This document shows, in pieces, positions 1 to 64,000 of a stretch of DNA of 64,000 bases. Numbering within the stretch: position 1 is the first letter of the stretch; each line of letters begins with the position of its first letter. Below the pieces are notes generated by a model, which worked only from the letters and a program-made list of their open reading frames with translations, was not told the DNA's origin and ran no database searches. Source of the stretch: Octopus vulgaris (lineage: Eukaryota); contig OX597814.1 of the NCBI GenBank assembly GCA_951406725.2, positions 222,766,001 through 222,830,000 of the forward strand, in the 5' to 3' direction. Both the position numbers and the translations under genes were made by a program.

Positions 1-444
1 TAATGGCGACAACGTATAACGCTTCCATCGAATTATTATTCCAGTTCTTATGTTTTTAGTTTTTGTTTTTTAATATCTTATTTTCTCCCGTTTGTTACTC
101 TTCTTCCTCGCGTTAATTGTTGAGAGTTTGTTTGCATTCGAGAAATAACCAACTTCATTTTAATATCAAGAGTAATATTAATTTCGCTTTAATATTTCAG
201 TAGTAGTTTTTTTTTTTTTTTTGTTTTCAACTAGAATTTAGATTTCATCGAGGAAAAATATGATTAAAATGCCTGAGTCAAAAGAGTCCCTACTTAGGGC
301 TATAGTCTGAAATGCATGATTTTGATTATTGTATTTTTTTAAAAATTAGTGTTAATGTGTAATTTCAGAGAAATTTAGTATTGCTCGTTGAACATTCGAC
401 TGCATAGAGACACTCTTATTGGCCTTAAAGTTAGACTTACTGGT

Positions 445-630
445 AATTGTTGTTGTTCAATCATAAGTCACCTCTGAAGGAAGAAACATACGATCAAAGC
501 CATTCCAGTTACAAACAATTCCTCTTTTTGTATTTCATATAGCGAAATGTTCAAGTTTTGTGATAATAACATGTGAATTGTGAAAGATTTAGTTTATATT
601 TCTAGCTAAACTACCAAGCATATAGACGCC
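445..630 (-). repeat. Old degenerate interspersed repeat (related pieces at ~42770-42905, 44288-44470, 44535-44725, 58255-58350)
   Basis: Loosely shared motifs between copies (e.g. TATTTCTAGC here vs CTAGAAATAGC at ~44305; ttgttgttg tail). Highly diverged, boundaries approximate. Confidence 0.35.
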
Positions 631-2601
631 CTTTTGTTACCTTGTGAGACCTACTGGCGTTAGTGATAGCGGTAGAAGTGAAGGAGATGTACTGATGCGG
701 AAGAATTCTGTATATCAATTTACTTCACATGAAATCTGAATGATAGTAGTTGAATTAGAAGAAAAAAATGCGTATTTCATAATTTGTAACATCGGCTTCC
801 AATGTGCGTTAAAATCTACCGTAATGTGTATATATGTCGGTTCTTCAAAAGAGTAACATATATTTTAGTTACCTTTAACGGCAATAAAATTCAAACTGGA
901 AGTTAGGAATCACATCATCATTGAGTTATTATATCCTGCAGCGTTTCATGATTGATTCAAACTTAAGGGATATATAATACTGAAAAATCTATATTATTAT
1001 CTGTGATCATTCTGTTACTAAAATTTATTGAACATATAACGTGATATTTTAAATAATAAATGTTTTTCTTTTCATCATCGAAGAGTATATTTTTAACTCT
1101 GAGCAAGTTTTATCACTTAATATGTTAATAGCTTATTCCACAACACAGTAGTGTTTTTAAATAGAGAATGATATCATTTGTTCAGTGCATATTTTCCTTT
1201 TTTTATTCGTCTACCGCTACATGAAATTTTCCTAGGAATATTAGATTGTTCAATATTAGAGCTTATCAATTCTGGCGTTATTATATTAACGACTTATCAT
1301 CGAAAGTATACCTGACAACTTGAATCCTTATCTCAGTATCTCACTTATTGTCGAATTCACTATTCTTCCTTCATACCTAGCAAAACCTCCTTACCTATAT
1401 AACCTCTTTTTTTAAATGTCTGTCTTGTTACTTGTATGTCAGCCAGAGTCCATTACGAGTGATCGTGCTTTTGGACATGTGCAACCGGTGCAGTCGTTTT
1501 CTATCTCGAACACTTGTATGAAAAATGGTTAAAAGAAAATTTTTTTTAGAATATTCTAGAAGTTTTAATTCTAAGAGGAGAGTAGAATGTTTACTGTAAG
1601 GCTTAGAAAGTCAGCACGGCAACAATAAAAGTGGGAGGGAAGTGTATGTAGGTCGAGTGGACCTAAGTATGTAGGTTATGCTGAAGATTTCGAAAAAGAA
1701 GACACCTTAGTAATCAATGTTGAAAGTACAAAGAAACAAAGGCTGAGCATCTGACTGCTATCGATTAGAATTCAATATTTAATTTGTCGTAATTCAATGC
1801 CTTTCATTTGCGTGTCGCGTAAAAAGAACAAAGCGTGCAACAGCACAATCGTCGCAGTTTAATGCTATATAACTTGAAACCTACGTATAGCTCAAATCAA
1901 GAGCATTTTTACATTTATTTTAAGAAACTAAGTGAATTTGAGTCGGATTTTATCCCACATCAACTGCCCAAAATGTAATAAAAGTAAGATAAATATACAT
2001 AAAGACTCTCACTATATACACAACTTTTCCATAATGGAGGAGCTTTTACATGGAGAATAGTTTATCAACAAAATTCCATAACAGTTTTGGAGGCACGAAC
2101 TATCAAATCTAGCTAGTTATTAAGGCTTTGAACCCTAGCAAGAAGTGAACAAAAAAGAAAAGAAGAAACACGTAGGAGTGCTGTATGGTAATTAATTTGA
2201 GAAATGAAAGACAAAATGAATTATAGCGCCAAATTAATTTCTTTCCCATGATTTCTGAAGCTTAAACACACTAAACTACTTTTAAAAGAATCATAAGGAT
2301 ACAGCTTATCCACTGGAAGCATTTTCTCTCTCACATCATTCTTGGGAATAGATTTGAAGAATATGCATAGAAATTGTATATAAGAGCTTTGCGAAATCAA
2401 ATTCATATTAACGATTTAATTAAACAAGCTGTACGAGGGAAAATATAGAATTAAATGAAAAGATATTCTTTTTTTTATTTGTATTTTTGTTATACTCAGC
2501 TTAGAAGACAAAGAAAAATTTCATTGTACTCACATATAACATAATTAGATTTCATTGTTTTAGCCTCAACAAGCGTTGTACTTACCTAAAAGAAAGAGAC
2601 G

Positions 2602-2851
<250 letters not shown>

Positions 2852-2852
2852 T

Positions 2853-3404
2853 AAATGCTCTGATGCAGTGCCAGGCAGTGGCTCTCATGGCTTCTGATCT
2901 TAAGTGATTGGAAGTGTTATCATGTACATTGTTTTGCCTTGGTATAAAAGATGGGCTACAGCAAATATTCTGCTCAATACCACAGATTTGCTTGTCAGTT
3001 GTTTGACCTTAACCAGTTGAGCATGTCCCTTAGTGGCTGATGATATGTGCATCTCTGATCACGAGCAGAAGTAGTGGGGGAGCATCATAGCCATGTGTTG
3101 AGAGGAATCCTTTGGCGTTTGAGTAATTCACCTTTGGAAACATGGGTGGTTTGTTCAACATCCCGAAACAACCCTTATTCAGGGACCTTTTGAGCCAGAT
3201 GGGCTACTCTACCAGAAGAAAATTCTAACTTGGCCCCCACCTGCAATGTCATGCGTTGTTTATCTTGATCACCATGTCGTGCTCATATGGTTGTGATGCA
3301 TGTGCCCCATTTACCTTTATCAGACGAGTAGTCATGATGTGTATACTGAACTTCGTATATTTTATCCCAGTGTCACTTTGTAGTCATGCACTGCTCTCTC
3401 GTTC
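2853..3404 (+). mobile_element. ~550-bp complex-sequence element embedded in an (AAT)n array (probable non-LTR retroelement 3' part)
   Basis: Sharp rise in GC between (AAT)n on the left and AATAATAATAAT on the right; no ORF. Orientation is inferred from the short AAT tail. Confidence 0.55.
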
Positions 3405-3612
3405 AATAATAATAATATAAAGAAGAAGGAGAATGATTTCAGTTATTTGCAACAGAGGCGAAAGATGGGGCGGAGCAATACCGAGACAAACAATAAAGTT
3501 TAGGGGTTTACATATAATGAAGTGCGAAAAAGGAAAGTAAGTATACACGGTATACACTGAAAAACAAGGGACATATGCATAGCATATACAGGTTTAGAAA
3601 AAGGTGTCGGGG

Positions 3613-3725
3613 TTGATGATGATGAGGAGGAGGAGGAAGAGGAGGAGGAGGAGGATGGGCATGATGATGATGATGATGATAATGATGATGATGACAATAA
3701 TAATAATAATAATAATAATATATAT

Positions 3726-3768
<43 letters not shown>
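3613..3768. repeat. Compound (GAT)/(GAG)/(AAT)/(TA) microsatellite
   Basis: Directly visible. Confidence 0.95.
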
Positions 3769-3769
<1 letters not shown>

Positions 3770-4232
3770 CCATCCATCCATACTGTCACTATAGATGTAT
3801 GGGTGTTTGTCTATATGTGTTTTGACAGTGTATACGTATGTACCTATAACTATGAGTCTATTGTGACATATTTTTATTTTCAAATTAAATCTGTCTATTT
3901 TGATCGAAGATTATAATTTGTATAGGGCTGTAAATTCTTAAAGATATTGAAAATGTATTTATATAATATATTACGAAGGAAACTCTTGATGAATTATATA
4001 AAGTATTAGATTATCAGCATTATTGTATTTTTTGGTCCCGGTTTGTATATTATTGGAAAGTTTTAGGCTTAATATAATTACTTGTTTGTTTCATTATATT
4101 TCATAATAGAACAAATTTCTTTTCATAATATTTAATAAATTTAAAGACATATAGGTAAAACTATGAATAGTCATTAATCTTTTTGAAGTGAAATGTAATT
4201 TACGAAATGAAATTTCCATCACATTGCAATAG

Positions 4233-4474
<242 letters not shown>

Positions 4475-4601
4475 TTATGTATACTAGTTTGGTACATCAC
4501 AACCAAATCATTTGAAATATAAATACTGCACGCTTGGTTTTTATTTGTGATAACTTGATTCGTTCAGGATTACGAGCTTTTTATTTTTATTGCCGAATGA
4601 T

Positions 4602-4990
4602 GCAGGCGTGGTAGTATGGGAAGAAGTTTCTTCACAACCACATGCCTCCGGGTTCAGTCCCGATACGTGGCTTTTTTTCTTTCCTATACTGGCAAGTGCC
4701 GTATATTGCAGCTCCAGGCGGACTCAAATTTTTTGAGTGGATTTGTTGAACGGAAACTGAAAGAAGCATGTTTATTATATGTGTTTGTGTCTGTGTACTT
4801 TTGATTATGTCTATCCCCACCACCGCTCGACAACCGGCGTTGGTTTGTCTATTCTCCGTATATAGCGGTTCGGCAAAGGAACATCGTTAGAAATAGTAGA
4901 AGGCTTAGAAAAATTTATAAGGCGTCCACTAAACCTTCCATAGCGGTGTCTCAGCATTACTGCATCTAAGGACTGAAAAGTTAAATAAGA
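4602..4990 (+). mobile_element. tRNA-derived SINE family A, diverged copy
   Basis: GGGTTCAGTCCC head, CGGAAACTGAAAGAAGC, GACAACCGG and TAGCGGTTCGGCAAA blocks are collinear with the copy at 41644-42054. Confidence 0.85.
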
Positions 4991-7685
4991 AAAAATAGAG
5001 GTATTTAGGTTTCATGCGTGAATATATATGTGTGAGTATGGGCGTGTGTTGTGTGGACACACACGCACACATATATATATATATGCAGGACTTTATAAAG
5101 GTGTTTCTGTGAGTGTGTTTGTGGAGTGCACGAATTGATATATATATATAAGGCTGTATTTCTGTCTGTATGTCAACTAAATTTTACTGACAAATATGTG
5201 TGTGTGCGCGCGCGCGCGTGTATTCGCGTGTGTGTATGCAAGATTTTATGTTGTTGTGCACAGATTGTAATCTTTTGACCTTTCATCTCTCTTCTCCACT
5301 CAAATTCTTTCTGCCATTGTCTGTTTTTATGAGCCCAAGGCTTAGAAACTTGCTCTGCTTAGCCCACATCAACATACACCTGCGATTTATCTACTTCTCG
5401 ATCCCATATGTATGTGTGAGAGTGTATATGTCTGTGTGTGTGTGTATGCATTTATGTATATTAATAGGTATGTGCCCGTCCACACATACATACACACACA
5501 CACACACAATAATCCTTTTAAATATAATTTATGCTACCTTTCTGGTAGCCAAGGTTTTTAGCTGAGAGAAACCAACATTTATTCCACTAAAAGTCAAATC
5601 ACAAATGACACTCCCTTTCAGTAGTCTGTAACGTGTGATACAAAATCAAGTGTATTGCGACCCTTTGATGTCATCAGAGATGCTTTTCATCCATGTTTTT
5701 TGTAGAAGGAAATAATCATTGAATGATAGTAGTTTTTTTTATTTGTTTACTTCTTTGTAGTGCATCATAAAAGTTACAATATTTAATTTAAATAACCATG
5801 CGATGTTAAAAGAACAGTCGGAGATTTCTAATAGGAAATTAAGAGGTATAAAATAAGAATGGAGAACAGAAGTTGAGGAAAGCCAGGTGAAAATAAATGC
5901 TATAAAAGCTGGTATAAAGTTAATATATGAAAAACATAATTATTGTAATTAAATAAATTATTGCATCAATGAACGTAGAAAAGTAGGGACTGTAAATATA
6001 TTCCAATTTGTATATGTATGTTGTGCATGTGTTTATGTGTGTGCGTGAGTGCGTGTGTGTATTGTCGAGCTTAAATATGCATATTGTCACTTGATTCTGA
6101 TTTTTCCCTCTTGTACGGTAACTGGAACAATGCTATACGATAGTTTAAATAGTTATTAATATTCTGCATGGGAAATTGTGATGTTGTTGCATTTGGATTC
6201 AATAATCGATGCAATTAATTCATAATTCTATTTTACCGATCTCAACACCTATGTTGCATGTTGGCATGATTGCTGGCGGAAAATAAATTAATAACACCTA
6301 ATTTTATAAATAACCTCTGTTTATATAAATTTTATTTTTATGTGTTTTGTATTGCACGCTGAACATGTGGGCTACTCATCGTGATTATATTATTTGTCAT
6401 CATTAATTACTAGTAATTAAAAATATCTTCCGAATAGGAAATAAGAAATACGAACTGGGGTGTTGATTTTTAAGTTGCGTGCAAACAAAGACTTCAAATT
6501 AGAACAGTTTTTTTTTCTTTTCTTCGGGAATATTGCTGATTTAATTGTTTTAAAGAAGTAATGGATTCTATGTATGAAACTATTTAGGTACATTGAAAAT
6601 TCTTATCTCATCTGGCCAAAATCATACAACATTTAATCTCACCCTTGTATACTCCAGTTTCATCTTCGCCTTACATATCTCCAGATATATTTTCTTGAAA
6701 TATTCAAATGAAATTCTGATGGCATTAAATACGATATTTTCTTATATGTGTTTCTTGATAAATATTTCAATATGGTATGTTTTAGTTAACAATCAATTCT
6801 CTTGCATTCTCTGAAATACATCATATTCTGTATCAATATGACGGTAAATAAAAATTGCCCTGGAGTTTTGGTGTTGGAAAATAGTGAATGTTGTCTATTT
6901 CAAATTGCATTTATCAAAAGTGTGATTTTGATGGAACTCATAGCATCTTCTGTCATCTATGGAACTTTATTATACCTTTTAATTAAGTACAAGGAGAATA
7001 CGCACGCGCAAACTGTGAATAAACTAATCACGATGATGTTCCTTCAAAATCAACGGAGCACTGTAATTCAATGACACTTTTGATGTTGAGACACAACGGT
7101 TAGGGGTTGGGATATTTATACATATTCGCTGTTTCCTATCCATGGCGAGGCACGAATTTCATTTAAGCAGGTGACAATCGTATCCGCATTCACTAGTTTC
7201 TTCAAGAGTGAAAAAGATCTTACGTTCTTGTAATGTCCGTCTCCCTAGGATACATTGCAAGTTTAACAACTAGATTACAAAGAGATTTCATCTCAGATTT
7301 TCCACGGCTTCATGCTTTCTAACGCTGTATAGGTATATACAGTGCTACACAGTTTGGTGTATATATATATATATATATATATAGGTCTGTGCCTGTGTGT
7401 GCGCGCGTGTGTCTATGTGCGTGTTTGTGTGTGTGTGTGTGTGTGTGTGTGACTGTGTGTATGTGTATGTTTGTAGGAATTAATGATGTTTGCATTCAGT
7501 AAGTGCAAGTTACATCTTAGGAAACAAGCATCGACTATAATATTTGAAGTCACGCTCAGCTCTAACCTGATTGGCAAATTTGACTCAACTAAGCGTTTAA
7601 AGTCCTACCATCAGTAAATATTAGTATTTTTTCTTACATATTCCTTTACAGTAAAAACACAGAATAATTATGTCTGTTTGTCAGT

Positions 7686-7717
<32 letters not shown>

Positions 7718-8738
7718 CTGTAGATGTATGTGTGCGTATGTGTATAGATGTACGTGTGCGTGTGTTAATGGGGTGTTTGTGCATGAGTAATTGTCAGTTT
7801 CCAACGAAGTCCATAACAAGAATCTGGTTTAATTTACATCTTCCACCAGAACTGAACACCTGTATAGAGCTACTACATATTTTATCAATATTTTCATATC
7901 AGTTTACTCTCACTGTTCAGGAAAGTAACAGTCTTTTGTTTATTTTTGTCTCCTGTATGCTATACTTCATTTTCTCAATTGCTGTACCTTCACACGAATC
8001 TCCTCCAAACTAAAAAAAAAACTACACTTCATTTCTTTGATATTGCATGCACAACGGCATTAATTTGTTTTACAAGCAGTAGTGAATGGAATAAAAAAAA
8101 AATGATATCTGTAAATCGGATCATCGACGGATGAAAAATAAATGTACGGAGAGCGTTTGCTTTCATCTGCTGCCTATTAACACAGGAATATTAAACAAAT
8201 ATATAAACCAGTTCGATTTCCCTTGAGAAAAAGAAGTGTCCAACACTTTGGATGGAAAAAAGATGATAGCAAGCTTTTTATGTTCTAACAATTGAACAGT
8301 AGAGGAGGAAAAAAGATAAAAAATAAAACTAAAGAATAGAACCTTGTAAAAGTATAGCAAAGGAAATTAACGAGAAAATACTCAACCAAAATTTAATAAC
8401 GAAACAAAAAGGACACCATATACTCATCTGTCACAAAGACTTTTCTATTCAATTCAGAGGAAATAAAGAGCAAGATAGAACATGGTAAACTGAAATTTTC
8501 GATATATCTACAATGATTGTAGACATATCGAGGTAACCTTATAGTTGAACTTTATACGGGTTGGTAACTAATCAGCATCTTCATTGGATTTTATTATCGC
8601 TTAATGATGCTTATAACATTTATTTGAATATGTATATATATACATATATATATGTGTGTGTGTGTGTGCTATTTCTATTTTCTCTCACTGGTTTCAGCTC
8701 AGAGCTGCAGCCATTCTGATGCACCGCCGTTTAAAAAT

Positions 8739-8989
8739 AAATGCGTCCTTTTGAAGCCTAGCCAGGCTCATGGGCCCGGTTTCCCAGTTTCTATGGCGTA
8801 TGTATTCCCCAGCTGGACGGGACGCCAGCCCATCGCAGCGTTACTCATTTTTGCCAGCTGAGTGGACTGGAGGAACTTGAAATGAAGTGTTTCGCTCAAA
8901 AACACAACGCGTCGCCCAGTCCAGGAACCGAAACCACAATCTTACGATCATGGTGCTGACACCCTAACCACTAAGCCACGCGCCTCCAC
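8739..8989 (-). mobile_element. tRNA-derived SINE family C (abuts a family-A 3' tail fragment at ~8672-8732)
   Basis: Reverse complement starts GTGGAGGCGCGTGGCTTAGTGGTTAGG (A box). The head matches 10040-10177; the 3' part (GGCGTCCCGTCCAG...TACGCCA..GAAAC..GGCCC.ATGAGCC) matches 62650-62750. Confidence 0.85.
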
Positions 8990-9514
8990 AACTGTTTATT
9001 TTATTTTCTCATACATTTGTAGCGTACTAGTTTATTCTTAAATAAAATTGTTGTTGAGAGTAACTTCGAAGACTCGACCAAGTTAAACCATCGTTGGATT
9101 GAGGATGGCTTAACATATGTAATCAGTGAGTGGGAGGGAGTGGGAGAAAGAGGGTCTGTGTGTCTGTGATACATGTTTTTGTGTGAATATTTGTATAAGA
9201 AGCGTCGGAGGGAAGGAAGCAAGTAGGATTAGCGGCATTTACACATCTTAGTGTTGGTGCGAAATGAAGATTTAAACGAAAAAGGCAAAAGTAAAGAGAA
9301 AAGTGATGCAAAGCCGAAAATAAAGGGAATGGGAAATTGAGCTTGATTGTATTAGCGTACTAGAAAATAAAATTGTGTATTATACACATGCGTGTATTCA
9401 AATACTAACGTGTGTGTGCAGATGTATGCTGATTCACACACTCTCACAAATATTTGTGTGTTTTTGTATATAAGTTTATATAAGTTTGCATATGAATGTA
9501 TACATCTATATTTG

Positions 9515-9572
<58 letters not shown>

Positions 9573-9578
<6 letters not shown>

Positions 9579-9678
9579 TCCGATTCATCGGAAAGTTTGT
9601 TAAATAAAGCATATTACACTACCTCTGGTATTTGAGTACTCTTTTTTTCCACCATGTTTCACATTTATGTTTACTCCG

Positions 9679-9679
<1 letters not shown>
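9573..9679 (-). mobile_element. Short repeat fragment inside (TA)n; inverse-related to 15411-15497; probable PLE terminal-repeat piece
   Basis: TGTTTCACATTTATGTTTACTCCG nearly matches the reverse complement of CGGAGTAAACACATAAATGTGAAACA at 15412. Confidence 0.55.
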
Positions 9680-9763
<84 letters not shown>

Positions 9764-9885
9764 GTTGGGAGTAACAACACGAGTAAAAGTAGAAGGAAAA
9801 GAATCTGACAATGCAGGAGTGTTTTAAACGTATTTATTAACTTAACCGGTTTCACTTTACATATATCAACTACACACCCACATAA

Positions 9886-10177
9886 TACTACTGCTGAGAT
9901 CCCCTACGGTCATGGGCTGACCATGGGATTGAACCTAGAAAATTACCCTCCCAGGCACAAGTCCGGGCAAGGTTGTTTATGGAAGACCAGCAGTCGTCCA
10001 TACATACCGGCCTCCCCTCCGCGCCGTCGCAACTCATTTCTACAGCTGAGTGAACAGGGGCAGCGTAAAAAAAAGTATCTTGCTCAAGAACACAACACGC
10101 AGCCCGGTCCAGGATTCGAACTTACGAACTCACGATCGTAAGCCCGACACTCTAACCACTAAGCCATGTGCCATCAC
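9886..10177 (-). mobile_element. tRNA-derived SINE (family C-like head, different tail; tail fragment also at 57284-57450)
   Basis: Reverse-complement A box TGGCTTAGTGG and B box GTTCGAATCC. TATGGAAGACCAGCAGT is shared with 57400-57416. Confidence 0.85.
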
Positions 10178-10514
10178 TATTCACATATTGATATCTAATT
10201 ATATATGTGTGCGTATGTCTTTTTATATATATGAGCGTGTGTGTGTACGCACGTGCGTGTTGTTTGTGTGTGTAAAAGATAAGATCGAAGAACCGAGGTG
10301 TATGAAAATAGTAGGCTTCGAGCAGCCCGTAGGGGTTATAAAATACAACTTTCAGAAACAATAGTGGTTTTGACGTAGAAAGTTGTGAATGTTTCCCGTA
10401 TCGAAGTTCGATAAGCTGAAAAAAAGCTATTTTATCGTTTACGGTTAGCAGCAGGGATTGCTGTGTATGTGAATAGAAATACAAAATTAGAAATCCATGT
10501 AAATATATATATAT

Positions 10515-10919
10515 TCTCTTTTACTCTTTTACTTGTTTCAGTCATTTGATTGCGGCCATGCTGGAGCACCGCCTTTAGTCGAGCAAATCGACCCCGGGAC
10601 TTATTCTTTGTAAGCCCAGTACTTATTCTATCGGTCTCTTTTTGCCGAACCGCTAAGTGACGGGGACGTAAACACACCAGCATCGGTTGTCAAGCAATGC
10701 TAGGGGGACAGACACAGGCACACAAACACACACACACATACATATATACATATATACTACAGGCTTCTTTCAGTTTCCGTCTACCAAATCCACTCACAAG
10801 GCATTGGTAGCCCGGGGCTATAGCAGAAGACACTTGCCCAAGATCCCACGCAGTGGGACTGAAACCGGAACCCTGTGGCTGGTTAGCAAGCTACTTACCA
10901 CACAGCCACTCCTGCGCCT
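10515..10919 (-). mobile_element. SINE family A, full length
   Basis: Near-identical reverse complement of 41644-42054 and 52951-53380; internal (TA)/(TG) tract and AAAAGAGT tail. Confidence 0.95.
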
Positions 10920-11054
10920 TTATATATATAAACAATTGCAGCGTGGAAGGTGTTTATAAGCCATTTAAGAAACACACAAATCCGTTAGATTTACTTCAAC
11001 ATTTAAATTTAATTTGTCAAAATATTTTCGTCGCTTTGAGACCGCGACCTACTT

Positions 11055-11283
11055 TTATCTTTATCTTTTCTCTCACTCATAGAACATGCTGGGCAGGGCA
11101 TCCTTTAAAGTGTTTTAGTCGAACGAATTGACCCAAGTGCTTATTTTTTAAGGCCTGATACTTATTCAATACACACTTTTGCCGAACTGCTAAGCTACTG
11201 GACGTACGCAAATCAACACCCTTAGTTGAGCGGTGGTCGGAACAAACACACACACACAAGCATACTCACACATCTCACACCTC

Positions 11284-11314
<31 letters not shown>

Positions 11315-11328
11315 CATACATACATACA

Positions 11329-11362
<34 letters not shown>

Positions 11363-11480
11363 CGACAAACGTCTACCGATTTCACTTACAAGGCCACAAT
11401 CTGTTGGTTGGTGTGGATCTTCAGTAGAAAAAACTAGCCCAATTTCCCTCCTGAGGGACTCAATGCAGCACTGCGGTTTT
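11055..11480 (-). mobile_element. SINE family A, older diverged copy with internal (CATA)n
   Basis: CATGCTGG, TTTAGTCGAA and TTTGCCGAACTGCTAAG blocks match family A. Confidence 0.7.
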
Positions 11481-13989
11481 GAGAATCAAATACGTAAACA
11501 AGCATACAAATAAAACATTCAAGTTTCTAAAACTTTATTTAAGTTGTTCAGACAGTCTTTACAAAAGCTTCCGAACTGTAACTTAAATCAATAAGGCTCT
11601 GTGTTCACTTTAATTCTTTAAATCTCTCCAGTAAATGAAGCCTTATGATTCTGTTATATATCATATTTTCATTCATTGTTTCTTCCCGCCTGTCTCTCTG
11701 TTTGCAACAATTTCTCTTGGTATTCCACTCATCATACGGATTTCGCCCTGATATTTCATATATCTCTAGATATAGATTTTGACAGTTATACTTGCATGTC
11801 ATTCGAGAAGCATGTTGTACTTGCTATTAAAGAAACAAGTAGTATATGTTTTGTATTTTGCTAGGAAATTTGAAAGAGGCTAGTCTACTTCTTTATCTGA
11901 AGTGTATCATTTCTTAACATATTCTATGCTTTGTTTTCAGATGGACTATTTTCCTTTTCTGTGCCACTTGCTGGAGTACGAGGCGGAAAGCCTTTTTAAC
12001 CCTTGATATTCATTCCATTTGAATTCACACGAATAAAAATCAACCAGCCAGCCAGAATTTCCTCCATTTTAAGTGACCACTAGACCGCGTAACTTTATGC
12101 TTATTTTCCCTCTATTTCCTTTTTCTATTATTGATTCGAATATGCGAAGTGGTACATTGGAAGTTTCGTAGACTTCATAGCCTTTTGTACATTGCTGACA
12201 ATTAGCGGCGGGAAGGATTTAATTATATTATTTCCACAACATTAAACAAAGTATAACTAGCAAGCAAAAATTTGCGAGAATATGTGAAAGAAAGTGAGTA
12301 GGCAATCCTACCCAATCTGATACGCATAATTCAGACTGCAATAAATTTTCTCATAATTTTGAAATGAAACCAGTGTAACTCGCCATAAGTAATGATGAGA
12401 AAGCAATTTCTAAAAAATGTCTTCATATCTCTGGGATAGCTGTGTTAGTTATCTGCTATGGAGCAAATTAGTGATTGGCAAACTTCTAAGCAAGAACATG
12501 TCAGACGTTCATCAACATACAAGGGATTTTATTGTAATCCAGCTGGTTTATTAATACTTGGTTCACTATTCCAAATTGCAGAATTACATGAGATTAGCTA
12601 TAATTAGGTCTTATGAAACGTAGTGTCGTTCTCTGCCATCATCCTGAAGTAATGTAATTTTTTATGTGTTTATTTTTCTTTTCTGCTTTTCTTTATTTTT
12701 TGTCACTGATAGGATAATTTACTGCGGAACAATATTTCGGACACACTTTTCTGAGCTGCTGTTTATATATGCAATGAACTTCATATACATACTTTTGTTG
12801 GGAAAATGTGAAAAGTATAAAACTAGTTCAAAAACACTGATCTAATACGAATTCTTTCCGGACGAACTGAAAATATATGACAAAAATACCTATAAAATAA
12901 AATAAAAATTGCCGTGATTTCGAACATTCAACTGTTGCAGGGATGGCATGAAACCAAGGCTCACACTTGATTACAAAACATAGAAAATCAAAGAACAACA
13001 ATACTGTCTTCTGAGCAACATCAGTATCAATCACCTAGCTCTTATCAGACTTACGCCAAGGAATACTGCAGGTACCTAGGAATGAATAAGATTCTTATTC
13101 ATGAGATTTATACAGGAATGACCTAGACACAGAACATAACTATTTAATAAAAGCAAATATTCACAGATTTGCTGAAATAAATTTACTGCTCGCAGTGTGT
13201 TCGCCGTAACATGCTATCATTTGCAATTCTCGATTGGATGCGATATGGTATCCAAGCCGTTCATATTAAAACTTCAATCTATTAACTTCCATCGGAAATT
13301 TTGGTATCATTAATGATACTGATCTCCACTACATAAATCGATAATTAGGAAGTTGATGCTAAATATCGATTTTCAAAAGCATTTGAATATCACGTCACAT
13401 CCCTTCGAAATTATCCATAAAACACCAAGTGTCGAAGTGCATCCATGGATCAAGTGCATTAATTATGCAAATAACGTCATGAGCATAAAAAAAGGGAGCT
13501 TCGCGAAAATGATAACCTGACTGATGGTGAGAGAGATACAGCAGGAATATACACAGAAATATACACACAGAGATGATGCTGTGCTATATCGCAACAGATC
13601 AGATGGTATGCATTCTACTTTCAGTAGAAAGTTATCTATAACTATATTATCAGAAGACATCGGAGTCACGATATCATAGATAAACGCAGTATATATAGAT
13701 ATGTGCAGCAGATGTATTATGTGTATATTTACATTTACTTGTAGTCGGTCTTGCACAAACAACCATTTTATTAATTCTCAATTTGTGGGACATTGCAATC
13801 TTGGAACAGGAAAACAACAAAATAACTCATTATATAGAAAGTAAGCGATACATGTAAAACCCCTAGATGTGACAATCTGTATACGATCTGAAGAACTAAC
13901 AGCCGAATATAAAAACCGACATTATAAGTAGTTGTCCGATAACAAAACGATAGGCTGATATCGTTGGCAAAGCAGTACTCAATCTCTAA

Positions 13990-14188
13990 CCTATTTCTTT
14001 ATTACCCACAAGGGGCTAAACACAGAGGGGACAAACAAGGACAGACAAACGATTAAGTCGATTACATCGACCCCAGTGCGTAACTGGTACTTAATTTATC
14101 GACCCCAAAAGGAGGAAAGGCAAAGGAATTTGAACTCAGAACGTAACAGCAGACGAAATACGGCTACGCATTTAGCCCGGCATGCTAA
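13990..14188 (-). mobile_element. SINE family B, one-unit copy with internal deletion
   Basis: ACCCACAAGGGGCTAAACACAGAGGGGACAAACAAGGAC...GAATTTGAACTCAGAACG shared with other B copies. Confidence 0.92.
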
Positions 14189-15125
14189 AGAATTTACGGT
14201 GATCTCGAAAGTACTCACCGATTATATGAAATTATATTAGTTACATTTAACTTTGAAATCTCAGTAAAATGCAGGTTTAACTTATCAGGCATAAAGACTT
14301 AAGCGTGGATGTTCTGTTACTACAAACTGTACTGCAGTAAATATCATGAGAGAAACTCTCATATTAGTTTTTGATGCAATAAACACTCTTGTTAATATAA
14401 CTATCGGGGATATCGCTAACGGAAAGATAAAAGACCAGGGGTATAAAAAACGAATTTGTGCAGTAGAAGAAAGTAATAAATACAGGTCATTGACATTTTA
14501 TTTAAAATATCTGTCAGTGGAGATTAAATATCAGCTGCTACTCTCATTCATACTATCTCATACAATCAATTTAACAGATTCACTCTTTTCCGCATACGTG
14601 ATCAGGCGTCGAGCTTCAAATCAGGAATAAGTTTTCTGAGAGCTTAAGGTCTACCTTGTGGAAAATGCATTATGATTGCCTTTAATTCAGCAATTTTCAA
14701 AGATGTGTTTAGTTGATAAATCAATTTCAGTATTTGAGTGGTACGTAATGCTAACAACTCTGCATTTACGGATAACAAACCCGCCGGTGTTAAATCCGGA
14801 GGAAAGCAAAGCGTAGCATGCATTTTCATCCATGTAATTTTGTGGATATTTTTATTTAGGTATATGTGTGTACATATCATATAGAATTATATTATATTGT
14901 GTGTATGTTTGAGCATTTTACTAACCAGATTCCTGCATCAAATGCTGCTGCGGTGAGTGTCTGATCTTTATATATATATACATGCATACAACGGCGATGC
15001 CCTAGCTTTCCTGCATCTCTCATAGTGAAGCTAGTTAAAGATTTACACACACACACACACGTAGAGAGAGACAGATAAAATTTACTTGGAAGAGGATGCT
15101 GGCCGTTCAGTCATATAATAATATA

Positions 15126-15175
<50 letters not shown>

Positions 15176-15376
15176 ATAAGTACATAATTACATCTATATA
15201 TGGGCACAGGAAGCATGAAATGTGTACAACAAAAAATACAAAGTACGAGTACATGGAATATAAACTATTTTCTCGAACAACGAAATACACAAATGGAAAA
15301 TAAGACAAACAACATGAAGAACAACCCTTCATCAGTTGTTAGCTGTTTCCTACTCTTGTATTTCGAGCATTATATG

Positions 15377-15412
<36 letters not shown>

Positions 15413-16245
15413 GGAGTAAACACATAAATGTGAAACAAGGTAAAAAGAGTATCAAATATGGTATATATATAAAGCAGCAGAAAATTCATAAATAAAGTAT
15501 ATATATATATATATATATATATAAACATATATATACAGAGAGAGAGAGTGGGGAGAGAGAGAGAATGGTAGTGCCCCAGCTTTGCCGAATGTCTCATACT
15601 GAAGCTAGTTAAAAATTTATATATGTGTGTGAGTGTGTGTGTGCGTATGTGTGTGTAATAATATATATATATACATATATATGTAAATATATTTATACAC
15701 TCATACACGCCTACACCCACACACATATTATACTCATACAGTCAGTCATATGAGACTAAATGCGAATATCATTTATATTGCCGTGCATGTTTATGCATAC
15801 ATATGTGTGTCTAATCACAAAAGAAACGAAGTTGAAATAACCCTATCCTTCCCACTGTCCTCTGCCATTGAACAAGCGCAACTCTATTAAATTGATCGAG
15901 ACACTTATTCACGCCAAAGACGCGAACAGAAATATGTACATAAAATAAATAAAAACAAAGATTAGTCAAGCACCGAGTATTGAGGTCATCACTCGGTGAA
16001 GCTGTTTATGTCCATGAAATTAATGAAAATATAAATAAATTGATGAAAATTGCTGAAGGTTAATAAAGGAACGGAAGAAACTGAACCCATATTGAAAAGA
16101 AGCAATTATAAAATAATGCTTTGAAGGCGAGCAGCCGATATGAACCAACTTCACATGCGTTTTCTTTTTCTGTTCTTCCATTTTTTCTTTCGTAGTAAAG
16201 CTGTATTTTTAAATCTTATTCTTGAATATGAACTTCTAAAATATT

Positions 16246-16813
16246 CTTTACTACTGAATTTTTGATGACAGGAGGCCGGTCGATTACATCGATCCCAGTA
16301 CGCTACTGGTACTTAATTTATTCACCCCGAAAGGATGAAAGGCAATGTCGACCTCGGTGGAATTTGAACTCAGAACGTAAAGACAAACGAAATACCTATT
16401 TCTTTACTACCCACAAGGGGCTAAATACAGAGAGGACAAACAAGGACAGACAAAGGGATTAAGTCAATTATATCGACCCCAGTGCGTAAGTCGTACTTAT
16501 TTAATCGACCCCGAAAGGATGAAAGGCAAAGTCGACCTCGGCGGAATTTGAACTCAGAACGTAGCGGCAGACGAAATACCTATTTCTTTACTACCCACAA
16601 GGGGTTAAACACAGAAGGGACAAACAAGGACAGACCAACGGATTAAGTCGATTACATCGACCCCAGTGCGTAACTGGTAGTTATTTATTCGACCCCGAAA
16701 GGATGAAAGGCAAAGTCGACCTCGACGGAATTTGAACTCAGAACGTAACGGCAGACGAAATACCGATAAGCATTTCGTCCGAAGTGTTTACGTTTCTACC
16801 AGCTCGCCGCCTT
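16246..16813 (-). mobile_element. SINE family B with internal ~184-bp tandem units
   Basis: CGAAATACCTATTTCTTTACTACCCACAAGGGG at ~16388 and ~16572. Probable TSD CTTCTA(A/C)AATATT at 16233-16245 and 16818-16830. Confidence 0.93.
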
Positions 16814-17311
16814 AGCTCTTCTACAATATTAGTTGCTGTTAGCTGATTCCTTTTAGCTGATGTTTATTTTGCTCCACTGATTGTTATTTAACGAATGAGT
16901 GTGACTGACATAGTAGAAAGCAACACAAAATAAATAACACCGCTAAATATTTTCAGTTAGATTTTTCGCTCACAAATCTGGATTAACTCACAAGCTACGA
17001 GGCTCACACTTGCCTTAGCTGTCGCTTAAGAATTGTGATTAGATCAAGGCACACACTCTGGAAAAGAATTGTATTATTTCTATTTATCTGGTCTAAGCGT
17101 ATTTTTATTATCGTAATACCAGCATGATCAAAAACTGTGACTCTTTTATTCAGAATGTAGACGCGTTTTCTTTAGAATTAGAGCATTTCAAAAGAAGACG
17201 GAAGAATAAAGAAAACAAATTCACATAGCAGATCTGAACAAATGAAACAAAAAAAAAGGATAAAGATCCCTGCCCAACCACTTCAACTTCCTCTCACTAT
17301 AGGCACACACA

Positions 17312-17359
<48 letters not shown>

Positions 17360-17434
17360 TAAAACTTTACGCACGCCTAGAGACGTACACATATACATAC
17401 ACATGTTAATACACCCGTTAAAATATGAATATAT

Positions 17435-17833
17435 TAAGGTGGCGAGCTGGCAGAACCGTTAGCACGCCGGGCGAAATGCTTAGCAGTATTTCGCCTGTCG
17501 TTACGCTGTGAGCTCAAATTCCGCCGAAGTCGACTTTGCGTTTCATCCTTTCGGGGTCAATTAAAAAAGTACTAGTTCCGCACTGGGGTCGATATAATCG
17601 ACTTAATCCGTTCGTCTGTCCTTGTTTGTCCCCTCTGTGTTTAGCCCCTTGTGGGTAGTAAAGAAACAGCTATTTCTTCTGACTTTACATTCTGAGTTCA
17701 AATTCCGCTGTGGTCGAATTTGCCTTTCATCCTTTCGGGGACGATAAATTAAGTACCAGTTGCGTACTGGTTCGATCTAATCGTCTGGGCCCCTCTCCAA
17801 AAATTTGAGGCCCTGTGCCTAGAGTAAAAAAGA
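17435..17833 (+). mobile_element. SINE family B (head + one unit + terminal tail module)
   Basis: Starts AAGGTGGCGAGCTGGCAGAA; contains GACTTTGC.TTTCATCCTTTCGGGG twice; ends TGTGCCTAGAGTAAAAAAG. Confidence 0.93.
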
Positions 17834-19563
17834 CTATAAGGAAATGCAGTGTTCATTCCTCTTGCAACACTTCAAAATCTGTAATTTGAGTTCGATTGAC
17901 TCCTCAGCGTTTGTATTTATTTTTGCCACGATCAAGCAATTTTTTGCGCGCGCGCGCGTCTGCGTATTTGTGTTGTATTGTGTATATGTGCGTGCGAGCG
18001 TGTGTGTGTATATGTGTCTACGTCTGTGTTTGTTTATGAGTGTGACCATTATTCAACGTATGTGTATGTTCCTGTGAATCGATATATTAGTGCTTGCTAC
18101 GTGTTTTGAAGGCTTTTGACACGTAAGTTTTATCAGGTCAAACTACCATGTAGAGACTAGGTTACTGCTTTCACAACAGTTAATCCCTCATGGAACATAT
18201 CTATAATAAACCTTTCTGCCAGCTCGCCGCCTTACTACAGTTCCTTATAAGCAAAAAAAAAAGATAGACAGTATGGCTACGGCACGACACATCTTTCGTG
18301 GTCTGCTCGATCGCAAGTATTCTTTTGTTTAACCTCAACAACTATACACTAATCTATATATTCTGCCTTACCTTTAAAATACTCTGTTGTGTCTGGGGAG
18401 AGTCGTTTTCTTTTTGTGTCTTTCAATGTAACACACTCACCAGTAAAATTTCCACTTTTTTTTTTCTTATTTTTATTTTCCAAAACATTCGTTACGTCTT
18501 GCAAGCTTTTGAATAGTTTTGACTCTAAAATACTGTTTTTCAGAAATATTTTTCACTTTAAAATACTGTTTTTCAGAAATGCAAAGTAAATAATGGAATT
18601 GCTACTCCTGTCCATTCCCTGTCTAGTCGTTATTGGGAAGACTTATTAAAAAAGCATAGCAGTCGTTGATATCTCAAATTATCGATATGATAGTAGTCGC
18701 TCGTAGTCCGAGAAAGATGGTTCTGAAATTTCATGTTTAAACATCACAAAATGATTTGTTACTAGTGATAAAATGATAGTGCTCACGTAAACTCACTTTT
18801 TGTGTCAATCGACATTGCCTGTAAAAGGAATTTTCCTTCAGTGAGTTGTCCGATGATACATAAACATTATAGTAATGTTTTTCACACGGCCAGTTAACAT
18901 TAGCAGTATTTTTTCAACAAACTGTTTAACCATACATAACAAGTCTTGTTACACATTTCTATATCCGTATATTATCGACAAATTAGCAAGCCACTGATGT
19001 TGTTGAACTAATTAGATGACCTCTGTAATTCTACTTAAATTTCCAATTGTACTTTCGCTACAATTATTAACCTCCTTTTCCTCTTCTCTGTCTCGTTAAA
19101 ACAGGATTCTTCTAAATTTTTTCCTTCTGTATCATCCTAGCATTCTTCTAGAACCGAAGCCCTTACTAATTGGATTCTTACTCTACATACGATTGGTGTT
19201 ATCTCCGAGCAAGGCTTAATAAGGAAGTAAACTGACAAGAGAGGAAAGGGAGAAGAAGAGAGAGAGTATGTATGTGTTTGTGTGAGCGTGTGTGTGAAGA
19301 AGAATGACTGATAAGACACAGAGAGAAATTACATACTAACAAATTGTCTCTTTTTATGGCATCTCGATTGGGCATCATGGCGATGACCGTCATCATCATC
19401 ATCTTAATTTCAATTTCTTGAGGATTTCATTGACATTTACAGGCGGAAGGTTTTAAGACGAATTCCTCCCATTGCTCTCTTAATGTCAATTATTGTTGTA
19501 GCGTTTATTACTTTCATTTCTAGGTTTCATTATGGTTACGAAGATTCTGATGATTGAGGGCGA

Positions 19564-19623
19564 ATGACGATGATGATGATGATGATGATGATGACGACGA
19601 CGATGATGACGATGACGATGATA

Positions 19624-19672
<49 letters not shown>

Positions 19673-19697
19673 CGACGATGATGATGATGATAATGAT
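19564..19697. repeat. (GAT)n/(GAC)n microsatellite
   Basis: Directly visible. Confidence 0.97.
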
Positions 19698-19853
19698 CTA
19701 TGTCGTGTTTTGACATTTAGCATGTTATCTTAGTTCTTGCCCTAAATCACCACATAGCAAGGGAAGCCCAAAGGTCATCACCTTTTTTCTTTTACCAGGA
19801 ACTCTTTTCAAAGAAAGATATATGGATACGCCTGGAGATATGTGTGTGTGTGT

Positions 19854-19892
<39 letters not shown>

Positions 19893-19968
19893 CTTTTTTT
19901 CTGTTGTTTGCAGGTATTTATATACATGTGTGGGTATGTATTTGTGTGTGTGTTTGTGCATATGTGTC

Positions 19969-20004
<36 letters not shown>

Positions 20005-20179
20005 AGAGAGTGGGGTGTTTGCTTCTCCGTGAATATAAGTATGCATGAGTATGGATGATTGAGAACGAGCACGCATGGTTGCATTTCGATGTAATTTGAG
20101 GGCAAGAATAAGAAGGACGGGAGATGACAACGATTTAGGAAACTAATAATGTATGTCAGTTGTCAGGCTGAGGAAGTTC

Positions 20180-20353
20180 AGATGTACATATACAAACATA
20201 CGTGCATACATACATACATACATACATACATACATACATACATACATACATACATACATACATACATACATACATAATACATACATACATATATACATAC
20301 ATACATACATACATACATACATACATACATACATACATACATACATACATACA

Positions 20354-20384
<31 letters not shown>

Positions 20385-20870
20385 GAATATATATACATAC
20401 AGACATGCAAAAGTTCATACAGGCCAACATTACACACATATGCACACACATACACACACAAGGACACACACACACACACACACAAACACAAGTTTATCAT
20501 TTAAATATATATGAACATGTCTAGATATGTAACACTATGCCTAAGAATACATACAAAAAACATACAAATCGGCACATGCATACATAAATACATACATACA
20601 TACACACACACATACATACATACATACATACATACATACATACATACATGCATACATACATACATACATACATACATACAAACAAAAATACCCTGTTGTT
20701 GATGTTGAAAATCCAATGAATGAGCCTTGGATCTAGGCTATAAACCGGTTCTTTCTCTGTTGGAAAGAAATCTTGAAATAAACTAAATAATGACATACAC
20801 ACGTATAAGCAAAACATACATGCATGCTTGTATGCATATATAAATGCATATATGCATATGCATATATACA

Positions 20871-20904
<34 letters not shown>

Positions 20905-21060
20905 CATACATACATACATCCATGCATGCACACATACATACATGCATGCATGAATACATAAACACATACATTCATAAATACATACATGCATAAAAACATG
21001 CATACATACATACATATATACATACATGCATGCATACACACACGTGCGGTTGCATACAAG
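20180..21060. repeat. (CATA)n-rich microsatellite region
   Basis: Directly visible; produces the HTYI/MYVC pseudo-ORFs. Confidence 0.93.
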
Positions 21061-21378
21061 TATCTATGCATGAATATAGAAGTTGCATGTGCATTTGCGT
21101 ATGCGTGTTTGTGAGTATTTGTGTGTTTGTGAGTATTTGTGTGTTTGTGTGTATGTGTGTGCGCCTGTGTGCATGTGTATGTGTTTGTGTGATTTGTGTG
21201 CTTTTGTGTATATGTTTAAGTAATAGTATTTATTTGTCTCAATCTGCAATTCCCATATGTCTTCAGTGATATTTGCCCAGTCACAAACCCTCTCAAAAAA
21301 CAAAGACACATATACATACGTTCATCCATGCATACTTAAAAACATATGTACGTTCATATAGACACACATCACACACAC

Positions 21379-21416
<38 letters not shown>

Positions 21417-21816
21417 CACATACACTCATACACACACATATGCTCAGAGTCATTACTGGTAGATTCATTGAGAGAAAAATCCAGGTCGAATTTTTCCTGT
21501 TCCAAATTACTAAAGTTTATCCAAATGTGTACGTAAATATACATATGGGATTTTAATAACCGTTTACTTATATATGAGTTTTTATGTGGGTATATGAGAA
21601 CGTATCAATTTACGTATAAATTTTTTTTGTGTGTGTGAACGATCTTTAAAGTGTTAAGTGTGTACTACACCTGTAACATGAATTTTTAGCATACAAGTAT
21701 TTGCACCAAGAAGACAAATTTTTATTTTAAACTCTGCGTGTGTGCGCGCGTGTGCGCGTCTGTATATGGAAACGTACATATAGACACAGTGTGATTCCAT
21801 GTTATATATCTATCTA

Positions 21817-22000
<184 letters not shown>

Positions 22001-22852
22001 CATATATATATGTATATATCTAGATATGGAAATATATATATATGAATGTTTACATATATTAAACATAATCTTAAACACATATACACATATAGGTGTATAT
22101 GCATATGTGTATGCATCTATATAAATTCATTTGAAAAATGCATAAATACATAATTGTTGAGAAAGATACGCATTCAAACATACATATATGTAAATGTATG
22201 TATAATCTTAATATATCTCGATGTGTATATTTCCAAATATGTGTGTGCATGTGCGTATGGGGGAAGGCATACTGGTATATGATTCGTGCATGCATATAAA
22301 TATATTACTTATTATTTTTTTCCGTTCCTTTCACGAGCATATGTAAAAGAAATAAACTAGGAACTGTTTTATCTGGAATTTTTAGACAGGAGTGCCGAAT
22401 CGATATCTTGAAATAAATAAATAAGTAACAATCTGATTCCCTCTATCCCGAAACCACATGCGCACAGGAGCACGCAGGCACACACACAAGCACACAGTCA
22501 TACACACAAACACACACACACACACACACATACACGCATGTACAGATACAGATACACACACATACCTCCCAAACACACACACGGTCGAACTGAAGCGTGC
22601 ATACTATCTCCAACCTTTCGTATGAAAGAAACTTATAGAGTAAAAATGATACAGGGTGGAATGACATTAAAATTTGAAAAGAACTTTCGTTTTTATTCCT
22701 CTTTACTATACAAAGAATTATATTACAATGAAAAATAAACAAAAATGTTGGCTTTCTACATACATATACCTATGTGTATGTGTGTGCGTCCGTGTGCTTA
22801 TGTATGCATATATATACATTTGTATGTATAGATATATATATATATATATATT

Positions 22853-22908
<56 letters not shown>

Positions 22909-23849
22909 CATACAGATATATACATATTTATACATATATATATATGTTTACCAATTTGTGTTGCAGGATTCCTGATGTGAAACCGTGTGTATATGTATGT
23001 GTATATATATATATATATATACACATATACATGCAAGGTGAGCAAAAATGTACGTACCCCGTTATACACGTATATACACATATGCATAAGCATAAAACAT
23101 ATTATATATATATATATATATACACACAAACATGTATTTGTATATATAAATTTTCTCCGGTAATAAATAGTAATATAAAATCAATACAGGAATCGGATAC
23201 ATTAAATATACGTATGTCTATTAGAAGATTTTCTATACATTTATATTATTTTGTAAGATCAGATAATGAGAAAGGGTAGGAAATATATAGATTTGTTTAC
23301 GGGCAATGTTTGTAAATGCATATGAAATCTGTTGATAAGGCGATCAGAAAATTGAATGGAATGAGAAAATGAAAAAGCGGAAATCTAAATTTGAAAAACA
23401 CCGATTCTATAACACATCGGACGTTTATTGATCTGTTTATTTATTTTCTAAATAAACATACATGTTTCCTAATAGTGTGTGTACGTGTACATACGTATGT
23501 AATTCTATGCAGATATAAGTATGAATATATGTGTATTGATACATAAATATATGCATAGCCATGTATTACTATGTGTGTCCGTGCGTCTGTCTGTGGGGAC
23601 AGCGTGTGTGTGTGTGTGTGTTGAAAAAGATAAAGTGAAAGGCAGTTTGCGGTGATGCTTGGTAAATGCACAATACAAAGATAGCATATCTGAGTTCCAT
23701 AAATGAAACACATCGGATAATATCAATTATGTGTGTGTATATGTCTGAATGTATACAGATGTATATGTATGTGTGTGAGTGTGTGTACATACCAACACAC
23801 ACACACACACATATAAACCCGCATATATGAATACACACACACTCACACA

Positions 23850-23907
<58 letters not shown>

Positions 23908-24163
23908 TATATATATATATGCATATATATGTGTGTGCGTGTATATATATGCACATACGTAGAAAACAACAAACATGCATAAATACATACATATGTACAT
24001 ATATACATACAAACACACATACATACATGCATGCTTACGTATACACATACATACAGACATGCATACATACATACATGCATACATACATACATACATACAT
24101 ACACACGCGCATACACACACGCATACATACATACATACATACATACATACATACATACATACA

Positions 24164-24197
<34 letters not shown>

Positions 24198-24603
24198 ACC
24201 AATGCTGTACATTCATCAATGTTACATCGCTCACAAAGACGATCAGGTTGTCGCTGTATGTACTTTCGAAAACCTATGCAGGTACTTCTCTGTTGAGAGA
24301 TAATGTTTCATGGAAGCTCTAGACTGTACTTCCTAAATGACAGCTGCAAGCAAAATTTTACAGAAGAAATGAAACGTAACAATTCATTAACAATTGTTTT
24401 TCTGCATATTTGTAAACTATCTACGGCTGCATATACGTAAATTACGACACAAATTGAGAGGTCAAGCTCAGATGTATATTTCCAGGATATAGGAGTGGAT
24501 CAACATTCATATTTATTAATCAGCTGCAGAAAGTAATTCATTAAGTAACAAAGACTAATACATTTAATATTTGTTTAATTTTGAAATATTTTTTCAAACA
24601 TTG

Positions 24604-24630
24604 TATGAGGTGGTGCTGAAAATTTCCTGG
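24604..24630 (+). mobile_element. Possible mariner-type TIR fragment
   Basis: TATGAGGTGGTGCTGAAAATTTCCTGG resembles TA-CGAGG...GAAAAGT mariner termini; no partner TIR seen. Confidence 0.35.
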
Positions 24631-24662
24631 AGGATCGTAAGAACGTACATGAGGAACGTAAG

Positions 24663-24897
24663 AAGGCGGCGAGCTGGCAGAAATGTTAGCACGCCGGGCG
24701 AAATGCTTAGCGGTAGAAGAAATGGGTATTTCTTCTGTCGCTACGTTCTGAGTTCAAATTCCGCCGAGGTTGACTTTGCCTTTCATCCTTTCGGAGTCGA
24801 TTAAATAATTACCAGTTACGCACTAGGGTCGATATAATCGACTTAATCTGTTTGTCTGTCCTCTGTGTGTAGCCCCTTGTGGGTAGTAAAGAAATAA
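24663..24897 (+). mobile_element. SINE family B, one-unit copy
   Basis: AAGGCGGCGAGCTGGCAGAAA head, B box GAGTTCAAATTCC, ends GGGTAGTAAAGAAATA. Confidence 0.93.
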
Positions 24898-25366
24898 GAT
24901 TTTATTCAGCATATTTTCCTCTCAGATTTACACATTTATTCAGTTTTTCCAAGTCCCGTAAAAGAATTCGGGAGTTTAAACCTCCATCCATACTTTTCGG
25001 GATATCCTTAAAGCCAAGAATTATTCGCCACCACTTCATGAGAGAATTAATATCATGTTCCCTATAGTTGAATTGTACGACTGCGTGCGTATGTGTGTGC
25101 GCGCGCGTGTGTGTGCGCGCGCGTATGTGTGCATGAACGTGTGTATATGTGTGCGCCTGTGTTCACTGGTTTGTTGCATACTGGTTTTCTTATTCTATAG
25201 TGCTGGGAATCTAAAATATACTTATATACGGTTAGGACATTATTTTACAGTGTTTTACAAAGTTTACCTACAACTTGCAGATTATTTCATTTCTCGAACA
25301 GCCAAGACGGATCATGATTTATGTTGTCGCTATTTACTAAACGGGCTGAATCTAAACACGATTTTA

Positions 25367-25515
25367 CCGGTGGTCGACTTTGCCTTCCATCCTATCGGGG
25401 TCGATAAATTAAGTACGAGTTACGCACTGGGGTTGATGTAATCGCCTTAATCCCTTTGCCTGTCCTTGTTTGTCCCTTCTATATTTAGCCCCTTGTGGGT
25501 AATAATGTAATAAGA
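25367..25515 (+). mobile_element. SINE family B, 5'-truncated
   Basis: GGTCGACTTTGCCTTCCATCC...AGCCCCTTGTGGGT. Confidence 0.88.
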
Positions 25516-26448
25516 TAGATAGAAGATATCTGAAATCTTGTTTGCACTCATTCCTCCCATCCATTATGCTCCTACTGCTACGTTGTAGCTCCAGTATAAA
25601 CAGTTTCTGTTAATAAATTACAAACGTTCACTAGGTTCTGCTGGATTTCAGACACTTCCATCGACTTTCGAAATCACTCCTTTCAGAGAAAACTTTTCCT
25701 GAACGCAATTTCATTCCTATTTCACTTGTTATGAGCTTCTCTTTGTTTGTTTCTTTCTCTCTCTCTTTCTTTCTTCAATTTTGTATTTTTTTTTCTCGCA
25801 TATTGAAATACGAGTGACAAGTGGTAGATGGATAACGAGAAAGTGCCTATCAAATATTTCTCTATTATCAGTAAGGAGGAGTTTCCAGTTTGATGTTCCC
25901 TTACACTTCCCGGAATTTTTCAATAAAGAAAACCACGTCATAGTAGCAAGTCAAACAAAGTTCAGTGCTGATGATTCATGGATTATTGATTTGTTCTCCT
26001 CCGAAATTTATTTATTCATTAATTTATTTATTTTTGTCAGAACTGAACCGAAGTGGTTGTCAATGTCGGTGATAAATGAGAGAAGACGTGTGTGTTCTCC
26101 CATCGCTGGAGACGAAATCCGTCACACGTTTATTTATTTATGATATATTAAATTAAGTGATATATTTCGGTGGTAGGAAGAAAACTACACTGAGAGAATA
26201 AGAAAACACTTGATACTTATATTTTTATTAATTTATTTATTCCACACGAAGAGAGAGTAAAAATGACATAAGCCGAATATCTAAAGAAATAGAAGAGGCG
26301 GAAGTGAAATATTGATATTATTCGGTTTGCTTTTTCTAACGTTTAGATTTATGACTGATATTTTCCGTATATCTTTTCAGATACACTTACAACTAAATAG
26401 CTATACATACACTCAAAGATAGATAAACATTGATGACATATATGTCTG

Positions 26449-26770
<322 letters not shown>

Positions 26771-26898
26771 TATACATATATACATACATACACATACACA
26801 CACATACGATAGGTGTTCGTAAATTCCTAAATATATATATGTATATCTCTCTATTTACATTTGTATGTGTATGTGTGCGGGTGTACTTATATATACAT

Positions 26899-26933
<35 letters not shown>

Positions 26934-27438
26934 AGAAATATCAGGATGTTTTTCCACAATAGGTATTGTAGCAGGTACTTTTCTCGCGTTTAGTATATCC
27001 GTCTCATTTTTGGGGTTTGACCTATTTATCTCTAGAAGTTGTAATCCTATCACCCTTTATTTTGTATGCTTCGACTTGGTGGACCACCGGGATTTCACTT
27101 TTTTTCCCCTCCTGAAAACTCCCGCTCGAAGTCTTGCTTCAGTCACTGCAATCTAGATCGGGTCTCAGGTGTCATGGAATACACCTTGTAGCTTTTTACG
27201 GTTGTTTGTGCTCCAACCAATGTTCTGCAAGAAAACATAGGTGAGCTTGCTGGGAAACGCAGTGGGCGATTTCAAAGATGACTGAGACTGCATAATATCA
27301 TTTGAAAAGCGCCTCATCAAACAAGCCCTGCAGTTTGGTTTCCTGCAATTAATAAGAAACAGCTAGTTTGTTTTCACAAACGACTCTGATCGTATTTTCT
27401 GATACTGGAGAGGTGAATAATGTTGGGCTGGAGTAGTA

Positions 27439-27485
<47 letters not shown>

Positions 27486-27657
27486 TGGGGGGGTGACCGT
27501 GTCTGTGTATTAATTATTTATGAATTTAATCATTTATATTTATATATATATAAATTTAAGATGAGGGTGAGAAATTAGATATTAATTTAATTAACATCGA
27601 TTTCTCACCAGTGGTCTAGCATATAAAAAAGCTGAAGGTTCAGTAATATATATATAG

Positions 27658-27892
27658 GTCGTATATATGTATATATATATGTTTGTGTGTCTGTGTTTGT
27701 TCCCCTAGCATTGCTTGACAACCGATGCTGGTGTGTTTATATCCCCGTCACTTAGCGGTTCGGTAAAAGAGACCAATAGAATAAGTACTGGGCTTACAAA
27801 GACTAAGTCCCGGGGTTCAGTTGCTCGAGTAAAGGCGGTGCTCCAGCATGGCCGCAGTCAAATGACTGAAACAAGTTAAAGAGAAAGAGTAA
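27658..27892 (+). mobile_element. SINE family A, 5'-truncated
   Basis: Matches 41810-42040 closely. Confidence 0.92.
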
Positions 27893-28412
27893 TATGTATA
27901 TAATATATATATATATATATGTATACATATGCATTTATAGCTTGGTAGATTGGTATAGATATAGAATTACATACATATACACATATGTATTTGCACATGT
28001 CGATGCTCAGATGTACATACATGTCTGTGTGTGTGTGTGTGCGCGCGCGTGTGTTTGCACATTCAATTCTGTAAGAATAATGATAAGGTACAAAACGCAA
28101 ACATATTGAGGAATCCAAAAGATACACTTCAATACAACAGAAAGCACGGTACACCAACATTTCTGATACATATACAAAGAGTTGCGTTCACCAAAGTAGC
28201 GAAAGCTCAGGTTAACATAAGAACACTGAAAATTTCTTTTCGCAGAGAACATAGCAACAAGCATAACTAGATTGTTTCTTCAAAGGAATTCACTATAAAA
28301 TTTGAAATACATGAGTAGAAGCTTGAGCTGGTGATAAGAAATAATGTTTATCTATTTCTCACCAACGTTTGCGCTGCTTCTGCTGAATTTTTTCTGATCG
28401 TGCGACGAAATG

Positions 28413-28937
28413 TTTTCTCACGAGAGTTTCCAGATCTCAGTAGTGAACTCATTTGCATACGGCCAATCAGAGCTCACCTTGACCTTGTTGTAAGTTTAAC
28501 AAACACACTCTACCAAGTAAACTCAAGAGGAAGAACAGTGTTGTAAGTCGACTGATCGCCAAGTTATGCCTGATTTTAGAAGGAGACAAGTATTTAGATA
28601 GATTTGCATCTATACCTATTATCGGGTATTGTTAGGGACCCATGTGGCATAAAAATGATGATGATGGGAAATATGTGGGTAGAGGGTGATGTGCTAGTAA
28701 CCCTGTCTCCTTAGTGTTTTACAAAGTAAACAACACAAATAACTAGGCAGCCATGGTTGAAACAAGATCAAGAAGCATTATTAAAAGAGAAACCAAACAT
28801 GGTCATTCCTTACCCATGTGACCTTATTTTATCGCCCATCACTTGTTATGCGCTCATAAATTAGTTTTATAGTTGAGCTCTGATTGGCTGTATGCAAATG
28901 AGTTCATAACTGGGGTCAGGAACTCTCGTGAGGAAAA
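28413..28937. mobile_element. MITE-like element with ~64-bp imperfect inverted repeats
   Basis: 28413-28476 (TTTTCTCACGAGAGTTTCCAGATCTCAGTAGTGAACTCATTTGCATACGGCCAATCAGAGCTCA) is the approximate reverse complement of 28874-28937; non-coding interior; no TSD identified. Confidence 0.75.
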
Positions 28938-29910
28938 AAAAATCGTGACCGGGCGTTCGGCGAGAGCATGTTAGTTACTAGCACTGATTGATCTATAATA
29001 AAACTACGCCTTTCTAGGCAGTTCAAGGCTATGTCCCTTTGGTGTCTAATAACGAGCCAGAAATGCATGTACACGTTCCAGAGAGGGCGCCACGGTTTTT
29101 TTTTTTCCATGAGTGAAAATTGCCTTTAGAAGTGAAATTATGTCAGAAACATATTGGGAAGAACCTAAAGGTGAAATATCAATAATGAAAACAGAAAATA
29201 AATAAATAAAGTATACGAGGACACATTTCTACCATTGGCACTTATCATTATTTACAACACTTTGCTTAATATCAGTCATTAATTTGAAGTGTTCAAGCTA
29301 AATAGGGTTTCATTTAAATGTATAATACTCAAACAGAGCACTGTTAAATCATCAGCAGATAAATTAAGGGGAAATTACATACTGTGTATAACACAAGTGA
29401 AGGTATGACCTGCCATCGATTGCTAAAAGAGAAGTATTTTGTTATTCCAAAGAGAGAGTTTGAAAAATCTTAAGAAGAATTAAGTAAAACAGATAACACC
29501 TTTTGAGTGCACTTTTGCCTACATGATAAATATGATAGCTTTGCAAAAAGCTATCATTCCGCTTCGTTATAAATACACAGTATGTTGCAGAACTTTCTTG
29601 AGTCATAAACATTAGTTTGAACCAATGTCTTTCCAGTTAAATTTACTAACCTGAATATATATGTGTGCCTGTAAGGCTGTATGAATTTATAAATGTATGT
29701 ATTGAGAAAGACATTGAGAAAGACATCTACATCTAAAAGTCTATGTAGACATGTGCGCGCGTGCACACACACACTCACTCACACACACACACCCACACAG
29801 ACAGTAATAATTACAATAATCCTTAGATGGAGCTTAAAGCAAATAAATATATACATACATAAAATAAATAAATATATACATACATACATATATATATATA
29901 TGTATATATA

Positions 29911-30021
29911 CGACGGGCTTCTTTCAGTTTCCGTCTATCAAATCAACCCACAAGGCTTTGCTCGGCACGAGGCTATAGTAGAAGGTTCTTGCCCAAGGTG
30001 TCACGCAGCCATGTCTGCGCC
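29911..30021 (-). mobile_element. SINE family A 5' part, head internally deleted
   Basis: CGACGGGCTTCTTTCAGTTTCCGTCT...TTGCCCAAGGTGTCACGCAG joined directly to CCATGTCTGCGCC. Confidence 0.85.
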
Positions 30022-30033
30022 AACATATAATAC

Positions 30034-30087
<54 letters not shown>

Positions 30088-32940
30088 CCCTATTAAACTT
30101 CTTTAGTGCTTTTCATATATATACAATCTCATCAATGTTTTTAATTATAATTTCGATATATGATGAGATCGTTTTTATTTTATAAGATCTAAACACAAAT
30201 TAAAAGTAAAACATTTATGAACTATAAAACATTTCCATAATTTCGTTTCGATATGCAATTATGTCAAATTATAGTCTTATGATATTATATGTATCTATAT
30301 GTGCATATATCTATATGAAAATGTGTTAAGAATAAACAGGGCGATATGAAAACACACACACACACACAAAACAAAAGGAATGTCCCTTTCAGAATTAAAT
30401 GTCTTGCTATATACGTTCTGCACCGAATTACTGGTAATTTTCCTGTCATATCTTCAAAAATGCATTAAAGCAGCAATTAGTTCTTTAGAATATAAAACCT
30501 TTACCTAACCAGGCCATTGTTCTTATTATGAGAAATGGAATATAATGATAGTACATAAGTAATATTATAGATATAAAAAACATTAAGAAAACAAATTCTA
30601 TTGATTTTGGTCCTAGTTTAGATCTTTTCTTGATAGTATCACCAACAGTATATATATGGAACTATTTCAGCTAAATTAGATTCGTTACTTCTAAATAATT
30701 ATCATTTTCATTATTTGTATTTAAGTATAAATCTTATATGATAATTCTATGCGTCATATCCAAGGAAATTAACAGATATGAACAAAATTTACTACTGGAG
30801 CAATTACAGATGTCAAACAATTTCCTTGAAAATAAGAATCGTAGTATTAGACAATATCTTTTGTAAATATGTCAGTAATATAAACACATAATTGTTAGTG
30901 TATCTAGAGAATGCCTTAGAATAAAATTTGTTGGACCAATTTTGCATAAGTATTGTTGAAATATTATCTTCATTTATTATTATGTAAGCCGCTTTCGTAT
31001 GGCATTAACAGGCTACATTAAGCATATGTAAATTTATATACTTCTGTGAATATTAAATATTTATACATTCTTTTTATAAAACCAATGTATATAAATAGCA
31101 TTTTGTAGTATTCTTTTATAGTAGCCTTTAGCGAGGAGGAGGAGGAAACAATTTCCTCACTCGAACTAACAGAAATAAAGGTTAACTCTCGAATGATACA
31201 CTTTAGAAATGCATTAGGTCTAAAATTCAATGAGACCAAGGTATAATATTGAGTTCCAGTTTACGTGCGAGGTCATTAATCATGGAGTAAATGGGTTAGT
31301 CCATACCACTAGCACCATATTTTGCAACAAAGCTCACATCGGGGAAATTTGAGCTTACTAAATATCAAGCCGGAGGAATTACGGTGAAGCATTTATTCCG
31401 ACACTTTAACGAATATGCCAATACAGCACACTTATTACAATTGATCATAAATCTGTATCACCAATACTAATCTGGGCTGCACATTTCGTTTTAAACTCAT
31501 TACGATAAATTCACGATGCAGTTGTAAATAATACAATTTACCACTTCGAAAGTATTTAACAGACTTCGCTGTCAATATTATACGTTTACACTTCTTGTGA
31601 AATGGCCTAGAAAAATCTCTTTTCTATTACTACATCCACTGGAAAACAGAATGATATAAGCCTACAACTTTATTGCTCTATTTGAAACTCTCATGTGGAT
31701 TTTCTACAGTACCCATTGAAATAATCTACGGCATTTAAGAAACAGTACAACGGAAACATAATTAGTAACGAACGAGCGAATATTTCTAATAGATGAATTC
31801 TTTATTGAATTTGCTATTTAAACAACGGGGATTATGCATACTTCCCCAGTTTTCAGCACTAACTGAACGTTTGACTATCAATGAGAAAACAAACATTTTA
31901 ATATAACTTAGGAAAACTTATTAAGTGTCAGTCTCTGAGTTATTAAGTGATCTACTAGGTACAACAGTCAATTTATTGTAGCTCTAATTACCACCTACTG
32001 CTTTCACGAGTTAAGATAGGTAGAAGGTTATGTGTGTGCGAATGTGTGTGTGTGTGTGTGTGTGTGTTTGTACACATTAACATTAAATATAGCTATATAT
32101 ATATATATATATATATGTGTGTATGTGTGTGTGTATATATATATATATATATGTGTGTGTATATATATATATACATGTATATATATGTATCTATATGTGT
32201 GTGTGTGTGTGGTTGTGGTTGTCGAACACTGGCTTTGCTCGATGTTTGCTGACTGACAAATTACCAAATGAATAGCCCCAGGGCACGCTGGAGGTCAAAA
32301 GTAAACTGAAGAAGATTGACATTTATTCCTAACAAAATAATAAAAGAAATAAGGGAAACCAAATTAGGTGTGAAATAATCGATATCTTGCTCACACGGTG
32401 AAGACGAAGCTGCACAGTTAGTAAAATATTGTTGATAGACAAGTCAACTGTAAACAATTCAATTATCAGAAAAGTTAAGCACTTCGTTCTTTGCAGCCGT
32501 AAACCAGCAGAATTAGCTTGGGAGATGTGCTTCTACCAAAATTAAAGGCGATATTATAAAGCTATATATTCTATTCCTAGAATCTATGAGATCGTTTTCA
32601 AACTATTCAGGTTAGGTTAGGTAGTCGCTGGATATAATAGATACAGTTAAAAAAACAACATTAAATCACAGCACAATGCTTGAAAACAAGAAAGGACACA
32701 CTGAATAATGTGTTCCAGAATATAAAATGTTTGCAATAATATTACTGTAGTGACTTGAGTATGTTAGGCATGGTGGATTTAATGATGTTGAGCAGAAAAT
32801 TGAGTTTAAGTGGTCAGTAGATTGGTTACAGATAAAAGCCAAATATCAGCGTATGCACATACATACAGAGCGAGAGAGAATGAAAGAGAGAGAAAGAGAG
32901 ACGTACACGCAAACGCAGATATACACAGATACACCTAATC

Positions 32941-33173
32941 TGTTTCTATATTACCCACAAGAGGCTAAACATAAAGGGGACAAACAAGGGTAGACAAACG
33001 GATTAAGGCGATTACATCGACCCCAGTGAGTAACTGGTACTTAATTTATCTACCCCGAAAGGATGAAAGGCAAAGTCGACCTCGGCGGAATTTTAACCCA
33101 GAACGTAACGGCAAACTAACTACGGCTACGCGTTTCGCCCGGCGTACTAACGTTTCTGCCAGCTCACCGCCTT
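32941..33173 (-). mobile_element. SINE family B, one-unit copy
   Basis: Reverse complement of 24663-24897. Confidence 0.93.
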
Positions 33174-33952
33174 CCAAGATACACACACCTAATCACAAAC
33201 ACATTCACCTATACAGATATGCATTTTTACAAACTTTTTTGTAATGTTGAATTTTGTAACATAAAACCTATTTTCCATGTATTTCCGTTTTACATTTACT
33301 AAAATCACGAAAAAAAACTAAAATAAACACGAAACAGAACTTAGAACTGATGGAATATAAAAAGATTTGTTTCAAAGCGCTTTTAGTTTCCGTCAGTTCT
33401 TGAGAGAGGGAGAATAGTACCATAATTCTATGCTTGTATTAGTAACCGTGTTCCATAACGATTGTCAGTCTATCCTGTTTAGTCGTGTAGTCAAAATCTA
33501 TATAGAGTTGTTTCTTTTTATTATTTCGTAATTTTCATTTGCTTCCGTTAAGTCGAAAAAGTGACATACACCGAGTTTAGAATTTGCACAGGTATATAAA
33601 TGTGCGCTACAGCAAAATAGACTAGAGAGCGAAATCACCGATTTGTGGTTTATGCATCCCAATTAGGTCTTCGTGAATGAACTGTATAGTTTATTATGCA
33701 CTCGGAGGCAATCTCATGTGTGAATTAGATATGTTTTGTATTTACAATCGAGATATTTGTATTAGTCTTCAATTGTTTTGAACATTTGTCCATTGTTCTG
33801 AATATTTTCATTTTGGCTTGTACAAACAAATCACAAATCGCGTCAAAAAAGTTCATACTCCCTTGATTATATAATTTCTTATTACCATGAGGATTTAGTT
33901 TTCTGTGCGTATGTGTGCATATGCATATTTATTAATGTGTTTGTATGTGCAA

Positions 33953-34016
<64 letters not shown>

Positions 34017-34077
34017 TTGTATGTATGTACGTATGTATATTTATACACACACAAACACACATATATATATATATCTG

Positions 34078-34324
34078 GGCGGGGACGTAAACACACCAGC
34101 ATCGGTTGCCAAGCGATGCTGGAGGAACAAATACAGACACACACATGCATAAATATATATACATATGCGACGGGCTTCTTTCAGTTTCCATCTACCACAT
34201 CTACTCAGGTCGGCCTGAGGCCACAGCAGAAAACACTTGTCCAGACTGCCACGCAGTGGAACTGAACCCAGAACCATGTGGTAGGTAAGCTAGCTATTTA
34301 CCACACAACCGCTCCTGCGCCTAT
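34078..34324 (-). mobile_element. SINE family A, lacking its 3' end
   Basis: GGGGACGTAAACACACCAGCATCGGTTG...CTCCTGCGCCTAT. Confidence 0.9.
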
Positions 34325-34341
34325 AGCCACTCCATGCATGC

Positions 34342-34400
<59 letters not shown>

Positions 34401-34422
34401 CATACATATATACATACATACA

Positions 34423-34454
<32 letters not shown>

Positions 34455-35790
34455 ATTAATGCTGTTGTTTTTATTTCCATTGTCCTTGTTATTATCATTT
34501 GCTGCTACTCTTGTATATCTACGGGCAGTGGATGTCAGAAATCTGTAGAACTTCAGAATGAATGCCTTACAGCATTTAGTTTCGTACATTTATATTACGA
34601 ACAGAGATCCTGCTGGCTTTGGCACTGTACCTTATGATCAATAATACACGAATGCGGCAAACATGACCGGAGGTAGTTTCTAATGAACAAAATCTCTCCC
34701 TTATCAAACTGTATGGCCTTTAGCCAATAAAAGATACTTATCATTTTAAAATTAAATTCTGGGTATGTTAGCGCTGCTGCTGGGCTTGTTTCTGTTGCTA
34801 ACGTTTTTGATATTGATGATGAATATGATGGAGATTAGAAATATATTTCATTCACAAAATTTTGGGTTCATATTGTATCTGAGATATCATAGATTTCACT
34901 TTACATATATAATAATGGTGTTGATGGAAATATGGCGAATTTTGGCATCTCATCTCAATTGCTTTACATGGCTTTTCCAGTCTTGGCGAATACATATCAC
35001 TGTAGCTTCTTCTCGCCAAATATAAAATGTTTGTTCAGTCAAAGCGATTTCTCAAATTGTTTTTATCAAGTTGTCAACAGTAACTGTTCATCGACAGAAT
35101 CTTATTTCAACCATCTCTGGACAAATGTGCCTGCGTGTGTATTTGCGGGTGCGTCTTCAAGTGTAAATGTACGTGGGTTTCTATTCGTTCATTTGGAGAA
35201 TAATTTCATGTGTACTGGCGGAGTAGTACTATAGAGCTACATTGCGTTCATTGGCAGTAAAATAATAGAAGCTATACATCACCATCATTGTTAGTGATCA
35301 GTCTTTCTATCTCTTTAATGGGTGCTATCGTGAATATGTGGTTGAAAAGATATGTCGTAACTATATAGTTACTGGTTCGATGCAAATACGTAATGCATTT
35401 AACAAGAATGTCCCCAGCTTAAGCAAAGCCTTGAATTTCAAATTTGGAAGACAGAGACTATGTAGCCGTTCTAAAAAAACAGTATTTTGTTAATAGGAAT
35501 TAAGCTTAATCCACCGATCGTTTTCACATTAGTGCTCAGTTTTTGCTAAATTTTGTGCATCACACACAAAGTGCAGCCGTTTGGAACAGACTTCTGGGAG
35601 AACATTCTCCCTTCCCACAAATTATTATAGGAGTGCTGAACAGTATCAACGGTAATCCTTCACCTTTTCCGAGAAGCACTTCGTGAAAACGTGATGGACG
35701 ATAGCCACGACCTTGTATTATTCGAAGGCTACTTATCTAGAACACTATTTTGACTATGTTCTTTGCCTTTTTAAGACAGTGCGTTGTAAT

Positions 35791-35981
35791 TATTTACATT
35801 ATTTACATTATTTACAATTGACGGATATTTGTCCTCATCTTATTTATTGTTAACACAACGGTTCAGCCAGCCTTCATCAGGTATCTTGGGGAAATGTCGA
35901 ACCTGGGTTCTCATTCCTAAGGTATTTTTCGATGTTGTGATTATTATTATTATTATTATTATTATTATGATTATTATTATT

Positions 35982-36066
<85 letters not shown>

Positions 36067-36134
36067 TCACTGCCTGAAATCGAACTTGGAAACTTGGGAT
36101 TAGTAGCCGCGCTCTTAACCACTACGCCATATGC
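35791..36134 (-). mobile_element. tRNA-derived SINE family E with internal (AAT)/(AAC) tract and hammerhead-like 3' region
   Basis: Reverse-complement head GCATATGGCGTAGTGGTTAAGAGCGC...AGTTCGATTTC (A and B boxes). The tail contains GATAC-CTGATGA-AGGCTGGCT-GAAC-CGTT-GTGTT and ends in (ATGTAAATA)n. Confidence 0.8.
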
Positions 36135-36797
36135 TTTCTTGAAACAATAAATTTCTATAGAGATTAGGATTTAAATTCTAATCTATGAAAAGGTTCCGTT
36201 CTACAATATTCTTGAAGGAACGCAATTTGTCCAACAACTCGGGCTAATACGAACGAGCCTGGTAGGTGTAAAAGACTAATTAGCATCTCTTATGAAGAAT
36301 ACAGGCGACAATCAGATCGCTGATATTTGTTGTTCACTCTGCTGCCGTTATTTGATTGCTGTTATTCAGAGCGTTTGTGTGCGAAGATCAGTTGTATTTT
36401 GCAGGATTGCCTTACTTTTACTCTCAACTTTGAAATGGAGGAATATATAGTACTATATATAAAAAAAACAGATAAGCCATTTGGGGTTAGAAATAAAGCG
36501 GAAAACGTGAAATTCTTCGAGCAGGCATGTGTCCTATGCGAAATCTGTGATGAGCAAGATTGACGCTGATAACTTGGAGTCGCCTGTGATATATATATAT
36601 ATATAATAATAATAATAAATATTAGGGAATAAATTCAAATTTACAGGGAAAAATCAGATTTAGGATTGAATCCAATTTTATAGTAAAATATAATATAATA
36701 TTAATTAGAGACAAAACCACTATTATGCAAATCAAACAAAGAAAGACTTAATCCAATACATAAAAAATTTTATATAAATTAAATATAATTAAGATAT

Positions 36798-36843
36798 CCA
36801 CTACGATCGTTTCTTGTCACTTCAATGGACATTCGTCAGGTGG
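36798..36843 (-). ncRNA. Minimal type-I hammerhead ribozyme motif
   Basis: Reverse complement: CCAC CTGACGA a TGTC cattgaagt GACA a GAAAC GATC GTA GTGG. Stem I CCAC/GTGG, intact core, palindromic loop III, GUA site. Confidence 0.85.
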
Positions 36844-36879
36844 TTTCAAGACCTTCTATGCAATTTTAAGGTCTTGAAA

Positions 36880-36925
36880 CCACCTGACGAATGTCCATTG
36901 AAGTGATAAGAAACGATCGTAGTGG
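36880..36925 (+). ncRNA. Minimal type-I hammerhead ribozyme motif
   Basis: CCAC CTGACGA a TGTC cattgaagt GATA a GAAAC GATC GTA GTGG. The single difference from the other arm gives a G-U pair in stem II; predicted cleavage after 36921. Confidence 0.85.
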
Positions 36926-37017
36926 ATATCTTAATTATATTTAATTTATATAAATTTTTTATGTATTGGATTAAGTCTTTCTTTGTTTGATTTGCATAAT
37001 AGTGGTTTTGTCTCTAA

Positions 37018-37063
<46 letters not shown>

Positions 37064-37165
37064 CATTAAAAGGCCTCCAAATAAAGAAGCGAGTGCTAGA
37101 TACACAAAAAGGGGATAAATTCATGAAATGGAATGAAAATCAAAAACGTTTACCATCTCAGCTAA

Positions 37166-37240
37166 TCCCGTACTGCAGTTTCATCTTTTTTTTAGCAAAT
37201 GAATAGAATTTATCTGCCAAGGCCAGAATCGTCTGCAGTA
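37166..37240 (-). ncRNA. Type-I hammerhead motif, core-mutated copy
   Basis: Reverse complement: TACTG CAGACGA [long stem II] GAAAC TGCA GTA CGGGA; core CTGA is changed to CAGA. Confidence 0.65.
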
Positions 37241-37619
37241 AGCCTTTGTAATCCGAGCTGTACATACCGTTGGAAGCACGTGCAAATTCATTCCATTTCA
37301 TGAATTTATCCCCTTTTTGTGTATCTAACACTTGCTTCTTTATTTGGAGGCCTTTTAATGTATTTATATATGAATAACGCATAGTCTAATGACTAATTCG
37401 TCTTTTGTGCTGGGTCACTGGTAATGATAATTTATTTTTATTACCCTATTTACTATGCTTAAATATTGCTCGATAAATTTGCTCGTAAATTTTTACCGGC
37501 ATCCTCTCTGTTCGCCAGGTATAATTTGCGTCTGCGCACTGGTCTGAAAAGTTAGGGTATACAGGTCGTTGGATTTGCACGTGCTTCCAGCGGTATGTAC
37601 AGCTCGGATTACAAAGGCT

Positions 37620-37693
37620 TCCTGCTGACGATTCTGGCCTTGGCAGATAAATTCTATTCATTTGCTAAAAAAAGATGAAACTGGAGTACAGGA
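37620..37693 (+). ncRNA. Type-I hammerhead ribozyme motif with extended stem II
   Basis: TCCTG CTGACGA ttct ggcc TTGGCAGAT aaattctattc ATTTGCTAA aaaa agat GAAAC TGGA GTA CAGGA. 5-bp stem I, intact core, predicted cleavage after 37688. Confidence 0.8.
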
Positions 37694-37890
37694 TTAGCTG
37701 AGATGGTAAACGCTTTTGATTTTCATTCCATTTCATGAATTTATCCTTTTTTGTGTATCTAGCACTCGCTTCTTTATTTGGAGGCCTTTTAATGTATTTA
37801 TATATGAATAACGTATAGTCTAATGACTAATTCGTCTTTTGTGCTGGGTCACTGGTAATAGTAATTTATTTTTATTACCCTATTTACTAT

Positions 37891-38064
<174 letters not shown>

Positions 38065-38824
38065 ACATACATACATAAGTATGTACGCTCTCGTACTTTT
38101 TTCTGCTGGCAATGGGACTGATGTATAAGACTCGTTAGCAGCGGCATTACGTGGCTTTTCTCTAACGAGGACATGAATAATATATTAATATATTTCCATT
38201 GGTTAGGTTTCTATTCATGTATGTATATAAATTCATATTAACAAAGACGGTTTCCTACGAACATTTCCCTTTTCTTTTGTTTTTTTCTGTTGCACTCCAA
38301 CATATAAAGGAACAGGCATATGCGTTATGTATTATCGATAGCTAACTCATAGAGATAATACAATCAGTTTATCACTATCATTATAGGTGAATATCTTATT
38401 TCTTATATGTACATATGGTTCATCCTTTTGCACTAGATTACTTTCCTTTGAGAATTTTTCATTTTACAGTTATATTTGTTGATACAATTATTGAAGAGTA
38501 TTGAACATCCCAGTGTAGTAATTGGTAACTTATAACTTCATTTTCTAATTCAGCCACGATCATGAGAGTAAAAATTATACCGAGGTGACTTCCATTACAT
38601 TCAACGTTCCGATAATGCGTGAATAAAAGGACCAAATAGAGGCAGTGTATAAGATGAATGTCAGAACTAGAGGAGATATAAAAGGGTTTTTTGCTTTGTT
38701 TTTTTATCAATAACCTCTTCTAAGCCTCTGACTTCCAATAATAAATCTTTATAGTTCTTCTCTTCTTCTATCAGAAAGTAGATGATATGCTACTTAAAGT
38801 ACATTTTGCGCATATGTGTGCATA

Positions 38825-38868
<44 letters not shown>

Positions 38869-39506
38869 GTGTGTGTGCGTGTTTGTGTGTGTATGTGTAT
38901 GTGTGTGTGCATATAATTAGAGTTAGGCAGGAAAATAGTTATGTTTGTGGTATATACCATAACGAACATCGTTATTCCACCCGTATATATATATATAGAT
39001 AGATAGATATGTATATACATATATATATATACACGTACACACGCTCGTGCGCGTGAGCACACACGCACAAACAGACAGACACACACACACACAGTCATGT
39101 AAATATTTTATATTTCAAACACACATTTCCATCAATAACATCTCCGACACGATTAACATTCTCACCTAAGAAACTAGGAAATTCTCAGGAATTCATTTAG
39201 GTATAATATACACTGAAGATCTGTATACTTATTTAACAGATAAATATTCTGAAAATGCCTTCGTTAAAAAAAAACAATTGATACCTATATGTAAATGTTG
39301 AGGTATTGATGAATATTACTATAAAGTATTTAGAATGATTGCAGTGAATTTTACGAACGGTGGTTGAACTTTCACTAAAATATTTAAAAGTTTATATAAC
39401 ACAAAATACTTGTACACAGTAATAGAATACTTAGTATTACAGAGATACATATATAAGTATGAATATAAATACACTGATATATGCATATCAATGCATATCC
39501 ATATAT

Positions 39507-39556
<50 letters not shown>

Positions 39557-40018
39557 GCACGTATGTGTGTGTGTTTTCAGTGAACACTACTTCACGTTCA
39601 GTAAACATATAGTTTATTATGCTTGAAAGATTTATACGTATATTTTTTTCCTCCAAACTATTGATTTTGTTTCTTTTTATGTTATAGATATCTTCCAATT
39701 CAAATGCGAGGAAAACGAAGATTAACTTTGAACAAATAATACCCAAGTGAATAGCGATAACAATAATAAGCTTAGAATTTAAAAGACAAAAATTTAAGAC
39801 ATCAGTTCATGAGGTTTAAAGCAAAAGATAATGGATCAATAAAGATGAAAAGATGTCAGGAGACGATAAAATGACACAATTGTGACAAATATAAAATATA
39901 ATATTAAGTAAAACGTGGTTGAAAATACAAAATCCCAATATAGACGTTATAATCAATATCAAATAAACGATCGTTGAAACCTCAAAAACAAAAATAAAAT
40001 ATATTTGTGAAACGGAGC

Positions 40019-40328
<310 letters not shown>

Positions 40329-40645
40329 TATTTTATAAATATATATAATAACTGATTCAAATCTATTTTAAAATGACTGGAAGCCATTTTGGCTCGAATG
40401 ATCACATTCCATTTTAGAAGTTGATTTATGCATGTGTATGCGTTTGTGTGTGCATGTGTGTGTCTGTGTGTGTTTGTCTTGTAAAGTGAAAAATATCTTT
40501 TTATAAGATTAAGAGAATCATGCTTGCATTTCTTTCTATTATTATAGTTTTCTTGTGTGTGTTTTTTTTTACATTCATTATTACTTTGTTCGTCAAACAT
40601 ACAAATTATGTTCTTTTTCTACTGCTTCTTTTACTGCTATCTCAA

Positions 40646-40662
40646 TTCTTCTTCTTCTTCTT

Positions 40663-40693
<31 letters not shown>

Positions 40694-40741
40694 TTATTAT
40701 TATTAGTAGTAGTAGTAGTAGTAGTAGTATTGTTATTATTA

Positions 40742-40779
<38 letters not shown>

Positions 40780-40793
40780 GTTATTATTATCAC

Positions 40794-40824
<31 letters not shown>

Positions 40825-40965
40825 ATTATTATTGTTATTATTATTATTATTTTCTTTTTAATCTCCATGTTTGGTACTTATCATCATTATTATTATTGTT
40901 ATTATTCTATTTATCATCATCACCATCATCAGGATCAGCAGCAGCATCAGCATCATCATCATCAT
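40646..40965. repeat. Compound (TTC)/(TTA)/(TAG)/(CAT) microsatellite
   Basis: Directly visible. Confidence 0.95.
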
Positions 40966-41136
40966 TTATATTTCTTTTTGTATGATTTCAAGGTGAAATA
41001 TAAATATAATTGACAGGCATACTTATGAGATTATAATTTTAACGAAGAAAATATCAAAATATGTTACATAATGTATGTGTATATGTCTGCCTGCATGTGA
41101 ATATATATAGACATGCATACATTCATACATACATAA

Positions 41137-41179
<43 letters not shown>

Positions 41180-41244
41180 CATGTGTATATATGTGTTCAT
41201 ATATATATATATATATATAAATATATACATACATTATATATATG

Positions 41245-41293
<49 letters not shown>

Positions 41294-41562
41294 GAAAAAC
41301 AGGAGATGAAATATACGAGAATATATTATTAATCACAACTATTGTTTCGACACATCTAGCATCGACTCCTCTTGTGGGAGACACAAAACTGGTTCAGGAG
41401 TGTCCGGTGGTGTAGACGTATGTCATTAAAATGACTGTTCCATAATGCAACTTTCCGTTTTGTAGGGAGAAAAAGAGGCAGACGGAGGAAAAATCTTCAT
41501 ATGTATAGAAGATCCAAGAATGAAATTGCAGAAGGCAAAAAGAGAAACGAACACTTAATCCA

Positions 41563-41643
<81 letters not shown>

Positions 41644-41646
<3 letters not shown>

Positions 41647-41817
41647 CGCAGGAGTGGCTGTGTGGTAAGTAACTTGCTAAGAAAACACATGGTTCTGGGT
41701 TCAGTCACACTGCGTGGCATCTTGGGCAAGTGCTTTCTGCTATAGCCCTGGGTCAACCAATGCCTTGTGAGTGGATTTGGTAGACGGAAACTGTGAAAGA
41801 AGCCTATCGTATATATG

Positions 41818-41850
<33 letters not shown>

Positions 41851-42054
41851 CCGTGTTTGTCCCTCGAGCATTGCTTGACAACCGATGCTGGTGTGTTTAC
41901 GTCCCCGTCACTTAGCGGTTCGGCAAAAGAGGCCGATAGAATAAGTACTGGGCTTACAAAGAATAAGTCCCGGGGTCGATTTGCTCGACTAAAGGCGGTG
42001 CTCCAGCATGGCCGCAGTCAACTGACTGAAACAAATAAAGGAAAAAAGAAAGAA
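41644..42054 (+). mobile_element. SINE family A, full length, inserted in (TA)n
   Basis: GGCGCAGGAGTGGCTGTGTGGTAAG (A-box-like), GGTTCAGTC (B-box-like), internal TA/TG tract, GACTGAAACAAATAAA tail. Confidence 0.95.
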
Positions 42055-43161
42055 ATATATATATATATATATCGGTATGACGATGCAAACGGGAGAAATA
42101 GAAGTGTACGTATATGTATATATTTTATTAATATTTAGTAGAATTAATACAGTGACTCAAAACATACATACATTCATACATACATGTATATGTGTGTTGT
42201 GTGTCTGTGTGGGCGCGCGCATGCATGTGTGTGTTTGTACGTGTGCGTGTGTGCCGTGCACATGTGCTCATATACATATATATTATATAATTATATATTC
42301 TTATATACATTAATGCATTAATACATTGTTTACATGTATGTGTGTATGTATGTATGTGTCTATCTATCTATCTGTCTATCTATCTATCTATCTATCTATC
42401 TCTTTCTATATATATATATGTTAATGTATAAAATCCTACCTAAATAATTGCATTATATATATTGGCTCGAATTGTCACGCTATTTCTATTTCAAGAATTA
42501 TCATTGTGAAATAAAGACATTTCGTTTTGTGTGATTCTGGCTACATTTTATCTGGAATATTGCAAGATAGTTATGGTTAAAACACAGCTGAATGTGTTCA
42601 GCGAATAACATACAGTAATACACGTATGAATAATAATGACTTCTGGTTCATATATTTAAACAGCATCGCGGCAAATCTTAGTAGTTCATGTATTGATAAG
42701 TACGTTCTGTTACAACCCGTTATTTTGTAATATGTTGTTATTTATTATTTGTTCAACACACTGATTGTCGACATACAACCGAGAGCTAATCATCTTCCTT
42801 CAGAGCAGAGGGTGTATATGATTGCCAGGGTATCCTATGTTAAGATTTGAAGGAGATTTCGGCCTTGTATATTATTTTCTGCGGAAGAGATCGAGACATA
42901 GCTTCAATCAGTACCAGTACTTGATATTACTTGTATTGCAATCATATATATATAGGAATATAAGAACTAAAATCACGTTGATGATTTTTATCAAATAGTC
43001 AGCATGGTAGTTTTTGAAGGTATCGGGACTCCAAGCATGCTGGAGAAAAGTCATTTTCGTCCGATCTCCTTTGGTATAATTAAATACGTATGTGTGTGTG
43101 TGCGTGTGTTTATATATATACATGTGATCCCAATCGTCCTCCTGAAATCGTAACCCCACCG

Positions 43162-43221
<60 letters not shown>

Positions 43222-43469
43222 TATACAACATACGAATACTTACATACACGAACGCATACATACATATATATGCATGCGTGCACACGACCAGTTTAAATTG
43301 CCCGTCGAAATCTCCTCGTGCGATATGGTCAAAATACCACGGCAGTGAATATAATGAAGAAATAAATATATAAATTTATATAAATAACGATAAGGTCGTC
43401 ATTTAAATGCCGATCTTATCAGGTGGCCAACATGGGAATAATAACCTTCAAAGGTTATTTATATATATA

Positions 43470-43848
43470 TATATAATATCAAATCCGTTCTGTCTGTGTG
43501 TGTGTCTTCTAGGATCTCGGGCATCCGCCATCCGATTGCGCTCAAATTTGATATGTAGATACCGACGGTATCAGGGCGTGTATAAGTCTTCAAAAAATTA
43601 CAAAAACCGATTCCAGGTGAGAATGCGATCGATAAAACCGTGGTAAGGTGTATTTGTACGCGCAAATACATCAGCTGTTGCGATCGATACTACGCGCACG
43701 CGAGAAAAATGCACGGTGTCTCAAATTTAGGTTAAATCCGTGTTTCTCAAAGGGGAGGCCTATGGGACGGTCGGACAAGTTGTTTTGCGAAAATTTGGTT
43801 TAAATGTTTGACAACTCAGCACCGTCCATTGGACGGGGGCCGTTTTGT

Positions 43849-43851
<3 letters not shown>
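43470..43851 (+). mobile_element. Non-autonomous Helitron-like element, copy 1
   Basis: 5' ..AAATCCGTTCTGTCTGT..CCGATTGCGCTCAAATTTG; subterminal hairpin CCGTCCA-T-TGGACGG (43822-43836); homologous to 56633-57186. Terminal CTAG is not intact. Confidence 0.65.
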
Positions 43852-43881
<30 letters not shown>

Positions 43882-44786
43882 AATGTGAGATTAATCCGAA
43901 TTTTGAAAACAAAGATTGAATAGAGATGTAACAGCAATAGATTAGAATGAATAAAACAAGACAAGTAAATAGGGAAAAACAGAAAATGCTTTAAGTATTG
44001 GAAGAAGTGAAAAGACGAAAATTTTATCAAAAGAGGAAGAAGTTAAGATATAGAAAAAGGAGAATATTAGAAGAAAAGAAAGCTGTGAAAGAAGCGTGGG
44101 AAAAGATTAAATGAAGAATCTGTAACAATGACAGGATTACAATATATTAAAATTAATGAGAAAAGGGGAGGACAAGATGAATAACACGAATTGGTTTCAT
44201 TATGTTAAAATCCAACACCACTCTTGTCCGCATTATCAATAACGCCAGCGCTATATTCTTCAGAAACACTAATGCAAGATTATAATTGTGGTCGATCGCT
44301 CTCCTAGAAATAGCAACTCAATAACATAATTTGTTCATTCTTTACTTGAAAGAACATTAATATTGTAGTCCTTGATAACATTAAAACTACAGGCTGATTA
44401 CGGCTAGAATTACATTGGGCAGAGATCTGCTCAAACAGAGATAACCTAAGCTAAACTATAGCAGCAAGAACCTCGAAATAAATAACGAATTCGCCTCGTG
44501 TATCAAAACTACTATGCCAATCAAGGAACATATGTTCTGTTAGTGAGCATGCTGGAAATAACAATAAAGTACGATAGTTTTAAAAGTAAAGAACTAATTC
44601 GATAAAATAGTCCTGATAACACAAAAGAAAAAAAACAAAACAAAACAAAATAATGACAAGTAGAACGTTTTTCTTCAAAGTTTTTCTCGCTCTGTGCTGA
44701 GCTTGGAATACGATATAATACAATCTATATCAAATTCATCACGTCTATCTATCTGTTTATCTATTTTTTATGTGTGTATGTATTTT

Positions 44787-45129
44787 CTCTCGATGGATAG
44801 ATCGATACAAAAAAAAAAAACGTTCCGGTACATCCGCAACCATGTGTGTCTTTAGCACTCCCATGATTTCCACCACAATTAGAATCCATCACTGTCATCA
44901 CTACATCTACACGACTTGCACCAAAACGATGAAGAATTGCTTACCAACAGTTCATCCTCCTCCTCCTCCTCCTCCTCCTCCTACTACTACTACTACTACT
45001 ACTAGTACTACTACTACTACTACTACTACTACTAATACGTTGCCTTAACAGTCGCCGACAGAATTACAATATGCCACAAAATCACTACTTGAACCACGGC
45101 ATAATAAAAAGGAATTATCAAGCTGTTGA

Positions 45130-45160
<31 letters not shown>

Positions 45161-45181
45161 ATATCTATCTATCTATCTATC
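44787..45181 (+). repeat. ~395-bp direct duplication, copy 1 (copy 2 starts at 45629)
   Basis: CTCTCGATGGATAGATCG...GCTGTTGATATCTATC is repeated 842 bp downstream with about two substitutions plus microsatellite length changes. Confidence 0.97.
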
Positions 45182-45631
45182 TCAAAGCATTCTATAGGGG
45201 TTTAGTGGAGGGGAGGTACGACGACGAGCTCGGGGCGAACCTGGACGTCGACGAGGAGTACCTGACCCGCCTGTTCAGGACGACTTTCGGGCCAGGGCCC
45301 ATGGACAACTTCCAGAGATCCCTGGCCTGGCAGTGCTACCGAGAAGCGCTACCCGTTCGGGATAAGCTCTACAGACACGGCTCGAGAAACACGGGGCCGA
45401 CCTGCCCGAGATGCGGTCAGAGCGACGAAACCGTTCTGCACGCACTCGTTCAGTGTCCAACAATTTCCGACCTGTGGGCTTGTGTCGAACAACTGCTGTC
45501 ACGTGTGGGACGAGTCGGTTTATCAGCTGAGTCTATCGTCAATATTGTCACGCCTCCTTCCTTCAAACGGGAAGGAAGAGCTATTTTCATCATCCTTGTG
45601 GCTATGGCGAAAGAATGTATCTGGTGGACTC
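45182..45631 (+). mobile_element. L1/Tx1-clade non-LTR retrotransposon ORF2 C-terminal fragment (zf-RVT / CCHC zinc knuckle)
   Basis: Open frame KAFYRGL...LAWQCYREALPVRDKL...CPRCGQSDETVLHALVQCP...W...AKECIWWT; GC- and CpG-rich island. Confidence 0.88.
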
Positions 45632-45817
45632 TCGATGGATAGATCGATACAAAAAAAAAAAAACGTTCCGGTACATCCGCAACCATGTGTGTCTTTAGCA
45701 CTCCCATGATTTCCACCACAATTAGAATCCATCACTGTCATCACTACATCTACACGACTTGCACCAAAACGATGAAGAATTGCTTATCAACAGTTCATCC
45801 TCCTCCTCCTCCTCCTC

Positions 45818-45853
<36 letters not shown>

Positions 45854-46030
45854 GTACTACTACTACTACTACTACTACTACTAATACGTTGCCTTAACAG
45901 TCGCCGACAGAATTACAATATGCCACAAAATCACTACTTGAACCACGGCATAATAAACAGGAATTATCAAGCTGTTGATATCTATCTATCTATCTATATA
46001 TCTATCTATCTATCTATCTATCTATCTACC
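45629..46030 (+). repeat. ~395-bp direct duplication, copy 2
   Basis: See copy 1; it runs into the (TATC)n array. Confidence 0.95.
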
Positions 46031-46232
46031 TATCTATCTATCTATCTACCTATCTATCTATCTATTTGTCTATTTATCTATCTATTTATCTATCTACATA
46101 TTTATCTATCTCTTTGTCTATCTATCTGTCTGTCTGTCTGTCTATGTACCTATCAGTCCATGTCTGTATCTAATAGATAGACAGACAGACAAACAGAAAG
46201 ATAGATAGATAGAGAGAGAGAGAGAGCGAGAG

Positions 46233-46303
<71 letters not shown>

Positions 46304-46856
46304 ACAAAAACACACCATCAAAAAATATCTAAAAGGGACAATTTTGTGGAAACTAATATTCATAAAGTAAACACGCAGCACACTGAAAAAATGGAAGTAA
46401 AATACACAGGCACAAACTTTAAATAACTATTTACGTAAAAACTATAAATATTCTAATGTAAGATAGCATTTATTATTTACAAGGAGTGATTGATATGACA
46501 AGGTGGTTAATAACCTGACACTTTCTCACCCAATCCACGCGCTTCATTCTTCCTTTATCAATCCATATATTTTTCCGGCTTTCTCCCCGCCGTCTTGTTT
46601 TTCCTATATTCATTTGGTTATATTTACACTTATATCCTCTCGCAACACTCTCTTCTTCAGGTCATCGATTATTTTTCAGTCATTTAAGTATTATTGATAT
46701 ATCGCACAATCTTCACTTCCAGAAAAAGAAAAAAAAAACGGACGTGTGAAACACACAACGGATAATGCCGTAGACGATGATGATGATGATGATGATGTAA
46801 GGATAACGATAACAATGTTAACACTAATAATAATGATGATGATGATAATAATAATG

Positions 46857-46958
46857 AGAAGAAGAAGAAGAAGAAGAAGAAGAAGAAGAAGAAGAAGAAG
46901 AAGAAGAAGAAGAAGAAGAAGAAGAAGAAGAAGAAGAAGAAGAAGAAGAAAAAGAAGA
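46857..46958. repeat. (AAG)n microsatellite
   Basis: Directly visible. Confidence 0.98.
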
Positions 46959-47842
46959 TTCATAGCATAACGGCGCCAATAAAGAGTGAATAATTTTGTG
47001 ATTAAAGGAAAAAAAAAATCTTAAATTAAGCCGTGTTAAGAGCGGTTCATAATTTTCTCTTAAATCTTCAATTTTAATGAGCTCTGAAGGTAATTTTTCT
47101 TTCCAAGACACACGCTAATAGCTTTTCAAAACGCCTTTTACACACAATTTTGTTGATTTTACAGCAACGCAAGCACTAGCAGCAATAATATCAATATTTA
47201 CAACAACAACAACAACAACAACAAAAATGAAGGCAACAGTAATTTACTGCAACAATCTCAAAAGAGCAAGCAAATGCTGGAAAAGCAAAAATATTTTTTG
47301 AAAAAAAACGATGTATATCTGTATATAGTTATAACAATCATTGGCATGCTACAGTTAATGTAGAAATAAAATGAACATGGAGTTATGTTTATGGCTATGT
47401 TAATATCGAAAGTAAACACAGATAGCCATAAAAGATAGTAATTGTACATTGGAAATTTTGTATATTTATGTATATGTATATAAAGCCTTATAATTTTATT
47501 TGGCCTCATACCATGGATAAAAATGTGATTCTAACGGAAAATGACAGACTATTAAATATGCTTTTGCTATTATAATTTTCGTGATCTATTGAGATATGAA
47601 TTATGAAATATTTTTAGCATCGGCGTTATCAGGAAGCAGTATTTAGCGGTGAGGTCACGATTATATTTTTCTTTTTTAATACAAAGTGTGAAAGATTAAT
47701 CGACATCGGCTGGATTCATTCTCGGAAAATATAATGATGCAACAAAACACTACAAAACGCTACTGCGCTTGCCATATTTTGGTATAGTCGTAATTAACCT
47801 ACTGCTCCGTAACGGAAAGTTTCATGACCACATAATGTCCCT

Positions 47843-47960
47843 GGGCTGCAAGTCGGTAGAATCGTTCGAGCGTCAGACAAAATGTCTCGAGATATTTGTT
47901 TCTGAGATTAATTTTGCATTTCAAACATTCGGGTTTGACGATGTGAAGTTTTACTCCAGA
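47843..47960 (+). mobile_element. Very old SINE family B-related remnant (similar remnants at ~31335-31425, 34520-34735, 48905-49045)
   Basis: GGCTGCAAGTCGGTAGAATCGTT..AAAATG..TTTTGCATTTCA..TTCGGG collinear with the family B head. Confidence 0.5.
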
Positions 47961-48196
47961 GTAGTGTACGAAAGGAACTGTTGCAGAATTGGGTGAAATA
48001 CATTGTGATATATGTTCAGGCGTTATCTGGTTACACATAATCCGTTACATGGTTTAACACCACACCTTGGCTCTTGGTAGCCCGTAGCAGAGTTCGACTT
48101 GTTGCAAGCACTCACAACAGGATACTGAGTTGAACATCATTTCCTAACTATGTCCTGCCAGTGTCGTAAGTTTAATTTTTACAATACGTTTGGGAA

Positions 48197-48615
48197 TCTT
48201 TTATTTGTTTTAGTCACTTGACTACGGCCATGATGGAGCATAACTTTGAAGGGTTTTAATCGAAGAAATCAATACCCTGACCTATTGTTTCAAAGCTTAG
48301 TGCTTATTCTATCGGTACCTTTGCCGAACCGCTAACTTACGTGGACATAACACACCAACACCGGTTGTCAAGCAATGGCACAACAACATAGGCACATAGA
48401 TAAATACACACACACACACACACACAATATGGATATATATATATACACACACACGACGGGCTTCTTTCAGTTTCCGACTACCAAATCCACTCACAAGGCG
48501 TTAATCGACTCGAGGCTATAGTAGAAGACACTTCCCCGAGGTGCCTCGGAATAAGACTGAACCCGGAACCATGTGATTGGGAAGTAAGCTTCTTAACACA
48601 AAGCCACGTCTGTGA
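48197..48615 (-). mobile_element. SINE family A, moderately diverged full-length copy
   Basis: TTTGCCGAACCGCTAA, GACGGGCTTCTTTCAGTTTCC and GACTGAACCCGGAACCATGTG blocks. Confidence 0.9.
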
Positions 48616-49742
48616 CAATAAGCGCTCTTTTGTATTCTTAAAAAGAAGTGATGGAGGAAATCATTATAGAATTTACGAGGACAAATTTAAAATATTTGAC
48701 ACATACACTGACATTGTTTCCAGAGATGCAAATAGTAAATGCTGACAACGAACAAATCTGTTATCAATTATTATGCTCCTCATAGCTTTTCTCTAGAAAT
48801 CCTAATCCTTCAATATTTGGGTACCGTGCATCATATTGTTAGCTAATGTATTTGGATTGGGGAACTTGAATCCGACATAGCCAGAACTGTAAGTGTGCGG
48901 CTAGCTGACGATATCGATCTCAGTGCTTCATTAGTAATTATTTTATCAACTCTGAAAGTGGGATTTGAGCTCAGAATGTCAAGGCGGATAAAATGCCGCT
49001 AAGCATTTTGTCCGATGTGCTAACGAATCAGCCAGCCTGCCGCATTAAATGTATTCAACTGCAACTAGGGACCAAAGCTGAATGTTTATCACATAGTGAA
49101 CTACTGAGAAGGTATCCAACGACCAGGGGTAAATTTTGGCTCATGTTAAACCGAATGATGCTGTAGGCCCACTATTTTCACTAGGCACATTTGAAATTAT
49201 TTCTGACCTTGCATATTTAAGAAAATACATACCAGGTATCTATTAGGAAAGGTTAAGATTCGTTCTGTCACCAACATTGGTAAGGTGTTATATTATTGAT
49301 AATAAAGTTTTCAGTCTCCTTTTCAAATGACAAAATCATTGTCATATCATATTTGAGATAATTATTATATAAAAATCCGTTTTAGACAAAGAACGAAATA
49401 CAAAGATTTATAAGCTATGAAAATAATAACAATAGAAAATCCATTTTTGACAGCGAAGACATCGAATACGATTATAAAATAAAACATTACATTTGATTCT
49501 GACAATTTTGCGTAGGAAGATAGAAATTGTTCACTTTCCCGTGTGAACTGATTGGAAGAGAGATTTTGAGAAGCAAAATAACAAAGGAAAGAAAGATAGT
49601 ACAAGTTAAAATAACCTACGTCATACAATATGCCATCGTGTGTGTGATTTGTCCACACTATTTTGATTTTAGTTATTTTGATTCCACATTCTTTGGACTT
49701 CATTCTTCAGTATTTGTTTCCCCCCATACATTCTGTCTCTCT

Positions 49743-49791
<49 letters not shown>

Positions 49792-50453
49792 CCATATACG
49801 CACGCACTTCCTGTCCGTTTTGATTTTCTCGAAGATATCTGTCAATATGAAAGCTATTAAAGAAATTTTGTTTGCATTTGCTGACGCGTCTCTACAACAT
49901 GTTATCTAATCACTCGACAACTTATCTTGAAGCAGTAATCATTACATAGTATCTTATAATGTAGCGTTAATACTGCCTGCCTGAATGAATGGAAAGGTGG
50001 AAAGAATGTTAGCAAAAGAAATAAATTACACAAATATAGCCACAGCACAGTGACTAAAGCTTTGCTAACTTTTTAAATAGTATGAATATGATACCATCAG
50101 AACAAAAAGTAGCGATGAATATGGACAGGAGAGAACGAAAGAGAAAGAATATCTAACCAGTGTATAAAAATATAAAATAACTGTTTTTCATCCAAACAAA
50201 ACACATAAAATATGGGATTATTGAAGAATAGCACACAAGTTAACGCTACAATATCGTGCAAAACAGTAATTGATTCCAGCATAAACGAAACAGTTCGCTA
50301 GATATCGCATTGAACTACAGAATGATTTGTTAGTATCGTTTACATAACTGATAAAATTTATGGTGCCATGGTTCTCCGACCTAAACAAATAAACAAGAAC
50401 TAATGACATTTACCCTTCCACAAATTATGTGATATCAACTACACTTAAATATC

Positions 50454-51034
50454 CTTTTCTACTCTAGGCACAAGGCCCGAAATTTTTGAGGAAGGGGCCA
50501 GTCGATTAGATCCGCTCCAGTACGCAACTGGTACTTAATTTATCGACCCCGAAAGGATGAAAGACAAAGTCGAACTCGGCGGAATTTGAACCCAGAACGT
50601 AAAGACAGGCGAAATACCTATGTCTTTACTACCCACTAGGGGCTAACCACAGAGAGGACAAACAAGGACAGACAAACGGATTAAGTCGATTAGATCCATT
50701 CCAGTACACAACTGGCATTTAATTTATCGGCTCGAAAGGATGAAAGGCAAAGTCGATCTGAACGGAATTTGAACTCAGAACGTGAGAACAGACGAAATAC
50801 CTATTTCTTTACTACCCACAAGGGGCTAAACACAGAGAGGACAAACAAGGACAGACAAACGGATTAAATCGATTATATCGACTCCAGTGCGTAACTGATA
50901 CTTATTCAATCGACCCCGAAAAGATGAAAGGCAAAGTCGACCTCAGCGGAATTTGAACTCAGAACGTAACGGCAGACGAAATACGGCTACGCATTTCGCC
51001 CGGCGTGCTAACGATTCTGCCAGCTCGCCGCCTT
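50454..51034 (-). mobile_element. SINE family B, complete multi-unit copy with 16-bp target-site duplication
   Basis: TSD ACTACACTTAAATATC at 50438-50453 and 51035-51050; internal ~183-bp periodicity. Confidence 0.96.
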
Positions 51035-51862
51035 ACTACACTTAAATATCAACCAACAGGTGGGAAAGGATGCAAGTTCCCCAATCCAAGTGCATTAGCT
51101 AACAATATGATGAACGGTACATAAATATTGCAGGATTAGGATCTCTAGAGAAAAGCTATGAAGAGCATAATAATCACAATGATTCGTAATCTTTTGGATG
51201 ATAGCAGCCTAAAAGCTTTTAAACTCTAGAGCAAGGTTAGCCACTTGATATTTATGATAATACCTAAAATAACAAATGATTGCTACAAAAATTTCTTCGA
51301 AGATAGACCACTATCAAGCTGACAATTATTTTTTTTTTATAATTACAGTTACTAGTGACAGCTAAATTATAGGCACGATTTCATACATTTAACCTCGCCT
51401 ACCAAGAAAAATAAATATATTATAATGAAGTTGTTTAAGCCGACATCAGCAATGATCCAATCGCCTTGTGATGAAAGGCTTTCTAGCATAATCACTGTTT
51501 CTATTTTCAGGAGGACGGGCATGTGAAATATAGTATTGTGTTCTTATCGGTATCTATCAGACCAGTTACTAGTTTAGCGAAGTATCGATGACGGAGGAAT
51601 GTGGCTGTGGGCGTGTGTTTGTCTGTATATATGTGTGTATGTGTGTGTATGTGTTTATGTGACTGTGTGTGCCACTGGAAGATTTCCAAGATAGGTTTTT
51701 CCATATCAGGAAAATATACTTAAATGTAGGTTAACAATTAGCTAAGAACAAACATCGATCCCGTTAATGAAAACTATTCTGAAAGCACGGCGATTCGTGC
51801 ACGCAGTTTCTATTTATACGTTAACTATTCATATATGCACACATATATACGCACATTCGTAT

Positions 51863-51910
<48 letters not shown>

Positions 51911-52950
51911 ACACATACACATAATACATACATACATACATACATACATACATACATACGTACGTACATACATACATACATACCAGTGGACCTACTTCTT
52001 TTTTCTATAGAAAATTGGTGCTTACAAGGCCAATGTGACATTAAACATGCGTGTGTGTATGTGTGTGTATATACGCGCGAGTGTGTGTGAGCGTGATTGC
52101 ACCCGCCTCAGTTTTGTCACACGACTTCCATGTCATTGATGCCTTTATCGCTCTGTTAGGAGTTGCGTATTCACTATTGCAATGGACAATGATTACTACG
52201 TATAGGAAAGATCAAACGTTACATCCAAAGCATTGCTCCATTTTTTTCTTCTAGTACATATTTCCATTGAAATAGTAGCCGTGTTCACAACTCCACTCGT
52301 GGACAATGCACTGAATAATATAACGCTGTTTTATATTATTCAACAAAAATAGATACATTGATGATCATACATCATAGGCAGCTTCCATTCTATAATTATT
52401 TTTATATTTGTTTCTGCATAATCTATTGTTGTTAGCATATTCATTCTGTCAAAAGAAAGCGGTAAATTGTTCCTCTTCTTGTACAGAATCAGATTGATCT
52501 AATAGTTAAAACTGATTGCTATCTCTGTATAATCGTGAATCATAAATGGAAACCTTGTGACAGCGAGGTTATCTGGCATACATCAGTTTCACAATTGAAT
52601 AACAATAAGGGAATCCGCTCACGACGACACCATTATAAACATCCATTTGAAATATTTGAGTCAGTTTACTGAAAATACCCCCACCTTTTGTTGTTTATCT
52701 GCAACAATTCAGTTCCCGAAAGAGCTGTAAGACACAGAACAGAATGGTATTACATTGGTTTATTTAGCATACATCTTCCTCTTGATGGATGTTCCTCTGA
52801 CGGTTGTCGGTGTAATATACAGTATATTGCGTATAGATTTATGCCTTGTAATATATTGGAATCTTTTCTTATTAATACACATTATTCAACAATGATTTTT
52901 AAATTTCTACACAGATATAGTTTGACATTCTGATAGAATTACCATCGTAT

Positions 52951-53380
52951 AGGCGTAGGAGTGGCTGTGTGGTAAGTAGCTCGCTTACCAGCCACATGGT
53001 TCCAGGTTCAGTCCCGCTGCGTGGCACCTTGGGCAAGTATCTTCTACTATAGCCTCAGGCCGACCAAAGCCTTTTGAGTGGATTTCGTAGACGGAGACTG
53101 AAACAAGCCTGTCGTATATATGTATATTTATACATATATATATATATGTGTGTATATATGTTTGTGTGTCTGTGTTTGTCCCCCAACATCGCTTGACAAC
53201 CGATGCTGGTGTGTTTACATCCCCGTCACTTAGCGGTTCGGCAACGAGACCGATAGAATAAGTACTAGGCTTACAAAGAATAAGTTCTGGAGTTGATTTG
53301 CTCGACTAGAAGCGGTGCTCCAGCATGGCCACAGTCAAACCACTGAAACAAATAAAAGAGTAAGGAGTAAGAGTTAGAGG
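52951..53380 (+). mobile_element. SINE family A, full length
   Basis: Near-identical to 41644-42054. Confidence 0.95.
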
Positions 53381-54015
53381 GGAAATAATTTTCTCTTGTA
53401 TTAAAACTGGAATTCTGGCGATATGTGTGACATGATACGATAGTGCTCCTCTCAGCTCTCCAATAATGGAACAAGTTTGTATCCACCAAGCCTGAAACCA
53501 CAGTGATTTGAAGTGAGCATACTATCACATCTCCAAAACGGAAGAACATGTAACTGCATTAAACGCCCTAATACAAGACGTTGAATCAATTATCATTCGA
53601 TGAGCCAATTAATTTCTGTTGAGATTTTCTCAAAATCATTATTAAAATTCAAGCAGTCAATAGTTGTAATTTTTATTTATTTCTCCCAAAAGCTGATGTG
53701 ATTTTCACAACGAGGATGTAAAATAACATGATCATTAATAATTCAAAGATATTTTTTCAACTGGAAAATCCATAAAATGTACTCCGTGTGACTGATTTTA
53801 AACGGATAAGTATCTCCTTACTATTTGTCAGAATCATTTGTTCCTTCGTGTTAGAAAGAGCTGAATTTCTTTACAGCACTTAAAATGGTTATCGGTTATT
53901 ATTCTCTCAAAATTTACAACAACGAACAACAGGCTTTACATTATGAAATACATATACGCTTTGCTCTCATGGGATGTTATGTATACATGTGTTTGTGTGT
54001 GTATATTTACACACA

Positions 54016-54067
<52 letters not shown>

Positions 54068-54085
54068 TATATATAAATAAATATT

Positions 54086-54116
<31 letters not shown>

Positions 54117-54409
54117 AAGTATGCATATATAAGTATGCATATATACATAAATATACACAAACACACATAAGCGCACGCACATGGATATATACATATATGT
54201 ATAAACATATATTTATATAATATACATATATTATATATATATATGTATGTATGTATACACACACATATATATACATATGTATAATATGTATATATTATAT
54301 AAATATACGTTTATACATATATGTGTGAGTATGTATGCATATGCGCACGCTTATGAGGTCTACGGTGTGCGCGCGTGTGTGTGTGTGTGTATTTATGTAT
54401 GCATGCATG

Positions 54410-55206
54410 TATATTTTTCGCCGCACTTGATCGCTGCGTCCCTAAAACTGGTGTGTAAAGCAAAATATTCAACTGTCATATCCTACGCAAATACATCAAA
54501 CTTAGAACACCATATTCATAAGATTAACAACCGGAAACTGAGCAAAGATAAGTCAGCACTCAAAATAACCTTCTCGACAGCAACCGTATCTCATATGAGC
54601 AGTCTAAAGACAACGTTTGTAGTTCGGATTATACTACCAACCAACAGAGCACTAATTACAATATACATGATAACCATAAAAAATAACACCAGCAACAATT
54701 CAAATAATATACTGAGAACACCTAATGATAATAAAGCGAAAATAGTGACAACCAATATACCGAACAGAACCACTCCCTCCAGGGCTCGATGTACACAAGC
54801 CAACAAAATCAAATAGTTATAGTCATGCAGAGATAGATCCATTTGTCCTTTGGATAACCTATGTATGACTAGGAACGTGATATACAAGTGCACTATAAAT
54901 ATTAAAGGAGGCCCCTACGTATATATCGGGGCATCGGTTGATAAAAATCGATACCACAATCACATCGCCAGCTTTCAAAATATCCTTAAATGCCATGTAA
55001 CATCGGTGGCCGATTTTATCTGGAGGTTTAAGGTATGCTCCCAGGCGTCACTCTCGATAACGTTAACAAAGGAGCGCGTTATAAATAAATTCATTGAACC
55101 CAGATATCTACACGCAGCTAAACACACATTGACATATTGCAATCCCAACCATACATTACTTGATGTATATATCGCGCCCACAACTCTTCTTACAAATGAA
55201 TTTTAG
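54410..55206 (+). pseudogene. Penelope-like retroelement ORF remnant: RT C-terminal tail, linker and GIY-YIG endonuclease
   Basis: One frame with stops at 54814 and 54820: ..TVISYANTSNLEHHIHKINNRKL..*SCRDRSICPLDNLCMTRNVIYKCTI...YVYIGAS..KNRYHNHIASF...TSVADFIWRFK. These are the Cys-rich linker, VIY/YIG and RYxNH motifs of PLE endonucleases. Confidence 0.85.
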
Positions 55207-55355
55207 GAACTATTTTCCGATAACCTATATTTGACATATGATCATGCAATCTATCCATATATGTATATGTATACGTATACATAAATATATATATATGTGT
55301 GTGTGTATGAGTGTGCGTGTGTGTTCGTATGTGTGGGTATGCCTGTGTGTATATG

Positions 55356-55408
<53 letters not shown>

Positions 55409-55414
55409 ATATGA

Positions 55415-55912
55415 GAGAGTCTTTTACATTTTGAGCCTACGCTCTTCATCAGAATGGAACGTAGAAATAAGCAGAGAGAGAAAATAATAACAGGTTTAGT
55501 GGCTAGCAATCAAAAACGGTGTAAGAAGAAACGACAATAGAAAAAAAGCAGACAGTAAAAAAAGGTCAGAAAAGTTCAAAAGGTTCGGACGTCGTGGTGC
55601 ATTGGAGCGATTTCTCCTCAACGGAAGAGTTCAGTGTAATCCATGTGAAATCTAGGTGGATGTCCGAAGTGAAGGGGAGTAAATAATCCCAGGTAGAGAA
55701 GGTATAGCAAATCGAAATGTATGAGGTAGAGACAGGATGAAACTGGTGCGACCACGTGAGCGTGCAATATATAGTTGGAATTTACAAAAAACAACAAAAA
55801 ACAAAAGACGAAGACCGGTAAACAACAAACTCATGTATTAGTTTAACGCTCGGGAAGTGAGAAAGCCTTTCACGTTTCGAGCCAAAGGGCTTCAACAGAA
55901 AGGAACACAGAA
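55415..55912 (-). mobile_element. PLE terminal-repeat remnants in tandem, with two degenerate HHR motifs ~446 bp apart
   Basis: Reverse complements: ATT CTGATGA aGAGC gtag GCTC aAAAtGTA aaag (55419-55460) and CCTTT CTGTTGA aGCC cttt GGCtc GAAAC GTG AAAGG (55865-55905). Confidence 0.7.
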
Positions 55913-56474
55913 ATATATATATATATGTATATATATATATATGTGTGTGTGTGTATGTGTATGTGTGTGTGTTCGTGTGTGTGTCTGTGTATGTGTGTGT
56001 GTGCATGTGTGTGCTTATGTATGTATATACATGTATATATGTTTACGTATATATGTATACGTATATATATTTACTTATGTGTATACGCAAGTGTATTAAC
56101 ACGTCTGTGTGTGTCAAGCTTTGCACGGACGTCTATATCATGCTTTACTTACGAATCTATGCGCATATTTATCTATGCTATGTACGTATATTTATGCACA
56201 TATACACGTGTGTATCTGCGTCTATCAGTTCCTCTACATATATATATGTATATTTGTCCATAAGTATGCGTAAGCGCGTGTATGTATATGCCCATATACT
56301 TGGATGAATATGTGCGTATATGTGTGTGTGTATGTGTGTGTGCGTGTGTGTATGCATCTAAGCACGAACACAAAAAAATTCATCTATCTAGCTTCCGACA
56401 TACATTTATATACATATATATATAAATATAAATATATATAAATATAAAGATATAAATATACTTATATATTCGCT

Positions 56475-56630
56475 TTATTTTCTCTCCTTGTTTCTGTGTT
56501 CCTTTCTGTGGAAGAGCGCATGCGCGAAACGTTAAAGAGCTTTTCACTTCTCGAGCGTTAAACTAATACATCTGTTTGTTATGTACACCTCCTGTCTTCA
56601 TCTTTTGGTTTCTTGCGAATTCTCCATACA
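56475..56630 (+). mobile_element. PLE terminal-repeat remnant, inverted relative to 55770-55912
   Basis: TTTCTGTGTTCCTTTCTGTGGAAGAGCGCATGCGCGAAACGTTAAAG...CGAGCGTTAAACTAATACAT matches the reverse complement of 55830-55912. Confidence 0.75.
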
Positions 56631-56632
56631 TA

Positions 56633-57184
56633 TCTATTATATAAAATCCGTTCTGTCTGTCTCTCTGTGTGTCTTCTAGGATCTCGGGCATCCTCCATCC
56701 GATTGCGCTCAAATTTGATATGTAGATACCGACGGTATCAGGGCGTGTATAAGTCTTGCAAAATTTTAAAAAATCGATTCCAGGTGAGAATGCTATCGAT
56801 AAAGCCGTTTTTGTCCTGCTCTTCTTCCGTCAACCTGTACATAACTGCACCTTCCATTTTTTTGTGTTTTTGTACTGCTTAAAGGCACGTTTCTTTCCTG
56901 CCAAGCTTACTGTTTAAACCATGTTTGTGTTCTCCCAGTCAACAGCCTTATCATTACTGGTACTTTAAAATCTTCGGCTGCATATTTGTGTGAATAAAAT
57001 AGTTTTTCTTTGGAATAGAAAAAAGTATATCTTTATATCTTCTTTTGCTGATGTCTCAAATTTAGGCTAAATCAGCGTTTCTTAAAGGGGACGCCTATGG
57101 GACAGTCGGACAAGTTGTTTTGAGAAAATTTTGTTCAAATGTTTTACAATTCGGCACTGTCCATCGGAAGTGGGGGGGTTTGTT

Positions 57185-57186
<2 letters not shown>
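56633..57186 (+). mobile_element. Non-autonomous Helitron-like element, copy 2
   Basis: Starts a|TCTATTATATAAAA (Helitron-type 5' TC); both ends are homologous to 43470-43851 but the middle differs. Confidence 0.7.
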
Positions 57187-57251
<65 letters not shown>

Positions 57252-57283
57252 CTTTGTTACTCATTTATATTATATATATAAAA

Positions 57284-57450
57284 CTCGACTCCGTTGGTCA
57301 CGAATAACCTTGGGTGCACCTAAGAGGTTCCCTTCCGGGGTACAAACATGCGCGGAAAGTAGCCACCCCGGCGAACGAACAACCTAGGTTTGTTTTTTTA
57401 TGGAAGACCAGCAGTTACCCGTGCATACCAGCCTCTCCTCTCCACACCAC
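57284..57450 (-). mobile_element. SINE 3' tail fragment (same family as 9886-10177)
   Basis: GGTCA..ACC.TGGG..ACCTA..TATGGAAGACCAGCAGT..CATACC.GCCTC collinear with 9905-10020. Confidence 0.7.
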
Positions 57451-57579
57451 CTCCTCTGCCGATTTGTTTGACTGGAAACAGCTGTAAGACATTCTGTCTA
57501 TAAATGCTCTAATATCTCCACAGCCTTGGTTTTTTATCTCATTACGCAAAACAAATTTATATATATATATATACACATG

Positions 57580-57646
<67 letters not shown>

Positions 57647-57714
57647 TATAAATATATGTATAAACATATATTTGTATACATATAATACATACACACATAC
57701 ATACATACATACAT

Positions 57715-57751
<37 letters not shown>

Positions 57752-58971
57752 TACATACACATACATACATACATACATACACGAACCCTGCTAGTAAATG
57801 GTGTACATCGCTTTTCACTTATCGTGATATCAACAATTACTTTAATAAATAAATATATAAATATGAGACGTATGTGGTGGAGAAGGGCCAAGAGAGATAG
57901 TTGTGTATGACCATTTTTGCACTTATAAATATTGCACTGGTATGAATAATACGCTGTGAAAACAGCAGTGTACAGATTTCTACGTATCCATTTGTTTCTT
58001 ATATATATGTTCTTTCTCCAGAGATTACATTAGCCTATAAGAGCGAAAGACTTGTATCATCTGTTTCGTATAATTTTTTTTCTATCTTTTTCACTATATA
58101 TTTTGATTTACCTTTACTAAACTTTTGTCGTTTATTTCTCCTTTTTGTTCGTTGATTTTTCAGTTTATTCACTTTCTTGTTTTTGTACATTTTCGTGTCC
58201 TACTTCAGTCTGTTTATGAAAAACATTGATCTACGAAACAACTAACAGTTTGAACTCCACGTGGTCACCTGAAACGCTAGTATTAATAGCTAGAATTTAA
58301 ATTACAATTTACTACACTAACATGGAAAGACAGTTTTATTAGACAATCGAGTACTTTTACCAGAGATGCGTTCGGTGAAGGCTAAGCTCCAACTAAACAA
58401 CAATCATTTTTGCTTTAATTCCACCAGTTTTATAGATTCTGCATTTGTAAACAACAATAGCAATAAAGTGACTAGCTACCATTACCATTTCAACTGGTAG
58501 AAGGTGTAGTAACCTGAGTGTTTTGAACACTGCCGCCAGTTTCTGACCTCTCTGAATAGCTGCAGTTTCCGCGTCCAACTATTTATCATATGTGTCTCGT
58601 TTCCGCTGTCCTAAATTTATTCTTCCGTCCAGTTTACATCCCGCTTTCTCCAAATATCTCATGTTTCGTAGCACTTTATTGTCCACTACACCAGTCTACA
58701 TTTTTTTTTAAATTTCATATACTCTTATATTTTGTAATTTATCAGAGAGATAAGCTATAAAGCACTTACTAGATATTTCTGTACTATATAATGTCTAACG
58801 AACTGGGTTATTTTTCAATTAGTACAGGGCATTTTAGTGGCAATTTAAAAAAATAGGGTCTCTAGCAGGGTCAGATACCATTAGAAAAGACTGGAGTTTT
58901 ATATCGGGGTTAAAATGCAAAACCTATAATGAAATAGTAAAACATAATGAAATAGTAATATATCCTAACAT

Positions 58972-59002
<31 letters not shown>

Positions 59003-62000
59003 TTCTCTCTCTCATCCCTATTCACGACACCTGTTGACCATATATTGATAGAAAAAGAATCTCAGACGAATGCAGCCTATAGGACGATCTCTAGCAAGCG
59101 ACCTGCTATGATGTTTAAAGGGGTTAAACAGTTTAGATATGATTTTTCTAATGGAGTTCTAGAGAACGACTCACAGCGGAAGTAAGGAAACTGACGAAGT
59201 GTACATTGTTTGGTGATTATGCTGATGCTACTTCGTAAACGAATGTAAAATGTTTTTAAATTTTCTTTATAGTATGAACCTGCTACAATAATTCTGGATG
59301 CGAGGAAGATGGAAATAGTGGGAATTTTGATTTCTAAATCCATTGATCTGGTAATCCCGTAGAGTTCTGTGTCGTACAAACTCTGCAACTATACCGTGTC
59401 TTTCGTGAATCTGCTTCGAGCTTCAATAGTGCTCACTATCTTTCATATCAAGTTTCAAGTTTTGTAACTGAAGTGATCTTTAAATGTCAATACAACGGGT
59501 TGCAAATAATACGTTTTAAATTTGCTGTGCAAAATACCCTTAGTTGGAGTAAGGTTGATACATGTAACCAACAACTAATGGATGACAAAACAATCTTTAT
59601 ATTAGATGTTATTCATGTACAGAACAATTTTATCTTATAAACAATCTTGCCACTTGATATTATATAAAATTTAGTCAAAATTTCAAATGGTAGTATCTCA
59701 AGAGATTAAAATTCAGTGGGAACAATACATTCACAGTGGTAAACAATAGGACACTTACGGCTTCTAATAAATCCACGAAGAGCTTGTCCAATACATTTGG
59801 TGCTCCTCTAAAATATACAAGAGCAGTACACATACTTATACATAGAGCAGATAATTAATATAAAATTCGCTCATCAGTATTGCCTTTTGATGAAGTTTAA
59901 TATTTCAAGTGTCAATTTAACATGTGTCCGTAATGTGCCACGGTTTCTATTTATAAATTCAAGTGCCTTGGTGTCCATTGCAATAGAAGAAACTGTTACA
60001 TGATTCTGGAAAGGGATTGCTTAATCTATTATGGTAAGCTAACTAGAGTAAAACATCATTTGTTGAAATGAATAAAAGTGGAAAGATTATATTCATTAAT
60101 GTGTCGCTAGATTCTACCAATGTACATTCACTGAAACCAAGTAAAATGGAGAATCTGCGAGACTCGCCAAGTTAGGTATTCCAGGAGCTACATGGGTCCA
60201 CTCAGAATAAGACAATATATTTTCGTGAAGGTAAAAAATTACCATCAAAATGGAAATAGAAATGGTTATAAAGAAATCAGAATTTGTATAAAGAAAAAAA
60301 GATACACAAAACTTGAAAAACAAAACCATTCTCGTAAGGTCTCTGATGCCTACATTTAGCTTATACCAACATACATTATACGCGTCTGTATAAACATACA
60401 CACACATATGCCTGTATTGTTATAATCCCACTAATCGTGTATACATATATCTGTGTATATGGGAAACTTCTTCAGATACATAAACATATAAACATCTCTC
60501 TGTGGTTCATCCAGTTGTATAGTATCGCCAGATGAAATGAACCAATGATGATCAACCGGATACCCACGGATACTACGGACTCTGATGTCAAAGTCATGTG
60601 ATAAGGAGAGATAGATAGAGGGAGGGAAAGGGCGAGAGAAAGAGAGAGATGTAGTGACAAAACATAGAAGTACTCTTGTTCATAACGTTTGATTTAAACA
60701 TGTAGTACACACTTATACAGAGATGTATATATATGAATGCGTTTCTATAGAGTGAGGAAGGTAATTTGTGTGGATAAAATAGATAAAGAGATTTCTTCGT
60801 ATTCATCCATCAGACATGAAGCTAAACGCACATACACGTACATGTATTGGTTTGCGTATATACATATGTATATATGTATGAGTTGTGTGTGTGTGTGTGC
60901 GCGTGTGTGTGTGTGTGTGTGATGGCAGCGAACATGTATTTGAATATATGACTATATTCCCTTATTTTCTTTCCATTTTAATTATTTTTATTTACTTTCG
61001 TTCATTCGGCTTATCAAAATGTATATCCATGTATCTATTTTCTTTTCCTTTTTCGGGGGAAGATAATTCGATAAAATTATTTATTTCCCTCTACCTCCTT
61101 TCCTCTCACCCTCTCTGACTGTTTGTTTGTCTGTCTCCCTCTCTCTTTGTCTCTCTCTTTCTCTTTGTCTCTGTCTTTCTCACTCTCACACTCACACACA
61201 CTTGCACATATTTTCTAAATCTCACCCATTTGCTCTTTACTACTGTGAGCCATGAAAACCTACATATATTCATATATACATATACAAGCATATACACACG
61301 CACTTACACAGACATATATATATTTATATAAGCCTACTTAAAATATTTTATTTACACACACACACACACACTTATATGCATATCTGTGTATGTATCCATG
61401 CATGCATTTATATATAGTTATATACTGTTATACAAACGTGTTGCTTTTATCTATTCATTTCTGTTCACTTTTGTATGACTGTTTTATGAATAATTTTTTT
61501 TCTATCTACATCGCTTGACTCAAATCGATTTTCATATATTTTACTGGGATTTTTTTTCGATCATGTTATATACTACAAAAATAATATTTGTTTCTTTTCC
61601 CCCTTTTTCTTTGTGCTGTGCGCACTTATTAGATTAATAAACCTTTGTGCATAAGCCTAAAAAAAAAAAATATATATATATAAGGATTCTGTCTGAAAAT
61701 GAATTTGAAGGTGAAACATCCGACTAGAAATTAGAGAAAATTTTGTTTTTGTTGGGGACCCAGTGTATGGAGTTGAGGAATAAAAATACGCGTCTGTATA
61801 TTTAAATAAGTATCTCTATTCAGAAGAGTAACCCACTTAGTACAAAAAAATCGAAATGTAGCTTATTTTTGCGTATGAATTTTATTATTTGTATTGTTTT
61901 TTTGTTTTATTTTTTGTGTGTGTGTGTGATAATGTTAGTTATATGAAATTCAATTTCCCGTTTGGTTTTTGAAGAATCTTGTATTTCATCGGGATTTCTC

Positions 62001-62004
62001 ACGC

Positions 62005-62325
62005 TTTATCTTTTATCCTTTATCTCATTCTTGTTTCACTCGTTAGACTGCGGCCATGCTGGGGCACCGCCTTGGCGAAATTTTAGTGGAATGAATCGAC
62101 CCCAGTAGATTCTCTTTTCTCTTTTACTTGTTTCAGTCATTTGACTGCGGCCATGCTGGAGCACCGCTTCTAGTCGAGCAAATCTACCCCGGGACTTATT
62201 CTTTGTAAGCCCAGCACTTATTCTATCGGTCTCTTTTGCCGAACCGCTAATTGACGGGGACGTAAACATACCAGCATCGGTTGTTAAGCAATGCTAGAGG
62301 GACAAACACAGACACACAAACACAT

Positions 62326-62412
<87 letters not shown>

Positions 62413-62512
62413 TACGATGGGCTTCTTTCAGTTTCCGTCTACCAAATCCACTCACAAGGCTTTGGTCGGCTCGAGGCTATAGCAGAAGACACTTGCCCAA
62501 GATGCCACACAG
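62005..62512 (-). mobile_element. SINE family A with a second (older) 3' tail at 62005-62107; 5' head missing
   Basis: GACTGCGGCCATGCTGG occurs twice; the body matches 10515-10853. Confidence 0.93.
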
Positions 62513-62760
62513 AGTTCGAATCTCAGACCTGGCGATGTGTGTGTTTATGAACAAAACACCTAAGCTCCACGCGGCTCCGGCAGAAGGTAAAGACGAACTT
62601 CTACTGACTCTTTCGCCACAACTTTCTCTCTCTCTTTCCTCCTGCATCTTGCAGCTCACCTGCGACGGACCGGCGTCCCGTCCAGGTGGGGAACCTATAC
62701 GCCAAGGAAACCGGCAAACCGGCCCTTATGAGCCAGGCGTGGCTCGAGAAGGAACAAACA
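62512..62760 (+). mobile_element. tRNA-derived SINE family D, starting at the B box
   Basis: GAGTTCGAATC B box; 3' block CCTGCGACGGACCGGCGTCCCGTCCAG shared with family C; ends GGAACAAACAA. Confidence 0.8.
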
Positions 62761-63253
62761 ATTTACACATATAGTAACACACGTAGAAGCACACACAAAC
62801 ACAAGCACATATAAACAAATATGGGATTGAGAGCCAATGGGTGATTTCGATCCAAATTTTTCCCTATGATTCTTGATCAAATACTGTTTTTAAACCAGAA
62901 ATTGTATAGTATACACCTTAATTCATTATGAATGTGCATACAGATCAAACAACAAGTATTGGTGCATTCCTGCGTAAAGCTTTTACAAAAAATGAACAAC
63001 TCTATATTGTACCAGTATTTGTAGCGATCATTTACGATCTGCTAATCTTTTGATCTCTGTATGACTCTCTTCAATATGGTGCACTTAATCATTATCACGA
63101 GTTGAAGGAATTTCGATCATCGTAGCACATGCGGCTATATGCATGTAGCAAGAGTATTTACATCAGCAACACACGGCTATAATCATACATAAATGGATAT
63201 ATACATATCTACGTAAGCATACATGTGTGAATGTGTACGTATAATGTGTGTGC

Positions 63254-63303
<50 letters not shown>

Positions 63304-63346
63304 ATGTATGCATGTATGTATGTATGTGTGTATGTATGTATGTATG

Positions 63347-63377
<31 letters not shown>

Positions 63378-63545
63378 GTAAGTATATGTATGTATGTATG
63401 ATTGTATGTAGAGAGTGAGATAGAAATGCCTGCAAAAATACTTCATTCCATTCATATATATATCTTACATACACGCATGCATACATACGTACGTATATAC
63501 ATACATGTATACATACATACATACATACATACATACATACATACA

Positions 63546-63577
<32 letters not shown>

Positions 63578-63898
63578 CATTGTTTCAGTTCTCTGCTGTT
63601 GGGATTATAAAGCCTTTTAAGGTGGCACTTGACATCATCTCCATCAGATCATACGTTTACCATCTACAAAGCTCTATCCCACAAACCTCATTATGAAAAG
63701 TAAAAAAAAAATACCGAAGCACATTCGCTGGAAAGCTTTGTCCAGCAAATAAGTCCCTAATGGACTCCGAATTGAAAACAACGCCATTGTAGTTTTCATA
63801 TCAAATGTCATGAACATTTGCAATTATAAACGTAGATTATATGGATATATGAAACACCAAGGAATGGTGTAATCAACAATTTACTGTTTAATAATAAA

Positions 63899-63932
<34 letters not shown>

Positions 63933-63934
<2 letters not shown>

Positions 63935-64000
63935 GGCTTCTTTCAGTTTTCGTCTTCTAAATAACCTCAGAATGTTTTATTCGGCCTGGAGATACAGAAA
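63933..64000 (-). mobile_element. SINE family A fragment running off the window
   Basis: CGGGCTTCTTTCAGTTTTCGTCT. Confidence 0.7.

Follow-up and report, generated by a model that had tools for sequence, protein, structure and literature searches.

The hairpin at positions 36698 to 37024 of the window, a stretch of 64,000 nucleotides of Octopus vulgaris DNA (contig OX597814.1), is probably one insertion made of two back-to-back copies of a spliced PLE leader, for which the element protein would have cleaved a (TA)n repeat on both strands and used the two ends as primers on one sense RNA. The identity of the family, its ORF-bearing parent, the GT-AG introns, the exact exon junction and the two fixed outer ends, both represented once in an insertion, are established. 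The mechanism is read from the genomic end products of this octopus family, which favour it.

Structure of the hairpin locus

The two arms (36698 to 36855 and 36868 to 37024) and the 12-nt loop between them (CTATGCAATTTT, 36856 to 36867) lie where the earlier note had described them, and the 327-nt RNA is predicted to fold into a single hairpin at -247 kcal/mol. Both arms carry, on opposite strands, the reported motif CCAC-CTGACGA-stem II-GAAAC-GATC-GTA-GTGG. A pairing-neutral change had been given as the only difference between the arms. The G-C versus G-U difference (36816/36907) is indeed there, but a 1-nt indel in the T run at 36768 to 36771 is a second one. The left boundary had been drawn too far in: the left arm goes on for about 90 nt as a tail, with element sequence to about 36605, and the insertion is therefore asymmetric. 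Nor is the loop a mere spacer, as it is the reverse complement of the end of the first exon of the element. The features are collected in Table 1.

Table 1. Features at and around the hairpin locus (positions within the window)
Feature	Position	Strand	Evidence or remark
(TA)n target, left side	36589..36604	.	Sequence; (TA)n habit of the family's outer ends
Tail, about 80 nt, from the near to the far outer-end site, left arm only	36605..36687	-	Matches L031 and most long arms
Long arm, made of leader exon 2 of the element (pseudo-LTR)	36688..36852	-	97-99% identity to natural family copies
Type I hammerhead motif, palindromic stem/loop III ACGAUCGU, A.A at the base of stem II	36798..36843	-	Predicted cut between 36802 and 36801
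End of exon 1 (last 15 nt) joined to exon 2; includes the 12-nt loop	36853..36867	-	Equals the exon end before the GT donor in unspliced L140
Inversion junction of the two copies	36867..36868	.	Blunt, overlap 0 against the closest natural reference
Inverted, short arm: exon 1 (3 nt) followed by exon 2 to the near outer-end site	36868..37024	+	Sequence, family comparison
Second hammerhead motif; G-U in stem II through a private C-to-T at 36907	36880..36925	+	Predicted cut after 36921
(TA)n target, right side, common to the neighbouring insertion	37021..37059	.	Sequence
Adjoining insertion of a second hammerhead-bearing repeat family, same layout	37061..37900	.	Sequence, genome search
Adjoining insertion: inverted short arm	~37061..37290	-	
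Adjoining insertion: partial long copy	~37287..37466	+	
Adjoining insertion: long copy	to 37900	+	
Adjoining insertion: hammerhead motif	37620..37693	+	
Adjoining insertion: core-mutated hammerhead	from 37240	-	
Non-LTR retrotransposon remnant	45130..45709	+	zf-RVT domain
Decayed piece of another Hydra-like PLE ORF	54205..55206	+	CxCX5C and YIG motifs

The tail segment corresponds to the 5' UTR that leads into the ORF in ORF-bearing copies. At the other end, the short arm is AT-rich at 37024 and merges into (TA)n; both flanks are (TA)n, so a target-site duplication is indistinguishable. The centre of the locus measures 16 bp, the shortest among the sampled pairs with two whole hammerheads (25 such pairs), and its arms depart from the family majority by about 1.1%, as arms of the family do in general.

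It is extremely improbable that the palindrome arose in assembly, or that it is transposed in one piece like a MITE. Inverted PLE structures are known to trouble assemblies (PMC8557442), and two junction types were seen twice, one of these cases being a local duplication. Against this, the two arms differ at two places, one is tailed and the flanks are unmirrored; moreover, 69 loci share the layout with junctions that are nearly all different, and the outer ends are unequal, unlike terminal inverted repeats. The unequal ends and almost entirely distinct junctions led us to reject a MITE identity. Contigs from four DNA or unclassified sequencing runs did not bridge the fold-back junction under a 31-letter rule; one of them had 30 letters on one side of it, and it possibly came from the assembled sample itself.

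The adjoining insertion shares its (TA)n with the hairpin insertion. Its family gave 1,979 candidates in the genome, and in 40 scored loci 14 inverted partners ended at one near site.

The element family and its spliced leader

The genome searched (2.8 Gb in 227 contigs) is AT-rich and filled with microsatellites. Searching it with one arm gave 1,037 candidates, 40 of which were scored and yielded 59 matches at 94 to 100% identity. For the comparisons below we sampled 100 of the 178 exact pattern matches plus the top DNA matches, 130 loci altogether, which provided 187 arms in 98 clusters; this sample favours copies with an intact 3' half of the hammerhead. Back-to-back pairs were present in 69 of the 98 clusters (71 pairs), versus four convergent neighbours, and 26 clusters held a single arm. 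Two whole hammerheads occurred in 25 of the back-to-back pairs. Since arms lie about 1.1% from the majority, the family is young. The locus had been taken for a young PLE stub with an inverted pseudo-LTR (pLTR) and a dimer-type hammerhead, and this reading was borne out by the low divergence and by a parent whose ORF encodes RT and, at its C-terminus, GIY-YIG.

The parent copy at L031 is laid out as inverted partial pLTR, pLTR, ORF, pLTR with tail and (TA)n. This architecture of tandem pLTR, inverted 5' copy and one-end tail was found in L031, L140 and L044 and in 58 of 62 pairs. The spliced unit is about 3 kb long (L031) and the unspliced unit more than 5 kb (L140). The L031 ORF is a single RT ORF with YRDD and AIYIG motifs, a C-terminal GIY-YIG-type endonuclease and one frameshift, and its alignment with an intact homologue covers both the RT and endonuclease parts. 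Pfam recognised neither an RT nor an endonuclease domain in the parent ORF, and a PDB sequence search with a homologue gave no useful match. Two non-LTR RT fragments and a fragment of a GIY-YIG-type PLE ORF of another clade surround the L031 element (L031:228-2322, 6751-7767).

Judged by its sequence motifs, the family is a Hydra-clade PLE. That clade is defined by DKT, CxCX5C, CxxC/CxH and GIY-YIG at the C-terminus (PMC8557442, Craig et al. 2021). We found DKT in place of DKG in L140 (QSDKTRN), and in L031 the CxCX5C linker (CTCRDKSKC) together with CxxC (CYLC) and CxH (CRH) around conserved E and N; inspection of the L031 ORF by eye found no CCHH. The RWK position reads RIKWKAY in L031 and RWK or RWR in homologues. 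Nine full-length homologues have the same kind of sequence, with RWK/RWR and DKT in the five examined. The Naiad clade, suggested by the RT motifs, was ruled out by the C-terminal position of the endonuclease. Non-LTR retrozymes are head-to-tail tandem units of 150 to 400 nt that are cut to circles; the octopus copies are scattered and inverted and belong to a parent with an ORF, and we rejected this identity as well. An Asn-rich (AAT)n stretch lies in the ORF between the RT and the endonuclease (L031:3500-3700, minus strand; L140:2880-2960), and N-rich inserts have likewise been described in rotifer PLEs (PMC3846280).

Described Hydra-clade PLEs, such as Penelope-13_HM and Hydra-1_Obim, share the motifs, the GIY-YIG, the (TA)n and the pLTR hammerhead with the octopus family (PMC8557442), and Penelope-13_HM also has an inverted 5' copy with a hammerhead on each strand (PMC8557442, supplement). 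Hydra-1_Obim, one listed octopus Hydra family, has a different hammerhead (PMC8557442, supplement), and the hairpin family is therefore separate from it. Described members of the clade are under 3 kb with tails of 30 to 40 nt and RWK (PMC8557442), whereas the octopus element has an unspliced unit of more than 5 kb with microsatellite-rich introns of 1.1 and about 3 kb, a tail of about 80 nt and KWK. The head-to-head inverted pLTR, the one-end tail and the AT-rich target are features that it has in common with Drosophila virilis Penelope and Adineta vaga Pen2a (PMC3846280, PMC8557442).

At 51 nt upstream of the cut, the arms that extend so far continue into one of three upstream sequences. In two unspliced copies (L037 and L140) there are a 3' UTR donor (GTCTG/GTAAGT), a second donor after a short exon (GAAG/GTACGT) and one acceptor (TTTTAG/) nine nt before stem I. 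The introns of L140 measure 2,875 and 1,116 nt and contain microsatellites. Those of 1.1 kb and about 3 kb carry (TG)n and (TA)n repeats (L140:4023-6897, L037:1731-5057). Under strict extension, 9 to 32 nt of exon 1 were joined exactly to exon 2 in 68 of the 187 arms. A loose classifier divided the 118 arms that reach the start of exon 2 into 77 spliced from exon 1, 29 unspliced, four spliced from the UTR and eight uncallable. Sequence 5' of exon 1 is limited to three unspliced loci, which suggests that the RNA probably starts 26 to 33 nt upstream of the splice donor, from an internal promoter. This putative promoter would sit in the longer intron, and splicing from the 3' UTR donor would remove it (the L031 type).

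In D. virilis Penelope a promoter is followed by an intron within the pLTR (PMC2377424), and the intron ends at helix I (PMC4209133, Cervera and de la Pena); D. virilis-type PLEs thus resemble the octopus family in having the intron shortly after the pLTR promoter (PMC2377424). Intron retention has been noted for D. virilis and Adineta PLEs (PMC3846280, PMC8557442), whereas the short octopus copies derive mostly from spliced RNA. A contig from a run guessed to be RNA lacks the 1,116 nt of the intron; since DNA with the joined form exists too, this contig is no evidence of splicing or expression.

Formation of the mirror insertions

Outer ends of arms fall at two sites, about +114 (near) and +190 (far) from the cut, and (TA)n follows 161 of the 176 classified ends (84 of 87 long, 77 of 89 short). 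Among the 62 classifiable pairs, 58 combined a short with a long arm, against 31 expected (binomial p 1e-13), while three were short plus short and one was long plus long; the other nine of the 71 pairs, which have a deleted, fragmented or edge-cut arm, were left out of this classification.

We propose that the leader RNA would be transcribed from the internal promoter about 26 to 33 nt upstream of the splice donor and then spliced. The element protein would cleave a (TA)n repeat on its two strands, and reverse transcription would be primed from both target ends on a single sense RNA, with the two outer ends representing two internal RT start sites. Each cDNA would head to the RNA 5' end, some 200 to 280 nt off, and the two cDNA ends would be joined with little or no microhomology. 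Since the cDNAs would run just this distance before joining, near-symmetric palindromes would be common.

L1 twin priming uses two primers from two target ends on one RNA and results in an inversion. It leaves two segments without overlap, whereas the octopus family copies the same stretch twice. A biochemical counterpart is the Poseidon element PAc of Anolis, which belongs to another clade than the octopus family (PMC11167929, Frangieh et al. 2024): the purified protein cleaves and extends both target strands, RT starts at two internal sites that bound the tail, and the template is mainly uncleaved RNA. The one-short-one-long rule fits the two start sites seen for PAc in vitro. These lie in an AC-rich stem-loop inside the ORF (PMC11167929), while those of the octopus element are in the 5' UTR and share the AT-richness of the target.

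Paired arms carried one and the same loop-II haplotype in 27 of 30 cases (20,000 shuffles gave 10.4 on average and at most 21), and the splice form agreed in all 18 callable pairs, with five more uncallable. Both arms of a pair had a rare allele in common nine times versus 0.3 after shuffling, a count that left out two misaligned or distant pairs and slippage-prone positions; one such allele, U7C, occurs only in the two arms of the hairpin locus. The concordance of alleles and splice forms points to one template, and because sense RNA alone is spliced, the splice junctions in the arms identify that template as sense RNA. Two sibling RNAs of the same source locus would give the same concordance. 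Some common alleles could also stem from later gene conversion between the inserted arms, which differ within a pair by 1.5%, where twice the distance to the majority would predict about 2.2%. The points that count against the proposed mechanism are the three loop-II mismatches (clear in L024, a distant 40-bp fragment in L050 and a new substitution in L097), the 41 of 71 junctions with unexplained bases and the 26 of 98 clusters with one arm.

The junctions comprise 26 with an overlap of 1 to 6 nt, four that are blunt and 41 with extra bases (24 of 1 to 30 nt and 17 longer), the last class partly reflecting limits of the reference sequences. In L107, a short plus short pair, the two arms extend to the apparent start of the RNA and join at the short palindrome AAATTT, which gives an almost loop-free hairpin.

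Antisense self-priming has been proposed for rotifer PLEs (PMC3846280). Had a first cDNA, or an antisense RNA, snapped back and copied itself into an inverted arm, the head-to-head geometry, the shared alleles and the short overlaps at 26 junctions would all be accounted for. However, an antisense template cannot hold the exact GT-AG junctions seen in at least 68 arms, including one at the hairpin locus. A fold-back copy must also lie within the first strand. The short arm reached further 5' in 16 pairs and the long arm in 26, both reaching the start of exon 2 in 16 others; where the short arm reaches further, each arm has sequence that the other lacks, so that neither was copied from the other. 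We consider self-priming by fold-back improbable.

A different division of labour is that two sibling leader RNAs, joined through the palindromic stem III of the hammerhead, each template one target end, with the ribozyme serving as a dimer scaffold. Homodimer folding of exon 2 from 115 arms (94 with a complete motif) made the double hammerhead the best, minimum-energy structure in 20 of 20 arms of one common allele, although in only one of 35 arms of another and none of 31 of the allele of the hairpin locus. With exon 1 added, the double hammerhead came within 1 kcal/mol or won for the second loop-II allele, and it was predicted best for L017 and L088. The neighbouring family keeps its palindrome through a double change (CUGCAG in 13 and CCGCGG in two of 17 motifs), 118 of 187 arms pass the cut site to the start of exon 2 while two of 41 truncated arms end at the cut, the arms of L024 carry different loop-II alleles, and the PAc protein is predicted to be a dimer (PMC11167929). 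The allele and splice-form concordance, however, means that the partners would nearly always have come from one locus and one isoform, and splice form would differ between the two pLTRs of a single tandem transcript. A further asymmetry is required to account for the strict one-short-one-long rule, and hammerhead mutants had no effect on PAc insertion in vitro (PMC11167929). We regard sibling templates as unlikely. Equally doubtful is a broader version that makes the hammerhead a pairing device, whose palindromic loop would join sibling RNAs while a protein dimer primes both ends at the two start sites, and in which the acceptor nine bases before the ribozyme would decide between a full element, a promoterless compact copy and a tiny dsRNA-forming palindrome. 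Priming of both target ends on one sense RNA is the reading that we retain.

Hammerhead folding and the fate of a hairpin transcript

Both arms contain the core CUGANGA, GAAA and an NUH cut site (GUA); helices I, II and III can form with 4, 4 to 5 and 2 bp, and loop III (ACGAUCGU) is self-complementary. The cut site that the earlier note had predicted on the plus strand agrees with this motif, as does its minus-strand counterpart (Table 1). The hammerheads had been called intact, which holds for the catalytic core but not for the closure of stem II, where an A.A mismatch replaces the usual G10.1-C11.1 pair. This mismatch is family-wide (A in 132 of 132 and in 135 of 137 arms), and common variants inside the motif are confined to loop II. 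Rfam returned no match at gathering thresholds, and at E up to 10 no hammerhead model, only generic hairpins of miRNA/snoRNA type; we dismissed the sub-threshold miRNA matches as reflecting the generic hairpin shape. The hammerhead call accordingly rests on the motif and not on a covariance model. A 23-nt hammerhead piece had 178 exact matches in the genome versus none for a reversed control, so the motif is not there by chance. Slower substitution in the catalytic core (9 of 1,604 versus 1.1%) was dropped as an argument, as the search pattern had selected those bases.

Minimal PLE hammerheads resemble those of the octopus family in being type I, with a short helix I, a palindromic loop III and a dimer model, yet they keep the G10.1-C11.1 pair that the octopus family is without (PMC4209133). 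Among 25 published Hydra-clade hammerheads listed (PMC8557442, supplement), U.U stands at the base of stem II in 14 and A.A in none. The neighbouring family, which has a long stem II, has U.U there in 13 of 17 motifs, G.U in one and G-C in three. With U.U in both the published Hydra motifs and this family, a mismatch at the base of stem II appears normal for the clade. Dual hammerheads on opposite strands are 100 to 700 bp apart in Schistosoma (PMC4209133), whereas the two octopus motifs are 36 bp apart.

Minimal PLE hammerheads cleave poorly even as dimers (PMC4209133). For the octopus family, we would expect cleavage to be weak and to depend on dimers, strongest with the AAUAGAAGU allele, poor with the allele of the hairpin locus and absent from the full hairpin. 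The loop-II allele of the hairpin locus is predicted to misfold even as a single arm, with the hammerhead fold 9 to 11 kcal/mol uphill in the monomer and 7 to 10 kcal/mol in the dimer. Truncated arms do not pile up at the cut site, and the two of 41 that end there led us to reject ribozyme-cut RNA as the template. Twelve of the 41 stop +6 to +16 from the cut, in or next to the 3' strand of stem I (scan p 0.03); this excess could reflect RT pausing at stem I, or merely local microhomology.

The earlier note had proposed that the transcript, whichever strand it comes from, could switch between cleaving itself and forming long dsRNA. We find such a switch very improbable as a functional device. 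It is true that both catalytic cores are intact, that a transcript spanning the locus would give a 157-bp duplex, and that the junction on the plus strand recreates an acceptor-like TTTTAAG/G, which judging from sequence could in principle splice off the antisense arm. The ribozymes, however, point outward from the centre in opposite directions, so that read-through transcription would, on both strands, make the antisense arm first, 12 nt ahead of the ribozyme. Reaching the hammerhead fold would then be some 80 kcal/mol uphill (81 to 84 kcal/mol above the hairpin ensemble), and the allele at this locus is predicted to misfold even alone. The 25 two-ribozyme pairs in the sample mark the layout as a by-product. 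The insertion keeps no promoter, and a Pfam scan of 133 of the window's 907 reading frames recognised no host exon, only one zf-RVT remnant and one sub-threshold match. A transcript of the hairpin locus would accordingly be predicted to form a dead-end duplex. A role for the ribozyme is predicted in the parent RNA alone, where it would act as a dimer; within the hairpin insertion it would be trapped in duplex.

Inverted pLTRs, one-sided tails and opposite-strand hammerheads are already published (PMC8557442, PMC4209133, PMC3846280), and the formation of PLE inverted ends is stated as open (PMC8557442). The main text of the 2026 repeat annotation of O. vulgaris mentions neither hammerheads nor the Hydra clade (PMC13282606). 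Our literature search, with most subscription journals outside its scope, found no description of the octopus family and none of a splice form that fixes the template strand of a PLE palindrome. The family adds to the Hydra clade multi-kilobase introns, a pair of splice donors and a hammerhead variant with A.A, and its palindromes would be long dsRNA if transcribed. The hairpin locus itself is an ordinary retroelement footprint and probably not an RNA switch. It adds modest evidence on the PLE insertion mechanism, and its relatives help to show how mirror insertions form; together they provide a natural, countable test set on PLE inverted ends, with specific TPRT predictions.
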